Origin: a virus
IMG/VR virus record: IMGVR_UViG_3300022745_000628
Location: 1-64,000 of that record
Strand: one strand, 5' to 3'
DNA length: 64,000 bases
The first letter of the stretch is position 1. Each line of letters opens with the position of its first letter. Positions 1-64,000 of the stretch are shown here, in pieces. The position numbers and the translations under genes were made by a program. A model generated the notes under the pieces. It was not told the origin of the DNA. It did no database searches and worked only from the letters and a program-made list of their open reading frames with translations.

Positions 1-38
1 TGGCTAGCGGATTACAAACAAATCAAAGGGGGGCAGAG

Positions 39-605
39 ATGACACCAGCGGAAGCGTGGGAACACGCTAAGGCTTTATGGCCGGATGCCGTGAAGATCGA
101 ACGCAATAAGTATGATACCTGCAACGTACATGACAACAAAGGACACTTATGCCGTGTTATCGCAATGCGGCAAATCGAATGGCCCGAAGGCATGACCGAA
201 TATCCGCCACCACAGAAGCTGTACCGACCAGCAATCATGCCGACTGTTGGTGAGTTTGTTGACTTCGGAAAGGAAGCTGAGTTTTCGGATGATGGATTCA
301 AATACACGACCTTTAAGGGGAAGATAGCTGGGTATCGACTAGATAATGAATATCACTGGCTTATTGAACCCACTGGAATGGGTAGGTTTTGCCGAATCCC
401 ACTCGGCCCTGAATGGCGAAGCATGGACACGGCTCCGAAAAATGGTACCGAAATCATGCTAATGATGGGCGGGAAGGAACTGCGAGGATATTTTAACGGT
501 ACGAGTTGGGTTTCTATACATTGTAAAGGATTACCAGAAATGGCATACGAATGGGATTGTGCCAATCAACCAGTAGCTTGGAAACCAATTGAGGAAAAAT
601 CATAA
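39..605 (+). CDS. Phage hypothetical protein with C-terminal DUF551-like (WRSMDTAPKNGT) segment
   Basis: 188-aa ORF; motif resembles the W-x-P-x-x-T-A-P-K-D-G-T phage family. Confidence 0.6.
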   Translation: MTPAEAWEHAKALWPDAVKIERNKYDTCNVHDNKGHLCRVIAMRQIEWPEGMTEYPPPQKLYRPAIMPTVGEFVDFGKEAEFSDDGFKYTTFKGKIAGYRLDNEYHWLIEPTGMGRFCRIPLGPEWRSMDTAPKNGTEIMLMMGGKELRGYFNGTSWVSIHCKGLPEMAYEWDCANQPVAWKPIEEKS

Positions 606-694
606 TGGAAGTCGTATTACTTCTTTTTTTCGTAACTTGTTACGTCGCTTTTAGTATGACTAACCCACGTGGAAGACGCAGAAGGTTGTGGTAA
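605..694 (+). CDS. 29-aa membrane microprotein (MEVVLLLFFVTCYVAFSMTNPRGRRRRLW)
   Basis: Manual translation; coupled to upstream TAA (TAATG); hydrophobic helix plus Arg-rich tail; similar to 3457..3546. Confidence 0.6.
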   Translation: MEVVLLLFFVTCYVAFSMTNPRGRRRRLW

Positions 695-695
695 G

Positions 696-935
696 ATGAA
701 AACTAACTTTGATTTCTACGACAACATATTAAACGTATGTTGGATACTCATGCTCACAGGACTTTTTATAACAGCAGTCGCTTCTACAACGCTTACTGCA
801 ACTAACAAATCCGATCCAGACATAGTACGGATTGAATTCGATAACCATAAATACATCCAATTCACAAAATCAAACAGTCTATTCGTGCTACACGATCCGG
901 ACTGCCGATGTCAAGGAAATAACGATGACAACTGA
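696..935 (+). CDS. Small membrane-anchored protein (ends LHDPDCRC)
   Basis: ORF 669..935, likely ATG 696; one TM helix; C-terminal H-x-P-x-C-x-C. Confidence 0.6.
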   Translation: MKTNFDFYDNILNVCWILMLTGLFITAVASTTLTATNKSDPDIVRIEFDNHKYIQFTKSNSLFVLHDPDCRCQGNNDDN

Positions 936-1365
936 ATACAACGGAAAAATGTACCGACCGTTTAACAATGCGGAAGAATTAGAGCCATATTTACACTTAT
1001 TTGTCCGAGCAAAAGATACGCCTAGCAATTACAGAACTAGGCGGTATCGAATATGTGCCTACGACGCGAACTCTGTGAAGTTGGAAGGGACGTGGAGTAC
1101 TTTCGGCGACTTATTCGGTCGAATCGAGTTCGCAGATGGAACGCCATTTGGCATATTAGTCGAGCCAAAATGGCGTCCCGCCACACAAGCTGACGTAACA
1201 GTGCCGCCTAAGACTTGCAGGGTACGGCAAGCAGATAACGACCAATGGAAACCCTATAGGCGACTCGTATATATATACAACACCGATTCTGAGAATAAAT
1301 ATCTAACAATCAACCCAAATGACAACGCTCAAGCAAATTGGAAATACTGCGAGGTGATGGAATAA
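925..1365 (+). CDS. YRPF-family paralog 1
   Basis: YNGKMYRPF..FADGTPFG..KWRPATQADV..WKYCEV; ATG 925 after AAGGA. Confidence 0.8.
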   Translation: MTTEYNGKMYRPFNNAEELEPYLHLFVRAKDTPSNYRTRRYRICAYDANSVKLEGTWSTFGDLFGRIEFADGTPFGILVEPKWRPATQADVTVPPKTCRVRQADNDQWKPYRRLVYIYNTDSENKYLTINPNDNAQANWKYCEVME

Positions 1366-1781
1366 TGCAATATCGAGGTCTGATGTATCGGCCGTTTAAG
1401 AATGCCGCTGAGTATGCCCAGTGCGCGAAATCACCAGTGTTTTTGATACAACCGCAGGCTACCTCTTTTAATTTTGAGGTTCAGCACGCAGAAGACGGTG
1501 GCATAACTACGTTCATGAATTATACATGGATGTTAGCAAATTGTACTTTTGAAAATGGTACGCCATTTGGGATAGTAGAAGGTAAGTTTAGAGCCGCTAC
1601 GGCTGCCGATGTAGGAATGCCATGCCGAGCTAGAGGTAGCAGTACCGGGGCGTGGCGAGAAAATTTAAAGCTGGTACACGTTAGAAAATTATCCGGAAAT
1701 AACGGTCAATTTGTAGTTGTGGATACGGATACCGAGGACGAACTCTGTCAAGGGTATCATTACTGCGAGGTATTGGAATGA
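1365..1781 (+). CDS. YRPF-family paralog 2
   Basis: YRGLMYRPF..FENGTPFG..KFRAATAADV..YHYCEV; TAATG coupling. Confidence 0.8.
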   Translation: MQYRGLMYRPFKNAAEYAQCAKSPVFLIQPQATSFNFEVQHAEDGGITTFMNYTWMLANCTFENGTPFGIVEGKFRAATAADVGMPCRARGSSTGAWRENLKLVHVRKLSGNNGQFVVVDTDTEDELCQGYHYCEVLE

Positions 1782-2212
1782 CAATGCAAATTGAATACAG
1801 CGGCAAAAAGTATCGCCCATTCAAAAACGATGAGGAATTCAAACCACATCGCGATAAATGGGTGCGAAATCTTACGCCGTATGACGAATTGTTGCGGATC
1901 GGGTGCATAGGAAGGGGCGGCGTTACCATAGGAGGTAAGTCCTTTACCTGGGCGTGTCTATTTATGAGTGCCAAATTCGAAGATGGTAGCCCATGCGGCG
2001 TAGTAGACGAGCCGAAATGGCGACCGGCTACGCAAGATGATGTAACATCGCCGCCTAAGATTTGCAGGGTACGTGATTCGACTAACGAGCAGTGGAAGTC
2101 CGGTAGACTGCTTGTTTATATGTACCCAGAAGATGCGTTTGTTAAGTTTGTAACAATAAACCCGAGTGCCCGGACTCACGCAAATTGGGTGTACTGCGAG
2201 GTGCTGGAGTGA
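1778..2212 (+). CDS. YRPF-family paralog 3
   Basis: YSGKKYRPF..FEDGSPCG..KWRPATQDDV..WVYCEV; ATGA coupling. Confidence 0.8.
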   Translation: MTMQIEYSGKKYRPFKNDEEFKPHRDKWVRNLTPYDELLRIGCIGRGGVTIGGKSFTWACLFMSAKFEDGSPCGVVDEPKWRPATQDDVTSPPKICRVRDSTNEQWKSGRLLVYMYPEDAFVKFVTINPSARTHANWVYCEVLE

Positions 2213-2394
2213 CGGTACCGCATGTATCTGCGTTACGGACCGAAATATCGCGGCAATGTAAAGAAATTGCAGACTCAAAAGTCAGAACCTCGCATCCGAG
2301 CACGTTATGCGAGACGACTTCGTTTAAATTGCCAGAGGTGGTGCTAGCGCAGATACGCGAGATAATCAAGAAACGTCGGGCGCAGAATGAGTGA
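2185..2394 (+). CDS. Small hypothetical protein, possible ribbon-helix-helix DNA binder
   Basis: C-terminal TTSFKLPEVVLAQIREI resembles RHH strand-helix; start uncertain. Confidence 0.35.
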   Translation: MGVLRGAGVTVPHVSALRTEISRQCKEIADSKVRTSHPSTLCETTSFKLPEVVLAQIREIIKKRRAQNE

Positions 2395-2737
2395 AACTCG
2401 GTTTACACCCGGCCCGTGGCGCGTAGCAAATAATGGCCGAGCAGTGTTAGCTGGCTCGGTAAAAATAAATCAATCGAGCGGCAACGGATCAGCGCAATCG
2501 AGCGAAGTAGCTAAGCATAATCAGACTATGCTGGAAGCGAACGCTAATTTAATGGCTTCGTCTCCCGAGTTGTACGATTGCCTGGAGTTTGCACTGGAAT
2601 ATATGGTAGAGGCGGAGCAAGATCGTAAACACTGGGATAGATATCCGGCTACAAAGGGGTACGCGCATTTACAAGATTTGCGCAATTATATTAATAAAGC
2701 AACAGACGCACTTAAAAAAGCTAGAGGCGAAACATGA
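2387..2737 (+). CDS. Phage hypothetical protein (TPGPW..ANANLMASSPEL family)
   Basis: Matches the common phage pattern TPGPW...ANARLIAAAP. Confidence 0.7.
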   Translation: MSETRFTPGPWRVANNGRAVLAGSVKINQSSGNGSAQSSEVAKHNQTMLEANANLMASSPELYDCLEFALEYMVEAEQDRKHWDRYPATKGYAHLQDLRNYINKATDALKKARGET

Positions 2738-2979
2738 AAATCGAACACGAGTTGATCGGCGTCACGCTTCCGGTAAAAACGTTAGAGATGTTGGCGGAAG
2801 CATCAATGCTGGATTTACACGACGATAACGGTCCAGGCCACGTCGAGTGTCCTATCTGCGCGCAAACTATAGCGATGCTGTGGAAACAAGGGCAGCGATT
2901 TGACGATCCGGACGACATCGCGCATCTAGAATATTGCCCGATACGGCAGAGTCGGCTGCTGTTAGGTTATGAAATCTAG
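2734..2979 (+). CDS. Small putative Zn-binding protein
   Basis: CPIC...H-x-x-x-CPI; ATGA coupling. Confidence 0.55.
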   Translation: MKIEHELIGVTLPVKTLEMLAEASMLDLHDDNGPGHVECPICAQTIAMLWKQGQRFDDPDDIAHLEYCPIRQSRLLLGYEI

Positions 2980-3074
2980 CTGCCAAGCGTACTTACCTTT
3001 ATTTTCTGGATATTGCTGTCCATAACGCTAGTGGTGCTTTACATGGTTTTTACAACAGATAGAAAAGGGGCTTA

Positions 3075-3422
3075 ATGGCAATCGAATTTGATAAAAACCC
3101 GTGTGTTGATATTATCAACATATGGATGGAGAAAATCTACCCCTGGTATCGAGGTGTCGTGCTGGAGATAGATTCTTGGGGGAGCGAGGATCCTAGACTA
3201 GACAATGCTTCTTACTGGGTAATCTTCAAAACGCAATCCGGTAAAATTTTCCATGTATCGCTTAAGCGATCGGGAATAGCTGGTGGTGACTACGAGGTTG
3301 GTCAAATAGAGCCCACACAATCCAATTTCCAGAACGGTTACGATCGCAATAGTCCGGCTGCACAGTGGATTGAAGGTGTTTTACGAAACAAGAAACGCAA
3401 TGATGCTGGGGAGTTACTATGA
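3075..3422 (+). CDS. Hypothetical protein
   Basis: 115-aa ORF after GGGG RBS-like sequence. Confidence 0.6.
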   Translation: MAIEFDKNPCVDIINIWMEKIYPWYRGVVLEIDSWGSEDPRLDNASYWVIFKTQSGKIFHVSLKRSGIAGGDYEVGQIEPTQSNFQNGYDRNSPAAQWIEGVLRNKKRNDAGELL

Positions 3423-3456
3423 ACGCAGTAACGCCGCAGAAAGGTGTAGGTAAATC

Positions 3457-3546
3457 GTGGACGTGATAGCGATTTTGATATTGTTCGCTTGTCTATGGAT
3501 ATTCACGCCGTTGGGGTCTAAAAATCGCGGGCGTAGGCGCTGGTAA
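3457..3546 (+). CDS. 29-aa membrane microprotein (MDVIAILILFACLWIFTPLGSKNRGRRRW)
   Basis: Manual translation, GTG start; same length and RGRRR-W tail as 605..694. Confidence 0.55.
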   Translation: MDVIAILILFACLWIFTPLGSKNRGRRRW

Positions 3547-3698
3547 AAACTAGTGTCGAAAGTTGGCGACCTACTTAACGTGTAGGTAGCGAATTAGCAT
3601 AATCTTTCTCTAAACCAATAATATCGCAAGCACACGCTTGTACTAACTTCTGTTTCAGGCCAGTTATTACGACAACCATACAAGGTCAAAGATTGATC

Positions 3699-4049
3699 AT
3701 GGGCACAAATTTTGCAAAACAGTATGCCATGTTGGCCATTACGGCTAAAAAGTTGGCGAAAGCTGAAATCCGTTACTTTGTGTTTGCGGATAAACGACCA
3801 AGTGGAGATTTCTTAGCCACTAAGCAGGCTATGGAGCGGGACTTGCGCAGGCAAATCACGCCGGAAGAACTATCTTGTTTGTCTTTGACTAGGATGTATC
3901 CCCTAGTTCCGAAACTGCATTCGGAGGCAGTTGGTGAGGTAAATGCGCGGTTATTCCCAGACGGTAACGATCTCGGCGATTTCGTTGGTTGGGAGCGACT
4001 GGCCACCACATTGGAGGAGTTGGCAGCTCTAAAAGCTGTCGCAATGTAA
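3699..4049 (+). CDS. Hypothetical protein, paralog of 14446..14805
   Basis: Shared LSLTR-x-Y...FP[DN]G...G-x-[FY]-x-x-WE. Confidence 0.7.
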   Translation: MGTNFAKQYAMLAITAKKLAKAEIRYFVFADKRPSGDFLATKQAMERDLRRQITPEELSCLSLTRMYPLVPKLHSEAVGEVNARLFPDGNDLGDFVGWERLATTLEELAALKAVAM

Positions 4050-4148
4050 TAATTTCGCCGATATAGGCGAACATACCGCCGTTTTTGAATCAGACCCTTA
4101 CAAAAACGACGTATTATTTTCAAGGGCAAATCGAAATCAAACTAGGAT

Positions 4149-4898
4149 TTGAAAATGGAAACACAATGTGCTACACAGCAACCAACTGCCATCATAGGAA
4201 TCAAGCTCATTGAGCTTAATGGTTTGCAGTTGATGCGATTACAGGCGTATTTGGCAAACGAACGGATCAGCTACGCATTGCAAGATGTCGGTACCGCCGA
4301 CTGCGCAGTTGCTGCAGCTCCGACGGCATGCGTTGACCATATGGCGCATATTCCGAAGGTCACCGCTCGACCAGTTACGCGTGTGGTAGGCAGCGCTCCT
4401 AAAAAAGCGCCGTCTGTTTTAACAGTCGGATCGACGCCGCATAAAGTTTCGGCGACGGTGACGACGCAACCTTTGAAGCGCCCTTCTTTTAAGAAGCGGG
4501 TCAAAAGACCGTCCAGGTATCTGACGATGGAGCAATTTGTGCAGCAAGACGCGGCGCGTACCGACTCCAATCCCGGATATGAAAAGATTACGTTTGCGCC
4601 GAACGCCACGTTTAATCGTGCCGAAGTCGTGCGACGGTTCAAACTGATTTTTCCAGCATTGGGGGTCAATCTAACTACTCCGGCCAAACGCGCCGGATTG
4701 GGCCCAAATGCTTTGCATAACTTCAAGGCTCCGGGCGGTCCGACTGTGCAAGCGCGAGCGGTCGCAGGTATTTTGCGTACTTTCCGAGAGTACAACGGTT
4801 ACTTGCAAATGCACGGCTGGCAAATGCTGACTGGTAGCCGCGAAGAGTTCGAATTTCATTTCGACGAGTACCTGAAGAGTCTGCCTAAGGCAGAATAG
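4149..4898 (+). CDS. Hypothetical protein with possible C-terminal HTH-like domain
   Basis: 249 aa; LTTPAKRAGLGPNALHNF resembles an XRE-type HTH. Confidence 0.6.
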   Translation: MKMETQCATQQPTAIIGIKLIELNGLQLMRLQAYLANERISYALQDVGTADCAVAAAPTACVDHMAHIPKVTARPVTRVVGSAPKKAPSVLTVGSTPHKVSATVTTQPLKRPSFKKRVKRPSRYLTMEQFVQQDAARTDSNPGYEKITFAPNATFNRAEVVRRFKLIFPALGVNLTTPAKRAGLGPNALHNFKAPGGPTVQARAVAGILRTFREYNGYLQMHGWQMLTGSREEFEFHFDEYLKSLPKAE

Positions 4899-4906
4899 TC
4901 AGCGTA

Positions 4907-5020
4907 CTGGTTGTCGAGTAATCTCGACTACATGATTTACTGTATTGGTAAGCGTGTAGTCGAGATCAGGACCAGATAAATTGGTTAATGTTAAAGTAAG
5001 TGGGGAATACTTACTTTAAC
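4907..5020 (+). promoter_or_regulatory. Structured leader with alternative hairpins
   Basis: 4921-4934 pairs with 4953-4966; 4913-4918 can alternatively pair with 4923-4928; perfect 12-bp stem 4990-5001/5009-5020 abuts the GAGG RBS of 5031. Confidence 0.5.
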
Positions 5021-5030
5021 GAGGCTGGCC

Positions 5031-5525
5031 ATGAACTGGTTAATGATAGTGCTGTTGTGTGTGTGCGGAGATGTGCGTAAACAGGATGTTGAGTTTCGAG
5101 TGGATATGCTCGAGTTACATCATTTTGTAGCGGCTGGCGACGGCCGGTTGGCGTATGTTCAAGTAATTGCTTGGCAATGCTTGCCGGAGGACGGCAAATT
5201 TAGGGCATTAGGTTTTAAGTTGGTGCCCAATGATCCCGAGTCGCGAGATAATAGTACGCTTGGGCGACCTACGCGTACTCCGGATGGCGGCGCTACCTTT
5301 AAATACTTACAGAGAGTAAACGGTAAGCCGATTATAGTGACCGTCCGCAGCAAATTGTATAAAGAATCCGTGTCTTCAGACGATCCGGAGCGTATAGATA
5401 GTAGGAATTTCTGGAAACCGAGATGGTTCAATGTTTTTGAGGATTTCGGAAAACCAGGTGTAATCGATTATGAATTGGAAACAGAAGCGCCACCAGTGTG
5501 GGACATGCTTTTAAATAGGGAATGA
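5031..5525 (+). CDS. Putative exported protein
   Basis: Hydrophobic N-terminus MNWLMIVLLCVC. Confidence 0.65.
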   Translation: MNWLMIVLLCVCGDVRKQDVEFRVDMLELHHFVAAGDGRLAYVQVIAWQCLPEDGKFRALGFKLVPNDPESRDNSTLGRPTRTPDGGATFKYLQRVNGKPIIVTVRSKLYKESVSSDDPERIDSRNFWKPRWFNVFEDFGKPGVIDYELETEAPPVWDMLLNRE

Positions 5526-5836
5526 TTGCGATGTGGTTGTTATTTATTTCTGGATGCGATTCTCCGACAGTAAAAGTTATTCCGTTTGCGGAAGCTATGC
5601 AATTGCTACCTAACAATGCAGTTGTGCCAAGCACAACGCAGTTGTTCGAGACTTCTGTGCAGGATAAGTACGTGTGTTGGATAGCAGACCGCGTCGAGAA
5701 GCCGGCGGCCAAGGTCTTACACACCTTGACCGATTTGTTCGAGACGCATGAGACGCCGTATCCACGGCTATTAGCTGAAGCTGTCGTCAGTTCGTTAGCG
5801 ACAGAAGGTTTTGAAATCAATAGTCGGAAGGACTAA
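5522..5836 (+). CDS. Putative lipoprotein
   Basis: Short signal with lipobox-like ISGC. Confidence 0.5.
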   Translation: MIAMWLLFISGCDSPTVKVIPFAEAMQLLPNNAVVPSTTQLFETSVQDKYVCWIADRVEKPAAKVLHTLTDLFETHETPYPRLLAEAVVSSLATEGFEINSRKD

Positions 5837-6320
5837 TATCGTGGAAAATTTTGCGCGACGATTGCAATTAAGCGGCCCAGGGCGAATGCAGGTTTTATTT
5901 GCGTGGGCCCTGCTGCTGGTAGCGTTGGTTTTGGACATGCTGCAATGGCTTGGACCGGTTAAGTTCTTGTTGGTGACTTTGTCGCCGATATTCTACTTGT
6001 TCGGTGTTGTGAACATACTGACCTATCAATATAAGCTCGGACCGCAGACGTTTTGCAAAAACGTGATAGTGCCGCAAACACTTATATGCGTGTTCGTGAT
6101 GATTTTTTTACGGCTGTCCCGAAGTGTCGACTTGTCGCCACAATTATTTTGGCTGTACGCCTACGCCGCGTGTTTGGACTGGCATGCCATAATTCGTAAG
6201 CTGGCAGATTCTAAAGAGTTTGTGGCCTACGACGAGCCTTTGCCAGAATTACCGGCTGATTCGCCGATTGAGGCTGCAGTTGTGGACGCGCCCAGCTCTG
6301 CTCCGCCTACGATTAATTGA
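5811..6320 (+). CDS. Multi-pass membrane protein
   Basis: About 4 hydrophobic segments; followed by terminator. Confidence 0.65.
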   Translation: MKSIVGRTNIVENFARRLQLSGPGRMQVLFAWALLLVALVLDMLQWLGPVKFLLVTLSPIFYLFGVVNILTYQYKLGPQTFCKNVIVPQTLICVFVMIFLRLSRSVDLSPQLFWLYAYAACLDWHAIIRKLADSKEFVAYDEPLPELPADSPIEAAVVDAPSSAPPTIN

Positions 6321-6343
6321 TTAATTCAATAGAAATCTAACTA

Positions 6344-6371
6344 ATCCGTGGCCGCCGCCGCGGATTTTTTT
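6344..6371 (+). terminator. Intrinsic terminator
   Basis: ATCCGTGG/CCGCGGAT stem followed by T run. Confidence 0.65.
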
Positions 6372-6394
6372 AGCTATTCGCGATCTTCTATAAT
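6371..6394 (+). promoter_or_regulatory. Putative class-II promoter TAGCTA-N12-TATAAT
   Basis: Same spacing as TAGCTA-N12-TAGAAT at 50236-50259. Confidence 0.4.
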
Positions 6395-6416
6395 GAAGGA
6401 AGATCCGTAATACCCT

Positions 6417-9400
6417 TTGCAGTTCGTTAGCGCTAGCCAAATGCCCAACACTTCTATCAATTTTGGACCGTCGAACGACATTCTAGATAAACGTTATTTA
6501 ACGTCTGTCAGTGTAAGCGACTGGGGTCGTACCGCATTCGCGACCGGCCTAGATTTAACATGGTATATGCGTTGCATGGTACGTGTGCAGCGCGGGCTGG
6601 TGAATGACGGCCATGTTCCGTTGTTCGGAACTCGCCAATATTCTGGCGGAACTAATCAGGGCTTTAATTGCTTGTATTTTGGGCCGAATGCTCCGGAAAC
6701 GGCTTTTCGCAACAGGTACGTGTTTTTCGGTTTGGATTCGTTAGGCGCAGGATTAGGTGCTGTAGATTACCAGGATACCTGGGAAAACATGAGTACGCCC
6801 AAATGGCAGTGGGGCGCCAGATCCGCTGAGATATTGGATGACGATCCGCGCTTACTTGTCTGGTTTTACCGGCTGCTTTCCGATAATTCGCCAGATCCGT
6901 CGACTCGAACAGAGATATGGACATGGAAACCGGGCGATTCGACATATGAACAAGGCGATGTGATTGATAATTATTTCAATCGGGCAACCGCTGGATCCTT
7001 ATCAGAGCCTATGTATTTTGGTACGGATTATTGGACCGGCAATCGCTTTTTCCCAGGCGAGCTAGGGCAATTTGAAGCAAGCTTAGCGGATTCCGATTCG
7101 CTGAATATGCTGACGACTGCAATTAAACCAAGAGCTTGGGTGCAGGGGCATCGCGTATTGCAAACCGTGGATTCCGGTATTCGTGTGGCGCGCCAGTTAA
7201 GCGGCCCAACGGATTTAGCGGCTTCGCCAGATCCTAACGGTCTGACTGACGGGAAACCGGCATTGGTATGGTCCAACAATAATCAAGGTGGGACCGGATC
7301 TACCCTGTCTGGCGGTGAATTTAATTATGCTTACACCGCGGCATATGGACCAAATTTCGTGTTTATAAGCGAAAACCATGGCATAACGCTCAGACCTAAC
7401 CGAGTTACTGTGTCGGTTATGAGTTTGGCTAACGGTATGCCGTCGGATACGGTTATTAAAGTACGGCTGATTAATGCGCAAACTAATGACATTCTCGAAT
7501 CGTCGTTTGTGCCGGACTTTGTTGCGACTGTACCTAGTGAGAACACTATAGATTTTCTAACAGTTCCAAACGGGTATTACACTGTTCAGGCTGGTCGCAG
7601 TTCCACATCTATTCTTTACGGCGGCGAGTTTGTAGGTAAACAGTTATTTCAGGTTAGTGACAGTACTACACAGGGAGAAGCCTCGCGTACAGCGAACACG
7701 AGCATACTATTTTCTGGATCTAGTACAGTATTAAACGGTCCGCAGCTGCAGTATTGGGCAGATAGTTTGAGCGTTTCAGACTCGGCTAGCCTAGCTTTCA
7801 TGGCGCGCCCGAATCGATCAAAGTTGAGCGGTGTAGACGGCGCACCCACTTCAGCTACGGTGTTTGGCACGCAAGCGCATACCGGTACAAGCGAAGGGAT
7901 CTGTTGTAAATACTTTGGTCCTAACGCGGTAGAGACCGGGTACCGTAACAGATTCTGTATTTTTGCGCGTGACTATGCTGGCGGATATCTTGGGTATTAC
8001 GATGCGACTGGTTCTGCAGCGTCAGGTACTCTGCGCGCAATACGTTCGGCAGAAATTACAGACGATGCGCCTAGACACGTATTTCTAAACATTACTAAAA
8101 CCGGATCGTCGACTTACGAGTGTTCAATTGAAACTCGTAAGACAGACGGAAGCAGCGTGGAAACTGGCGATACTGTAACAGTTAACTTTGCCGGGCTTCG
8201 TACAGGGTCGGCTGTGCTGACTGTTGGTAGTTACACAGGTGCGTCTTCTAGCGCGGCTAGCAATTTCTGGTACGGCGAGATCAGCGACTTAATGTTTTCA
8301 GAGCTCTCCAATGACGATTGGGCGCGTGAAAACATGGTTGGCGGCGATAAAACGTATTGGACGGCGGGAGATCCCATTCTGTACCGACCGTTTACAACGC
8401 CTGACGATCTAAGTTCTGGGGCTATTTCAGACACGTACCCGAACTTTACATGGGCCGGTACCCACGGGGCATTAGGATCTTCGTTAACTGGGCGATCTAT
8501 CGGACAGCACAGATTCTTCAGCTTAAACGAGTATTCTGATGGGCAAGTGGTAAGTTGCGACAGCAGTTCGTTTACTGTCAACGGGTATTTCGACATTAAT
8601 ACCAGTGCCACGTATTACATAACTGTGCGACTTCGATCCGTAACCGTGCCTACCCGGATTTATACCCGGATAGTAGCCATTTCCGGCACAACACCTGGGC
8701 CGTGGGAAGTCACGTTTGCGAACACCGGCTCGGAAGTAATTGCGCAAGACTGGTATACCGTCACAGCTTCGATAGATTCGCTAGGAGCCAATCAGCAATA
8801 CAGTTGCACATCCACGCGGCGTATAGGTGTTGGGCACAGAATATGGGTATTCGGCGACGAAATATTGCGCAACACGTTCTTATACAACAACTCTCCATTG
8901 CCACACGCACGGCTTGGAAATGTGACGCATACGTATATGCCGGCACTAGCAGGCCTAGCTACGCCGTCATATGGCAAATACAGCTCTGTGTTGACGACTA
9001 CAGGCAACAATGCGTATATGACGGAGATCACTGGGCGCATTAACGCAATGTTGGCGTTAACTCCAGGTACAACGCCGCCACCTGTCGAGCTCGTTTGGCT
9101 GGCCACGCAGGGCGACAGTCTTACAAATTGGTTGGGAGACGCGCGTAGCGCTGAAGGTAACGGCTCTGGGTCGTACCTTATAAGCGATATCGCTGCTGCG
9201 TTAGCTGATCATTCTGCGTTGTGTTCTATGTTTATACATGCACACAGCCATATGAGCGATGTTGACGTGGCTGCGGACTTTGGCAGCGGATTTAAAGCAC
9301 AGTTGGATGAGTTGTATACAGGTCCGACCGGGCTGATTCAGGTGGTACCTAATATTTCAAGAGTGTCAGTCGTGGGCGCGGCCAGACGTTCTCCAGAAGT

Positions 9401-10112
9401 TCCGGCGGTGAATCCAGTGTTGGACATTCCAGCAGTGCACGCGTTACGTAAAGTGCTATACGATTGGGCGTATACATTTACAGCCGGAATTACTAAAACA
9501 TTTGCAGCGTTTTTCCATGACTATTACGCTGGCTATCATTACTATTCGCAAGGATCCGCAATAGCAACACTTCCGTTGGATAGCAGAGCCGCTACCAGGT
9601 TTGGATGTGCAATTGGTAACGCTATTTTGCCAGTAGCCGACTTAATGGAAACGTTGGTTAGCGCGCAATTTGCTTCTGCCGCCAAAGACACTATTTTGTT
9701 ACGCAACTTTAACAGCACGCTAAGTACGGTGACACCCGGAGCGGACGCAGCTGTGGAGATTAGTGTTGATTCAGGTTCGTCGTGGAGCGATACTGGTTTT
9801 ACTTCTCAAGTAGTTAGCGGTGTCGTACAGATAAAGAAATCATCTGGTGACTGGTCCGGTATTACAGCCGGGGCGCTGCAAGTACGTTACGGGTACGGTG
9901 CTCCGTACGGTATTGCGCATTACTCTGGACTAACTCCGTCTAGTATTTATGCACAGGCGTACGGGGGATTCCTAGTCTCGACAAATGTTCAAACGGCTAT
10001 TGCAGCTGATGCCGGCTGGCCAATTTCACCGCTGTTTACGCCTTTAGTCGTGCAGACTCCGCTTGTCAGCGGTGTAAGTCACTTGTTACCTTCTGCTGGA
10101 GCCGGCCGTTAA
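6417..10112 (+). CDS. Large fibre/spike-like protein: duplicated LamG-like domain plus C-terminal SGNH/acetylesterase-like region
   Basis: 1231 aa, Ser/Thr/Gly-rich; internal duplication CLYFGPNAPETAFRNRY/CKYFGPNAVETGYRNRF; WLATQGDS and VRYGY motifs. Confidence 0.6.
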   Translation: MQFVSASQMPNTSINFGPSNDILDKRYLTSVSVSDWGRTAFATGLDLTWYMRCMVRVQRGLVNDGHVPLFGTRQYSGGTNQGFNCLYFGPNAPETAFRNRYVFFGLDSLGAGLGAVDYQDTWENMSTPKWQWGARSAEILDDDPRLLVWFYRLLSDNSPDPSTRTEIWTWKPGDSTYEQGDVIDNYFNRATAGSLSEPMYFGTDYWTGNRFFPGELGQFEASLADSDSLNMLTTAIKPRAWVQGHRVLQTVDSGIRVARQLSGPTDLAASPDPNGLTDGKPALVWSNNNQGGTGSTLSGGEFNYAYTAAYGPNFVFISENHGITLRPNRVTVSVMSLANGMPSDTVIKVRLINAQTNDILESSFVPDFVATVPSENTIDFLTVPNGYYTVQAGRSSTSILYGGEFVGKQLFQVSDSTTQGEASRTANTSILFSGSSTVLNGPQLQYWADSLSVSDSASLAFMARPNRSKLSGVDGAPTSATVFGTQAHTGTSEGICCKYFGPNAVETGYRNRFCIFARDYAGGYLGYYDATGSAASGTLRAIRSAEITDDAPRHVFLNITKTGSSTYECSIETRKTDGSSVETGDTVTVNFAGLRTGSAVLTVGSYTGASSSAASNFWYGEISDLMFSELSNDDWARENMVGGDKTYWTAGDPILYRPFTTPDDLSSGAISDTYPNFTWAGTHGALGSSLTGRSIGQHRFFSLNEYSDGQVVSCDSSSFTVNGYFDINTSATYYITVRLRSVTVPTRIYTRIVAISGTTPGPWEVTFANTGSEVIAQDWYTVTASIDSLGANQQYSCTSTRRIGVGHRIWVFGDEILRNTFLYNNSPLPHARLGNVTHTYMPALAGLATPSYGKYSSVLTTTGNNAYMTEITGRINAMLALTPGTTPPPVELVWLATQGDSLTNWLGDARSAEGNGSGSYLISDIAAALADHSALCSMFIHAHSHMSDVDVAADFGSGFKAQLDELYTGPTGLIQVVPNISRVSVVGAARRSPEVPAVNPVLDIPAVHALRKVLYDWAYTFTAGITKTFAAFFHDYYAGYHYYSQGSAIATLPLDSRAATRFGCAIGNAILPVADLMETLVSAQFASAAKDTILLRNFNSTLSTVTPGADAAVEISVDSGSSWSDTGFTSQVVSGVVQIKKSSGDWSGITAGALQVRYGYGAPYGIAHYSGLTPSSIYAQAYGGFLVSTNVQTAIAADAGWPISPLFTPLVVQTPLVSGVSHLLPSAGAGR

Positions 10113-10423
10113 TGGATGCCAAAGTATTAGCCAAGTTGCAAAAATTCTTAGGTTTTCAAATTGCACAAGCTTCGCCAGTAGAAGCTGAGCACAGTGCGCC
10201 AGCGTCTGCAGCTGTGAAAGAATTAGCGCAAATGCCTGAGATTAAGCCTATACTCGAGGCAAAAGATAAGCACTTCACGGCTAAGGCTGGTAAGAAGCTT
10301 ATGCCTCGTCCGTATAAGCATGTCAACAAGTTAAAAAAAGGAGCTGCCACTGCGGAAGATCTATTGAAAATGGCAGTGGCTAAGAAAAACATACTAAATA
10401 GCCTAAATATTCAGCAAAAGTAG
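10112..10423 (+). CDS. Basic hypothetical protein
   Basis: 103 aa, Lys/Ala-rich, TAATG coupling. Confidence 0.65.
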   Translation: MDAKVLAKLQKFLGFQIAQASPVEAEHSAPASAAVKELAQMPEIKPILEAKDKHFTAKAGKKLMPRPYKHVNKLKKGAATAEDLLKMAVAKKNILNSLNIQQK

Positions 10424-10513
10424 AATACTGCCTAATATATAGGCATGTGTTGTAGTAATATACTCCCAACCGATTTTAGTACATAATCGGAAATGCGCTA
10501 ATTTACCTCTAAA

Positions 10514-11275
10514 TTGGGAATTAACACAGGTATGGAGCCGGCTAAAACGAATGTGTATGCAGTGTGTATAGCCGGGAAAACTGGCGGACGCTCAGACATC
10601 TTACGCGGCACTATTCAATCATTTAAATCTCAAGTCTATGCCGGACAAAAACGGCTGGTGGTTGTTACAGATCGGCGGATACCGGAATTAGAAGCGAAAG
10701 ATCCGGAAGTCACATACGTGTTTATACCGCGAAAATGTATGCTGGGTGAATTGCGTAATGCCGCTAAAACATGGGTGGCGCAGCAAATAATAAGAGACAA
10801 ACGCGCATACTACATGTGTCACTGGGATGAGGGAGATTATAGACACCCAGATTTCTTGAATTATATGGTTAGACAAATGGAGGTGCAAAGTGTTGCAATG
10901 CTTACATCGGCGATACATGTGGATTTACTCACCGGGAATATTATTGTGAAAACTGAGCCGGCCGGTGTGCACAGTACATTGCTGTATTCTCCGTTCCTCC
11001 GATTAGGCTTCGACAAAATTCAGCAAAACGTGACACGCAATTTTGTAAATTCCCTGACTTCTCCGCCGCCAATGTTAAAAAAGACGTTCTTATTGCCCAA
11101 TTTGCAAGTAGTGAGCAATGACACGCATTTAATAGTCAGGTTTTACGATGGCCACAACGCCAAATCACAGCGAGAGTTCATGTTGGCCGACAAGTTTAGT
11201 CGTCCGGCAACTGATTCTGAAACGGCATATGTCAAACTAATAATGGAAAAATACGTGACCAATTCGGATCTATAA
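10514..11275 (+). CDS. Glycosyltransferase family 2-like protein (degenerate DxD)
   Basis: QSFKSQVY..RLVVVTD..LGELRNAA..YYMCHWDEGDYRHPDFL follows the GT2 pattern. Confidence 0.7.
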   Translation: MGINTGMEPAKTNVYAVCIAGKTGGRSDILRGTIQSFKSQVYAGQKRLVVVTDRRIPELEAKDPEVTYVFIPRKCMLGELRNAAKTWVAQQIIRDKRAYYMCHWDEGDYRHPDFLNYMVRQMEVQSVAMLTSAIHVDLLTGNIIVKTEPAGVHSTLLYSPFLRLGFDKIQQNVTRNFVNSLTSPPPMLKKTFLLPNLQVVSNDTHLIVRFYDGHNAKSQREFMLADKFSRPATDSETAYVKLIMEKYVTNSDL

Positions 11276-11307
11276 TAGTGGAATAATCAATTCACCCGAG
11301 GTTATCG

Positions 11308-12831
11308 ATGGATCCGAAAAGTATCAACGAAGAGTTTTCGCGCGATTTGCAGTTTATACGGCAGGTCGGTATCGAAAAACAGGCCATATTCGGTGCGATT
11401 GGCGCAGTGGCACGCGGTGTTGGCGCAGCCTTGCCTTTTATTAAAAATGTTTTTCCGGCAGTCGTACGTGGCGGTGCCGCGGCAGCGAATAGTCCAATTG
11501 GAAAAGCTGTTAATACAGCGAGTACGTTCGGATCGTTTACGGACGGGACCATCGGAGCACTTACACAAGCTGGGCAGGCCGCCGTCAATGTCGGTAAGAA
11601 GGGGGTGGGCGTTACGAACCGTGTCTTAAACAATCCAATAGGTAGTACGTTACCATTTGTAGGACTGTCGCTTGGGCCAGCGGCTTACGATACTTTCTAC
11701 ACAACTCCGCATAATAATTTCGTTATTGATAATGAAAACAAAGCGTTAGGCGAGCAGTACAACAAGTTTTATAACAACGCTACGCCAGAACAGCAGCAAG
11801 AACTGACCAGCGTTGCCGACGGAATACGCGCACAGTATTCAACAGGTATGGCACCTGGGGTAGATAGAGACCGCTTAGTGGAGCACGCGGTCAATCAGCA
11901 TATGCTGCACAACTATATCAACAAACAAACCGACCCGGCTGCCGCGGCAACGCAGCCTGCTTCTGCAGGCGCACAGTCGCAGTCGCAGTCTCAATCGCAA
12001 GATCAGGCACAAAACCCAGAAACAGCCGCACCAGCCGCACCAGCCGAAGTAAATGCGCAGGCTGCTCAGGCAGCTCAATCCGCAGGGCCGTTTCAAAGCT
12101 TTACAGAAAAAGCCAAAGAGATGTTGCACGCTGCACCTGAGAAGGTAAAGGAAATTGCTCACGGCGCACAGTCAACTGTGACTAATGCGCTGCAAAATCC
12201 GGCAATAAAGACAGACGTGGATATATGGGGGAAGACCGGAGAAATCGGGCAGAATTTAATGACTAACGCCACGAACATGTTGTCGTCCGTAGTGCAAGAT
12301 CCGAAGCAAATACCCGAGATATTGAAAAATATGCAGCCTGCTGAAATTGTGGGCGCTGGGTTAGGGCTGAGCGCGTTGGCAATCGGCGTGATGCGTTTGC
12401 TAGGCGGCCAAGGCGGACTAGGCTCTGTATTGTTGAGTATGTTAGGCGCGGCTGGCGCAGTAGCCGCCACCGGGAATGCATTTGGCAGGGGTAACGCAGG
12501 TGGCGCAGCGACCGGCGCGCCTGCTGAGGCTGCAGCAGCCGCTCCTGCTCCTGCGGCCACTCCAGCTCTTGCCGGGGCTCTGGCAGGGTCTGCTGCCCCG
12601 CAGCAAATGGCGGCTCAAAATCCAGGTGCGTTACTAGACTCGTTGCAAAACAACCCTAAGTTTGTGCAAGCGTTGCCGCAGATCAATGCTATGGCTCAGC
12701 GCGGCATGTTCGGCTATGACGGGCTGGGTAAATCGGCAGTGCGCAGCGAGATAGCTAAACAGCTAGGTATTACAGATCCGCAGACGGTTGACTCCTTGGT
12801 AGCTGAATATCGCAGACGGGCTGGGCTGTAA
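11308..12831 (+). CDS. Ala/Gln-rich putative virion (internal) protein
   Basis: 507 aa low complexity; EKQA|IFG motif; Gly-rich hydrophobic segments. Confidence 0.6.
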   Translation: MDPKSINEEFSRDLQFIRQVGIEKQAIFGAIGAVARGVGAALPFIKNVFPAVVRGGAAAANSPIGKAVNTASTFGSFTDGTIGALTQAGQAAVNVGKKGVGVTNRVLNNPIGSTLPFVGLSLGPAAYDTFYTTPHNNFVIDNENKALGEQYNKFYNNATPEQQQELTSVADGIRAQYSTGMAPGVDRDRLVEHAVNQHMLHNYINKQTDPAAAATQPASAGAQSQSQSQSQDQAQNPETAAPAAPAEVNAQAAQAAQSAGPFQSFTEKAKEMLHAAPEKVKEIAHGAQSTVTNALQNPAIKTDVDIWGKTGEIGQNLMTNATNMLSSVVQDPKQIPEILKNMQPAEIVGAGLGLSALAIGVMRLLGGQGGLGSVLLSMLGAAGAVAATGNAFGRGNAGGAATGAPAEAAAAAPAPAATPALAGALAGSAAPQQMAAQNPGALLDSLQNNPKFVQALPQINAMAQRGMFGYDGLGKSAVRSEIAKQLGITDPQTVDSLVAEYRRRAGL

Positions 12832-13796
12832 TGCGCGTAGCGGCGATGGTGGCTACTCGGCTGCCGTATGGCATACCGCAATACGTTGCGAATATGCGTT
12901 GGGCGCTGCAAACGTTAGATTACGATATTCACGTGGTACTAGCTGGCGACGTGGATTCCGATAATTTACCCAAGGGTGTTACGTATCATCACGTACCGTT
13001 GGACGAAAACAAATGGCGGGACACATACGAGCTCGATTTACCGCAACTACTAGAAGGTAACAAGTACGACGTAATCGTACTCTCACAAACGGACCAACAG
13101 TTTAAGCAGCGAATATATGGCCAAGTACAAGAGGCTTTAACAAAATCACGCTGTATTTTGACGTCTGAATATAATGGGTTTGAGATTCTAGATTCGAAGA
13201 ATGTATATGTCTATCCGCGGCTGCATGACGTCGGGGCCATTTATCCGGCAGAGTTGTTAAGGCGATCTCGGGCAGACGGTATATCCTTTAGCAGCAAGCT
13301 GACGCATCCTTGGCTGATTGAACAGATCAAGGCTGTAGCATCAAAAGGTTATTCCCTGCATTTCACGCCAATGCAGGATTACCCAGAAAACGGGTGGAGC
13401 GAATGCATGCTCGAGTTCTCGCTATGGGGGTTTTTTAACAATGTGCAGGCACTTAAACGAGATATGCTTGTGCATTTCAGCGGATGTGAGCGCATACCCT
13501 TCCGATATCCAGCTATTTTCGATCCCACAATCACGGTACCGGCATTAAATGACATTAATACGGATAGCAGATCTGCGTTGGATCAGGTGGCTACATCGCT
13601 GGCCTTTCTGCATTTCACCGGAGATCGGATAGCTACTTCAGAAGTACTGCGATATATCGGCAAGTCCGACGAAGGCCCGAGAATTGTGCGCATATTAAAG
13701 GTTTTGAATCAAATAGGGCCGCAGTGGCTGGGCAAAGCTGAATTAGCCAGAGTAGCAGAGCTGTTTCACCGGTTTAAAGCTAAATTTGATGTTTAA
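12831..13796 (+). CDS. Hypothetical protein, possibly GT-A-fold glycosyltransferase
   Basis: 321 aa; N-terminal beta-alpha pattern, YDVIVLSQTDQ in the DxD position. Confidence 0.45.
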   Translation: MRVAAMVATRLPYGIPQYVANMRWALQTLDYDIHVVLAGDVDSDNLPKGVTYHHVPLDENKWRDTYELDLPQLLEGNKYDVIVLSQTDQQFKQRIYGQVQEALTKSRCILTSEYNGFEILDSKNVYVYPRLHDVGAIYPAELLRRSRADGISFSSKLTHPWLIEQIKAVASKGYSLHFTPMQDYPENGWSECMLEFSLWGFFNNVQALKRDMLVHFSGCERIPFRYPAIFDPTITVPALNDINTDSRSALDQVATSLAFLHFTGDRIATSEVLRYIGKSDEGPRIVRILKVLNQIGPQWLGKAELARVAELFHRFKAKFDV

Positions 13797-13813
13797 ACGC
13801 GTCATATATTGTG
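13778..13813 (+). promoter_or_regulatory. Bipartite phage promoter motif, copy 1
   Basis: CTAAAT at 13780, GCGTCATATAT at 13799. Confidence 0.75.
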
Positions 13814-13905
13814 TACGGATTGCTATTGTTAGCAATTCGCGGTAACTTACCAAATCACAATATTTTTAGGCGTTAGGCGGCTTACGGTAATAGGAGACGT
13901 TAACG

Positions 13906-14289
13906 ATGGCAAATAATTTGCTAACCTATGAGGAGATGTCGAGTGCTACAACGGCAAATCGCATGGCTGTACGCGCATGCAACAATTTTTATGAGGAGTT
14001 CGCTGGAATAGCCGGTTGCGAGCTATTGCGCTCATTGTCAAAACTGCGCAATAAACATTTCGTGATTGTGTTAGACGCTACTGAACCAACTGTGGCAGCT
14101 ATACCGCAATTTCAAGCCGCGTATTTGCCACAGTTGCAGCTTGTGCAGCAACTGTCTATGCAAAACGCGCCGCAGGCCCTACTCGTGTTTATGTGGCGCC
14201 ACACTAATTTGAACATGGGTATGTGGCTACCACCAGCCGCGGAAAGCTCAACGTGGCCTTTCCCAGCTGACGTCGTGCACCTTGATTAA
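13906..14289 (+). CDS. Hypothetical protein
   Basis: AGGAG RBS; downstream of promoter motif. Confidence 0.7.
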   Translation: MANNLLTYEEMSSATTANRMAVRACNNFYEEFAGIAGCELLRSLSKLRNKHFVIVLDATEPTVAAIPQFQAAYLPQLQLVQQLSMQNAPQALLVFMWRHTNLNMGMWLPPAAESSTWPFPADVVHLD

Positions 14290-14445
14290 GGAGGGTCAAA
14301 TTTGTGCGATACGCCTACACTATTGGCAGTTGCACGTAAAGCTATTCTGCGTAGAATAGACATACAGTTAGCTGCAATGCCAACGCTGGGGTTGCGGTTT
14401 TATAAATTCAGCGATAGTCGCTAAATAATTTTGTGGAGAAGAAGT

Positions 14446-14805
14446 ATGCCTAAAATAAAGGTGTCAAAAAGGGTTTTGGAGCAATTGCTCGATGCTGCTG
14501 AGCATTTCATTGAAATTGAAGCACCAAGTTGTGTGCTGGACAGATTCGAGAACGACAATCCGCACTGGAGTCGCACACGAGAATGTCTGAAGCTGTATCT
14601 CGGTCGAGAATTGACCAATATGGAGATCACGCTTTTGTCGTTAACGCGCGAGTACGGCCCGTACCCAGCGTTGAATGAAGAAGATGTTGAAGAATTGCAG
14701 CGCGCGTTTTTCCCAAATGGCGCCGAACGTGGCGAATATATATCATGGGAAGAAAGCGTAGATTTGATCGACGGATTGCTGGAACATTCCAGCGTTAATG
14801 TTTAG
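14446..14805 (+). CDS. Hypothetical protein, paralog of 3699..4049
   Basis: LLSLTREY...FFPNG..GEYISWE; GGAG RBS. Confidence 0.7.
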   Translation: MPKIKVSKRVLEQLLDAAEHFIEIEAPSCVLDRFENDNPHWSRTRECLKLYLGRELTNMEITLLSLTREYGPYPALNEEDVEELQRAFFPNGAERGEYISWEESVDLIDGLLEHSSVNV

Positions 14806-14868
14806 GCAACTACACGTGGTAAACAACGAGGGAGTGATAGCGAATTTGCTAACATTCCCTGTTGTTTT

Positions 14869-14904
14869 ACCTAAAACAGTTGCAAAAATGCGTCATATAT
14901 AATG
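14869..14904 (+). promoter_or_regulatory. Bipartite phage promoter motif, copy 2
   Basis: CTAAAA at 14871, GCGTCATATATAAT at 14890; preceded by hairpin 14821-14867. Confidence 0.75.
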
Positions 14905-15032
14905 GATACTCATATCCATTCATAGAGTCTTTTTTTAGGTAAGAAAGGTGCTCTACAATGTAACATAGCGGACTTCTTCAATCCCGCTGATGTTGGATAA
15001 TCTCTCAGGAATTTATTGGCAGGATGACCAAT

Positions 15033-15182
15033 ATGTGGCGAATAGCTCAATTCTTAACTACGGCGGCGATCTGTTTCCTAGTTTTTTTATGTCTATTGCA
15101 ATCAGTTGTGATTGCGATCATTGGCGCGGCTGCGTGTGCCGTCGCTACTTGCGGAAGTGATACTTACACGCTTCATATTTGA
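15033..15182 (+). CDS. 49-aa hydrophobic membrane microprotein
   Basis: Manual translation MWRIAQFLTTAAICFLVFLCLLQSVVIAIIGAAACAVATCGSDTYTLHI. Confidence 0.45.
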   Translation: MWRIAQFLTTAAICFLVFLCLLQSVVIAIIGAAACAVATCGSDTYTLHI

Positions 15183-15197
15183 AGCAGGAGAATAACC

Positions 15198-15446
15198 ATG
15201 AAAGTTATACGTGAACTCTGGAACTTCCATGTGCGCCATTGGCGCCCGACGTTCGTGATGAGCATGTCTGCGGCGACATGTATTTTTGTAGCCGCGACTG
15301 TACCTACTGGTTACATGGTCACGGCCATGCTAGGCATGTTATCGGCGTACGCCGGTTGGCAAGCCTTTACTGTTCTTGTGCAAGAAGCTGTTCGTGAATT
15401 TGCAGATAGGGCAGGATGTCCACAAGTACCACAATCGGATTGCTAA
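15198..15446 (+). CDS. Two-TM membrane protein
   Basis: AGGAG RBS; two hydrophobic helices. Confidence 0.65.
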   Translation: MKVIRELWNFHVRHWRPTFVMSMSAATCIFVAATVPTGYMVTAMLGMLSAYAGWQAFTVLVQEAVREFADRAGCPQVPQSDC

Positions 15447-16138
15447 GCGATCCATGTCTTGCGATTCAACGCGGAAGTTGGTCTGTTGCCCAGCTTCCAA
15501 AGCTTGTTTTGCAAAGATGGCTGAAAAAGTTGCGGAATGTGCATACTTGCGAAGTAGAGCAAAAATGCGCATTTTTTATGCAAGTGGCGGATAGCATAAT
15601 CGGTGCATCCGCCGCTTTGTCGTTATGGCCTGTCCGAACGATTATGTATCGGGAGCTGCTGCGATTATCAAAATCACCGGATTTCGCCGACATGTCGGTG
15701 ACAGACGTTGAACAGCTAGTGTTCGAGGTGTTGCAACTTCGACTAAAGCATTTACAGTACGATAAGGATGCTATCGAGTTGTACGATAAGCTGAAACACG
15801 TATGCCGAGCGCGTGGAAAAAACAGGCATCTGATCAGTTCCGTATTAGACGCACCGCGTGCGAATATTGCACGTTATGTAGTTAATACGGGACACCCGTT
15901 TCAGAAGTCCGTTAAGCACGGCGAGAACGCGTGTAGACTGGGTCGGCGCTGTAACAAGCATATGGAGGATGCCGACAATCCAGAATTACTTGCCGACAAG
16001 GTGTCGGAAGAATCAGAAATGATTTTGCAGTGCATGGCGCCAGCGGATCATGGCGAGTTCACAGGCTTAGGGCCGAGTAGGCGAGCTATTCGGACTAGCT
16101 GGCAAGATAGGACTATCGGAAATAGGCGTAAAAGCTGA
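15416..16138 (+). CDS. Hypothetical protein (true start probably downstream)
   Basis: Long ORF ending before the terminator at 16160. Confidence 0.6.
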   Translation: MSTSTTIGLLSDPCLAIQRGSWSVAQLPKLVLQRWLKKLRNVHTCEVEQKCAFFMQVADSIIGASAALSLWPVRTIMYRELLRLSKSPDFADMSVTDVEQLVFEVLQLRLKHLQYDKDAIELYDKLKHVCRARGKNRHLISSVLDAPRANIARYVVNTGHPFQKSVKHGENACRLGRRCNKHMEDADNPELLADKVSEESEMILQCMAPADHGEFTGLGPSRRAIRTSWQDRTIGNRRKS

Positions 16139-16159
16139 CAATCCGATGTAAGCCACAAG

Positions 16160-16194
16160 AGCCTGGCGGTGCAAACTGCCAGGCTTTCTTTTTT
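16160..16194 (+). terminator. Intrinsic terminator
   Basis: 11-bp stem, GCAA loop, T tract. Confidence 0.85.
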
Positions 16195-16217
16195 ATTTCA
16201 TATTTAAGGGTCAAAAA

Positions 16218-16880
16218 ATGCATTTTAGGACTACTAGCCCCACGACTAACGTGGCTGCTACGACAATGTGTTACTGGAAAGCGGCCATAACCAATTTTTC
16301 GAATACGTCGGAATATGCTGATAGTTCGGAGCCGGGCAGTGTATACGCGGAACTGATCTCAGCTATGTCGCCTGTGCCGGCATCCGGCGCTAACAGTGTA
16401 ACAAACGTATTGAACAATTGGCCTGAGCGCGAGACGCGGTTTGAAACAGCGGTACACAGCACCATCGAAAAGCTCAGTGTTTGGCTCGACACCAAAGATA
16501 TTCATGATTGGGGCAGCGCAACGGTGTACGTGCGTACCGCGATTAAACTGCATATGATGATCAGTACGATCATGGCCGACATGATCTGGTACAGGCGTTT
16601 GCGAAAATTGAATTACGTTGCTGCAAACGATATGTTTGACAAACAAACCGAGCAGATATTATCCGAATTTCCGCTGAACAGGCTATGTCGGTTTCTTTTG
16701 GACAGTTATGATAGCAAGCCAGCGCGCCGAGCTAGTATTTTGGCGACGCAACGCGGGCTGCTTTACGGGCTACACCTGTTGGATGCGCCGGTTCTTTGGA
16801 AATCAAGCCGTAGGCATTTGCAATCAGAAATTGACGCTCATCCAGCAGCTAAAGACTGGCTAACCTACACTTTTCTTTAG
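16218..16880 (+). CDS. Hypothetical protein
   Basis: 220-aa ORF. Confidence 0.65.
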   Translation: MHFRTTSPTTNVAATTMCYWKAAITNFSNTSEYADSSEPGSVYAELISAMSPVPASGANSVTNVLNNWPERETRFETAVHSTIEKLSVWLDTKDIHDWGSATVYVRTAIKLHMMISTIMADMIWYRRLRKLNYVAANDMFDKQTEQILSEFPLNRLCRFLLDSYDSKPARRASILATQRGLLYGLHLLDAPVLWKSSRRHLQSEIDAHPAAKDWLTYTFL

Positions 16881-16882
16881 AT

Positions 16883-17137
16883 TTGACTTGTAATCCAAAA
16901 CAACCCGCGGTAAAAATGTACCGCGGGTTGAACATAGTAAAGCAGGAGTGCAGGAAACATAGAATGGAAAAATTACGACAAACGACATTCGCCGAACTGT
17001 CAGATACGCTGCGGGCAGAATTCGATGTAAAATCGGACGATAGGCAGGTTGCACGCGTGTACGAGGTGCTGGCAGAAATGCTGAACACTCACGGAGCTGT
17101 CAAAGTACTGGAGCATTTAAAAAAGCTGAATAAATAA
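16883..17137 (+). CDS. Hypothetical protein
   Basis: 84-aa ORF, start uncertain. Confidence 0.55.
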   Translation: MTCNPKQPAVKMYRGLNIVKQECRKHRMEKLRQTTFAELSDTLRAEFDVKSDDRQVARVYEVLAEMLNTHGAVKVLEHLKKLNK

Positions 17138-17164
17138 TCGGACAGCTTATCATCGCAATTTTCA

Positions 17165-17695
17165 TTGAAACTATTTCGGATACTCGATATGGCAGCCAGT
17201 AATGCAAATATTTCAAACAACGGAGCGGCTTGGCAGAATGGAACATGGGCTCCTACTGCACCAGTTTGGCCAGAGACCATCTTATACGGTTACCCACCGA
17301 ATTACATGCTAAACGGGAATAATGGCGCTGTAATATCCGGAAATCACGGTGTGCAGGTATCATCTGGGGCGACGTACTGGTCGAGCAGTACAAATAGAAA
17401 AGGAAAAGCGCGGAAAATAAAAACAACTGCCGAAATAGAGGCGGACGCCAAACCATTCACATTTGATACTTTGTTTAAAATGTTGCGCGATGGCGAGGGT
17501 GCAAACATATTAACGCGTGTAGTAGGATCGATATCGCTTTATCAGGTAATGTTATTTAGTAAAAGCGGCCAGCGGATCATTTTCGAAGTGACTGCCGTTG
17601 AGCCAGCTAAAGCATTTAAAAAACTGGTGATTAAGCATCTAAAGGTATTGCGAGCTTCGCGAATGTCCGCAGTCGATGCGCCGGCTGCGCCGTAA
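17165..17695 (+). CDS. Hypothetical protein
   Basis: Gly/Asn-rich N-terminal half, globular C-terminal half. Confidence 0.6.
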   Translation: MKLFRILDMAASNANISNNGAAWQNGTWAPTAPVWPETILYGYPPNYMLNGNNGAVISGNHGVQVSSGATYWSSSTNRKGKARKIKTTAEIEADAKPFTFDTLFKMLRDGEGANILTRVVGSISLYQVMLFSKSGQRIIFEVTAVEPAKAFKKLVIKHLKVLRASRMSAVDAPAAP

Positions 17696-17742
17696 TGTTT
17701 TGCAAACACACTACGTCTTTCAATATTTAAGCAGGTCGTGAC

Positions 17743-18018
17743 ATGCTGGCACCAAATGAGCGTATGTGGCGCGTATTGAACACGCGCGGAACATTGCGGC
17801 TGACACCGATTCCTAACGAAGAGATACATACTTTTATAAATGTGAACGAGCATATTGATTGCAGGCACTACAATAGTGTGACTATCGACGATGCTTTGCA
17901 ACACAACTCTTCTAAAGGCACTCAGCGATTATTCAGCCTTTTTAACATTCGATTAGAATTTGAGGCCGCAGTCCTAGCTACGGAATATGCCGCAAATAAA
18001 CGGAGCCCGCGGAAATGA
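17743..18018 (+). CDS. NxxMWxKL-family protein
   Basis: PNERMWRVL. Confidence 0.8.
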   Translation: MLAPNERMWRVLNTRGTLRLTPIPNEEIHTFINVNEHIDCRHYNSVTIDDALQHNSSKGTQRLFSLFNIRLEFEAAVLATEYAANKRSPRK

Positions 18019-18296
18019 GAAATTTGAATTTGAAGATGTGGTGTAGGCTGCACATGTTACATAAACCCGAAGACGCTGCTAATATATTACCGATGTGCGG
18101 GCGACCTAGAAATATTCGCTTAGAAGGCGGACTAACTACAATAAACGCGTTCGCTCGGCCCGCACATATGGTGACCGCACTATGTTCTGCGCGTGTAATA
18201 GTTGCCGGTACCCCTCCACTTTTTGATACATCTCGTAATGTGGATTACATAGTGTGCTACGAATTGACAAATAATAACCGGCATTTGAGCTATTAA
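18015..18296 (+). CDS. NxxMWxKL-family protein
   Basis: LNLKMWCRL. Confidence 0.8.
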   Translation: MRNLNLKMWCRLHMLHKPEDAANILPMCGRPRNIRLEGGLTTINAFARPAHMVTALCSARVIVAGTPPLFDTSRNVDYIVCYELTNNNRHLSY

Positions 18297-18342
18297 TGAC
18301 TAAACATATTCAAGCATCGAAAACTCAGCAGAAACGTATTAA

Positions 18343-18636
18343 ATGAGTACACCTAATGTAGATATGTGGAAGAAAATCAATACTAGAGCTACAGTATTCT
18401 TTTCAACAGTACCTGATGAAGATGACACGGTATCTATAGATATCGATAGGCATCTGGATTGCGAGCACTGGTGTAGTGCTACCATAAGTGCAATACTGCA
18501 AATTAATTCTACCAATCCACGCATTTTCGCGGGGAACCCTGTACGCAAAAGTATTGTAAAAACAACACGCTGTTGTATAGTGCGCTGGGTGGCGCCCCTA
18601 CTCGGCACTCCGGAGTGGCGCCACTGTTTGGGGTAG
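18343..18636 (+). CDS. NxxMWxKL-family protein
   Basis: PNVDMWKKI; resembles 17743 (H-x-D-C-x-H). Confidence 0.8.
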   Translation: MSTPNVDMWKKINTRATVFFSTVPDEDDTVSIDIDRHLDCEHWCSATISAILQINSTNPRIFAGNPVRKSIVKTTRCCIVRWVAPLLGTPEWRHCLG

Positions 18637-18679
18637 AGCCGCGTACTATAATGAACCACATTTATGCTTCGAGATATTA

Positions 18680-19105
18680 ATGACTAAACATACACATCAT
18701 GTTTGTTGTAGCGCGTCCAGATTTAAACCGGTAGGTAGTCCTGGTTGTTCGTGTAAAGCCATAGGCAATAACTTAACGAATATCTCAAGTGAGGAGGTGA
18801 CTTTGCCAACAGAAGATTCAGATGCGTCGGAAAATCAGCGCTCGACTAAAAGAGCCGTGCGCAGACACCATAAGCAAAGAATGCGTGATAAAGCGCGATT
18901 CATTGTTGGCGTAATTTGGAATTACGCCACCGGAAATACCAAACGCCCAGATATAGTTCAAGATGCAGTGCACAACGCGGATAACATTACGCAATGTAGT
19001 TGCGATGCTTGCTGCAATCCGCGAAGAAGCAAATATCGAGAGAAAAAAGGTAAGACTTTGCAAGAGTTGAAATCCGATTACGATTTGGAAGACGAGCAGC
19101 TGTAA
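18680..19105 (+). CDS. Hypothetical protein with CSCxxCxNPRR motif
   Basis: RRHHKQRM...QCSCDACCNPRR. Confidence 0.65.
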   Translation: MTKHTHHVCCSASRFKPVGSPGCSCKAIGNNLTNISSEEVTLPTEDSDASENQRSTKRAVRRHHKQRMRDKARFIVGVIWNYATGNTKRPDIVQDAVHNADNITQCSCDACCNPRRSKYREKKGKTLQELKSDYDLEDEQL

Positions 19106-19377
19106 TGGCAGAAGAAGAGCCATTGCGGATTGTAGAACTAAGGCAGGCGTTTCAGTGGTTTTGTGAAGATTGCGGACACAGCAATTTTGCACAAAGCAGG
19201 GTAGCCGAATTGACAGATGCCGATCGGGAAACGGTGTACCGTACTTTTCACCAATTAGAGCCGTATGCGGAATTACCAGAAAATTGGGAAGATTTTGATA
19301 TGTGCTGCATCCCGACGCGAGTAACATGTGAAGTTTGTAAAACTAAATTTAGTACGCAATCTGAGGAGCGATGTTAA
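19105..19377 (+). CDS. Zn-ribbon protein
   Basis: CEDC...CEVC. Confidence 0.7.
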   Translation: MAEEEPLRIVELRQAFQWFCEDCGHSNFAQSRVAELTDADRETVYRTFHQLEPYAELPENWEDFDMCCIPTRVTCEVCKTKFSTQSEERC

Positions 19378-19727
19378 TGAAAAAAAGTAAGGCAGGTAAA
19401 GCGCCTACCGAAAATTCTGCGCAAGCGGCAGCGGGCGCAGAAGTGTTTAACTTAAGCGGGGCAAAATATCTTCGTGAGATTCATTGCATACAGGGCTCGA
19501 AAGTGGACGTGTACTCTGTTTTAGAAGCGTTTGCGGTAACTTGTCCGGCCAGACAGCATGCAATTAAAAAATTGCTTTGCACCGGTTTACGCGGTAAAGG
19601 CGATGTTATTCAAGATCTGACAGAAGCCAAAGACGCGATAGATCGCGCTGTTTATATGGAAAAAGCCAGACAAGCCGCTGCGAAAGCTGCGCAAGCCGCG
19701 ACACCTGAAGTTACCTATACAACTTAA
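19371..19727 (+). CDS. Phage protein, DUF3310/SaV-like
   Basis: VDVYSVLEAF..QHAIKKLLC.G.RGK....DL.EAKDAIDRA. Confidence 0.65.
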   Translation: MLMKKSKAGKAPTENSAQAAAGAEVFNLSGAKYLREIHCIQGSKVDVYSVLEAFAVTCPARQHAIKKLLCTGLRGKGDVIQDLTEAKDAIDRAVYMEKARQAAAKAAQAATPEVTYTT

Positions 19728-20249
19728 ATGCCATCCAAATCCCCAGGCCTTATGGCCACAAAACATTTGAAGGAACCTGTAATGGAATTGAGAAGTGATT
19801 TGCTCGAACGCAAAGTGCACATAAATCGAGCTGTGTTACTGGATAAGTTGCGCCTTAACCGTGAGCAGCACATTGCCGATTACCGAGCAGCTGTTACTGG
19901 CTATAAGCAAGAATTGACTGCTAAGTTAAACGCGGCGTTCAAAGACGCTGTCACGCAGATGGGCGTTCGACAACGCACAGAGATAGCGCGAATTGAAGCG
20001 CTGCAGGATGACGCCATTCCACGACAAGCTGCCAAATATTTGGTATCAGACGCTATCGTCATCAATATGCCTGTGCCGAAATCGTATGAGCCAATGTATA
20101 ACTTGGCCATCGATATCGCCGAACTCGACGTGCGAGATACGCTCGAACTTACCTTGACGGAGTTTAATGCCTGGATGCGCGACGTCTGGGACTGGAGCGA
20201 TGAATTCGCTAATACTACGAAGTTGTACTTCAACGCGAATTCCAAATAA
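19728..20249 (+). CDS. Conserved-type phage hypothetical protein
   Basis: Helical ORF followed by terminator. Confidence 0.65.
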   Translation: MPSKSPGLMATKHLKEPVMELRSDLLERKVHINRAVLLDKLRLNREQHIADYRAAVTGYKQELTAKLNAAFKDAVTQMGVRQRTEIARIEALQDDAIPRQAAKYLVSDAIVINMPVPKSYEPMYNLAIDIAELDVRDTLELTLTEFNAWMRDVWDWSDEFANTTKLYFNANSK

Positions 20250-20275
20250 CATTTAGTTCCGACGGTTTACGTGTT

Positions 20276-20310
20276 CCGCGGTGCTATAGTACCGCGGACG
20301 CGTTTCTTTT
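20276..20310 (+). terminator. Intrinsic terminator containing the CGGTRCTATAGTACCG palindrome
   Basis: CCGCGGTGCTATAGTACCGCGG then TTTCTTTT. Confidence 0.7.
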
Positions 20311-20328
20311 ACTACTCGAAGGTAAGAT

Positions 20329-20568
20329 ATGCAATTAGGTATAAATCGCCGCATGTGGCATAAATTGGCCATGTCGTCTGAAGGATTAAGTGGAAGTGTC
20401 CCATCAAACGTGCTTTATGTAGGAGCAGCAAGCCTTCCAAACTATGTGCACGCCGTAGTTACCAAACCATTTAGGATTTCTAGGCATGTCAAAGCCCCCG
20501 TATACAATATCATTAGCTGCGTAGCACTTTTTCCGCATAAACTACAGAAGGCGTTCTCAAATTACTAG
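20329..20568 (+). CDS. NxxMWxKL-family protein
   Basis: INRRMWHKLA..LYVG. Confidence 0.8.
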   Translation: MQLGINRRMWHKLAMSSEGLSGSVPSNVLYVGAASLPNYVHAVVTKPFRISRHVKAPVYNIISCVALFPHKLQKAFSNY

Positions 20569-20575
20569 TGCAGCT

Positions 20576-20854
20576 ATGGGTGCAATGATGGCGAGAAAAG
20601 TAACGTTCGCCCAGATGAAGCTAGGTGCTAACTGCAATACCGTATCGCCAGACAATGTGAGCCTCATGGCACTGTGTACGCCAGACGATATATTAGAAAT
20701 GCTCCATAAATCCTTATATAGCAGAGTTAGGCGGTTAGATCGTATCACAGCAGTATGCTTATACGTGCAATATATCACCTACTTTGAGCGTAAGGATATA
20801 CGAGTGGCGCCTGGTAATATGTTTCACCATTGGATGTTCAAAACTGGAGTATAA
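20576..20854 (+). CDS. Small hypothetical protein within array (divergent motif)
   Basis: TFAQMKLG. Confidence 0.55.
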   Translation: MGAMMARKVTFAQMKLGANCNTVSPDNVSLMALCTPDDILEMLHKSLYSRVRRLDRITAVCLYVQYITYFERKDIRVAPGNMFHHWMFKTGV

Positions 20855-20855
20855 C

Positions 20856-21128
20856 ATGAGTGCCGCTATAAATATAGAAATGTGGAAAACATTGAATATG
20901 GGTGAGAAGGCGCACATTATTGCTAATACTTGCGGCCCAGCCATGTACCGTGTAATTGGTGCTATGCACGGCGATATAGTTTTTCGCCATACAGGTGCAG
21001 CGTTGTACAGCGTAGTAGCCGTGCTGGACTACAAGGCTATCTCGTACACTAGGTGTATAATCCCGATCAGAGTTGCTATGGCAGACATATGCGACAGGTG
21101 GATGCACAATGCCCAACACTTCACATAA
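20856..21128 (+). CDS. NxxMWxKL-family protein
   Basis: INIEMWKTL; ATG 20856. Confidence 0.8.
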   Translation: MSAAINIEMWKTLNMGEKAHIIANTCGPAMYRVIGAMHGDIVFRHTGAALYSVVAVLDYKAISYTRCIIPIRVAMADICDRWMHNAQHFT

Positions 21129-21318
21129 TATGGTAATAGTGCGATATATGGTCGGTAGACAAATGTTTCGCCTAGTATTCTATAAATATGATGGAACGCA
21201 GTACATGTATCAGGTACGCACACCCATTGTTCTTGTAACTGGTAAGAAAACAGACGCCGTGGTCGAGTGCATTGAGTTTTACAGCTTGGTAGCTAATCAC
21301 AATGAACGCTATAGTTAA
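21073..21318 (+). CDS. Small hypothetical protein within array (QMxRL subtype)
   Basis: VGRQMFRLV; start likely downstream. Confidence 0.55.
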   Translation: MLWQTYATGGCTMPNTSHNMVIVRYMVGRQMFRLVFYKYDGTQYMYQVRTPIVLVTGKKTDAVVECIEFYSLVANHNERYS

Positions 21319-21670
21319 AATAATGCCAGAGCCGGTTGCCGAGAGTTTATCCGTTCGAATGTTTCGAACATTAACTATGTCCGAAGTTATGGATATAAAA
21401 ACGATACTGCTAACTCCGAAGTACGGGTGTCAAGTTAGCGATGTGTATTTGGTGTTTGAAAATTATAACTGTGTGAGAGTTAGCATATTGCTTCATGACG
21501 AGACCAGCATAGTTCGTTACTGGGAGGTTACGCGTAAATACAACCAACTTACAGTTAACCGAGGCGCATATACATATACTACGCTAGCAGATGTTTGTTT
21601 AAATGAATTTTGCACCGTTAAAGAGATTCGCGAAATCACGGCAGCGGCTCTGTACAGCACCAGTAGTTAA
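21302..21670 (+). CDS. NxxMWxKL-family variant
   Basis: LSVRMFRTL. Confidence 0.7.
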   Translation: MNAIVKIMPEPVAESLSVRMFRTLTMSEVMDIKTILLTPKYGCQVSDVYLVFENYNCVRVSILLHDETSIVRYWEVTRKYNQLTVNRGAYTYTTLADVCLNEFCTVKEIREITAAALYSTSS

Positions 21671-21703
21671 TATGGTAAGTATGTCCAGGAGGTTTCGCGG
21701 ATT

Positions 21704-21991
21704 ATGACAAGGTCTTTGAATAAGTTAATGTGGGATCGCATACATCCACAAAGGGCCGGTCATTGGCGTGTTAGCGACAACTGCCCTGTGGATGCGCCCT
21801 CTTTCGGAAAATTTGCCGAGAACTGTACGCATGCAAATGATTTCGTGAGTATGGAATGGTATTCTGCAGAGACACCGCATCCGGTATTTTCTGTTGGTAG
21901 AGGGCTTAGCCGCATCGAGGCGTCAGCACATATGGCATTGAATATTAAATATATGGAAACCACCGTACAAGAGCTTTACAGCTACAATTAG
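21704..21991 (+). CDS. NxxMWxKL-family protein
   Basis: LNKLMWDRI. Confidence 0.8.
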   Translation: MTRSLNKLMWDRIHPQRAGHWRVSDNCPVDAPSFGKFAENCTHANDFVSMEWYSAETPHPVFSVGRGLSRIEASAHMALNIKYMETTVQELYSYN

Positions 21992-21997
21992 GGCCGA

Positions 21998-22408
21998 ATG
22001 GAGACGCAAATGCTTAAATCTCAGCAAGTAGATTATCCGCTAACCTGCAAAATGTGGGATAAGCTAAATATGGCGACACCACCCCAATTTCGCAGTAGGC
22101 CGTGGAGCTACTGCTATCCTGGAGAGGTAGCGCCTGGCCGTGTACTCGATCCGCCTTATCGCGGAACTGTATATGACTGTGAAAATTACATTTTAAATAC
22201 TAAGGCCGCTATACACACTTTAACAAGAACTATGTCGTGGTACACTACCGCCGTGCCTGCGGCACCTAACATGTTTGCGGCCAGCCGCGCGACGCTGCAC
22301 GTAACCTATATGCATACTCGCTACCTACTTAGCAGCGTATTGTTTGCGCTACGTAACTTGCCAATAGACCCTACTTTTGACGATTTAGAATCGGAACTAG
22401 TAGATTAG
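21998..22408 (+). CDS. NxxMWxKL-family protein
   Basis: LTCKMWDKL..CYPG. Confidence 0.8.
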   Translation: METQMLKSQQVDYPLTCKMWDKLNMATPPQFRSRPWSYCYPGEVAPGRVLDPPYRGTVYDCENYILNTKAAIHTLTRTMSWYTTAVPAAPNMFAASRATLHVTYMHTRYLLSSVLFALRNLPIDPTFDDLESELVD

Positions 22409-22437
22409 GATTAAACGAGCACTGGAAAAGGATTTGG

Positions 22438-23145
22438 ATGCCAAAAGTTAAAATATCAGCGATATCCGACATACACGGGTATTTGCTACCAGTTACGCAA
22501 TTTGCAGGGCAAGACCTGTTGCTTATAGCCGGGGATATTGCAGGCAATGCGCATACTGCGAGGAAATTCTATTGGTCTGAATTTGATCCGTGGCTAAGAA
22601 AATTGCGGATGCAAGGGGTTACGGTTATAGGTATAGCCGGCAACCACGACGTTTTATTTGAACAAGAGCCAGACATACCGTACCGATTAGCTTGGACTTA
22701 TCTGGCCGATCAAGCTTGTGAATTCTGCGGTTTACGGATCTACGGTACGCCGTGGCAGCCCAAACCGCCAGATTTACGGATAGCACACGACAGCTGGGCA
22801 TTCGGGGCTAATTCCACGCAGCTCGAGCATATGTTTAGCAAGATCCCTAGCGATTTAGATATTTTGCTAGCACACGGTCCGCCGCTTGGTTGTCTAGATT
22901 CCGTGCCAATTAGTAATTCGCGTTACAACTCGCAGCCTGGTGTTATCACGACAGCTATGTTAGGTTCGTCAAGTATGGCCAAAGCCATAGTGACCAAACG
23001 CCCGAAAATCGCGGTATTTGGCCACATACACGAGTCATACGGCGTTGCTACAATTTGTGAAACGACAGCTTATAACGCAGCGGTCGTAAACGCTGAATAT
23101 CAACTGACTAACGCACCGCACGTATTTGAATTAGAAAGCCGGTAA
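22438..23145 (+). CDS. Calcineurin-like metallophosphoesterase
   Basis: SDIHG, AGDI, GNHD, AHGPP and FGHIHE motifs all present. Confidence 0.92.
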   Translation: MPKVKISAISDIHGYLLPVTQFAGQDLLLIAGDIAGNAHTARKFYWSEFDPWLRKLRMQGVTVIGIAGNHDVLFEQEPDIPYRLAWTYLADQACEFCGLRIYGTPWQPKPPDLRIAHDSWAFGANSTQLEHMFSKIPSDLDILLAHGPPLGCLDSVPISNSRYNSQPGVITTAMLGSSSMAKAIVTKRPKIAVFGHIHESYGVATICETTAYNAAVVNAEYQLTNAPHVFELESR

Positions 23146-23151
23146 TCCAAA

Positions 23152-23496
23152 TTGAATAACGAAGCCATTATCCAGCGCAAAACAGGCAGGGAAAAAGCCG
23201 AAAGTTTGCTAGCGGAGCTCGCTGGATTAAATATGCCGCATGAAACGTGCCGGGCATTTTGGCGGGCCATACTGCTGGGAATGCCGCCAGAGTACAATTC
23301 GTGTGTTTCGACAGTTATGTCGGATAAACAGGCAAAAGCGTTTGAAAAATTGCGGCCGAGCATGACGTTGCCACCAAATAGTTGCTACGCAGATATCGAT
23401 ATTAATACCCTAACTGAGTTCTTGGATCGTACAAAAGAGTTAAAAGCTTATATCAATAGCGATAGAGGCCAACACAGACTGAGAGTAGAAGGATAA
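23152..23496 (+). CDS. Hypothetical protein
   Basis: 114-aa ORF in operon. Confidence 0.55.
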   Translation: MNNEAIIQRKTGREKAESLLAELAGLNMPHETCRAFWRAILLGMPPEYNSCVSTVMSDKQAKAFEKLRPSMTLPPNSCYADIDINTLTEFLDRTKELKAYINSDRGQHRLRVEG

Positions 23497-23502
23497 GCTG
23501 GT

Positions 23503-23886
23503 ATGCCAGTGCTTGAGAAAAAGAAAAAGTTGAGTTACAAAGGTAAGCGTGCAAATTGGACGGAAGAACAATTGGAACAACATAGGGCTAACAATCGGCG
23601 CTCACGGAAAAGAGTGAAAGAGCTGAATATTGTCAGTCCGGAAGAGTTAGCCGAGGTGGTTATGCGCATGGCAGTCATAGCCCAGGCGCTGAATAAAGCT
23701 ATCGCTAAGCTGCGTAACGATCGCAAAAGCTTGGCCTATATCTCTGAATTTCAGCTGAGCCAGCTTCTTGAGAAACAAGCCGATTTTTTAGAATCGGGTG
23801 CAAATATAAGTAGACACAAGCAGTTGGACGTGTTACTTCTTAGGTTGGAGCTCAATTTGGATGTACCAATCAGGGAGAAGATATAA
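23503..23886 (+). CDS. Basic helical hypothetical protein
   Basis: Lys/Arg-rich N-terminus. Confidence 0.6.
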   Translation: MPVLEKKKKLSYKGKRANWTEEQLEQHRANNRRSRKRVKELNIVSPEELAEVVMRMAVIAQALNKAIAKLRNDRKSLAYISEFQLSQLLEKQADFLESGANISRHKQLDVLLLRLELNLDVPIREKI

Positions 23887-24248
23887 TGTTCGCAGTTTTA
23901 GCATTGTGGCTGCAGTTGCGTTTCGCTGAGGTACTAAGTCTGCCATTTCGTCGCGGAACATACACGCATTTGATTATGTGGGGTTTGGCCGTCCTGGTAC
24001 TCTACCGAGTTCCGTTAATGGATATAGTGGTCGGCTGGCTGCTGATCTCGAACATAATCACAATAAGCGAAAAACGAGCATGCGCGGGCGATACGGAATG
24101 TGACTCGTTGGATTACACGTTTCATTTACCAACCTGGCTGGACGCTATTTTTTGGGCCCCCACGCTTACTATACTGGGGTTTGCAGAAGCGCCGGTGCTG
24201 TTTTTTCTAGCGATATGTTGCGCCATAAGCGACTTATTTAAGCGCTAA
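23886..24248 (+). CDS. Membrane protein
   Basis: 3-4 hydrophobic segments; TAATG coupling. Confidence 0.65.
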   Translation: MFAVLALWLQLRFAEVLSLPFRRGTYTHLIMWGLAVLVLYRVPLMDIVVGWLLISNIITISEKRACAGDTECDSLDYTFHLPTWLDAIFWAPTLTILGFAEAPVLFFLAICCAISDLFKR

Positions 24249-24256
24249 ACCAAGAA

Positions 24257-24595
24257 ATGCCAGCAAAAGATCCATGTAAGTTGTGGTTGCTTGTCGGCAG
24301 GCACAGCAAGGTTTTTGACCTTGTTACACGCTTGCAGCATATAACGCCAACGGCTATATATTGCGAATCAGAATGTATCCACCCGCACACTGGTTTAACA
24401 GACGTGCGCTATTACGCCCCGTTTAGCGGGTTATTGTATAGGTTCGTATCGCAAGTAATTGAGAAATATGACGATGTAAGTGGTAGATATTCTACGACAG
24501 AAATAGATGTGCTAATGCGTTATTTAGTGTTGAGTGCGCGTTCGGACCAGATTCCACTGTGTTACAGCATGCTGTATAAAGCAGTGGTATGTTAG
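24257..24595 (+). CDS. Hypothetical protein (possible divergent array member)
   Basis: DPCKLWLLV. Confidence 0.55.
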   Translation: MPAKDPCKLWLLVGRHSKVFDLVTRLQHITPTAIYCESECIHPHTGLTDVRYYAPFSGLLYRFVSQVIEKYDDVSGRYSTTEIDVLMRYLVLSARSDQIPLCYSMLYKAVVC

Positions 24596-24990
24596 AAACT
24601 GTGCGCAGCCGTATTGCTATACGGCAGATGTATACGTTATATGATTATTGGGCTAGTTTAATAATATATCGACAGCATATACGGCATGCAGACGATGCCT
24701 TGACTTGGCTAGGCGGTTTCATATGTGTTAGGCGGCAGCTGCAGTATTACAGACTTATAGAGGCTTTTGCAATTTCCGAGCAGTGCAGAGCTGAGATACA
24801 TAATTGTTTTGCAGCATGTAACAACGGTGAGCGTGTAGCCGTAACGGTCTTACTAAAGTGTTTTAATGAAGCGTGTAACGCACATTTAATACATACGCGC
24901 GCCACTACTCCAGTAGCTACACTTATGCGGCATAAAGCGCTAGACGATCATAAGTACATTCCTAGTTACATACCGACGCAAAATATTTAG
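24589..24990 (+). CDS. Hypothetical protein (QMxxL subtype)
   Basis: AIRQMYTL. Confidence 0.55.
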   Translation: MLETVRSRIAIRQMYTLYDYWASLIIYRQHIRHADDALTWLGGFICVRRQLQYYRLIEAFAISEQCRAEIHNCFAACNNGERVAVTVLLKCFNEACNAHLIHTRATTPVATLMRHKALDDHKYIPSYIPTQNI

Positions 24991-25005
24991 TAAGCGAGTA
25001 ATTCA

Positions 25006-25206
25006 ATGAGCGCTATATATCAGGAACTGCGACTGGGAGTCGGGCTACAGCTAGTAGAACAGGTAGACGCGTTATTCGAATATAGGCGTGCACAGGCGCC
25101 TAGCTTTTCTGTTATTGACTTAACGCGGTCTGCTGATCTAGCTAAGAATTCTGATAAATTGGCGTTAAAAATGAGAGGGATGTGTACTTATGTTGGGGAT
25201 GGCTGA
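25006..25206 (+). CDS. Small hypothetical protein
   Basis: 66 aa, coupled. Confidence 0.5.
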   Translation: MSAIYQELRLGVGLQLVEQVDALFEYRRAQAPSFSVIDLTRSADLAKNSDKLALKMRGMCTYVGDG

Positions 25207-25510
25207 ATATAAAAAATATGCAACAGCACTTAGGTACACCCGCACGCAATTCGGAATATGGGCCATACCTACAATGTCAGCTGAAGCTGTACAGTCCAAA
25301 CTGCCCATTACACAACACTGGGCATATAACTTAGAAATTACTATGACTACTGTAACTTTGCAATACTGCAAGAAATTAGAATTCCATGTAAATGGATTCC
25401 GCGGATATTACGACCCGCATATTGACAAAAGAAACACGATAATGGCTAAAATGCTTTACTTGTTAAAATCAAACATAACCTATATTTCGGAGACGTGTGA
25501 GAATGTCTAA
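25190..25510 (+). CDS. Hypothetical protein
   Basis: 106 aa, coupled. Confidence 0.55.
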   Translation: MLGMAEYKKYATALRYTRTQFGIWAIPTMSAEAVQSKLPITQHWAYNLEITMTTVTLQYCKKLEFHVNGFRGYYDPHIDKRNTIMAKMLYLLKSNITYISETCENV

Positions 25511-25817
25511 CCATTTCGTTTTTGAAAATTGGGATTGTCAGATGTGGCGACTGGGGTCTGGCAGACCTTTCTGGATTAATGCATTGATTTTTGGATCTAG
25601 AACACACGTGCCTATGTGTAACCCGTATTATCGCAACGAATTAGAAGCGTATTTGCTAGATAATTTGTGGTTAAAGCTACCGTGTATTTGGAAACACCCG
25701 CGATTAAGTTATGTGGAATTTGCTAGCGAGCGAACACAAGGATACCGCGCTAGAAACGAAGCTGCATTGCACGAGCAGATGGTAACAAAATCAATAGGGC
25801 CGTGGCGGTTTTTATAA
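25497..25817 (+). CDS. NxxMWxKL-family variant
   Basis: WDCQMWRLG. Confidence 0.65.
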   Translation: MRMSNHFVFENWDCQMWRLGSGRPFWINALIFGSRTHVPMCNPYYRNELEAYLLDNLWLKLPCIWKHPRLSYVEFASERTQGYRARNEAALHEQMVTKSIGPWRFL

Positions 25818-25852
25818 GCTAAATCTAGGACGAAAACGCGTCATATATTATG
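25817..25852 (+). promoter_or_regulatory. Bipartite phage promoter motif, copy 3
   Basis: CTAAAT at 25819, GCGTCATATAT at 25838. Confidence 0.75.
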
Positions 25853-25882
25853 TACATAGCGTAGCAATTCGCGCGCTTTTTT

Positions 25883-26278
25883 ATGTGTCTCGATGGGTTT
25901 GAACAGGAGTATGATATGAACAATACCTCAGGACGTGCACAGGAGTATGTGCACGGGCTCCAAGATATGCTGGAACCGCAGATATTTTTCTGCGCTCTCC
26001 AGGCGAAGGTCGGGCAAATCAATTTCAAGGATCCGGAAGCTACCAGTGAACTGGTAGCCATGTGGCGCGTTTCGTCCGCGGCGTCAAAACAAATACTGGC
26101 TGAAGTGTTGGCAGAAGGAGCTGACAATCTTCATACCTGCTGCAGTAAGCACGATACCGAGTATGAATCTGTCATGCACGATAGAGCCAACGAGATTTTT
26201 GCTGCTATGCAGCAAGAAATGGGCGGCGTTTTGTCTGCACGTGCTAAAGATCTGGCCACGATCGATCGGCCGGCTTAA
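25883..26278 (+). CDS. Helical hypothetical protein
   Basis: Downstream of promoter motif, upstream of structured segment. Confidence 0.7.
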   Translation: MCLDGFEQEYDMNNTSGRAQEYVHGLQDMLEPQIFFCALQAKVGQINFKDPEATSELVAMWRVSSAASKQILAEVLAEGADNLHTCCSKHDTEYESVMHDRANEIFAAMQQEMGGVLSARAKDLATIDRPA

Positions 26279-26280
26279 CA

Positions 26281-26548
26281 TCGCGCCCAGCAGCGGTTAC
26301 AAAAGTACATCGGTACTATAGTACCGATTGGCTGTCCTGGCAGGCGACGCGCTTGTCACACAATTAGCAAAAGCTATCCAACTATAAGCAGGCTGTCAAA
26401 GCCGGTAATTCGAAAAAGCGAAGTACGGCTGCCCGCTATAGCAAAGCAGCCGAATAGCTCTATCGTGAGAATAGTATTTTGCGATCCGCTGCAAATTAAA
26501 TTGAATCAATATGCTGCGGGCGAGGTAATTCTCGCCCGCGCATTTTTT
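26281..26548 (+). ncRNA. Candidate structured RNA ending in an intrinsic terminator
   Basis: 20-bp perfect palindrome 26309-26328; CGGCTGC/GCAGCCG stem; terminator 26511-26548. Confidence 0.4.
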
Positions 26549-26579
26549 ATTTCTATTAGCCCACTTCACAAACCACTGT

Positions 26580-26831
26580 TTGGAGCAAATGCTTATCCCA
26601 ACACCTGCGTTAGATCAGTTGACAGCTGTATATGCGAATAAACAAATCATAGTTGATTTTCTGGAATGGCTGCGTGCTGAACACGTTGCCTTGAGTTTCA
26701 TGTACGCGCAGTCTGAGCAGTTACGTTCGTTAGCTGGCAAACAGCCTAAGGACATTATGGAAGCGTACTTAAACGTGGTGACGACCCAAGCAACGGCGGA
26801 GCGCCGCACTCTCTTATCCAGTAAAGGTTGA
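26580..26831 (+). CDS. Hypothetical protein
   Basis: 83 aa; IVDFLEWL pattern. Confidence 0.6.
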   Translation: MEQMLIPTPALDQLTAVYANKQIIVDFLEWLRAEHVALSFMYAQSEQLRSLAGKQPKDIMEAYLNVVTTQATAERRTLLSSKG

Positions 26832-26835
26832 CGTT

Positions 26836-27051
26836 ATGACAGAATTGACTGATAAAGAGGTATGCCATAGGCTGTGCGTACGGGATCCTAGGTACCCGTT
26901 GTTTGAGGAGTTGTATCCTGATGATGAAGAGATACCGGTTCCTAGAACAAATTGCTACTGCGACAATTGTTTTTACGGACGTGACGCATTAGCGTTAGAA
27001 ATATTACGGCTACGCTCAGAGATAGCTCGTGCTGCAAATGTTCGTAAATAG
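26836..27051 (+). CDS. Small Cys-containing protein
   Basis: LCVRDPR...CYCDNCFYGR. Confidence 0.65.
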   Translation: MTELTDKEVCHRLCVRDPRYPLFEELYPDDEEIPVPRTNCYCDNCFYGRDALALEILRLRSEIARAANVRK

Positions 27052-27283
27052 AGAGATGTGGAAAAAATTAGACGCGAACAAGTTAAAGCATAGTTTCCCT
27101 AATGCTTATGATATTCCTATAATGCTTGGACAGTTTATACCGTATTCGCTGATGCTGTCGTTCGATTTAGTGTTTAACCGTGTCTCGGCGCAATCAAATG
27201 CCGCAGGAGTTTGGGCAATTGGAGAACAGCTGCGCATCCATATAAATAGGTTTAACGCTTATTACGACGGGATGCGCGGATGA
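27038..27283 (+). CDS. NxxMWxKL-family protein
   Basis: VNREMWKKL. Confidence 0.8.
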   Translation: MFVNREMWKKLDANKLKHSFPNAYDIPIMLGQFIPYSLMLSFDLVFNRVSAQSNAAGVWAIGEQLRIHINRFNAYYDGMRG

Positions 27284-27534
27284 TAGCACCAACATTAAAT
27301 TCACAGATGTGGAGAAAGCTAACGATGTCGCCCGGTACGGACGCTACGTTATCAGTTCTCAAGCCTTACAATGGGCGATGCGTTGGCAGCTTAGGCACGC
27401 TCCAAGATATAAGCTGTACAGCATCAAGCTTTATTTTTACGACAGCGCTTTATGTGCCAGATCATACTTTAACTACTATAGTGTGGCAGATTTTGGAGGG
27501 CAGGCGCCCACCGGTTCGGATAGAATATGCGTAA
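27280..27534 (+). CDS. NxxMWxKL-family protein
   Basis: LNSQMWRKL..YNG. Confidence 0.8.
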   Translation: MIAPTLNSQMWRKLTMSPGTDATLSVLKPYNGRCVGSLGTLQDISCTASSFIFTTALYVPDHTLTTIVWQILEGRRPPVRIEYA

Positions 27535-27823
27535 TTTATTAATAAATCGTGTTATGTGGTTAAAACTGCGCTGCGGCGAGAGTTATTACGTTCATATGCC
27601 GTGCAATATTGTTTCGGTAAATGACGCGACGGTTGGTGTGATAAACAAGTATGCGCCGAATAATTTTTGGGAACATTTTAGGCACAACTGGTTTGAAAGT
27701 TATAAGATAAATAAGCGTGACCGCAGAGATGCTTGGCACGCTCTAATACAGCACCAGTTTATGAGCGACGCGTGTCGGCTGGCAGCGGTGCCTAAAGGGC
27801 TAGGTATCGGCGCGTATGTGTAA
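27527..27823 (+). CDS. NxxMWxKL-family protein
   Basis: INRVMWLKL. Confidence 0.8.
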   Translation: MRNLLINRVMWLKLRCGESYYVHMPCNIVSVNDATVGVINKYAPNNFWEHFRHNWFESYKINKRDRRDAWHALIQHQFMSDACRLAAVPKGLGIGAYV

Positions 27824-28139
27824 CTACAACATTTGCGATAAAAACTATATGCAAGCAGATTTAACAATTAGTCAACAAATGTGGGTCAAATTGTGCTTAA
27901 CCAAACATATAAAGCCACTCGCGTACTCCAGTGCTCTTGACAGTGTTTCAAATTACGTGTATGCCGGAAGCGTAACGCAGTTTTCGACAGATACTGTGCG
28001 ATTATTGCATACTTACGTTCCAGAACGCAGCTTAAATACTAAAACTGTGAGGATGACCGCCGTTATGACATGGGACGAATGCAGATTATTCGAAATTCTC
28101 GACTTGAGTGTTAAAAAATTTAGATTGCCGAAGGAATAG
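27816..28139 (+). CDS. NxxMWxKL-family protein
   Basis: ISQQMWVKL..VYAG. Confidence 0.8.
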   Translation: MCNYNICDKNYMQADLTISQQMWVKLCLTKHIKPLAYSSALDSVSNYVYAGSVTQFSTDTVRLLHTYVPERSLNTKTVRMTAVMTWDECRLFEILDLSVKKFRLPKE

Positions 28140-28142
28140 CCT

Positions 28143-28454
28143 ATGTTTCCGAGACTCGGTCGAAAGCCGTATTCTAAGAAGTTTCAGATTCCAACTTTGA
28201 TGATTAACGATCAAATTTGGGAAAAACTATATCTAAAGGCAGCTGGCTTAATCGGGAGTTCTAGTTTCGGAAATCATTGGGCTGCTAGAATTCCAAGCAA
28301 TACCGATGTTGCGCAAAAAGGCGTACTCGGTTGCATAGTTTACTTGCGCTACCCGTTTAGCCCGCTAGCAGGCGCCACAAATAAGTTGGAGGCTATTATT
28401 GTCAATGAAGTCGGGGCTTACGATGCAAATAGAGGCAAAGAGAATGTCCGATAG
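28143..28454 (+). CDS. NxxMWxKL-family variant
   Basis: INDQIWEKL. Confidence 0.75.
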   Translation: MFPRLGRKPYSKKFQIPTLMINDQIWEKLYLKAAGLIGSSSFGNHWAARIPSNTDVAQKGVLGCIVYLRYPFSPLAGATNKLEAIIVNEVGAYDANRGKENVR

Positions 28455-28680
28455 CATAGCGCGGGACATTGCTGCCATATGCGGAGTATACGCGTACTTT
28501 CCTACTAAACAGCTGATAGGTTTTAGTGTTACATTCTATAACACTAGGGAAGATATGCCAGTAGCGTACTTTTTACGGGATTACAAGCGTATTGTTTCAA
28601 TTATCGGAGCTCCGCTGATTCTGCCGATTTACAAATTAAGACAGGAGTTGCCTAACCGTTATGCTACGGCTGTACATTAA
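28444..28680 (+). CDS. Small hypothetical protein within array
   Basis: No clear motif; coupled. Confidence 0.55.
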   Translation: MSDSIARDIAAICGVYAYFPTKQLIGFSVTFYNTREDMPVAYFLRDYKRIVSIIGAPLILPIYKLRQELPNRYATAVH

Positions 28681-28900
28681 AATGCCCGTTGCACAAAAAA
28701 TGCATCGTAAGGTAAATGGTCAGAATTCGTATGTGCTGCAGCTAATTCAGCAGCAAACAGGGGCTGCGGCGACTCGTGGCACTGGCATAAAGCTGCCGAA
28801 TATGACGACAGGTTGGGCAATTTACGCGTGTATCTCTAATATAGTGCAGCAACGAGAGCTGCTTAACTTAGAAAATTGCGAGGTTCATCATGTCCGGTAG
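28661..28900 (+). CDS. NxxMWxKL-family variant
   Basis: VAQKMHRKV. Confidence 0.65.
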   Translation: MLRLYIKMPVAQKMHRKVNGQNSYVLQLIQQQTGAAATRGTGIKLPNMTTGWAIYACISNIVQQRELLNLENCEVHHVR

Positions 28901-29180
28901 TAAATATGTAAATGTGGCAATGTGGGCGAAATGCGTGCGGTTAGGCAGTCCAGACGCGCCCCGTACGCCGTTTGACACGTGGTTCATATATGAATATTGG
29001 CTAAACCCGGCTCGCGGCCAATACGCACCTGCTAAATCCGCACGTTGTACGCAACTTGCATTTTTGTGCAGAGATATAACTGATCGCTACCCGTTACGTG
29101 TTTTAGAGGTTAGGCATATCTGCAGAATTATTATCAAATTGTCACTTGTACGTAGACTTGCAATAACGGTAGTTGCGTGA
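28890..29180 (+). CDS. NxxMWxKL-family protein
   Basis: VNVAMWAKC. Confidence 0.8.
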   Translation: MSGSKYVNVAMWAKCVRLGSPDAPRTPFDTWFIYEYWLNPARGQYAPAKSARCTQLAFLCRDITDRYPLRVLEVRHICRIIIKLSLVRRLAITVVA

Positions 29181-29461
29181 CACAAAGAAATGAATCAATG
29201 AGTATTGCCAATAGTGAGCGTAACATCAATTTCTTGATGTGGAAAACACTGTGTATGAACGATTATGTGCGCGGCGGGCTCAGAAATTCGATACAGCCGT
29301 CGATGTTTGTAGCGCCATTTTGCATACCTTTTGTGGACTTATCCCGACCATACATTATCAATAACGCAGGGCTTACACCCTGTTTGGGTAATCCCCGTTG
29401 GCTGCGCAATGAGGCTGAATGGCGAACACACAAATTTTTAGGAAAAACGTTAGTAGCGTGA
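29177..29461 (+). CDS. NxxMWxKL-family protein
   Basis: INFLMWKTL. Confidence 0.8.
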   Translation: MTQRNESMSIANSERNINFLMWKTLCMNDYVRGGLRNSIQPSMFVAPFCIPFVDLSRPYIINNAGLTPCLGNPRWLRNEAEWRTHKFLGKTLVA

Positions 29462-29718
29462 TGGGCGCCAAAACGCTAAACATACCAATGTGGGCGCGAC
29501 TAGCAATGGATACAACAATGCCAAGTTACTGTAACACGCCTGCCGCTTTCGCGGCAGTAGCTCCGATACCGAAGGTATACATATTGCAGACGGCATTGGT
29601 ACATACCTTGTTTAATTTAAGCAATCGATATCATGTACGATTGCCATTGTTACGTGTTGAAAGTGTGCGCAGTTGCCCAGATACTTGCGCTGTAACCGTT
29701 ATGTTTTACGTAGCTTAG
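29461..29718 (+). CDS. NxxMWxKL-family protein
   Basis: LNIPMWARL. Confidence 0.8.
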   Translation: MGAKTLNIPMWARLAMDTTMPSYCNTPAAFAAVAPIPKVYILQTALVHTLFNLSNRYHVRLPLLRVESVRSCPDTCAVTVMFYVA

Positions 29719-29739
29719 AAACAACATTGGGAGATAAAT

Positions 29740-30015
29740 ATGTTAGAAACGGTAATGCGCAAAATGGCGCTTCGTTTAAGTGTATGTAGCGGTCAGTGCG
29801 TTTGCAAACCGAGTACAGATATGTTCTACATAGACAGCAGTGGTCAGGCGTTATACATAGGTTTTTTTGCACATAGGGGGAACCGACCTACGGACTACAA
29901 CGATATATCCGTGGCACTGGCAGATATACAACTTGCAGTGAGGCAGTGTGCCACCCTGGGAGATATTCTAAAAATTGGAGATTTCATGCTTGATACGGGT
30001 TGGTACACACAGTGA
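29740..30015 (+). CDS. NxxMWxKL-family variant
   Basis: VMRKMALRL. Confidence 0.6.
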   Translation: MLETVMRKMALRLSVCSGQCVCKPSTDMFYIDSSGQALYIGFFAHRGNRPTDYNDISVALADIQLAVRQCATLGDILKIGDFMLDTGWYTQ

Positions 30016-30025
30016 CACGGGCACA

Positions 30026-30295
30026 ATGATGTTAAAAAATGAAAACGTAACGGTGTCTGTAGAAATGTGGCGTAAACTCGGCTGGCCAACCAATCGCGCG
30101 TTTTTTTCGGCTAACAGTACTTGTTACGTTCAGGCTGAGTTTACTGTTTGTGCTAAAAAAGTTGTTGACAGCGACACTATAGATCCATATCAGACGCTCG
30201 CAAATGTGGCGCCGTCGGCGGTAGTACGCCGTACTACTGAAATGACCCGCTGCGTCAGAAGCACTACGTTCAATGGATTAAGGCTGCTGATCTAA
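30026..30295 (+). CDS. NxxMWxKL-family protein
   Basis: VSVEMWRKL. Confidence 0.8.
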   Translation: MMLKNENVTVSVEMWRKLGWPTNRAFFSANSTCYVQAEFTVCAKKVVDSDTIDPYQTLANVAPSAVVRRTTEMTRCVRSTTFNGLRLLI

Positions 30296-30585
30296 TGTTG
30301 AAACAAGTTAACCGGGATTTGTCTAAGGGCGCCACGACTACATTATCTAAAAAGATGTGGGACAAGTTAGCTGACGCACCAATGCATCACGATATAGTTG
30401 CTAATATTCCGTACGCCGGCGCCGCCACATCTGAAATACTGAGTAGCGCTCATTATCATGGAATTTTGTGTATGCCGTCGGCCCACGGGAACAATACCGC
30501 CCATTTTGCGTGTCAAATATCTAACCTACTACCCATGCCGGAATTTTACTATAAGTGGCAAAAACATAATAGTAATAATGAATGA
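30295..30585 (+). CDS. NxxMWxKL-family protein
   Basis: LSKKMWDKLA..PYAG. Confidence 0.8.
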   Translation: MLKQVNRDLSKGATTTLSKKMWDKLADAPMHHDIVANIPYAGAATSEILSSAHYHGILCMPSAHGNNTAHFACQISNLLPMPEFYYKWQKHNSNNE

Positions 30586-30832
30586 TATGCAAAACGTTAA
30601 GTTGAACAGAGTTATGTGGAGTTTAGTCGCCGATTTCAATGGCGGTCCCCGGAAGCACACGGATTTTGACCCTGGTAACTTATATTTCGGGAACATAGCG
30701 ATTTATAACGCGATACCGGCAGAAGCCGTGCAGCTTGTGGCGTGGTACGGCGAGCATATACCAGGGTTGCGACCCATAGATGTTCTTACCTATCTTTACC
30801 GCGTAGTGCCTTATCGCTTTCGAAATGAATAG
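30578..30832 (+). CDS. NxxMWxKL-family protein
   Basis: LNRVMWSLV..LYFG. Confidence 0.8.
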   Translation: MNDMQNVKLNRVMWSLVADFNGGPRKHTDFDPGNLYFGNIAIYNAIPAEAVQLVAWYGEHIPGLRPIDVLTYLYRVVPYRFRNE

Positions 30833-31058
30833 ATTAATGTGGAGCAAGTTAATGACCGATCCTGCGAGTGATACGTCTATGCGTGATACGTATCCGCGTA
30901 ACGCAACATATCCGGAACACTATACGCAACCCGATTTTGTTAAAGACAGCACGTACGCTGTAGTAAGTAGTTACTTATTTAAGATGTATGCTATTCGATC
31001 AAGTCGTATAATATCCTACCGAATACACGAAATAGCGATAAGGACGCCATATGCCTAA
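30825..31058 (+). CDS. NxxMWxKL-family protein
   Basis: MNRLMWSKL. Confidence 0.8.
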   Translation: MNRLMWSKLMTDPASDTSMRDTYPRNATYPEHYTQPDFVKDSTYAVVSSYLFKMYAIRSSRIISYRIHEIAIRTPYA

Positions 31059-31347
31059 GCGCTTACCAAATGTGCAAATGTGGCGGAAACTGGCAATCGT
31101 TGGAACTGGCCCATATGCTCCGGCGCCTGATAATTATCACGCGCGCAAATCAACAGATTTCTGGTATTCCAACGCGCTGATCCTATCAACTGAGCAATTA
31201 ACTGGGGCTAATCAGGTTTTAGATTTTTTGGCGCATAACCCTGACACTGGATCTGTGTTTACGTCTAGCTTAGGCGGATTCTCTGACGTACTAGCGACAA
31301 CAATGTTTAAACGCAATATGTTCGGGGTATTGTGGAGTACTTTATAG
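31051..31347 (+). CDS. NxxMWxKL-family protein
   Basis: PNVQMWRKLA. Confidence 0.8.
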   Translation: MPKRLPNVQMWRKLAIVGTGPYAPAPDNYHARKSTDFWYSNALILSTEQLTGANQVLDFLAHNPDTGSVFTSSLGGFSDVLATTMFKRNMFGVLWSTL

Positions 31348-31568
31348 TGGTAAACACAAAAATTATGTATATGTTATCGTTAGGCGTGCATCTTGGAAGC
31401 CATATGCCCAATTATTGGTATGCGGGTGATATACCTTTGCAAATACAGTACAGATATCCCGTGTTCAGTACTTTAAATTTCTTACGCAGAGAGCGTGCGT
31501 TTCCTAATAGTTTTGTTTGCGCTGTTTATCCGGAAATATACGAGGCCACGAGAGGCTTAGGACAGTAA
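31332..31568 (+). CDS. NxxMWxKL-family variant
   Basis: VNTKIMYML..WYAG. Confidence 0.7.
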   Translation: MEYFIVVNTKIMYMLSLGVHLGSHMPNYWYAGDIPLQIQYRYPVFSTLNFLRRERAFPNSFVCAVYPEIYEATRGLGQ

Positions 31569-31572
31569 TGCC

Positions 31573-31860
31573 ATGAGAAATTCCAGATCGTTAAATTGCC
31601 GAATGTGGGACAAATTACGCGTGGATAGCATAAGACCTGATTGGAGCGAATCTCCGGGCCCCATGTTTTATTCAGGTTTGAAGCTTATAGAGATACAATA
31701 CGCGGTAGGTCGCTGGGCTCTAATAGTGGACTTTTTGCCCCATTGGGGTTTAGCGGTCATTGCACGCAATGGCTCGTCCCTGATAAACTCTCAAATAAAT
31801 TTGCAAAAAATTGTAAGCAAGGTGAGTAAACATGCAATTACGCTCAACAATGTTGAATAG
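31573..31860 (+). CDS. NxxMWxKL-family protein
   Basis: LNCRMWDKL..FYSG. Confidence 0.8.
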   Translation: MRNSRSLNCRMWDKLRVDSIRPDWSESPGPMFYSGLKLIEIQYAVGRWALIVDFLPHWGLAVIARNGSSLINSQINLQKIVSKVSKHAITLNNVE

Positions 31861-32131
31861 AGTTATGTGGGGTAAGTTAGAGATATGCTCCGCTAGCTAT
31901 ATAGAAACTCCAAACTGTTCGCTATACGCCGGTTATTACATACCGTCATGTATACCCGGCAGCAGGAATCGGGCAGCGTTAGTGATCGCATTCGACGAGG
32001 TTACACGGGCTTCGCAACATAAACGTCCTCGTATGTTGGTGAAATTACACCAGACTGTGATGCACGGAATAATTACTTCGCTTATCGAGAAACAAGTGGA
32101 TATAGCCTTTATCGTCAATGTGGCCAGGTGA
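31832..32131 (+). CDS. NxxMWxKL-family protein
   Basis: LNRVMWGKL..LYAG. Confidence 0.8.
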   Translation: MQLRSTMLNRVMWGKLEICSASYIETPNCSLYAGYYIPSCIPGSRNRAALVIAFDEVTRASQHKRPRMLVKLHQTVMHGIITSLIEKQVDIAFIVNVAR

Positions 32132-32134
32132 TTT

Positions 32135-32419
32135 ATGTATCAAACCAACTCAGAACCAATGACGCTTAACGTGAAAATGTGGTTATCGCTCGCGCCTAGC
32201 CCGCCAACTGCCCAAACATTTAACCTCTATATGCATACACCATCGGCGTACTATTTTTGCAGACACCCGCAATCCGAAGAGCACGGATACGAAATTTTAC
32301 GATTGTGGTGTGAAACCCATATATTCTTACTACACAAGTTAGATCCGTTAGCTAAAGGTCATGTTACCTGGCTTATACCGCTTCCAAAGTATTTCCGAAG
32401 ATATGCCAAGTGGGGTTAA
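32135..32419 (+). CDS. NxxMWxKL-family protein
   Basis: LNVKMWLSL. Confidence 0.8.
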   Translation: MYQTNSEPMTLNVKMWLSLAPSPPTAQTFNLYMHTPSAYYFCRHPQSEEHGYEILRLWCETHIFLLHKLDPLAKGHVTWLIPLPKYFRRYAKWG

Positions 32420-32633
32420 TGACGCCATGTGGCGTAAACTAGACATGCATACCGAACACTGTAATGGCCATATTAGTCAGCCGTGGCCAGCGTGGTGCGT
32501 TATGGCCGCCCAACTTGTATACACAGGGTTAGAGTTCGCAACCATTTTAGCGCTTATTCGAAATAACCATAATAACGCACTTTTTCCACCGCAGGTACGG
32601 AGAATTATAACTGATGTCATATATAAGCCATAG
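32403..32633 (+). CDS. NxxMWxKL-family protein
   Basis: VNDAMWRKL. Confidence 0.8.
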   Translation: MPSGVNDAMWRKLDMHTEHCNGHISQPWPAWCVMAAQLVYTGLEFATILALIRNNHNNALFPPQVRRIITDVIYKP

Positions 32634-32850
32634 AATGTGGGCACGGCTGGCAATAGATAGAGATTTACGTTTCCAAATAGCTTGCCCTAGTAACGTCTGG
32701 ATAAATACTCGCGCTTTCCCAAAGCACACACCACTGCTGCACAAAGTATGTACCCCACTCACCACACTTAATTCATTCGACGTTTTTTGGCACGCGCGCA
32801 CGGTAGAGCACGCCGTTTTTAGCGCAATCGACTTCAGTTATCTAGCTTAG
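32614..32850 (+). CDS. NxxMWxKL-family protein
   Basis: ISHRMWARL. Confidence 0.8.
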   Translation: MSYISHRMWARLAIDRDLRFQIACPSNVWINTRAFPKHTPLLHKVCTPLTTLNSFDVFWHARTVEHAVFSAIDFSYLA

Positions 32851-32862
32851 GGAGCCGGCTGT

Positions 32863-33162
32863 ATGCCTAAATTGAAGAAAAATGCGGTGAGCGCACTTAA
32901 TCGAGATATGTGGGCAAAATTGGAGATCCCTATTGCACACATACGCAGCCCGTTTGATAACAGCCCTGATTTAGCAGGTTATATTATTCTGCACAAAGAC
33001 TTAATGAGGCCTACTAATGATTGGGCAGCTGCAAAAATAAACATATTTTGGTCAAGTTCTTTTTCGGATGTAATAATCCTGCTTCGGGCAGCAGTAAATA
33101 GTACTCGGGATTGTACCTATCCATTGGAGTCCGGAGTGTTGCATGACGCTGTTAGAAACTAG
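32863..33162 (+). CDS. NxxMWxKL-family protein
   Basis: LNRDMWAKL. Confidence 0.8.
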   Translation: MPKLKKNAVSALNRDMWAKLEIPIAHIRSPFDNSPDLAGYIILHKDLMRPTNDWAAAKINIFWSSSFSDVIILLRAAVNSTRDCTYPLESGVLHDAVRN

Positions 33163-33421
33163 TATGCCAGATAGTAATGTGCACCAGTTAATGTGGAAGA
33201 AGTTGTTAATCGGAGAATCCAACGGGCTCGCGTACGGTCCCGCTAACATAGTGTACAACGGTATTTTTCCTAAAGGTTTCAACAACGTTAGGTTAGATAT
33301 GCTTCACATAGTTACTAACTATTTATACCTGTCGTCACGAATTAGTCGCAGTGTGTACACGGAATTACGCCAAGCGGTACGTCTGAGAAATCCTTTGCGA
33401 GATTCACGAGGAGATGAATGA
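33143..33421 (+). CDS. NxxMWxKL-family protein
   Basis: VHQLMWKKL..VYNG. Confidence 0.8.
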   Translation: MTLLETSMPDSNVHQLMWKKLLIGESNGLAYGPANIVYNGIFPKGFNNVRLDMLHIVTNYLYLSSRISRSVYTELRQAVRLRNPLRDSRGDE

Positions 33422-33696
33422 GCGGCTTAAATAAACAAATGTGGCGACAGCTATACTTGGATAAAAAACTCTTAAAAGATAGCACTCTCGCAGGCGCTGT
33501 TCCGAATGGACGTAGTTTTAGGCCGGACTATATCCGCGGGTACACCGGTGCGGTACTAAAGCACCACATGCCCGATAGATTACGAGATAACGTAAAAATG
33601 ACACATACGGTGTCGCTACCTATTCGCGGTGCCATATTTTCCAACTTCAACGCTGTATTCAGAAAGTTAGCTTTTGATGTTGATCACTTCTCATGA
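33418..33696 (+). CDS. NxxMWxKL-family protein
   Basis: LNKQMWRQL. Confidence 0.8.
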   Translation: MSGLNKQMWRQLYLDKKLLKDSTLAGAVPNGRSFRPDYIRGYTGAVLKHHMPDRLRDNVKMTHTVSLPIRGAIFSNFNAVFRKLAFDVDHFS

Positions 33697-34024
33697 TTTT
33701 TCTAGCAGATCTACCGGCGTTGCGTATGCGATGTGGTTTAAATTAATATTCGCAGACAAGCCGTGTGATCCTAACGAGGCGAGTTACATACGACCACAAA
33801 ATATTAGCAAGGTTGGCCCGTTGGAACTTGCTGGGCCGGATATGTCGGAATTCGAGATACTCCCATATTTGCACGATGTATGCAGCCAAACTGTAGCTGA
33901 TTACCTTATTTGCATAGACGATTACACCTTGACGTACATGCGTACGGCTATCCAAGACATAGAATTTCGACTAGAACACGTCCAGTTAGAAATGGCAAGC
34001 GCTGTGTGCTGTGATAAAGATTAA
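33677..34024 (+). CDS. NxxMWxKL-family protein
   Basis: VAYAMWFKL. Confidence 0.75.
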   Translation: MLITSHDFSSRSTGVAYAMWFKLIFADKPCDPNEASYIRPQNISKVGPLELAGPDMSEFEILPYLHDVCSQTVADYLICIDDYTLTYMRTAIQDIEFRLEHVQLEMASAVCCDKD

Positions 34025-34405
34025 ATGCGTAAGATGCCGTACAATTTCCTGTTAACTCTGGCGGATCAGCTAGATAGCGCACTTGCGTTTCTAGGCTTGT
34101 CCGGTTGGGTGCGACAGCCTATCAATATTCGAATGCAACTGAAGCTTCAACATAGGTATGTAAGCGAGGTATGGGATGCTTGGGCGCAACGCCGATTGTA
34201 CAATCCATTAGAGATGCCGGGCTGGATATATCCCAGATATGATCCTTGCCATATGCTACCGCGAGCTATTTCTGCGCGACAGCATGAAGCGCTTACGCAG
34301 TTAAAAATTAATTGGATGCGCAGCCTAATGTTGTTAGAAGTTGCGTTTATGATGCAGTTGCGACTGCGATTATTCACAAAATTAAGGAACTTAGGCTGTG
34401 CGTGA
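34025..34405 (+). CDS. NxxMWxKL-family variant with N-terminal extension
   Basis: INIRMQLKL after a hydrophobic leader. Confidence 0.7.
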   Translation: MRKMPYNFLLTLADQLDSALAFLGLSGWVRQPINIRMQLKLQHRYVSEVWDAWAQRRLYNPLEMPGWIYPRYDPCHMLPRAISARQHEALTQLKINWMRSLMLLEVAFMMQLRLRLFTKLRNLGCA

Positions 34406-34622
34406 CAATCCTGTCGGTAATCAGATGTCGAAAAAATGCTTGGATGCGAGCCGCGCGGTGTACGCTGTGCCGTACGTGGCGCATAATAAAATCCATTGGT
34501 GTGATGGACATTTGACAAATGTTGCGTGTGTGTATGGCACCACTGACTTGCAGATCATTGAGCATATCCACAACGTTACCGTGGCCAGGTACATTAAATG
34601 GAGGCAGGTTGATGTCGTTTAA
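34398..34622 (+). CDS. NxxMWxKL-family variant
   Basis: VGNQMSKKC. Confidence 0.6.
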   Translation: MRDNPVGNQMSKKCLDASRAVYAVPYVAHNKIHWCDGHLTNVACVYGTTDLQIIEHIHNVTVARYIKWRQVDVV

Positions 34623-34869
34623 GCTTATTAACCTGTTAATGTGGTGGAAACTTGCGGGGGGTACCACTGCGGAAGGCCCTAAAAATATATGCGCTGCCGC
34701 AGGTGCAACTATTCGTACGCAGCTTAAGATCGCGTTATCAGATACGTACGTGACTGCTTATACCGTTACTGGCCTACGAGACGCACACACTCGGAGCAGG
34801 GTACTTCAGGAAACTATTTATGATGTGTGCGATCAAATTGCAGATCAGTGGAATATCAACGAATGTTAA
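34612..34869 (+). CDS. NxxMWxKL-family protein
   Basis: INLLMWWKL. Confidence 0.8.
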   Translation: MSFKLINLLMWWKLAGGTTAEGPKNICAAAGATIRTQLKIALSDTYVTAYTVTGLRDAHTRSRVLQETIYDVCDQIADQWNINEC

Positions 34870-34967
34870 ATTCTGCAATGCTGTACAAAGCCGCTAGTTA
34901 TTACGGTATCGCGTTAAATGTGCACGGTTATTATTTAGACCGGAACAAGCTTAACGATGATGAGAAT

Positions 34968-35040
34968 AGTTATCAAAACGATAGTATTTCATCGTTTTGA
35001 GTCCGATTGTCCGAGCGACTATAAACTGCTCGGTTGAGGA
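34968..35040 (-). ncRNA. 3' part of putative TnpB omega/reRNA scaffold
   Basis: Minus-strand hairpins CCGAGC..GCTCGG and CAAAACGAT..ATCGTTTTG next to the right end; 5' extent unknown. Confidence 0.55.
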
Positions 35041-36070
35041 TATTGACGGCCGCGTTTGTATCCGCGTCCGTTTCGTACCCACAAGAAACACACCGATAAG
35101 CCAGGCCTACCCTGGAAGATCTATCGATGTTTCCACACCTGGAACAAGTTTGCGAGGTGTAAGCGGCAGGAACATCCTGTACGCCCACACCCTTAGCCGC
35201 GCACTTGTCTTTGATCTTTTGCAATGTCTTGGAATAAACCCACGACGCCATTTTATTGGCGAATCGCCTGGACATTGTTCGAGAGGCTCGGGTGCCGCGC
35301 TTAACGTTTTTAAGCGCTTCAAGCACTACGTAAGTAGGCTGCTCTGCCGCCAGCATCTGATTTACAGCCTTGCCGACAAGGTTGTCTCGTTGCTGCATGG
35401 TGCGCTGGCGGTTTACAGACCCTCGTTTTTGTCTTGCTAGCTTTTCGTAAACCCGTTCTAGCTCTTGCCCATAAATATTGCCGGTAGAAGTAGCGAGTAA
35501 ACGCTTGTAACCGCAATCCACGCCTACTGGTTTATCGCCAGGCGAAGTAGTCGCAGCTACTTCTTTTTCAAAGCAAACATCTAGATAAAATCTGTTACCA
35601 ACTTGCCGCAGTCTGGCGGACTTACTTAGCTGCCAACCGTCTGTAACAAACGCGTTGAAGTGCTTGTGTTTGTGCGTAGGCAGTGCCAGTTTAATCCCCC
35701 TCCCTAGTGAAGCCAGCCTGACCCAGAAATCGAACGAAGTAGTTTGAGCGTTTCTGTCGAAGGTTACAAATCGGCTGTCTAAATTGATCACAGATCGGCG
35801 AAACACAGGTTTACTTGTGCATCGCCCCCGCGATAATCTAGCTTTCGCGGATTTCACGATCTCGGAAGCTTGCTTACCTAAGCATTGCTGCAGCCTTGCG
35901 GATAGCCAACTATCTACTTTTTGCGTTACAAACTTTACCTTAGGAGCCTCCCAAAGTAAGTCGATGTAAAGATTCACTACGCGAACGGCTTCTACCATAA
36001 CTTCGGCTAACGCAGTCTTTTTGCCCGCGTTGCTGTACGCCAAATTGAGTTGGCAACGTCTAATCTCCAT
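34973..36070 (-). CDS. tnpB: TnpB RNA-guided endonuclease
   Basis: RuvC I GVDCG, RuvC II VLEAL, Zn finger CSRC/CVSC, RuvC III DADTNAAVNI. Confidence 0.95.
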   Translation of the reverse strand: MEIRRCQLNLAYSNAGKKTALAEVMVEAVRVVNLYIDLLWEAPKVKFVTQKVDSWLSARLQQCLGKQASEIVKSAKARLSRGRCTSKPVFRRSVINLDSRFVTFDRNAQTTSFDFWVRLASLGRGIKLALPTHKHKHFNAFVTDGWQLSKSARLRQVGNRFYLDVCFEKEVAATTSPGDKPVGVDCGYKRLLATSTGNIYGQELERVYEKLARQKRGSVNRQRTMQQRDNLVGKAVNQMLAAEQPTYVVLEALKNVKRGTRASRTMSRRFANKMASWVYSKTLQKIKDKCAAKGVGVQDVPAAYTSQTCSRCGNIDRSSRVGLAYRCVSCGYETDADTNAAVNILNRAVYSRSDNRTQNDEILSF

Positions 36071-36617
36071 GTTGCAACTCCTGTATCAATTTTTCTGTGT
36101 TACGTTGCGTCCTACGACGCCCATAAAGGCGAGCGCAGAAACTGGTGACAATGGCCACAAAATCTTGCATTAGGTCGCTTTTGTCGTCCATCGCTGGGTT
36201 TATGACTACAAACTCACAAGCTGGTTTTGCTGCTACCAGCAAGTTAAAACCAAATCGCGTCAGCCGGTCCTTATGCTCTATCACAATCCTGGCAACTGTA
36301 TCGTCTCGCAAAATCTTTAGTAACTTTTTACGATCGTCATTTAGTCCGCTTCCGATCTCCGTAACAATGTCTGAGACTATCCAACCTTTGGCAGCGCAAA
36401 AGCTAGCTACGCGTTCGGCCTGGGTTGTCAGCTTGCTTTTGTTTTGAGCAGAGCTCACGCGCGCGTAAACAATCGTCTTGCCAACTATTGCGGCATCTTC
36501 TATACACACGGTACCAGTTGGCAGCCTATACGCCCCAGGTATTTTTCCTGCCTTGAATTGCTTCCACGCGGTTTGGTAAGTAATGCCGTGTTGTTTTGCG
36601 TAATCTCGTAATCTCAT
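36060..36617 (-). CDS. tnpA: IS607 TnpA serine recombinase/transposase
   Basis: N-terminal MerR-like HTH, YARVSS catalytic motif, EHKDRLTRFG. Confidence 0.95.
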   Translation of the reverse strand: MRLRDYAKQHGITYQTAWKQFKAGKIPGAYRLPTGTVCIEDAAIVGKTIVYARVSSAQNKSKLTTQAERVASFCAAKGWIVSDIVTEIGSGLNDDRKKLLKILRDDTVARIVIEHKDRLTRFGFNLLVAAKPACEFVVINPAMDDKSDLMQDFVAIVTSFCARLYGRRRTQRNTEKLIQELQHGD

Positions 36618-36786
36618 GTTTTTATTATAGCAAAGGAATACAAAAGACTATGCCTTATTCAAAAGAATTTCAATACCTTCTCAACGTCGGCTGTCCATGA
36701 CGTTGCGTTTGAGCTACATATTAAAGAACAGCAACGTATATTGTTTTTATTGCTTGACAAGCAGTTGCGCGGCACAGGAGTTAAAA

Positions 36787-37023
36787 TTGAGTTTTAATAT
36801 TAAAATGTGGTTACGCCTTGTGATATTTCCAATACATAAGTTTCGGCGTCGCGAGCCACATGACGGGTTGTATGCTGGGGTCGTAACACCAGAATTTCGC
36901 ATAATGCTGGATCAGGGAATGGCAATAGCCCACATACATTCAAAAGTACATATGTTGCAGTCTATGCCTGTGGAGCTCCCTGTACATCATGTAATCGAGG
37001 AAATCGTTTATGACAGAGCTTAA
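36787..37023 (+). CDS. NxxMWxKL-family protein
   Basis: FNIKMWLRL..LYAG; TTG 36787. Confidence 0.8.
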   Translation: MSFNIKMWLRLVIFPIHKFRRREPHDGLYAGVVTPEFRIMLDQGMAIAHIHSKVHMLQSMPVELPVHHVIEEIVYDRA

Positions 37024-37261
37024 AGAAATGGAAGAGTGGTGGTCTGTAAACAAGCTCATGTGGGACAGACTAGCGGCAGCAGCAATAATACGCGAGCGAC
37101 CAGCGGACATACGGTACGCTGGCGAAGCACGCGCTTTCTTTGCTAAGCTGTCGCATCAAGCGTATAAAATATCAGGTACGTATGAGGCCAGATTTCGAAA
37201 TATGTCTGGGCAGATCGCCGTATATTATGTAATCTCGGAAATTGTCCATGTCAAAACATAG
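37010..37261 (+). CDS. NxxMWxKL-family protein (young subfamily)
   Basis: VNKLMWDRLA..RYAG. Confidence 0.88.
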   Translation: MTELKEMEEWWSVNKLMWDRLAAAAIIRERPADIRYAGEARAFFAKLSHQAYKISGTYEARFRNMSGQIAVYYVISEIVHVKT

Positions 37262-37499
37262 CGAACAGTTAGTCAGATTGTCAATAAACAAGCTCATGTG
37301 GGATAAGTTAGCTGTAGCAGCGTCTGAGTACGAGAGTCCGAGTAATTTCTGTTACGCCGGTGGCATGGACGCTTTAGTAATTAACATGTCGCTGTCCCAC
37401 TATGCCGTATTATTATCCTACGCTGATAAACATAAACATCAGCCAATGTTTATCGGCGTGCAGCGGTTAATCGTGAGAATTGTCGATGCCAAAACATAG
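37248..37499 (+). CDS. NxxMWxKL-family protein (young subfamily)
   Basis: INKLMWDKLA..CYAG. Confidence 0.88.
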   Translation: MSKHSEQLVRLSINKLMWDKLAVAASEYESPSNFCYAGGMDALVINMSLSHYAVLLSYADKHKHQPMFIGVQRLIVRIVDAKT

Positions 37500-37734
37500 A
37501 GAACTTTCAATGAAATTAGCAGTAAACGAACTCATGTGGGATAGGTTAGCCGTTACAGCATCTGAGTACGAGCGGCTGTCTGAGTTCTGTTATGCGGGCG
37601 GTGTTAGCCGTTTACTAGCTAACATATCGATCCAACAATATAAAGGATTACTAGCTCATATAGAGAATCTTAGACATACCTCCACGCATCTTATCTTGCA
37701 GGTACTTATCCAGAAAACTGTACGGCAAAGCTAG
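37486..37734 (+). CDS. NxxMWxKL-family protein (young subfamily)
   Basis: VNELMWDRLA..CYAG. Confidence 0.88.
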   Translation: MPKHRELSMKLAVNELMWDRLAVTASEYERLSEFCYAGGVSRLLANISIQQYKGLLAHIENLRHTSTHLILQVLIQKTVRQS

Positions 37735-37744
37735 AGAACTTTCA

Positions 37745-37972
37745 ATGAAATTAACAGTAAATAAGCTCATGTGGGATAGGTTAGCGATTGAGAGCATTGA
37801 TTTCCAGCCAGCGCATAATACCGCATACTCCGGTAGCAGAGAGGCTTTAGTAGCTAAAATGCAATATAAGCAGTATACTTACTTCATGGAGTGGATACCT
37901 ATGGTGCAGTATCACCTAAGTTTGGTTGTAGTGGATAGGGCAGTCAGGCGCATATTGTATGCCAGAACATAG
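37745..37972 (+). CDS. NxxMWxKL-family protein (young subfamily)
   Basis: VNKLMWDRLA..AYSG. Confidence 0.88.
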   Translation: MKLTVNKLMWDRLAIESIDFQPAHNTAYSGSREALVAKMQYKQYTYFMEWIPMVQYHLSLVVVDRAVRRILYART

Positions 37973-38210
37973 CAAACTTTCAATTCGCCGGCCAGTAAAC
38001 AAGCTCATGTGGGATAAGCTAGCGGTTAAGTCAAATAGTGATGAGTATCCGAGTGCCGTACAGTACGCTGGGGATACATCCCCTTTAGTAAATAAGATAA
38101 CGTGGCAAGGTTATAACACAGTGATGGCATATGTAAGCTTGATGAGATACAGTTCCGCATATTACGCAGTATATGATTTAATAGAGGAAATTGTTTATGA
38201 CAAAAGCTAA
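37959..38210 (+). CDS. NxxMWxKL-family protein (young subfamily)
   Basis: VNKLMWDKLA..QYAG. Confidence 0.88.
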   Translation: MPEHSKLSIRRPVNKLMWDKLAVKSNSDEYPSAVQYAGDTSPLVNKITWQGYNTVMAYVSLMRYSSAYYAVYDLIEEIVYDKS

Positions 38211-38448
38211 CAGGCGTCCAATCAAATTACCAGTAAACCGGCTTATGTGGGATAGCTTAGCGATTAAAGCAGATGAGTACGAGAATCCGGCTCATGTCTG
38301 TTATGCCGGCAGTAAGGACGCTTTAGTAGCTAAAGTAACGCTGGCGCACTATCACGGATTACTAGACTATGCATATAATACGCAAAATATTTCATCGTCT
38401 ATTAGCCTGCAGCAATTAATCAGGAGAACTGCGAATGTCAAGCCATAA
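38197..38448 (+). CDS. NxxMWxKL-family protein (young subfamily)
   Basis: VNRLMWDSLA..CYAG. Confidence 0.88.
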   Translation: MTKANRRPIKLPVNRLMWDSLAIKADEYENPAHVCYAGSKDALVAKVTLAHYHGLLDYAYNTQNISSSISLQQLIRRTANVKP

Positions 38449-38686
38449 CAAACATCCAATCAAATTACCAGTAAACCGGCTTATGTGGGATAGTCTAGCA
38501 GTCGAGCCCATTGATTTCCAGATACCGCACGATACATGTTACGCTGGCAGTACGACTGGTTTATTAACTAAGATGCCGAAGGCGCAATATAACGTATTAC
38601 TAGACATGGTAGCTGTTATGCCGTATCCGCAGACTTCTCTTGTCGTGTATAGTCTATTAAAGAGAATTTGGCATGTCGGAGTATAA
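38435..38686 (+). CDS. NxxMWxKL-family protein (young subfamily)
   Basis: VNRLMWDSLA..CYAG. Confidence 0.88.
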   Translation: MSSHNKHPIKLPVNRLMWDSLAVEPIDFQIPHDTCYAGSTTGLLTKMPKAQYNVLLDMVAVMPYPQTSLVVYSLLKRIWHVGV

Positions 38687-38930
38687 CAAACATCCAATCA
38701 AATTACCAATAAATAAGCTTATGTGGAATAAGCTAGCGGCCAATTCATTAGAGAAGGAGCTACCGAATCACACCGTTTGCGCTGGCGATATAGGCGCTTT
38801 CATGCCTGACAGGCCATCGTCGTCGTCGGAAGATTACCAAGCGCTATACTATGCCGCTAGATTGTCAAATGTATTTGTGGACTTCGTTGCGCATGCGGCA
38901 ATCGGTGAAATTGTTTATGGCAAAAATTAA
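38673..38930 (+). CDS. NxxMWxKL-family protein (young subfamily)
   Basis: INKLMWNKLA..VCAG. Confidence 0.88.
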   Translation: MSEYNKHPIKLPINKLMWNKLAANSLEKELPNHTVCAGDIGAFMPDRPSSSSEDYQALYYAARLSNVFVDFVAHAAIGEIVYGKN

Positions 38931-39177
38931 TAAATTTCTAGTGAAATTACCAGTAAACAAGCTCATGTGGGATAGGTTGTCGGCTGACGCGTTAGAGAGT
39001 GAGCTGCCTGGTAACTACTATTACTCCGGCCGATTTAACAGCGCCATGTATAGCCGGCAATGGCAGGCATGCGGCATAATACTAGCCGTTGCAGAGGATC
39101 CGCGGTATCTTCGACAGTCTAACGAGTCTAACGGCGTGCACAAAATAATCTTGGAAATTGTGCATGCCCGCACATAA
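38917..39177 (+). CDS. NxxMWxKL-family protein (young subfamily)
   Basis: VNKLMWDRLS..YYSG. Confidence 0.88.
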   Translation: MAKINKFLVKLPVNKLMWDRLSADALESELPGNYYYSGRFNSAMYSRQWQACGIILAVAEDPRYLRQSNESNGVHKIILEIVHART

Positions 39178-39430
39178 CGAACATCCGGTCAAATTGACGG
39201 TGAATAAGCTTATGTGGTACGCACTGACGGATGCGCCCATTTATTATGAAATAATGATTGACACTTGTTACGCTGGTAGCGCCGGGCCTTTCTTAGATGT
39301 CATGCGATGGGTTCAATATAAAACACTGCTGGACCACGTCAATAGAACGATGCCAGCCGATAGTTTGCAACTGACGCTGCTAAGCAGCGCTACCGTCCCA
39401 CTTCTAAAACTAGACCGGTTTCAAAAATGA
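39164..39430 (+). CDS. NxxMWxKL-family protein (young subfamily)
   Basis: VNKLMWYALT..CYAG. Confidence 0.88.
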   Translation: MPAHNEHPVKLTVNKLMWYALTDAPIYYEIMIDTCYAGSAGPFLDVMRWVQYKTLLDHVNRTMPADSLQLTLLSSATVPLLKLDRFQK

Positions 39431-39645
39431 TAAATCACAAAATGTACAGACTATTAGCGCTAGCACAGCCAAACTTCGAGCAGCCTTCCAATAGCGTATT
39501 CGTTGGCTCGGTAGCCGCACTATTAAGCCGTGTGGAGCACCATACCATTGTGTTTAAATGTACTGCAGTGGCGGAGCTTTGTAAGCTGCATATATCAATT
39601 TCAAAAGAACTTTGGCTATTGCAAGGTAAATATTTTGACTATTAA
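39427..39645 (+). CDS. NxxMWxKL-family variant
   Basis: INHKMYRLL..VFVG. Confidence 0.75.
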   Translation: MINHKMYRLLALAQPNFEQPSNSVFVGSVAALLSRVEHHTIVFKCTAVAELCKLHISISKELWLLQGKYFDY

Positions 39646-39904
39646 CAATCAAATGTGGGACAAATTGCAAATTACAGGCCACACAGTCTCGCTGTTTCCA
39701 GGTGATGCAGTGTATATCGGTTTAAAAAGCTATTTATATGCGAATATGCAAGTAATTGGTGCCTATACAGATTGGTTCCAGTTCACACACTTTTGGTCAA
39801 AAGTGTACATGCGTCATAACGATATTATCCGGCACAACCCGGAGCAGGATTTACCACTCCCTCTTTGGTACGAGCAAAATGACATCTACATCCCAGAATG
39901 GTAA
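39635..39904 (+). CDS. NxxMWxKL-family protein
   Basis: INNQMWDKL..VYIG; TTG 39635. Confidence 0.8.
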   Translation: MTINNQMWDKLQITGHTVSLFPGDAVYIGLKSYLYANMQVIGAYTDWFQFTHFWSKVYMRHNDIIRHNPEQDLPLPLWYEQNDIYIPEW

Positions 39905-40190
39905 TGTACCAGCGCCTATAACGGTAAATGAGAAAATGTGGGATCGCACAATCCGCGGGTCTTATATTATTACGACTAACCGCTATTTCAACAAGCCCGA
40001 TGACAATTGTTTTGATGGAGATCTGGTAATGGTCGTGTCGAAAGTCCGTGCACTTATCGACACCAATAACAAGATGTGTGCTGCGTTCGAGATCCAGTGG
40101 CGCTACCAGCGAGCCGCATACATGGCATCGATCGCTCAAGCTAACACGTTAGGCTGTGAGATAGACGAATACATTCCACTACTTTGGTAA
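39879..40190 (+). CDS. NxxMWxKL-family protein
   Basis: VNEKMWDRT..CFDG. Confidence 0.8.
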   Translation: MTSTSQNGNVPAPITVNEKMWDRTIRGSYIITTNRYFNKPDDNCFDGDLVMVVSKVRALIDTNNKMCAAFEIQWRYQRAAYMASIAQANTLGCEIDEYIPLLW

Positions 40191-40201
40191 CGGGCTAGTT
40201 A

Positions 40202-40522
40202 ATGCAAACAACGCAACACAATGTTGAAATTTTGACTCCGAATAATAAAATGTGGGACAAGCTGCTGTATGCGACAGCCGGGAGAGTAGCCAAAATACCC
40301 GCGAATTTAGAACTGTATACTCCGGGCAATATATGGGGTACGTATATCGCGCACTGGCATATTAACCACCTGTTTAGCTGTAAAATGGCTGTGGTGCAAC
40401 TGGACGAAGTCGTAGAAGTGTTGTGTGGCGGGGATATGCGCATACGCGCGTACGTAAGTACATATTCGTACATCGATTTTGTTATACGTACCGCGATATA
40501 CGCACATACAGACAAATTTTAA
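40202..40522 (+). CDS. NxxMWxKL-family protein
   Basis: PNNKMWDKL. Confidence 0.8.
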   Translation: MQTTQHNVEILTPNNKMWDKLLYATAGRVAKIPANLELYTPGNIWGTYIAHWHINHLFSCKMAVVQLDEVVEVLCGGDMRIRAYVSTYSYIDFVIRTAIYAHTDKF

Positions 40523-40525
40523 ATT

Positions 40526-40765
40526 ATGCTGCCAACCATAAATACTAAGATGTGGTGGACATTGTCGCCTAGTCACGGCCCTATTACGCGAGATATACAG
40601 ATAAATCGCGGCTTCTCGGTGGGTACCCCTGCATTGGCAGTTCGGATGCACATGCACCTCGATCAAAACATTAATATTTTTTACAGTTTGAATTATAAAT
40701 CTCCGTATAGTTCTGTGGAGTCGATCGTGCAAAGTATCGCTAAAAGAATGTGTGCTGACAGGTGA
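40526..40765 (+). CDS. NxxMWxKL-family protein
   Basis: INTKMWWTL. Confidence 0.8.
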   Translation: MLPTINTKMWWTLSPSHGPITRDIQINRGFSVGTPALAVRMHMHLDQNINIFYSLNYKSPYSSVESIVQSIAKRMCADR

Positions 40766-41031
40766 TTACAGGCAACAGTGTCAGCAAACGAATGTGGGAA
40801 AAATTAACAATACCCGGCTGGATTGCTGTCGGATGCATAGTTGCTCCACAAATAGGTGTTATGTCCGCGGATGGCGGATTGTTTAGCCGTGTACACGACA
40901 TATGTCCAGCGGGCGACGGCGCGCAATTTTGGTTGCAATCCGCGCCTCAGAATTTTATGGCGCATTTCATACGTAAAGAATTAGCGCACATCTGTATCGC
41001 CATCGCTATACAGAATAGCGGTCGCGCATGA
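40762..41031 (+). CDS. NxxMWxKL-family protein
   Basis: VSKRMWEKL. Confidence 0.8.
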   Translation: MITGNSVSKRMWEKLTIPGWIAVGCIVAPQIGVMSADGGLFSRVHDICPAGDGAQFWLQSAPQNFMAHFIRKELAHICIAIAIQNSGRA

Positions 41032-41273
41032 CTAACTATATCCCACTAAATATCCGGATGTGGCACAAGTTAAGTGGCGGGTATATTGCGGGTAGTTCGT
41101 TAAAATCCAGCTCGAAGTATGGCGGTATTTTGGATGCTCCACACGCAGGTATTTCGGTACAAGGCTACACCATGCACAATCTGTTTCTACACAACGCTTG
41201 CGAGGAAATAGCACACTTTAACTATGGTAACACAATTAGGCTATATAGCCTATTTGCGCACCTACTGTACTAG
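41028..41273 (+). CDS. NxxMWxKL-family protein
   Basis: LNIRMWHKL..KYGG. Confidence 0.8.
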   Translation: MTNYIPLNIRMWHKLSGGYIAGSSLKSSSKYGGILDAPHAGISVQGYTMHNLFLHNACEEIAHFNYGNTIRLYSLFAHLLY

Positions 41274-41293
41274 TATGTCTGATCGGAGGTAAC

Positions 41294-41566
41294 GTGAATT
41301 CGACAATTGCAGTTAGCATGCATATGATAGCGATTGGGGCAAAAAATACTGCGGTTCCGACTAATGGAACCACATGGAGTATAGGCGCCTGGGAGGTGCT
41401 CAAGGCGTCGTACAATACATGCGGGGACGCCTATGGCAAGAGTAGTGTATTGACGCTACTACTAAATCCAATTGTTTATAGATGGCGTAATGTTGCGAAA
41501 AGTGTCTACATTCTTGAGATCATAGAGGCTGCCAAAATTTCAGAGGAGGTAGAAGTATGTTTATGA
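41294..41566 (+). CDS. Small hypothetical protein within array
   Basis: No clear motif. Confidence 0.5.
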   Translation: MNSTIAVSMHMIAIGAKNTAVPTNGTTWSIGAWEVLKASYNTCGDAYGKSSVLTLLLNPIVYRWRNVAKSVYILEIIEAAKISEEVEVCL

Positions 41567-41817
41567 GAGACCTAATACAAATTCAAATATATCAAAAGCT
41601 TAGCGACGACCAAATCTGCCCGTCGCGAATAACACGTGAAACGCGGCTATTCCATCATGAACTATATCCGGCAATTAGGAAAACTGTCGGGACTAGGCTG
41701 GGTAGTTACGCTAGTTTTATGGATCACGCCCTTACCTTTGACGTGCAGGCAGACATACTGTCCGAGTTGTACAACCATTTGCCTAAATCGTGGGGAGATA
41801 GCGTTGTTACTAGCTGA
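41557..41817 (+). CDS. NxxMWxKL-family variant
   Basis: IQIQIYQKL. Confidence 0.6.
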   Translation: MFMRDLIQIQIYQKLSDDQICPSRITRETRLFHHELYPAIRKTVGTRLGSYASFMDHALTFDVQADILSELYNHLPKSWGDSVVTS

Positions 41818-42052
41818 TCAAATGTGGCATAAAATTAATCACGGTCGTATGAGCGGGCACGACATAAAGCCCGTTCATTTTGCAAGCATAGACTTGCGAG
41901 TGTGCGTGTTGCGGCAATTGGAGTACTCACACGCTATGTCCGATTGGATGCATGCTGCTGATGGGTTGCACAGCACCTTTACAGCAGTATCGCGCGCCAT
42001 GTACCGGCGAACCGCAACACTAACATATTTCAAACAATCGGTAAGAGTATGA
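41804..42052 (+). CDS. NxxMWxKL-family protein
   Basis: LADQMWHKI; TTG 41804. Confidence 0.75.
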   Translation: MLLADQMWHKINHGRMSGHDIKPVHFASIDLRVCVLRQLEYSHAMSDWMHAADGLHSTFTAVSRAMYRRTATLTYFKQSVRV

Positions 42053-42270
42053 AAAACCTGGGAGATAGAACGATAGCCTGGCACATGCTGCGACTTACAG
42101 TTACCAGTGCGTATACCGAGTATATGCGTGTAGTAGAATCAAGCGCACTAGGGTTCTATTATTCAGATGTTGCGACTATAAAAAACATACATAGTTTTGC
42201 GTATAAAAATAAGCACCGCATGGAACAACCGGTGCTTCGTCGTATGGCGGAGTGTATTGCCAATGGTTAA
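42049..42270 (+). CDS. Small hypothetical protein within array (HMLRL subtype)
   Basis: IAWHMLRL. Confidence 0.55.
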   Translation: MKNLGDRTIAWHMLRLTVTSAYTEYMRVVESSALGFYYSDVATIKNIHSFAYKNKHRMEQPVLRRMAECIANG

Positions 42271-42565
42271 ACGACGAATTAAATTGCGAAAAGGTATTCA
42301 CATTAACAAGCTACCTAATCGGAAAATGTGGTTAAGTCTGTGTCTACGCGCTACAATCAGGGATACGTCTTCCGATCAATACGCTGTCGACGGCTATTCA
42401 TACGCTGGTCCGCTGTGTTCTGAGCAATATCCACATGCGCTGTGGTTGGACGAAATGCTATGGATACAGCGCTGGCAGTTTGTTAATTACGACACTTTTT
42501 ACACTTTTACAAATCTCATAGAATATGACCATTTGCGGCTTATTGTAAAACGTTTACAAGGGTAG
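42263..42565 (+). CDS. NxxMWxKL-family protein
   Basis: PNRKMWLSL..SYAG. Confidence 0.8.
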   Translation: MVKRRIKLRKGIHINKLPNRKMWLSLCLRATIRDTSSDQYAVDGYSYAGPLCSEQYPHALWLDEMLWIQRWQFVNYDTFYTFTNLIEYDHLRLIVKRLQG

Positions 42566-42569
42566 TTAT

Positions 42570-42794
42570 ATGCTTAATCAAAAAATGTGGGCACTGCTGA
42601 GCTTAGACGGTTATGGCGGCGACGGGTCTCCATGCTATACATTTATGAATGTCAGAAAGCCTAGACGACTCTTTGCGCAGATAGAAGCATTTATTCTGCC
42701 TTGGTTTTTATTAAACAGACACAACAACTTACAGAACAAGCATATAGATAACGAAGTTACACATATTGCGAGTGACGCCATATGGAAAATATAG
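42570..42794 (+). CDS. NxxMWxKL-family protein
   Basis: LNQKMWALL. Confidence 0.8.
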   Translation: MLNQKMWALLSLDGYGGDGSPCYTFMNVRKPRRLFAQIEAFILPWFLLNRHNNLQNKHIDNEVTHIASDAIWKI

Positions 42795-42991
42795 CACGGC
42801 AGATGCAACCAGGCATAGACGGATTTGATAAGACTACATCCGCTCTGGTTGGAGCACCATTCGAAGAATGTGCGTGGATTTTACACTACGGAGTCAGAAC
42901 GCCATACAGTTGTTATCGAGAACTTGAAAAGGCGGTAACCGTTTTTTGTGACAAATTGGAGGCGGCACAATATGAACACCTCTGCGTTTAA
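42782..42991 (+). CDS. Small hypothetical protein within array
   Basis: IARQMQPG. Confidence 0.5.
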   Translation: MENIARQMQPGIDGFDKTTSALVGAPFEECAWILHYGVRTPYSCYRELEKAVTVFCDKLEAAQYEHLCV

Positions 42992-43277
42992 AAAACCGCG
43001 CACGATACAACTTCAGATGTTGGAAAAGCTCGTATTAGACCATACAGATCCTCAGTTTTTGACTGGTCCTACGCATAACGGTTTTTTTGGTATCGGCGTA
43101 GCCCGCATAAACAATCGCGTATGGCCGTGCCGGTGGACATGCTGCTCCGAGCTTGCGTACTATATCAGAGGCACGTACGGTATGGAGGCAAAGTTGCGAT
43201 ATACAACGTTACTGTGCATAGACATAACAAGTATAGACAGTCTTTCTGGAGAATGGTGGCATGCAGCCGAAGCTTAA
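42972..43277 (+). CDS. NxxMWxKL-family variant
   Basis: IQLQMLEKL. Confidence 0.7.
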   Translation: MNTSAFKKPRTIQLQMLEKLVLDHTDPQFLTGPTHNGFFGIGVARINNRVWPCRWTCCSELAYYIRGTYGMEAKLRYTTLLCIDITSIDSLSGEWWHAAEA

Positions 43278-43515
43278 CGTATTGATGTGGAAAAAGATAG
43301 CATTGGTAAGGCCGGCACGTGCTGAAAAACCTAGTTTTGTGGTATACGCCGGAGTGTTTTTTGCTAATGAAATTGACGCAGACTCGATCATAGCGTGCGT
43401 AACCTATATGTGCGATATTGTTTTGGCATATGCGCTGGCAGGATACAAGCCGCATGGAGACGTCATCACGAACGTCTTTGTCAATTATACGGATGGGATA
43501 GACGTTGGGATATAA
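43261..43515 (+). CDS. NxxMWxKL-family protein
   Basis: LNVLMWKKI..VYAG. Confidence 0.8.
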   Translation: MQPKLNVLMWKKIALVRPARAEKPSFVVYAGVFFANEIDADSIIACVTYMCDIVLAYALAGYKPHGDVITNVFVNYTDGIDVGI

Positions 43516-43801
43516 AACAAAATCGGGAGCTGTCATGATCAATCGTCAAATGTGGAACAAGCTTGCTTTTTTCGGAATTTGGCCAGGCGAACCTCCGAGT
43601 AGTGTGCAATACGTCGGCATGCCGACACCTTGTGTAGTTAAGTTTAGAAATGTGCGCGGCGCTGTGGTAAAAGATGACCACATACATGGAGCGCAATACT
43701 ACGCAGCGCAACTCGATCTACAGCAAGGCTCTTTAGAGGATAGCCTGCTATGGCACTTACACTCGCAAGTTGAATGGGTTATTACATATAAGAATGGGTA
43801 G
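43505..43801 (+). CDS. NxxMWxKL-family protein
   Basis: INRQMWNKL..QYVG. Confidence 0.8.
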   Translation: MGYKTKSGAVMINRQMWNKLAFFGIWPGEPPSSVQYVGMPTPCVVKFRNVRGAVVKDDHIHGAQYYAAQLDLQQGSLEDSLLWHLHSQVEWVITYKNG

Positions 43802-43809
43802 CGGTAGCA

Positions 43810-44070
43810 ATGCTAAGAATCAATCTAAAAATGCAGGGTAAACTTGTAATGTTTCAAGAATCGCCGGGTCTTAATAGTGGGAATCGGCGGTACTACGGCT
43901 CGGCATATTGTTATATACTTCAAAATAACATGCTAAACAATCTCAGCACATTTAGTCAGTTGGACAATACGCTATTTAAAAGTAACTTCAAATTTAGCTC
44001 CACTACGCTCGCGCCGGACGTAGCCATTTCTAATATTGTGAGTCTCTCAGATGATAAATCAATCCATTAA
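43810..44070 (+). CDS. NxxMWxKL-family variant
   Basis: INLKMQGKL..YYG. Confidence 0.75.
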   Translation: MLRINLKMQGKLVMFQESPGLNSGNRRYYGSAYCYILQNNMLNNLSTFSQLDNTLFKSNFKFSSTTLAPDVAISNIVSLSDDKSIH

Positions 44071-44329
44071 TAATAAAATGTGGGTTAAACTCGCGCTAGT
44101 AGTTACGCGTAATTACAACTATGCTGTAAATAACTGGCTATACGCAGGGCGCGCGCCGGCTTACATTTCCGACTGGATACACTATGACGCCTATTGTTAT
44201 ATTGTGCAAGTAACCAATACAATATTGCATTCGCATTCTCTGCATGTATCAGCTGCGCCAGAGGCTTACTTAAACATTACAGTACGCTTTTACCTGAATA
44301 GGAAATATAATGGTCACAGTAAATCGTGA
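44051..44329 (+). CDS. NxxMWxKL-family protein
   Basis: INNKMWVKL..LYAG. Confidence 0.8.
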   Translation: MINQSINNKMWVKLALVVTRNYNYAVNNWLYAGRAPAYISDWIHYDAYCYIVQVTNTILHSHSLHVSAAPEAYLNITVRFYLNRKYNGHSKS

Positions 44330-44489
44330 AATGGAGGCAAAACTTGCCGAGGGGAAATCGATGATTAGCATCCGAATGCTCTGCGTTGGGGCCATACACT
44401 ATAAACTTACTGTTGAAGTGCCAGACCACAATATAAAAGACATCATCACGCACATTGTGCACCATACCTACTCGAGAACAAATGCGTAG
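44310..44489 (+). CDS. NxxMWxKL-family variant, 59 aa (below ORF-track cutoff)
   Basis: Manual translation MVTVNREMEAKLAEG...; fills the gap and overlaps both neighbours. Confidence 0.7.
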   Translation: MVTVNREMEAKLAEGKSMISIRMLCVGAIHYKLTVEVPDHNIKDIITHIVHHTYSRTNA

Positions 44490-44799
44490 TATTTTGCAGC
44501 AGATGTGGGATAAGCTATGTATATGGTCAGCGGTTTATAGCTCAGACTTAGATAATTCAATGGGTAATCATATGTATAGTGGCGTGACGCGTCCATACTA
44601 TAACGTAGCCAATTGTTCCGCGCGCCATAGCGCTGACTTGGAAATAGTTCTGAAACATCGCTCTGCGATGTATGACTGTTTTGCAGCTCAAAGAAACTCG
44701 CCATTACGCACCAGCGCTGTACATGGAATAATAGGAAAATATGACTATGCCGCGATCTCTAGACGGAAGGTTAAAATAAAGTCCCGTGTTGACGCTTAA
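44482..44799 (+). CDS. NxxMWxKL-family protein
   Basis: LQQMWDKL..MYSG. Confidence 0.8.
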   Translation: MRSILQQMWDKLCIWSAVYSSDLDNSMGNHMYSGVTRPYYNVANCSARHSADLEIVLKHRSAMYDCFAAQRNSPLRTSAVHGIIGKYDYAAISRRKVKIKSRVDA

Positions 44800-45022
44800 T
44801 CAACGAATGTGGAAGACGCTTGCGTTTGGAGGCAGCCTAATGGTTCACTATCCTAGTGATATACGGTACCTAGGCTACAGCTGGTATACTTTTGAAATAA
44901 GAAAAGTCGTAGATAGGGAGGTAGTATACTCCATACTGTATCCGTGGCCTTTAAAATTACATATCAGCGTAGCAGCGGCGTTCGCCAATTCGGCATATCT
45001 TGAGGAGTATCGTTGGTACTAA
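44786..45022 (+). CDS. NxxMWxKL-family protein (last in array)
   Basis: LNQRMWKTL..RYLG. Confidence 0.8.
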   Translation: MLTLNQRMWKTLAFGGSLMVHYPSDIRYLGYSWYTFEIRKVVDREVVYSILYPWPLKLHISVAAAFANSAYLEEYRWY

Positions 45023-45046
45023 AGTACCGAGTTATATATGCGAAGC

Positions 45047-45082
45047 ACCTAAATTTAAGCCATAAATGCGTCATATATAGTG
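45047..45082 (+). promoter_or_regulatory. Bipartite phage promoter motif, copy 4
   Basis: CTAAAT at 45049, GCGTCATATATAGTG at 45068. Confidence 0.75.
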
Positions 45083-45172
45083 TAGGAGGTCGGTATTGCT
45101 GTGCGGCATACCGATATGTGGCAGCGCTAGTGCTGTGCGAATATATAGGTCTTTACTTTTAGGAGTTCCATA

Positions 45173-45646
45173 GTGAACACATGTACCGAGTTTGAGCGCA
45201 ATGTGCAACTAATCAGTTTGAAACTGATCCCGATCATTTCGAAACAGGCAAGCATAACCTGCTTGGCAGATGTGACCAGTCTGGCCATAGTTATGTTGAA
45301 CAACATAAACGAAGCCGTTGAGCAGTGCCCACGGTTAAACCGAGACACGGTTATTACACTGGCCGTCCAAATTTTCGATATCGAGCTCAATCGTCCGATC
45401 GCTGAAGGCGATGATGCCGAAGGTATGGAATGGATGGCTCTGGCGAAACACAGCGCGGTCGAAGCGCTGAAAATCTGTTCGGAGCTGTCAAACCGCATGC
45501 AAGCGGCTATGGACAGAGATATTACGCAACGTAAAGTGCAACGTACTTTATACGTATCGCATTACATCGGAAAGGCGCTTCGCGGTGTCCGCGGTGCGAC
45601 AACTCGAATTTGGAATATCCGATCGCGCGCACGCGCGCACGCGTAA
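45173..45646 (+). CDS. Helical hypothetical protein with basic C-terminus
   Basis: AGGAG RBS, GTG start. Confidence 0.7.
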   Translation: MNTCTEFERNVQLISLKLIPIISKQASITCLADVTSLAIVMLNNINEAVEQCPRLNRDTVITLAVQIFDIELNRPIAEGDDAEGMEWMALAKHSAVEALKICSELSNRMQAAMDRDITQRKVQRTLYVSHYIGKALRGVRGATTRIWNIRSRARAHA

Positions 45647-45647
45647 A

Positions 45648-46021
45648 ACGTATGTGCTGAACGGGTAACAACAGCATGTCGTCAAGCGCTGTTGTCAGTG
45701 CATATGTCGGGTGGCGTGTGATATTGTTGCTAGTTTAGCACGGTACTCACACGCCACTTTAATACACTCTGGGTCGCAGTATCCAGAGCACGCGAGCGGG
45801 TAATGATTAACTTGAGACCGCAACTCAAGTCCCCGCTCGCTTCTTTTTAACTCGTACTGCTGTAGCCAACTGCGTTGCGGTACTGGCTACGATGTGGCAT
45901 GAGGCGCTGGGTGTTACCAGGTAATTACTTATTGTTTTCCATCCTATAAGTGATATCGGGAAAAACAACTGCGCATTTTGGCATGCGCAGTTGTCGGTAG
46001 CGCCCAGCGCTTTTTTTTTTT
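45648..46021 (+). ncRNA. Candidate novel multi-domain structured ncRNA (about 370 nt)
   Basis: At least 8 stems with G-U pairs, e.g. 45648-60/45695-707, 45711-21/45747-57, 45904-18/45996-46010; ends in T11. Confidence 0.65.
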
Positions 46022-46128
46022 GATTTGACCAACTGTTTAAAAGCGAGGATCGTTTTGACAACTTTTTATATGTCGTTTTGCATCATTCCAGCTAGTGCTC
46101 GGCAGCTGGCCATCACACAAGTGTGCAG

Positions 46129-46518
46129 ATGAGTGCCAAAGCAGGCTCAATAAAACGAATTCGTAATAGGATTGTAGCCGAGTTACAGCAGGATATCCTT
46201 GCGCAATCGGATGCGCAAAGTCTTTACATAATTAGCTATCCATCGGCTGAAACGGGATCGCAACCTATTTATAGATACTTTAACGGTAAGTTTGACGGGA
46301 CTGTGTCCACACACGACCTAGGTGCATTTTTGCAGGTGTGTCAATTGTTTATCCGTTTATCTAATAAAAATGTGCGAGTGATGCATCTCGGTAATATGCA
46401 GCCTTACACGCCGTTTAACCCAAAACTTGCTACGCAAGTAATATCCGGGTTTGAAACATGTGGAGACCTTTTTACACGCAAAGCGTTGATTGCGAAATAT
46501 GCTGTCATTTCAAAGTGA
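46129..46518 (+). CDS. Hypothetical protein
   Basis: ORF 46123..46518. Confidence 0.6.
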   Translation: MSAKAGSIKRIRNRIVAELQQDILAQSDAQSLYIISYPSAETGSQPIYRYFNGKFDGTVSTHDLGAFLQVCQLFIRLSNKNVRVMHLGNMQPYTPFNPKLATQVISGFETCGDLFTRKALIAKYAVISK

Positions 46519-46789
46519 CCGCGAACACGTGGTAAGGTATTTTAACAGTATGCGCTGGTCGCGTGTGCCTACCGGGTCTTGGCCAACGCGAAACATCACT
46601 GCTTTTGCACATATATTGTCTACGCGTTCCGTCGCTATAGCGGGTACCAACGCCTACTGGCTCGCGGCCAACATTAGAAACGATTCAGATAGTGCGCTGG
46701 AAGATTTATTTATCCGACGCAATGCGCGATTACCACAGGCGGTGTTTATATACTTACTCGCGCTACGCGCTGATGGTTTAGATGAATAA
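46490..46789 (+). CDS. Hypothetical protein
   Basis: Coupled ORF. Confidence 0.55.
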   Translation: MRNMLSFQSDREHVVRYFNSMRWSRVPTGSWPTRNITAFAHILSTRSVAIAGTNAYWLAANIRNDSDSALEDLFIRRNARLPQAVFIYLLALRADGLDE

Positions 46790-47180
46790 CCAAACCAGTT
46801 TTCAGCAGAATTTGCAGAGTGTGCTTGCGAACATGTATACCGTCATCCGATTTGCAGATACACGGCAAAACATTAACGTGTTTGGCCCGCAAGAAGCCAG
46901 CTATCAAATTAGAGATATCGATACTGGTAGATATGCGTTTGTGACGCACCAGTATTTATATTCGAAAGAAGGCATCGTAGTTTTAACGTGTAACGACTGG
47001 CCAGCGCTCGAGGAAGTGTGTGGGGCTACAGGTTTGGAATGGAATCCTACGAGCTCGAGTTTGGAGCGCATATTAACACAAAATGGTGTATCTGCGAATG
47101 TTAGCTCTGCGGAAATCGTTGGAGTAATAAGTCGCCCATTCGGGAACACATCGCACCTCGCGCGTTTACCGCAGCGATGA
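46782..47180 (+). CDS. Hypothetical protein
   Basis: 132-aa coupled ORF. Confidence 0.6.
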   Translation: MNNQTSFQQNLQSVLANMYTVIRFADTRQNINVFGPQEASYQIRDIDTGRYAFVTHQYLYSKEGIVVLTCNDWPALEEVCGATGLEWNPTSSSLERILTQNGVSANVSSAEIVGVISRPFGNTSHLARLPQR

Positions 47181-47242
47181 TGTTAGTTACGCACGTTTAT
47201 TCGTAATAGTTTTGTTCTTCATATTTAACGGGAGATGTCGCG

Positions 47243-47764
47243 ATGAGTACCAATGTTTTGACCTACAAGTCCGGTTGGGACAATTTCTTGGACCGTAATC
47301 GATTTGAATTATGGCCGGTGTACAAGAAAAAGAAGGCTGAGTTCTCGCTGAAAGATTGGGCGTTTGCCACAGAAAACGAGATAATGCGTATTGCTGGTGC
47401 GGTGGCTCCGGCAATGACTACATATTGTGACGGAACGAGAGAGTTTTTGGCAAAGCCTGTTTGGCATGCCCGGCAAATAATCGAGATTCCGGCGTCATGG
47501 CTGTTACCCGTCAATAAAAAAGGCCACGCGGCTTGGGGCACTTCGGACACCTGGGCGTTTATACTGTCCGAAGAAGGGTTTCAGAGGCATCGCGAACGAC
47601 TTGTAGCTGGGTTTATCGATGAAACACGTGCGCCGAGCTACATGTCATTTGACGCTTTTGAAATTGTAATCAAAAGTATGATTACTCGGTGGAAGCAGGT
47701 CGTTTCCTGCCGAACTGTCAAGATGTCGCGTTGTAAACAAGTTGAAACTGGAGCTATGGTATGA
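47243..47764 (+). CDS. Hypothetical protein, paralog of 47761..48153
   Basis: EIPASWLLPV..FILSEEG..VKMSRC. Confidence 0.7.
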   Translation: MSTNVLTYKSGWDNFLDRNRFELWPVYKKKKAEFSLKDWAFATENEIMRIAGAVAPAMTTYCDGTREFLAKPVWHARQIIEIPASWLLPVNKKGHAAWGTSDTWAFILSEEGFQRHRERLVAGFIDETRAPSYMSFDAFEIVIKSMITRWKQVVSCRTVKMSRCKQVETGAMV

Positions 47765-48153
47765 AAGTGCGTATGCGGGCTTGGGATATGTTTATGGATG
47801 ATCCGTCTGCGGACGAATATCCAATTGCGCGGGATCCTTATTGCGGAGACCGGATCGCGATGGGTATCGTAGATAGATCGGCAGGAGCATCCACATTGGA
47901 TATACCCGACAACTGGTTACTACCGGTCGGAGATGGCGGAGAATTGCACGCTCCGACGGATAGACACAACATTATCGGATTCATACTGTCGGCGCAAGGA
48001 TTGATCGACAACTACAAGCGCATACGTAACGGTTTTAATCGACAGCAAAAAACTGGGTTTGAAGCGTACGTGCTTTTAACACTCGAGAACGACTGTAGTT
48101 ATAAGGAAGCTACCGCGCGCAAGATTCAAATGTCACGATGCGTGCCATATTGA
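47761..48153 (+). CDS. Hypothetical protein, paralog of 47243..47764
   Basis: DIPDNWLLPV..FILSAQG..IQMSRC. Confidence 0.7.
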   Translation: MKVRMRAWDMFMDDPSADEYPIARDPYCGDRIAMGIVDRSAGASTLDIPDNWLLPVGDGGELHAPTDRHNIIGFILSAQGLIDNYKRIRNGFNRQQKTGFEAYVLLTLENDCSYKEATARKIQMSRCVPY

Positions 48154-48366
48154 TTTGCACCTCGTAGTTGGCCGTCGTATAGGCTTATTTTTGAAAAGGT
48201 AGGGTATTCAACGAAAGTGAGTGCGCCGCCTGCGGGGTAGCGGCAATAACTGTTTGCGCGGACAACCGCCAAAGCATTGTCGCATTCCTCAAAGATTGCG
48301 ACATTAGCGACTATACCATTTGTGCTAATGATGTCGTACAGCAGACACTTTAATCTGTCTGAGCGG

Positions 48367-48408
48367 CCAGGTTGCGGATCTGTAAAAGGATCCGCAACTT
48401 GGTTTTTT
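48367..48408 (+). terminator. Intrinsic terminator
   Basis: GTTGCGGATC/GATCCGCAAC stem plus T tract. Confidence 0.7.
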
Positions 48409-48422
48409 AGCTATCAGCTACT

Positions 48423-48458
48423 AGCTAAATTGCGAATAAATACGCGTCATATATAGTG
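48423..48458 (+). promoter_or_regulatory. Bipartite phage promoter motif, copy 5
   Basis: CTAAAT at 48425, GCGTC at 48444; 36 bp identical to 48985-49020. Confidence 0.8.
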
Positions 48459-48508
48459 AGAATGACTTAGCATTTTGCGAGGTCGATAATTTAACATAGG
48501 AAACTATC

Positions 48509-48898
48509 ATGCGTATCGAAGCACTACTAATCGAAAAAAGCGGCGGCATCATTTGCGAGAAACTCGCAAGCCCAAAATACCCACAAAATGTGGGTAAGAT
48601 ACGCTGCGTAGGTGGGCGACGAGAACCGGGGGAAACTCCGGCGGATACCATCATCCGAGAGCTTAAGGAAGAATACGGCATTAAAATCCTACGCACGGAT
48701 ATTGGAGAAGAGCTGGGTCCGGGCCGTATAGGTACACGAAGGTTCGCAGTGTCGGCACCAATAGGAATCGTTGGACGAGCGAGTCTCGAAGGCGGCTGGT
48801 CACAGTTAGTCCGTGTTGCAGCGGACGCTGTTCCGGAAATGTGGCAACGAGAAGAAGCTGGCGTGCAGGCATACACCGCTACACCGTTAGGGAGATAG
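48509..48898 (+). CDS. Nudix hydrolase
   Basis: Nudix box GGRREPGETPADTIIRELKEEYGI. Confidence 0.9.
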   Translation: MRIEALLIEKSGGIICEKLASPKYPQNVGKIRCVGGRREPGETPADTIIRELKEEYGIKILRTDIGEELGPGRIGTRRFAVSAPIGIVGRASLEGGWSQLVRVAADAVPEMWQREEAGVQAYTATPLGR

Positions 48899-48935
48899 GT
48901 ATAAAGAACTGGACGGCTGACGACGTTTCAAATTT

Positions 48936-48971
48936 AAAAGCCTTCGCCCGCAAGGGTGCGAGGCTTTTTTT
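48936..48971 (+). terminator. Intrinsic terminator
   Basis: AAGCC..GCAA loop..GGCTT plus T7. Confidence 0.8.
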
Positions 48972-48984
48972 AGCTATTCATCCC

Positions 48985-49020
48985 AGCTAAATTGCGAATA
49001 AATACGCGTCATATATAGTG
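48985..49020 (+). promoter_or_regulatory. Bipartite phage promoter motif, copy 6
   Basis: CTAAAT at 48987, GCGTC at 49006. Confidence 0.8.
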
Positions 49021-49095
49021 GAGATAGCCTTACATTCGGTTGGCTGTCTATGTTTTTAGTTCTTGGTAAGCGTGCCAGCTGTAAAGGATATTATT

Positions 49096-49632
49096 ATGAA
49101 ATACGAACTAACCACCGAGTCTCGAGTAGCTACTGCAGGGGCTACCGTTTACCGCATCAAGGCTTTACGTGATATCCCGGAAGCCGGGATACGGGCAGGG
49201 GATTTGGGCGGATTCGTGGAATCCGCCTCAAATCTAAGCCAAGAGGGCGCTTGTTGGGTTACCGGGAATGCCCTGGTTACCGGGAATGCCCTGGTTACCG
49301 GGAATGCCAAGGTTTTCGGGAATGCCAAGGTTTACGGGGATGCCAGGGTTTACGGGGATGCCATGGTTTGCTGGAATGCCAAGGTTTTCGGGAATGCCAG
49401 GGTTTCCGGGAATGCCAGGGTTACCAAAACCCCTATTTCCATTGACGGGCTACGCTATCAAGTGACTATCACAGATAGTCACCTGATTATCGGTTGTCAA
49501 ATCCATACCCCGGCGGAATGGGAAGCCTTTACCGATGATGATATTGCCCGAATGGACGGCGAACGGGCTATCGAGTTTTGGGGTACTTGGAAGCGGGTAT
49601 TGCTAGATGCCGCTTCGCGCCACTGTGTTTAA
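49096..49632 (+). CDS. Phage hexapeptide-repeat (left-handed beta-helix) protein
   Basis: YRIKALRD..GDLGGFVES..NLSQ.G.CWV followed by [VT]xGNAx repeats. Confidence 0.85.
   Translation: MKYELTTESRVATAGATVYRIKALRDIPEAGIRAGDLGGFVESASNLSQEGACWVTGNALVTGNALVTGNAKVFGNAKVYGDARVYGDAMVCWNAKVFGNARVSGNARVTKTPISIDGLRYQVTITDSHLIIGCQIHTPAEWEAFTDDDIARMDGERAIEFWGTWKRVLLDAASRHCV
49255..49425 (+). repeat. 18-bp tandem coding repeat
   Basis: GGTTACCGGGAATGCCCT-like units encoding hexapeptides. Confidence 0.85.
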
Positions 49633-49637
49633 GAAAG

Positions 49638-49666
49638 AAGCCAGTACTTCGGTACAGGCTTTTTTT
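49638..49666 (+). terminator. Intrinsic terminator
   Basis: AAGCC-AGTAC-TTCG-GTAC-AGGCTT plus T tract. Confidence 0.8.
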
Positions 49667-49680
49667 AGCTATCAGCCGCC

Positions 49681-49716
49681 AGCTAAATCCGACTTGAATA
49701 TGCGTCATATATAGTG
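49681..49716 (+). promoter_or_regulatory. Bipartite phage promoter motif, copy 7
   Basis: CTAAAT at 49683, GCGTCATATATAGTG at 49702. Confidence 0.8.
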
Positions 49717-49755
49717 AGTACGGATTTACAAATTCGAAAATAGTGGAGCATACCC

Positions 49756-50031
49756 ATGTTACATACATTACCTATAGTCGTCAAAATCGTCATACACCAG
49801 AATGGCACACATTACAACCAGCACATGCGGCTGGAACAGGCCATGAAACTGATAGACGATTTCGATGCAACGGAATCCGAATATGACTATGCGTACCTAG
49901 AACAACCCGAGTCTTACGCCGATTACGGACTAAGACATTGGTCAAAGAATACACCCTCGTATCTAAGCATCGGAAGACGATGCACGACGGTTGACCAGAC
50001 CAAACTGACCGAATTGTCGCTGACTCGGTAA
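49756..50031 (+). CDS. Hypothetical protein
   Basis: GGAG RBS; third single-gene cassette. Confidence 0.65.
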   Translation: MLHTLPIVVKIVIHQNGTHYNQHMRLEQAMKLIDDFDATESEYDYAYLEQPESYADYGLRHWSKNTPSYLSIGRRCTTVDQTKLTELSLTR

Positions 50032-50235
50032 AAATCATTGATTTCCCAAATTAATGATTTTGAATTTTATTTAGGTAAATCTAAATAATGTTCAATAAAT
50101 CCAGGGATATTGCGTATAGTTTGTGGTGAAGATAGCCAAAGGCTGTTGATTTCTCAACAGCTTATTTGCTTAGGCGGTAGTTAAGTACCGCTTAATTGTT
50201 GTTTGCGGGGCGCGACCCTGCGACCGTTATTTTTT

Positions 50236-50259
50236 TAGCTATCAGCCCATTGGTAGAAT
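50236..50259 (+). promoter_or_regulatory. Putative class-II promoter TAGCTA-N12-TAGAAT
   Basis: Matches 6371-6394; precedes AAGGAG RBS. Confidence 0.4.
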
Positions 50260-50285
50260 TGAATTTCAAGGAGAGATAATTACCA

Positions 50286-51290
50286 ATGCAAAAACTAGTT
50301 ATTTGGCAAACTGTTCCAGCAGCAGTCCAGAAAAGATACAAGATTGCTCGAGCGATACAGTCACGTGTTTATAACCATGACTGCGATGTACTTTGGCAAC
50401 CTGATACTGATTTGGTGGTAGTTAACTACGTAACTGAGCCATTGATTAAGGTTGCGTTACCAAAAAATTTCGAAATATTTGAGACTAAAAACGCCCAAGA
50501 ATTCGAAAATATCAGGAATTCTACGCAAATCGTGATCAAGCTTTCAAGTTTTTTGGAAGACGTTCCGGTTTCGATTGTGTCTGCGCCGCATAAAGCATTT
50601 GGTAAGTTGTTTGGCGGTCCATCTGCGTTAACTAATTCGATTGTGTCTGGCGCGATTGGAGCTGGTTCTGGTTATGCTGCTGGGCATCTTATGGCTAATT
50701 TGTTACCAGAAGAATATGTAAAGCGTAAGAACTTCGCTAAGTATTTCGCGATGATGGGTGGATTAGGCGGAGCAGCTATTCATTTACCGGAATATTTGGC
50801 TAATCTAAAAAATGGTAATGGTTTAGTCAATTCGGCGATTAAGCCACATTCTCAGCAATATGCTAACCCAAACAACTATATTTTGCAGAAGTATTTAGCC
50901 GGTGAGAAGGTAGCGGAGTATGACGGACCTTACCGTAAATCGGTTACTGGCTTAAATACTTACAACGATCCTATTCCGGTTGATAGGTTTAATCGAGTTA
51001 TTTGGTCAAACGCAGGTGATAATCCTGGGATGACACCTCCGCCGGTTGCAGCTGCTACTTCTGGTTTGGTTACTGGTATTTCCCAGATGTATGGAAATCC
51101 GAGTATTTTGACACCCAAACACTTTATTAATGGAATGGTTGCCGCTGGTGTTGATGTTGCTACGGCGCACGTTGCTGGCGGAGCTCTTGGCGCTTTAGGT
51201 ATTTTGACACCTCAAGCTCAGCAGCAGCTTAAACAGATTGGATTGTGGAGCGGGATTCTGCGTGGCGTAACTGCTTCCGTGTTTAAATGA
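50286..51290 (+). CDS. Putative virion protein with Gly/Ala-rich hydrophobic segments
   Basis: GAIGAGSGYAAG, MMGGLGGAA; IKLS and EKVA motifs. Confidence 0.6.
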   Translation: MQKLVIWQTVPAAVQKRYKIARAIQSRVYNHDCDVLWQPDTDLVVVNYVTEPLIKVALPKNFEIFETKNAQEFENIRNSTQIVIKLSSFLEDVPVSIVSAPHKAFGKLFGGPSALTNSIVSGAIGAGSGYAAGHLMANLLPEEYVKRKNFAKYFAMMGGLGGAAIHLPEYLANLKNGNGLVNSAIKPHSQQYANPNNYILQKYLAGEKVAEYDGPYRKSVTGLNTYNDPIPVDRFNRVIWSNAGDNPGMTPPPVAAATSGLVTGISQMYGNPSILTPKHFINGMVAAGVDVATAHVAGGALGALGILTPQAQQQLKQIGLWSGILRGVTASVFK

Positions 51291-51332
51291 TTTGAGTTAA
51301 GCTTTTAGCCAGGAAGGGAGATTATTTTCGAT

Positions 51333-52142
51333 ATGTCGCAAAAGTTTAACAATGGCGATTACGTTCAAGCCACGGGTGTTTTCATTCAGTATTTAGAGTC
51401 CAAAGAAGAATTCCGTATATTTGCGGAAGCTTTGGATAAATCGAAGAATGTTATGCGCATTCTGACTATCAGTCCTAAAGAAACTGAGATTAAGACGTTT
51501 GCTGGCCCCAAGCAGATGGTTTTAACGCTTCCGACGCGGTATTTAGATACGATGCTTAAACCTTATAAAGGAACTCCGGTCATGGCTGATAATGAATTTG
51601 ATAATTCTGGATCTTCCAATCCAGCGCTCGAAGATGTTCCGGCCGTAGTTGAGAATGCCAATATCGTGTTAAACACGTTTCTTAATTACAAGATTGAGAT
51701 GGCCAATCACGCTGTTGACACATATCGGTTTATTAAAGAACTGCATGTGGATTTAGCGGTCGCGAATGCTCCGACTAACGAGCATTTTTTCGAAAAAGGG
51801 CCGATCGAGATACGGTTATCCGAAAAAGAACAGAAACTCGAGGATGCCGCGCTTGATGTATTGCTTATGTATTTTGCGGTACAGCAGGGTAATTACAAAG
51901 AGTTGTTGCAAGACGAGATTGGCGAATGTTTACAGGAGATGAAAGCACAAGAACAGGCAAAACCAGTTCCGCCGGTAGTAAACCCCGAAACTTTCGGTAT
52001 GACCAGCGCTTTGGTTATGAGCGAATACATTCCTACCGATTTGGATGCCGACTTGTGTGATAGCGCAGATTACTCGGATCCGGATGACGAAGATGAAGAT
52101 TGGGATGAATATTCCGGGGACGGTCCGCCTGACGGCGTGTAG
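51333..52142 (+). CDS. Hypothetical protein with acidic C-terminal tail
   Basis: DPDDEDEDWDEY tail. Confidence 0.65.
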   Translation: MSQKFNNGDYVQATGVFIQYLESKEEFRIFAEALDKSKNVMRILTISPKETEIKTFAGPKQMVLTLPTRYLDTMLKPYKGTPVMADNEFDNSGSSNPALEDVPAVVENANIVLNTFLNYKIEMANHAVDTYRFIKELHVDLAVANAPTNEHFFEKGPIEIRLSEKEQKLEDAALDVLLMYFAVQQGNYKELLQDEIGECLQEMKAQEQAKPVPPVVNPETFGMTSALVMSEYIPTDLDADLCDSADYSDPDDEDEDWDEYSGDGPPDGV

Positions 52143-52179
52143 TTATTCCCAGAATTATTGATAGCTAAATAAATATTTT

Positions 52180-52211
52180 GCGGCTAGTCCATTACCGGAC
52201 TAGCCGTTTTT
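52180..52211 (+). terminator. Intrinsic terminator
   Basis: CGGCTAGTCC/GGACTAGCCG plus T5. Confidence 0.8.
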
Positions 52212-52238
52212 CGTTTGAGTCAGTCCTATAATAACGGT

Positions 52239-52427
52239 ATGAAGACCTTATTCGATAAATTGCGATCCATATTTATTAAATCGGTAAACGCTCCCGACGC
52301 GGACGAGCTTTCAGCTAAAATAGCGTGGGCTGTAGTGCGCAGTTACGCGGCAATAGTTTGGCACAGAATTGCCTTGCCGCTGCTTAAATCTTTTTGGGAG
52401 GCAGTTAAACGATCATGGAAACGATAG
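52239..52427 (+). CDS. Small amphipathic/membrane protein
   Basis: 62 aa, Trp/Lys-rich. Confidence 0.5.
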   Translation: MKTLFDKLRSIFIKSVNAPDADELSAKIAWAVVRSYAAIVWHRIALPLLKSFWEAVKRSWKR

Positions 52428-52687
52428 CCAAGTACTTTCATTTGATTATTGGCATGATTACGGCGATGTTTCTAGCTAATATTGCCGGATTCTTGTTGCA
52501 CGCCGTTGGCGGGCATTTGTTGTTTGGCGCAGAGCCAGATCCGACCAGTACACAGTTTTGGCTGTTGGCCACAGATGCTGGGAAATCCGCAGTACAATTT
52601 TTTGTTGCGCTAGGTACTTTCTCTACCTTCGCAATTTGGACACTTCTTCGCCGAATAATCGGCAAGTTACTTTACAAGGGAGCTTAA
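52415..52687 (+). CDS. Two-TM membrane protein (holin-like size)
   Basis: 90 aa, 2 TM segments, basic C-terminus. Confidence 0.55.
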   Translation: METIAKYFHLIIGMITAMFLANIAGFLLHAVGGHLLFGAEPDPTSTQFWLLATDAGKSAVQFFVALGTFSTFAIWTLLRRIIGKLLYKGA

Positions 52688-52688
52688 T

Positions 52689-53372
52689 GTGAAACGGTCG
52701 TACAAGAAACGAGTAACAGTTAGTAAGAAATCGCCGACGGTTATGAAAGTCGAAGCAGATCCGGTAGTCGAGGTTTCGGCAGATCCTGTTGTTGATCCAG
52801 CGCCAGTTGTTGATCCAGCTCCGTTGACGGCTGACGAGTTGTCGGATGCAGCTAACGCTGTTACCGATGTGCCTAAAGCGCAGACGATGCAGATTCAATG
52901 GCAAAATTTGGTGATTATCGGTTTGATTGGTGTGCTTGTTTGGTTGGTTTACACCAGCTACACACATCAAAAAACCGATAAGAAACCGTTACCGCCAAAC
53001 GTTCCGGTTGTACCAGCGGATGATACTGCTGATTTGACTAGTGCAGCTAAGGCAGCGCTTAACGGAGACAAAGAAGCGGCAGCGTTCTACAGCGACTTGT
53101 CTGCACGAATTGCCGATGTTTTGGAGATTGACGGTAAAGAAGCTGCTCCACGGCTTACCATGAAAGAACAAGTCCTCGAAGTGTTCCATGCCGATATCGG
53201 CCGGTTTGCTCGAATACCGGGTGCAAGTAACCCGGCGCTAGGCAAGTTTTTGACTGATACCGTGTCGCAAGACATGCCAGCCAAAGTCGGAAAGCTATCA
53301 GCCGAGGACCGTGCTGATATTGTCAAGAAGTGGCGCCTTTTGTCGGAGGTTTTCCAAAAAGCCTCCAAGTAG
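52689..53372 (+). CDS. Membrane-anchored protein with Pro-rich linkers
   Basis: Central TM (LVIIGLIGVLVWLVY), DPVV repeats. Confidence 0.7.
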   Translation: MKRSYKKRVTVSKKSPTVMKVEADPVVEVSADPVVDPAPVVDPAPLTADELSDAANAVTDVPKAQTMQIQWQNLVIIGLIGVLVWLVYTSYTHQKTDKKPLPPNVPVVPADDTADLTSAAKAALNGDKEAAAFYSDLSARIADVLEIDGKEAAPRLTMKEQVLEVFHADIGRFARIPGASNPALGKFLTDTVSQDMPAKVGKLSAEDRADIVKKWRLLSEVFQKASK

Positions 53373-53401
53373 TGTTCGTTTACCCGCAAAGGATTGCGGT
53401 A

Positions 53402-53974
53402 ATGGATCTTACAAGAAAATCACTAACGTATTTTGCATCAGGTACGTTAGTGACTATGTGTGACGGAGCGATGATGCCAGTACAGCGTTTACGACCTGGT
53501 GACTCTATTTTGAGCCATACAGCCCAAAAAACGTTGGTATTATCGACCAAAACAGTTCGTACAAGCGGTACTATCCTGAGCGTTAAGGTGTTGGGACCGT
53601 ACCAAAAACTAAGAACCAACACTTTTCAACGATTTGCGCACTATCCAAATGTATTACACGACAACCACTTGGAACAGTACTTCGTTAATTGGACGCCTGC
53701 AGGCGAGCTTAGCGAAGGTAATCATGTGCTACTTCCTTGGATTGCCGCAAATCGCACCAAGTTTTTTGATGACTACCTTCAGCCCATTACACCTGGTTCC
53801 GATATCAAGATGCCAGCGGTAACTGTGAAAGCATGCGCATTTGGATTGTTATGCCCGGTTGTGGACATAACTGCCCACGAGCTCACCAACGAAAAATTTT
53901 ACATGGTTGCACTAAGCGGCGAAGGAACACTAATCGCCAACGGTATAGCCACTCAAGCATCCGAAACTTTTTAG
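53402..53974 (+). CDS. Stand-alone degenerate Hint domain protein
   Basis: YFASGTLVTMCDG..LRPGDSILSH..FYMVALSGEGTLIANGI; lacks Cys1 and terminal His-Asn. Confidence 0.75.
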   Translation: MDLTRKSLTYFASGTLVTMCDGAMMPVQRLRPGDSILSHTAQKTLVLSTKTVRTSGTILSVKVLGPYQKLRTNTFQRFAHYPNVLHDNHLEQYFVNWTPAGELSEGNHVLLPWIAANRTKFFDDYLQPITPGSDIKMPAVTVKACAFGLLCPVVDITAHELTNEKFYMVALSGEGTLIANGIATQASETF

Positions 53975-54000
53975 CTAACGCAATTTAATCGAGGCCAAAC

Positions 54001-56313
54001 ATGACGTTTGACGTAAGAAACCTAACAGGCTGGGTAGAGAACAAACCAGCAATTCAAGAAACTGTTGCCGAACACGGAGAGCTCCGACGCGTAGCAAGCA
54101 ACCTTATTGGCGCTGAACAGAAGGACGTGTTCCTTTGGCGCCCGTTGCTAAAGGTTAAGCCTACGTGGCGTAGGAAGGCACAAAAAATCGGTGATTGTTC
54201 GCGGAAGGGGGCATTAATTGCCCTTAAGGACGGCACACTCAAAGCCATTGAAACCATTAAGATTGGTGAAGAAGTCATCTCCGGTAATGGTAATGCTCGA
54301 GCCGTTACAAACATTGTACATAAGCCTGTCGCCGACTATAACATGGTCGAGCTGCAATTACGCGGAAGTTTGCGGCCATTGCATCTTACAGTTGATCACT
54401 TGCTGCCTTGTATTACGCCAGAAGGCGAATACTTGTGGATACCCGCCGGCGAGATGACCACAAAACACACGTTACTGTTCGGTGTCGGCGTAGACGAATC
54501 TCACACTGTAGCACCTACGTTTGACATGGCGGATTTCTGCCAGGATCCGATTACAGACGAAACACCTAACAACGTCAAGGTAGCTGGATTACAAGAACCA
54601 CGCCGATTCGTACCGGTTACACCAGGCCGAGTCCGGGACAAAGGGGCTGGCACTGAGTGCAATCGATTCGTACAAATGGACGAGCGGCTTGCTTGGCTTA
54701 TCGGGTTGTACGCCGCTGAAGGATCTTTGGATAAGAGTGCGTCCGGGCATCCGCGCCGCATAACGTTCAACCTGGGTAGGCACCGTATGCGTGATGCCTG
54801 CAAAGCTGCGCGCTATATCACGGAAATCTTCGGTATTGATGCCGAAGTGGTACACGTGCCGTCCAAGCCGAGTGTATTGTATGTACGAGTTTGCGGTAAA
54901 ATAGTACCGAATTTCTTTTCAGAAATGGTTTCTGGCAATGTTTATGTCAAGGCTTTGAAGCCTTTGCTGCACAATTTGCCGTTGGAGTTGCGAAAGTCAC
55001 TGTTACGCGGTTGGTTTGACGGAGATGGACATGTCAGTTTGAAAGAAAAGGGTTGCGGTTCTACATCCAGTCGTGCGCTGTTTGAAGATATGCGCAGACT
55101 ATTCCACAGTTGTGGTATGGCTATCTCTTGCAGCGTTATTCCAGCAAAGCCGGGGCACAAAGAAGCGTATTCTATCTCAATACGTAAAGACCAATTGCAA
55201 ACTATTTACCCGTTCGGAGACTACCCGCCAATCGCTCATAAAGACGGAACTGTTACATTTTGGCAACCTAGGCAGCCAGAAACGCAGCCTGCGCCTGCGG
55301 CAACAAATGTAGCTGTGGCAGAAGAAGCGCCTATCGGAGCGCCATCAGCAATTACAGCTATTCGGTATTACACACTTCACGACCAAGTTTATTGCTTGGA
55401 AGTAGCCGAAGATCACTCGTTTTTAGCTGAGGGAGTGGTTATCTCGAATTGTGTTTCGTGGGGCTGTGAAATCGCAATGACCTTGTTAATGGCCCTACAA
55501 GACGTCATTGGCGAAGGGCAATTCATTGAAGAAGCGGCCACAGAAGCTATCTACGGCGGAGCTCGTGTTGAAGTAACTGGTCGACAAGGTGGTTATGAAG
55601 ATGGGGCTGTCGGTGCTTACGCAGCTAAATGGGTAAACAAGTGGGGAGTTATTCTTCGGTTGGATTATTCCAAAGACACCGGAAACCCTGACCACAACCT
55701 TACCAAGTACAGCGGTGACAAAGCCAAAGACTGGGGTAACTTCGGTTGCGGCGGCCGCAATGACAAGGGTGCACTGGATAACATCGCCAAGAAGTTCCCA
55801 TGTAGCCACATTGCACAGGTTACTACGATTCCAGAGGCTATTGCAGCGTTGTCTAATGGTTACCCGGTAACTATTGCGTCCAACGCCGGATTCGGCGATA
55901 TGCGCCGTGATTCAACTGGTGTATGCCGATGGACAAATTCTTGGGGGCATTTAATGTGTCTATGGGGATTACGCTGGGTCAGCGGACATCCTCAATTCCG
56001 TATTTGTCAATCCTGGGGCGACGTATGTTCGGGACCGGATCCTGGAATTCTCGAGTCCATCTCGGACATTTGGAAGCCAGAGGTTAGCGCTGTCGGCAGC
56101 GAATCAAGCGGTCTGCTGTTGCCGCACGCAGACTTCCCGTATCAAACCGATCCTACAAGTGATCCGTGGAATCCGGTATCTGCTACTAGCTGGTGGGCAA
56201 CGGAAGCCGACATAGCACGAATTTTACAGTCTGGAGATTGCTGGACGTATTCCGGCGTACAAGGCTTCGTAAAACGAAACATTGATTTTGCAAAGGGATT
56301 TAGCACATGGTAA
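54001..56313 (+). CDS. Papain-like (C1-type) cysteine protease containing an intein
   Basis: Spliced Q-K-I-G-D|C-V-S-W-G; WGH; QSWG. Confidence 0.85.
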   Translation: MTFDVRNLTGWVENKPAIQETVAEHGELRRVASNLIGAEQKDVFLWRPLLKVKPTWRRKAQKIGDCSRKGALIALKDGTLKAIETIKIGEEVISGNGNARAVTNIVHKPVADYNMVELQLRGSLRPLHLTVDHLLPCITPEGEYLWIPAGEMTTKHTLLFGVGVDESHTVAPTFDMADFCQDPITDETPNNVKVAGLQEPRRFVPVTPGRVRDKGAGTECNRFVQMDERLAWLIGLYAAEGSLDKSASGHPRRITFNLGRHRMRDACKAARYITEIFGIDAEVVHVPSKPSVLYVRVCGKIVPNFFSEMVSGNVYVKALKPLLHNLPLELRKSLLRGWFDGDGHVSLKEKGCGSTSSRALFEDMRRLFHSCGMAISCSVIPAKPGHKEAYSISIRKDQLQTIYPFGDYPPIAHKDGTVTFWQPRQPETQPAPAATNVAVAEEAPIGAPSAITAIRYYTLHDQVYCLEVAEDHSFLAEGVVISNCVSWGCEIAMTLLMALQDVIGEGQFIEEAATEAIYGGARVEVTGRQGGYEDGAVGAYAAKWVNKWGVILRLDYSKDTGNPDHNLTKYSGDKAKDWGNFGCGGRNDKGALDNIAKKFPCSHIAQVTTIPEAIAALSNGYPVTIASNAGFGDMRRDSTGVCRWTNSWGHLMCLWGLRWVSGHPQFRICQSWGDVCSGPDPGILESISDIWKPEVSAVGSESSGLLLPHADFPYQTDPTSDPWNPVSATSWWATEADIARILQSGDCWTYSGVQGFVKRNIDFAKGFSTW
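54196..55449 (+). other. Intein (418 aa) with LAGLIDADG homing endonuclease
   Basis: Starts CSRKGALIAL, ends GVVISN|C; motifs LIGLYAAEG and LRGWFDGDG. Confidence 0.9.
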
Positions 56314-57200
56314 ATAAAATCACGTGGGTTGTTTTGGTTGTTAGTTTGATGGTGGGCTGCCATCCTGGGGCCTCGCCTAACACTAAGTCCAATTACAAAC
56401 AAATTGTTAAGGCTGACGCGGCAGTAATTATTGCATTGGAAGCTGCTGCGCCGTCTGCAATTGTGCCGCATACACCTGTTTCGGATGTATGTCCGAACTG
56501 TGACGGCGTTGGAAAGGTAGGCGACGGGCGTACAATGGTTACTTGCCCAGTATGCAAAGGTACTGGCAAGAAACCAAGCAAGGCCACCGAATCTTCAAAT
56601 ATCGAGCTTCCGCCTCCATTGGAAGAAGATATTGGGAATAGTTCACTGGGCGAGATTGCCGAGCCTGCCGTTAAACAGGATACTAGCCATAACGTATCCA
56701 AGCATTTAATCGGACCAGCTGCACCTGCGGCTTGTCCGTTGCCGGAACCAATTGATTACGACAAGATATTTGCCGAAGTTGAAAAGAAAGTAAGCGAAGC
56801 TGTAAGCGCTAAAAAGCCGTTTATGGAAGTCGAAGCTGCCGCTATGAACGATACCCAAGAGCAAATAACCAAGCTTGTAGACAAGTACATCGAATTAGCC
56901 GAGAAAATCACATCCCTTGAAAAGAAACTGGCCGACATGACCGTTGCTGTGAAACCTGAGCCCGCCACCAAGCCATTACCGCCGACGACAGATTCGTATG
57001 GCGTAGTTACGGCATATCTGATTTATGATTCGGCAGATATGCACAAGTTCAGAAATACGATTGCTTCCAAATTACCGCAAGGTTGGAAGTATTCCGAAGT
57101 CTACACCAACCAGCCTACCAAGCTGCAAGTACTAGAAAACCGTCAAATTCGTACGTTCCAGGGTATTCCCGCGCTAACTGACATCGTCACTTCCAAGTAA
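56307..57200 (+). CDS. Lipoprotein with DnaJ-type Zn finger and coiled coil
   Basis: Lipobox-like LMVGC; CPNCDGVG..CPVCKGTG. Confidence 0.7.
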   Translation: MVNKITWVVLVVSLMVGCHPGASPNTKSNYKQIVKADAAVIIALEAAAPSAIVPHTPVSDVCPNCDGVGKVGDGRTMVTCPVCKGTGKKPSKATESSNIELPPPLEEDIGNSSLGEIAEPAVKQDTSHNVSKHLIGPAAPAACPLPEPIDYDKIFAEVEKKVSEAVSAKKPFMEVEAAAMNDTQEQITKLVDKYIELAEKITSLEKKLADMTVAVKPEPATKPLPPTTDSYGVVTAYLIYDSADMHKFRNTIASKLPQGWKYSEVYTNQPTKLQVLENRQIRTFQGIPALTDIVTSK

Positions 57201-57209
57201 GGTCTGCAC

Positions 57210-59006
57210 ATGTTATTCAAATTCGGCAAGAAACCAGCTCGACACGATCCGAGACTATTTCAACTAAGCAACTACCTTAACAAGGCTACGTTGCCAACGC
57301 CGCCGGCGGAATTTGGCCATGAAAATCTGATCAATTCGTGGGGTATGCTCGCGAACGATCAGTATGGTTGTCATGACGATCAAACTGAGGTATTAACCGA
57401 CGCAGGCTGGCAAAAGTGGCCTGAATACGATGGTAAAGCACTGCTCGGCACAATGAATACGGCCACCGGAATGCTGGAATACCAAGCTCCGTTAGCAATC
57501 AAGCGTGCTCCATATTCGGGAAAAATGTTTTACGCTGACCATGCCGCTATGGATTTTGCGTTGACACCTGAACATCGCATGTATCACCAGCAATACCACG
57601 TTCCTAAGCCGTATACGCCTAATTCCGCTTATTGGGGACAACCTCAATTTAAAACAATTGACAGTATGAGTAAGCGTGTACGTATTCCGGGCTGCACGAA
57701 TGGATTTATTGGTACCGGGCTGGTAGAGTTAGAGATTGGCGCTAGAAAATGGAGTGGCGACGATTTTATAGCGCTATTGTCATTAATTGCGTCTGATGGT
57801 TGGGTAGGCGGGTCTGAGACAACTTGGCGAAGAATATCGTTCTGCTGTTTTAGAGACGACCGTCGCGAAATGGTAGCCGCCTTAGCATTTAGACTAGGCA
57901 TCAAAGAAACTGTCCGTCGCGGAGTATGGGAATTTACCGATCCAGCATTAGCTGATTGGTTACGGGCGAATCTGTTTACATCTCCGACGTACAGAAGTGC
58001 GTTTAAGAAGGTGCCTGATCTGGTCAAAGTGGCCAGCCAATCCCAAATACACAGGTTCTTAGATTTTTACGGAGATCAGCACACGATTGGCGATACTCGG
58101 GCTTACTCATCCACAAGTAAACAAATGATAGACGACTTGCAAGAGTTGCTATTAAAAACCGGCGAGTCTGGCGCTACACGTGAACGACCTTTACGAGAGT
58201 CCCATGCCCGTAAACAAGATGGTACTATGGTGCACAGTCGCTCCCCAGAGCATACGCTGTATCAACGAAAACGCGAGCATCTGGCTATTTGCCAGACCAC
58301 GCGTAATCCTTGCATTCGCGACGACTACTATAACGGAGATATATTCTGTGCAACTGTGCCGAATTCTACGTTGATTACCCGCCGTAACGGTTACCCGCTA
58401 ATTTCAGGAAATTGCTGCGTCTGGGCTGGCGCGGCCCATGAAACTATGCTTTGGAACGCTATGGCCCGTAAAACTGTTATGTTTACCGACGCTGGTGTAT
58501 TGTCGGATTATTCGGCCGTTACCGGCTTTAATCCTCGTAATCCTGCTTCTGATCAGGGCACGGACATGCTTGAAGCTGCCAGCTATCGCCGAAAGGTTGG
58601 CGTACTGGATGGCGGCGGCAAACGACATAAGGTTGCTGCTTATTTAGGCATCACTCCCGGTGATCCAGTCGAACACGCCGTAGCGCTGTACCTGTTTGGC
58701 GCAGTCGGACTAGGTATCGAAGTGCCTAGCAGTGCGATTACTCAATTCAATGTAGGCAAACCGTGGGATGTAGCTAAGCGTTCGTCAATACTCGGCGGAC
58801 ATTACATTCCATTGGTAGCCAAGCGTAACAACATGTTTTCATGTGTTACATGGGGACGAATTCAACCGATGACCATGAAATTCCTACAAAAGTACTGCGA
58901 TCAGTCGATTGTGTACGTGTCGGAAGAAATGCTCACCAACGGCAAATCTCTCGAGGGATTTGACAAAGCCACACTTCTCGCGGATCTCAATGCTTTACCT
59001 CACTAG
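57210..59006 (+). CDS. Second papain-like cysteine protease containing an intein
   Basis: Spliced MLANDQYG|CCVWAGAAH; GGHYI; TWG. Confidence 0.8.
   Translation: MLFKFGKKPARHDPRLFQLSNYLNKATLPTPPAEFGHENLINSWGMLANDQYGCHDDQTEVLTDAGWQKWPEYDGKALLGTMNTATGMLEYQAPLAIKRAPYSGKMFYADHAAMDFALTPEHRMYHQQYHVPKPYTPNSAYWGQPQFKTIDSMSKRVRIPGCTNGFIGTGLVELEIGARKWSGDDFIALLSLIASDGWVGGSETTWRRISFCCFRDDRREMVAALAFRLGIKETVRRGVWEFTDPALADWLRANLFTSPTYRSAFKKVPDLVKVASQSQIHRFLDFYGDQHTIGDTRAYSSTSKQMIDDLQELLLKTGESGATRERPLRESHARKQDGTMVHSRSPEHTLYQRKREHLAICQTTRNPCIRDDYYNGDIFCATVPNSTLITRRNGYPLISGNCCVWAGAAHETMLWNAMARKTVMFTDAGVLSDYSAVTGFNPRNPASDQGTDMLEAASYRRKVGVLDGGGKRHKVAAYLGITPGDPVEHAVALYLFGAVGLGIEVPSSAITQFNVGKPWDVAKRSSILGGHYIPLVAKRNNMFSCVTWGRIQPMTMKFLQKYCDQSIVYVSEEMLTNGKSLEGFDKATLLADLNALPH
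57369..58412 (+). other. Intein (348 aa) with partly degenerate LAGLIDADG domain
   Basis: Starts CHDDQTEVLT, ends ITRRNGYPLISGN|C; LSLIASDG; second motif FLDFYGDQ degenerate. Confidence 0.88.
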
Positions 59007-59017
59007 GATGTAACATC

Positions 59018-59371
59018 ATGCCATTACGTGTTTCGGACCGGACACCAGACGCTTTTTTTGAAGCTGCCATCACGCAGCGAGGAATTCGGCGTACCGCCGG
59101 TAACGGGCGCATATGCCGTGATGTGTTCCGATGGTGCCAGGAAAATGAGCAGCGATTGCTTAATTTAAAGGACTCGGTTGGAGCGGTTGCAGACAACCGA
59201 GATCCGTTTGTTGACCGAGCGGTGCAAATCTACCGCGAAGAGAAGTACGGCTCGGTGTTGCTGTACATCGGTTTTCAGCTGGCGTACATGTTGATTAAAA
59301 TGATTATTGAATCATATTTCTTTTCGTCGCCAGCGCCAGGATGCTCTAAATGTTCGCAACTACATGGATAA
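59018..59371 (+). CDS. Protein with C-terminal TM helix
   Basis: YGSVLLYIGFQLAYMLIKMIIE. Confidence 0.65.
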   Translation: MPLRVSDRTPDAFFEAAITQRGIRRTAGNGRICRDVFRWCQENEQRLLNLKDSVGAVADNRDPFVDRAVQIYREEKYGSVLLYIGFQLAYMLIKMIIESYFFSSPAPGCSKCSQLHG

Positions 59372-59781
59372 ATCGATTTGCTTGGATAGCCGCTGCTGTG
59401 TTTGTAATCGGATGTGTACCGTCTGCGATGGTACTGTCCGATAGCGCTAATACTTGGCTGACACCTGCGCCAGAATACAACGTATACGTATTTTCTGGTG
59501 CATTCTGTCCGGCGTGTCGAGCGCAAGCGGCCAACTGGGAAGCAGCTGATATCGCAGGCTTATTGAAGAAACAAGGTATAACCTACTTCAATATCGACAC
59601 TGCGAAGGAACTGACACTTACTCAACAGTGGGGCGTCAAGATCATTCCAACCACTATAATGGTGGAAGTAATGCCTAGTGGTAAATCTGCCAGGGCAGTC
59701 CGGCGTTTTAATGCCATGATGTCTGAAAGCCAACTTAAGGACTTCGTCAATTTAAATGCTACGCCACCAATATCCAACTAA
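59350..59781 (+). CDS. Thioredoxin-like lipoprotein
   Basis: Signal with VIGC lipobox; CPAC; cis-Pro IIPT. Confidence 0.8.
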   Translation: MFATTWINRFAWIAAAVFVIGCVPSAMVLSDSANTWLTPAPEYNVYVFSGAFCPACRAQAANWEAADIAGLLKKQGITYFNIDTAKELTLTQQWGVKIIPTTIMVEVMPSGKSARAVRRFNAMMSESQLKDFVNLNATPPISN

Positions 59782-59809
59782 TTTTTCAACCGTAAGAGAG
59801 GCGCTGGTT

Positions 59810-60445
59810 ATGACAATCAAAGCCGGCTATGATTGGGTACGCAACGCTGGCGCTAAATTGTTTTCAACCACTGAAAATGGCTACTCGGTTATGGCTGGCG
59901 GTACTGCTGCTGTGCTATCTAATATCGAAAAGTATGCTGCAAGTTTAGACGCAGCCGCGCGCAGAGCCACGCTTTCACACGATTGTTTTGCAGTCCAAGC
60001 ACAAAATATCCAGGATTTAGTAGCTTTAACCGCTATTCTGCGCAGTTTGCCATTAAACCTATTGATTACCAAACCCAATTCAAACATCATTTGGATCTGC
60101 TCCCGGCAGCTGGCTGAGAAGTTCGGAGCTCCGGTTGCTTCCGTCGAAAATCAACCACTTACGAATATTCCGTATCTTGACAGTGAATGCATGCCGGCGG
60201 TGTGGGCAGCGCTTTCCACAGAAGAGCATGAAGTAGTTAGTTGCACAATTACCAGCGCTACAGGCATTAAATCTGCCATAGATTTTCTGGCATTGCGGAT
60301 AACCACATCATTTGGAAACATCGGCGTGGCCATTGGTACAGATATAATTAAAGCTGATACGCCCTACGCCACTAGCATGAATACTATCAATGGCTTTACA
60401 GACGCAACTATTGCTGGAGCTTCACAAGACAGTTCAGCTGCTTAA
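59810..60445 (+). CDS. Possible PAS-like domain protein
   Basis: NLLIT..IIWICSRQLAEKFG..VENQPL resembles the PAS core. Confidence 0.45.
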   Translation: MTIKAGYDWVRNAGAKLFSTTENGYSVMAGGTAAVLSNIEKYAASLDAAARRATLSHDCFAVQAQNIQDLVALTAILRSLPLNLLITKPNSNIIWICSRQLAEKFGAPVASVENQPLTNIPYLDSECMPAVWAALSTEEHEVVSCTITSATGIKSAIDFLALRITTSFGNIGVAIGTDIIKADTPYATSMNTINGFTDATIAGASQDSSAA

Positions 60446-60710
60446 AGAAGACCTGTTTAATGTGGATAAAACCGCTGCTTTGCTACAACAGCGGTTTGAA
60501 GATTTACATACTCGCGTCAATATATTAGATGCTCAATTAGATAAATTATCTGATAAAGTTACCGACGCGCGTCACCAGCTCGAGTTACAGTTGTTAGAAT
60601 TGGTTGGGAAAACCCAACGACCAGATACCGTGATATACAACACGAATTCGTCTGGCGACAACAGTCAACTAAATCAAGGAGCAAACGTGAATGGGGAGCG
60701 ACGCAGCTAG
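60390..60710 (+). CDS. Coiled-coil protein (possibly N-terminal half of a frameshifted gene)
   Basis: Heptad repeats; ends with NSQLNQG motif. Confidence 0.6.
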   Translation: MALQTQLLLELHKTVQLLKEDLFNVDKTAALLQQRFEDLHTRVNILDAQLDKLSDKVTDARHQLELQLLELVGKTQRPDTVIYNTNSSGDNSQLNQGANVNGERRS

Positions 60711-61260
60711 TTTTAATTTCAACAACAACATTTCTGGTGGAAACGTCCAGCTAAACCAAGGGCAAACGGTTAATGCTGAGCAAACTAACAATGTCGGCGG
60801 ACCGCCGGTATCGTTAGATGAATTCTTTGCCAAGCTCACGGAAATGCTTCGACCGGTAGAAGATCACATTGTTACCAACAGTGATGAATATTCGCCAGAA
60901 GTTGTAGCAGCAGCCCACGATGGCCCACCGATTAGCCAAGTATGTGCAGAAGCGCTAGACGCAGCAAAGCAAGCTGAAGTCGCGCCGCAGCCAGTAACTG
61001 ACGACGATTTAACGTCTTGGCGTAGCGGCATGGCTGATTCTGCCCCGCAGGGTGTTGTTGCCGCAGGTTCGATTCCGGCTAAGGCGTTGGCAATCGTAGA
61101 AACCATTAAGAAGAAGATCCAGTTCTACGGACCTGTGATCGGCAAATCGATTATTGCGTTTACGTTAGCTGCGTTGCAATCCAGCGTAGCTGGCAATCCA
61201 GTCGTAGCCGGTATTTTGGCCGCGCTACAACAGATTCAAACTGAACTGAACAAGGGTTAA
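60691..61260 (+). CDS. Hypothetical protein (possibly C-terminal half of a frameshifted gene)
   Basis: Begins with a second NVQLNQG motif. Confidence 0.65.
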   Translation: MGSDAASFNFNNNISGGNVQLNQGQTVNAEQTNNVGGPPVSLDEFFAKLTEMLRPVEDHIVTNSDEYSPEVVAAAHDGPPISQVCAEALDAAKQAEVAPQPVTDDDLTSWRSGMADSAPQGVVAAGSIPAKALAIVETIKKKIQFYGPVIGKSIIAFTLAALQSSVAGNPVVAGILAALQQIQTELNKG

Positions 61261-61262
61261 AC

Positions 61263-61814
61263 ATGAGGCACGAAGAAAAGTATTTTGCTGATGCTCGTAA
61301 AGGACCGTCACGGTATTTCAAACAGCAACGGTTTTTTGCGTGCGAAGGGTTGATTTGCATTGTCGACGAGCGCCCATCTCGTACCGAGAATGGTGTTTAC
61401 GTCGAAGAAGGCGATTGTATCGTGCTTACGCCTAAGGAATTCACCACGCGAATCAAAGCCGTGACTAAAGGCTATCGCAACCGAAACTATTCCGAAATGA
61501 CTAGTTGGTTAGGCAAGGAACGCAAGAAATACCATATGCAAGCACGCGGCGGGTATGAAGCTGTCGCCGAAGCGCGAGACATGGGAGATCCAAGCGATCC
61601 TGTTGTCCAAGCGTACTGGGCGAAACACCGCGGAAAGCCTTATGTCAGTATGCAAAGCTGCCCGGATATCGGAAAGCTGGCTGGCACAAAAGGTGACGGG
61701 ATTGCTACAACAGTGTTAGGTGCTAAAAAGGCTGTAGGCTCAGAAGTTTTACCCAAATTTCTGCACTTACCTTCCAATTTCACCAAAAGTACGCCAACTA
61801 CCCAGCCGACGTAG
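61263..61814 (+). CDS. Hypothetical protein
   Basis: 183-aa ORF. Confidence 0.65.
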   Translation: MRHEEKYFADARKGPSRYFKQQRFFACEGLICIVDERPSRTENGVYVEEGDCIVLTPKEFTTRIKAVTKGYRNRNYSEMTSWLGKERKKYHMQARGGYEAVAEARDMGDPSDPVVQAYWAKHRGKPYVSMQSCPDIGKLAGTKGDGIATTVLGAKKAVGSEVLPKFLHLPSNFTKSTPTTQPT

Positions 61815-61991
61815 TTGTTATTATGGTGGTGTAGTAGCAATATACGAGTTGCAGTAACTTTGTGACACTTGTGCTGCAACTTATGACTACGGGTTCCGGT
61901 GCTACATTTCCTCGCACTGGGGCCCGTAGTTTTTTTATGCCTATATTCATTACAATAACAATATCTCAAACATACAATTCCAGGAAAAACT

Positions 61992-63311
61992 ATGACTCCA
62001 GAAGAGCAGTTCAAATTCGGATTTTTGGTACGTTGCGCAGAAGAAGGGCTAAACGCTGCACAGATTGAGTTGCGTACCAAACAAGCATCTTGGAATCCGA
62101 TTGATTGGTTAGCTGACACATACGATTACGGGATAGATAAGGCTCGAGATGTGTGGCACGCCGGCCGGAAAGCTTACGATACTGCAAACCAGTACGGTAA
62201 TAATTTCAGAGACGCTGCTTATAACAGCTATGTGGCGCCGATAGCCGGCCCAGCTGATCAGGCCGCTAATATGTGGAACGAGGGTGTTAAAAACGTAAAC
62301 CAGTACGGTAAGAATTTCAAAGACGCTGCTGGTTACAACTATGGCATCCAGCCTACGCCAGCGACGGCTAAACCGGCTACCACCCCTGCGCCGACTACTC
62401 CATCGCCAATTAAGCCAGCTCCGCAGCCTAACATTATTCCATCGCCGAAAAGCATGGGCGAAGCCGCTAAACAACGGAATGCTGGCGGTATGGGAGCTAT
62501 GAAACTGAGCGGCTTGATGGATCCGTTGAACTTAGGCCACAACATGGCTTCTCTTGGAAACGCGGCTGCGTCTGTAATGACCAATCCGCTTGGATTGCGA
62601 TCCGCAGCGCAGACACTGATGCACCCTGATACGCTTAATATTGGCCACAATATGGCTGCGTTAGGCAATACTGCTGCATCAGTGCTGACTAATCCACTAG
62701 GTTTGAGGTCAGCAGGTACTGCATTATTGGATGCCGGCAAGCATTTCCTGCCTAGAGCTGCTCAGGCTAAGTATGTAACGCCTAGCGCTGCTCAACCAGC
62801 TGCACCGCAACCGCAACCGCAACCAGTAGCACCGCAAGCAATGGCCGCACCTCAGCGACAGCCTCGTGCACTCGGATTAGACGGGCCGTATCAAGGTAAG
62901 TCGAATAGCCTACACAATTTTCTTAGTACTATGCCGCCAGAGTGGGAACAATGGTACAACAACCAACTTAAAGTGCGAGCAGCAATGCAAGCAGCACCTG
63001 CGGCTAACGTAGTAAAGAGCGGCTCCGCGTCATCTGATTTAATTAGCGGCGCAGCTAACGTCGGCGCTAACGTGATGACTTTGCCGATTAAATGGCCATT
63101 GCTTGCTGCAGCTGGAGCAACTGCGCTAGGTGTAGGAGCTGGCCATTTACATCAACGTGCGCTTACGGCTCAGGCGCTAGATCCAGAAGATATTCAAAAA
63201 CAAGAGTTGATCCAAGCATACTTGTTGCATCGCCGGCATATACTCGACGAGAAGGCCAGACGTAATTCGGCTGACCGAGAAGTCCAGTTTGCACAAGGTT
63301 TTAATGGATGA
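61992..63311 (+). CDS. Ala/Pro/Gln-rich putative virion protein with internal repeats
   Basis: TKQA|SW motif; repeats NQYGxNFxDAA x2 and LNxGHNMAxLGNxAASVxTNPLGLRSA x2. Confidence 0.65.
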   Translation: MTPEEQFKFGFLVRCAEEGLNAAQIELRTKQASWNPIDWLADTYDYGIDKARDVWHAGRKAYDTANQYGNNFRDAAYNSYVAPIAGPADQAANMWNEGVKNVNQYGKNFKDAAGYNYGIQPTPATAKPATTPAPTTPSPIKPAPQPNIIPSPKSMGEAAKQRNAGGMGAMKLSGLMDPLNLGHNMASLGNAAASVMTNPLGLRSAAQTLMHPDTLNIGHNMAALGNTAASVLTNPLGLRSAGTALLDAGKHFLPRAAQAKYVTPSAAQPAAPQPQPQPVAPQAMAAPQRQPRALGLDGPYQGKSNSLHNFLSTMPPEWEQWYNNQLKVRAAMQAAPAANVVKSGSASSDLISGAANVGANVMTLPIKWPLLAAAGATALGVGAGHLHQRALTAQALDPEDIQKQELIQAYLLHRRHILDEKARRNSADREVQFAQGFNG

Positions 63312-63688
63312 GAGAGCTGCCGCCAGTACCCGGTACTTTAGCACCGAAATCGGTAGACACTAAATTCCGGTACGAGTCGACCAACAAACGTAATCCAAAC
63401 CATAAATTTCAATGGTTTGCTAATACCGAACGAATTCCGGTGCTGTGTTCCGATGGGCAAGCATTAACTCAGCAAGAATTAGATTCTTTAGTCTTACAGC
63501 ACGAATTTCAAAGTCGGTTGTTTGATTTATCTGTGCCGGAAGACATGGCAGCCTATAACGATGTAATGGATAAGATTTACAATGGTTGGTATGCCAAGAT
63601 TGATAAACAACAAAGATGGCCGGAAGGCCGGACACACCCGACAATCTGGCTCGAGTGGGCAATTCGTTACAAAATTCCGCGTCGGTAA
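63308..63688 (+). CDS. Hypothetical protein
   Basis: 126 aa; ATGA coupling. Confidence 0.65.
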   Translation: MRELPPVPGTLAPKSVDTKFRYESTNKRNPNHKFQWFANTERIPVLCSDGQALTQQELDSLVLQHEFQSRLFDLSVPEDMAAYNDVMDKIYNGWYAKIDKQQRWPEGRTHPTIWLEWAIRYKIPRR

Positions 63689-63693
63689 CTAAC

Positions 63694-64000
63694 ATGCAAA
63701 ACAAGCTGGCACTTAATGTCGTTCGATCTCCCGAAGCAATGGAGCAGTTTCGAAAGGATCGATTTAACGCATTATTGCGTGTTAGCGCATTAGCCGCCGG
63801 AATAGGTGCTGGCGCAACGGCGTTACCACAGATTCCTAAGTTATTCGAAACTGCCAACAGCTTGGATATTCCAGATCCAGCAGATAGCTACGTAACCATT
63901 GGCGATGTGCAGCCGGATCCCAAGAAACGAGTGAAACTCAAGCACGAGTTACCAAAATTAGCTGGATTAGGATCTTTGGCTGGCGTGGCTATTGGAAATG
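63694..64000 (+). CDS. Putative virion protein, truncated by window end
   Basis: MQNKLA..AAGIGAGA..PKLAG; open to 64000. Confidence 0.6.
   Translation, partial: MQNKLALNVVRSPEAMEQFRKDRFNALLRVSALAAGIGAGATALPQIPKLFETANSLDIPDPADSYVTIGDVQPDPKKRVKLKHELPKLAGLGSLAGVAIGN

Follow-up and report, generated by a model that had tools for sequence, protein, structure and literature searches.

Genomic setting

The window, that is, the whole stretch of DNA analysed here, is the first 64 kb of the 193,796-bp IMG/VR record of an uncultured freshwater phage, for which CheckV gives a completeness of 93%. The + strand carries almost all of the phage genes, and a crude model puts the genome at about 93% coding. 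Judged by its fused beta-beta' RNA polymerase, the nearest cultured phages are Salmonella phage Arash and Vibrio phages D181, D148 and D69, at only about 30% identity. The sequence occurs in four freshwater metagenome runs.

We studied a 375-nt non-coding stretch that follows a small orphan gene. The locus is laid out as follows.

45049-45082, + strand: phage-specific bipartite motif (CTAAAT, 14 nt, CGTCATATAT..GTG), a putative promoter
45173-45646, + strand: ORF of 157 amino acids with a GTG start, AGGAG 7 nt upstream and a basic Arg/Ala tail
45648-46021, + strand: the stretch studied, 375 nt, non-coding, 3' of ORF 45173-45646
46022-46128, + strand: unstructured spacer, preceding the next gene block
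46129-46518, + strand: next ORF, 129 amino acids, orphan; first of five + strand ORFs up to a terminator at 48365-48410

Nine copies of the bipartite motif lie on the + strand of the genome, in the window at 13780-13815, 14871-14906, 25819-25854, 45049-45082, 48425-48458, 48987-49020 and 49683-49716, and further along at genome positions 137137 and 176411. In the form shared across phages, it reads CTAAAT, 14 nt, CGTCATATA..TG. We infer that it acts as a promoter; the copy at 45049-45082 sits 90 nt upstream of ORF 45173-45646. Most phage genes do not have this motif, and other, unrecognised promoter classes must therefore exist.

The protein encoded by ORF 45173-45646 has no Pfam or PHROG family and no RNA-binding signature, its only match among 5.8 billion proteins is to itself, and its Atlas model is of low confidence (pLDDT 0.55). 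A preliminary description of the locus had suggested this protein as a partner for an RNA made from the stretch, but nothing links the two. The coding region is weakly structured (z -2.1). Its last 25 nt (45620-45646) form an alternating, self-complementary CG-rich repeat that encodes RSRARAHA, and the structured region may extend into this C-terminal tail.

Neither a motif scan nor a position weight matrix (PWM) found the promoter motif within or just before 45648-46021, and no good sigma70-like site was found at the 5' edge of the stretch. The simplest reading is a single predicted transcript that consists of a leader, the ORF and a 375-nt tail, the last of these making up about 40% of the RNA. 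Downstream, the spacer at 46022-46128 contains no copy of the motif and no enriched intergenic word; the best PWM match in this part, at 46040-46079, is weak (rank 137 of 193,757). The 129-aa product of ORF 46129-46518 also matched only itself among 5.8 billion proteins.

Elsewhere in the window, a 365-aa ORF on the minority strand (34973-36070, - strand), with a paired entry at 36060-36617 (- strand), has a Cas12f1-like TNB domain (E 4e-20) and a weak match to OrfB_IS605. From these matches, it is a predicted TnpB-type transposon nuclease inside an array of small genes; an adjacent guide (omega) RNA is to be expected. LAGLIDADG homing-endonuclease domains occur at 54001-56313, together with a Hint domain, and at 57210-59006, together with a thymidylate synthase match; these ORFs of 770 and 598 amino acids probably contain inteins.

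Strength of the fold and coding capacity

The + strand of 45648-46021 folds at -170 kcal/mol (z -8.44), an energy that none of 100 dinucleotide shuffles equalled, and the - strand at -141.9 kcal/mol (z -6.40). The + strand fold is the strongest when set against 129 genome windows of the same size (mean -109, s.d. 13, best -162). Of the 16 non-coding gaps in the phage genome that reach 200 nt, this one has the lowest energy per base, and in a sliding scan with 150-nt windows strong structure continues for longer here than at any other place scanned. In the minimum free energy (MFE) fold of the + strand, 260 of 375 nt are paired, giving 130 pairs, of which 17 are G-U, with one A-C mismatch within a helix. 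All of the helices listed in the preliminary description are present at the coordinates it gave, in the sequence and in the MFE fold; the dense pairing that it reported is real, and its statement that nearly every base falls in a stem is a slight overstatement.

The same description took the G-U pairs as favouring a + strand RNA. The direction is borne out, with 17 G-U pairs on the + strand compared with 7 on the - strand and an energy that is 27.5 kcal/mol better, although this bias stands out only modestly from the genome background (about 1.7 s.d. in energy and 1.3 s.d. in G-U count). U tracts occur 3' of stems in the + orientation only. The strand bias is thus suggestive, not decisive.

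Each + frame of the stretch contains 5-6 stop codons, and gene callers on three other assemblies made no call within it, in agreement with the earlier view that it is non-coding. No family was matched by a 78-aa ORF on the - strand (45825-46061), and tblastx found no remnant of a former gene in the stretch. We rejected a hidden or decayed gene on account of the closed + frames, the family-less 78-aa ORF and the empty tblastx search.

The preliminary description saw no hallmarks of tmRNA, RNase P, SRP, tRNA or group I/II introns, and searches gave the same answer. Rfam 15, which covers classes including riboswitches, ribozymes, group I/II introns, tmRNA, RNase P, SRP, 6S, GOLLD/ROOL/OLE-type RNAs and CsrB/Rsm, gave no matches in the whole 64-kb window at gathering thresholds. 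With permissive filters over 45500-46150 (E<=10), the only match was to STnc320 (14.2 bits against a threshold of 50, E = 9), which is a chance match. ARAGORN found no tRNA and no tmRNA genes in the 64 kb. The structure is exceptional, and the region is non-coding and outside the known RNA classes.

The stretch is intact in at least four metagenome assemblies (contigs with identical proteins and the four freshwater runs) and is 100% identical among them apart from its terminal T tract. This T11 tract, at 46011-46021, is T10 in one independent metagenome assembly, the sole polymorphism across 1.4 kb and all copies compared. Blastn found no homologue of the stretch in 50,697 phage records. A search of IMG/VR with the flanking ORF proteins returned one unrelated high-GC match and nothing else. 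No paralogous copy was found within the phage genome, and we therefore dropped the reading of the stretch as a repeat or mobile element.

Anatomy of the stretch

The predicted fold is a series of independent hairpins (about eight strong stem-loops) with a single junction and no compact fold. Its elements are as follows.

45648-45707, + strand: hairpin H1, with a 13-bp outer stem 45648-45660/45695-45707 (3 G-U), an 8-nt bulge and a 7-bp inner stem 45669-45675/45688-45694
45709-45759, + strand: hairpin H2, near-continuous, 23 bp (13+6+4 bp, 4 G-U), with stem 45709-45721/45747-45759 and inner stems of 6+4 bp
45767-45788, + strand: hairpin H3, 8 bp (45767-45774/45781-45788), 6-nt loop
45792-45850, + strand: T1, a 9-bp G+C-rich stem 45792-45800/45832-45840 around a 7-bp stem 45810-45816/45824-45830, then UUCUUUUUAA
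45851-45903, + strand: hairpin H5, irregular, 22 bp, around GUAGCCA/UGGCUAC
45904-46010, + strand: Y-shaped domain, with a 15-bp closing helix 45904-45918/45996-46010 (2 G-U), a three-way junction and two arms
46011-46021, + strand: T2 tract, T11 directly after the 15-bp helix, also in the terminator-scan list

H1 starts 2 nt past the stop codon of ORF 45173-45646, and H2 would be long enough for a substrate of the RNase III type. The T1 stem ends at 45840 and is followed by UUCUUUUU, with a U-rich tract at 45841-45848. The two arms of the Y-shaped domain lie at 45920-45957 (12 bp, 13-nt loop) and 45965-45994 (12 bp, perfect, 6-nt loop). The T11 tract that follows is the longest T run of the 193.8-kb genome. 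Both T1 and T2 have the form of an intrinsic terminator, a G+C-rich stem and then a U tract on the + strand, and are putative Rho-independent terminators; the possible division of the stretch at the 45841 T tract, raised in the preliminary description, fits the terminator-like appearance of T1. The three-way junction is an unusual shape for a terminator. A local hairpin at 45999-46011 competes with the 15-bp closing helix, but the long-range helix is far more stable.

We found no significant long-range pairing and no conserved loop motifs in the stretch. A candidate pseudoknot between UUUUCC, in the loop at 45933-45945, and GGAAAA at 45958-45964 was rejected: by our estimate, about 80 unpaired bases would yield a 6-bp match by chance.

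Similar tails in the same genome

Three further multi-hairpin untranslated tails of 207-272 nt lie 3' of ORFs in this genome, and all of them are terminator-ended.

26279-26550: tail, z -5.5
48154-48410: tail, z -4.7 (48154-48412 scored -5.7 in a separate run)
50032-50238: tail, z -5.8 (-5.7 in a separate run)

The coding regions that adjoin these tails reach only z +0.2 to -3.8. The units at 25839 and 49703 bear the same promoter motif as that at 45049-45082. Two of the tails, taken as 48154-48412 and 50032-50240, also favour the + strand, by 18-19 kcal/mol each, and the gap at 26279-26579 is without strand bias (-103.5 on the + strand, -106.9 on the - strand). With these, the genome has at least four structured tails, of which 45648-46021 is the most extreme.

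Relatives that share the promoter

With the promoter motif as a probe, we recovered as relatives a 186-kb IMG/VR phage (IMGVR_UViG_3300024348_000001, here G001) with an RNA polymerase that is 48% identical, a 74-kb relative (G002) and 64 metagenome loci. Two further candidates (G003 and G004) were rejected as chance motif matches. The promoter motif and a boundary of terminator, T run and AGCTAT are conserved in G001, G002 and the metagenome loci. The usual cassette in these relatives has one ORF of 80-130 amino acids and then a terminator of only 34-55 nt. The motif and the AGCTAT boundary recur in dozens of mostly freshwater metagenome contigs, and the motif is a handy probe for this group of uncultured phages.

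The flanking ORFs are absent from G001, G002 and the 64 loci by tblastn, and the 375-nt RNA is absent from the same set by blastn, tblastx and two covariance models. The covariance-model matches in the relatives, including those of model R1 of the Y-shaped domain, are generic 40-nt terminators (E >= 0.02).

The most structured spots of G001 coincide with its promoter cassettes, and transcripts of cassettes of this type are hairpin-dense (z -3.4 to -13.4). The extreme is an 87-aa gene with ten near-perfect hairpins (z -13.4; L023:1892-2292, - strand, in G001), which has orthologues at L079:7224-7624, L078:3206-3606 (- strand) and L033:16717-17117 (- strand); the other cassette genes lie between -3.4 and -7.4. 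We considered this 378-nt ten-hairpin unit of G001 as a promoter-to-terminator non-coding RNA gene and rejected it on account of its protein family (13 homologues) and an excess of change at third codon positions. Dense hairpins alone are no marker of a non-coding RNA in this lineage. Across the four orthologues, 131 predicted pairs are kept, with 9 changed on both sides and 11 changed on one side through G-U. This pattern suggests that the gene is selected for its RNA fold as well as for its protein. More generally, selection appears to act on the RNA structure of transcripts made from this promoter class, and a role in cis, at the RNA level, is therefore plausible for the hairpins of 45648-46021.

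Two G001 cassettes (reverse strand, 1434-1480 and 2497-2543) share a conserved 45-nt 5' leader hairpin (ACGCCATCAG..TTCGG..TGGCGT) located between promoter and ribosome-binding site, possibly a leader element that transcripts of this class have in common.

A proposed structured 3' untranslated tail

The preliminary description presented the stretch as a free-standing non-coding RNA gene. Our findings give this no support: we recognised no promoter belonging to the stretch, which directly follows the stop codon of a promoter-driven ORF and consists of serial hairpins, and three other units have similar tails. We favour, at about even confidence, a cis-acting structured 3' untranslated tail with tandem terminators. 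The same even confidence applies when this reading is joined to the further statement that the tail belongs to a lineage habit of hairpin-armoured early transcripts. The structure and its strength, the strand bias, the lack of coding capacity and of an internal promoter motif, and the terminator anatomy are all observed; transcription, termination, stabilisation and a composite origin are deduced.

We propose that an early transcript of about 930 nt starts at the promoter at 45049-45082 and encodes the 157-aa orphan, and that H1-H3 would form three stem-loops after its stop codon. T1 is probably leaky and would end some transcripts near 45848. RNAs that read through would gain H5 and the Y-shaped domain, and the 15-bp helix with U11 at T2 would halt transcription before the next gene block. 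The stacked stems could protect the 3' end against exonucleases working 3'-to-5' and against endonucleases specific for single strands, and the tail as a whole may insulate the unit from its neighbours. A length about ten times that needed for termination (34-55 nt in the relatives) is left unexplained by the cis-acting tail.

The tail may be composite. From T1 onwards, the sequence reads T5, AACT, 11 nt and CCAACT, which resembles the T run and AGCTAT of a cassette boundary. Compared with the canonical terminator-promoter junctions at 48404, 48967 and 49662, the T1 site at 45844 has AACT for AGCT and CCAACT for CTAAAT, and agrees in 4 of the 10 second-box positions. A degenerate junction pattern has a single non-canonical match in the genome, formed by T1 and the sequence that follows, and none in shuffled genomes; the pattern was drawn post hoc, with an estimated chance of about 0.05. 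H5 overlies a possible decayed upstream box of a promoter (AGCCAACT vs AGCTAAAT) at canonical spacing (PWM rank 1075 of 193,757). Because T1 resembles the neighbouring junctions, the distal 175 nt may go back to an earlier cassette boundary, with T1 as the original cassette terminator; we treat the decayed promoter under H5, and with it a composite origin, as a hint, no more.

Alternative explanations

The stretch could instead give rise to one or more stable trans-acting non-coding RNAs, of about 200 nt to T1 and about 175 nt to T2, cut from the early transcript and serving, for example, as a decoy for a nuclease or RNA-binding protein. Such RNAs would account for the size and stability of the structure, its terminator-defined 3' ends and the + strand G-U pairs, as well as for a tail whose length exceeds that of sister-cassette terminators in the relatives about tenfold. 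The 23-bp H2 is a possible processing site, the stretch is intact and identical (T11/T10 apart) in at least four metagenome assemblies, and giant phages are known to produce small RNAs from untranslated and intergenic regions (PMC11512511). However, a trans-acting RNA would here be without its own promoter, and the layout is that of beads on a string, with one junction and no significant long-range pairing. It also shows no conserved loop motifs, no paralogue in the genome and no homologue in the collections searched. No partner was found, with the ORF 45173 protein lacking an RNA-binding signature and a CsrA sponge excluded by one GGA where 5.3 are expected. On this evidence, we regard a trans-acting RNA as an unlikely, if serious, candidate. 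A more specific form, in which the element or its halves would be released as a stable folded RNA and act in trans during the opening minutes of infection, perhaps titrating a host ribonuclease or an RNA-sensing defence protein, we consider quite improbable. Were it true, the stretch would be the largest of several 'armoured' tails in a lineage where selection favours hairpins in early transcripts, coding sequence included.

It is very unlikely that the stretch is functionless debris, composed of leader hairpins, terminators and a decayed promoter left over from cassettes that lost their ORFs after recombination at boundaries. The resemblance of T1 and the following bases to a junction with a degraded -10-like box would fit such a history, as would the terminator-promoter junctions that bound the neighbouring units and the lack of a conserved counterpart in the lineage, and deletion of ORFs mediated by promoter early stem-loop (PeSL) elements has been documented (PMC2839356). 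But 130 pairs with a single A-C mismatch inside a helix are unlike decaying sequence, G-U-tolerant helices point to upkeep at the RNA level, and tblastx finds no trace of a former gene. A compact genome (about 93% coding by the crude model) also seldom retains 375 nt of junk.

In a further scheme, H1-H3 would alter the polymerase or the fold, by put-type antitermination or attenuation, so that T1 and T2 are passed on time for the five ORFs at 46129-48153. The tandem terminators do stand upstream of a block that ends at the terminator at 48365-48410 and has neither a promoter motif nor an enriched intergenic word between T2 and 46129, and the hairpin at 45999-46011 competes with the closing helix. 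The competing hairpin, however, is far less stable than the long-range helix, there is no likeness to any Rfam antiterminator RNA, a weak motif-like site is present at 46040-46079, and the absence of the motif is the rule for genes of this phage, for which other promoter classes must exist. We consider a read-through switch highly improbable.

Barely plausible, finally, is an element that acts as DNA (for example in an origin, or as a packaging or injection-stop site), through cruciforms or inverted repeats bound by protein: the pairs are mostly Watson-Crick, the - strand also folds (z -6.4) and this is the largest inverted-repeat cluster of the window, but the 17 G-U pairs on the + strand against 7 on the - strand, the U tracts that follow stems only on the + strand, the absence of repeated binding-site words and the lack of a turn in cumulative GC skew here all argue against it.

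Comparison with known systems

At about 370 nt, with many hairpins and a putative Rho-independent terminator, in a phage that encodes CsrA (genome 143744-143944, L101; 39.5 bits, cut-off 27), the stretch has a likeness to CsrB/RsmZ. We nevertheless rejected a CsrA sponge of this type: there is one GGA (at 45959, in the junction) where 5.3 are expected, no AGGA and no Rfam match. No GGA-rich sponge RNA was seen elsewhere in the phage either, the GGA-densest windows (49172, 47686 and 266) starting inside ORFs or within about 40 nt of them.

Stabilising 3' stem-loops are familiar from REP elements and from the RNase III-processed 3' hairpins of T7 early mRNAs, which have one or two hairpins each. 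In the same way, 3' exonucleases would be stopped by stable hairpins of the transcribed strand that come directly behind a stop codon, and H2 has the length of an RNase III substrate. The tail described here differs in having about eight hairpins, including a three-way junction. We found no gene with an RNase III domain and no ProQ gene in the phage genome.

The small RNAs of the giant phages 201phi2-1 and phiKZ are shorter than 250 nt, mostly derived from 5' UTRs and experimentally mapped, and one is conserved across genera (PMC11512511, PMC8244752). The stretch shares with them the character of a non-coding, terminator-ended segment of a phage transcription unit; those RNAs were found through terminators near promoters or genes. 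It is larger than they are, lies 3' of its gene, has no homologue that we could find and is known here from its sequence alone.

The closest architectural parallel that we considered is with the PeSL cassettes of T4-type phages, in which stem-loops act as terminators or insulators and recombination from unit to unit deletes or inserts ORFs (Arbiol et al. 2010, PMC2839356; Comeau et al. 2014, PMC4122927). Common to both systems are single orphan genes in a variable early region, each set off by a composite unit of terminator and promoter, which in this phage and its relatives consists of a hairpin, a T run, AGCTAT and then the CTAAAT...CGTCATATAT motif. There are two differences. The promoter here is not sigma70-like and is probably read by a phage-encoded multisubunit polymerase, and 45648-46021 comprises 375 nt of structure rather than one stem-loop, without the canonical continuation into AGCTAT and a promoter.

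The stretch is thus an orphan structured RNA segment, and UTR-derived RNAs of giant phages are already known; being without homologues, it alone offers little from which to generalise. The wider setting is a group of widespread, uncultured freshwater phages with their own RNA polymerase that have a promoter motif and a terminator-AGCTAT boundary in common. Their transcripts from this promoter are unusually hairpin-dense, in untranslated tails in the phage studied here and, with compensatory changes, within coding sequence in its relatives. Should this structure guard early transcripts against nucleases of the host or the phage, or be a source of small RNAs, it would represent a testable and possibly general strategy of large phages, of which the tail at 45648-46021 would be the clearest non-coding example.
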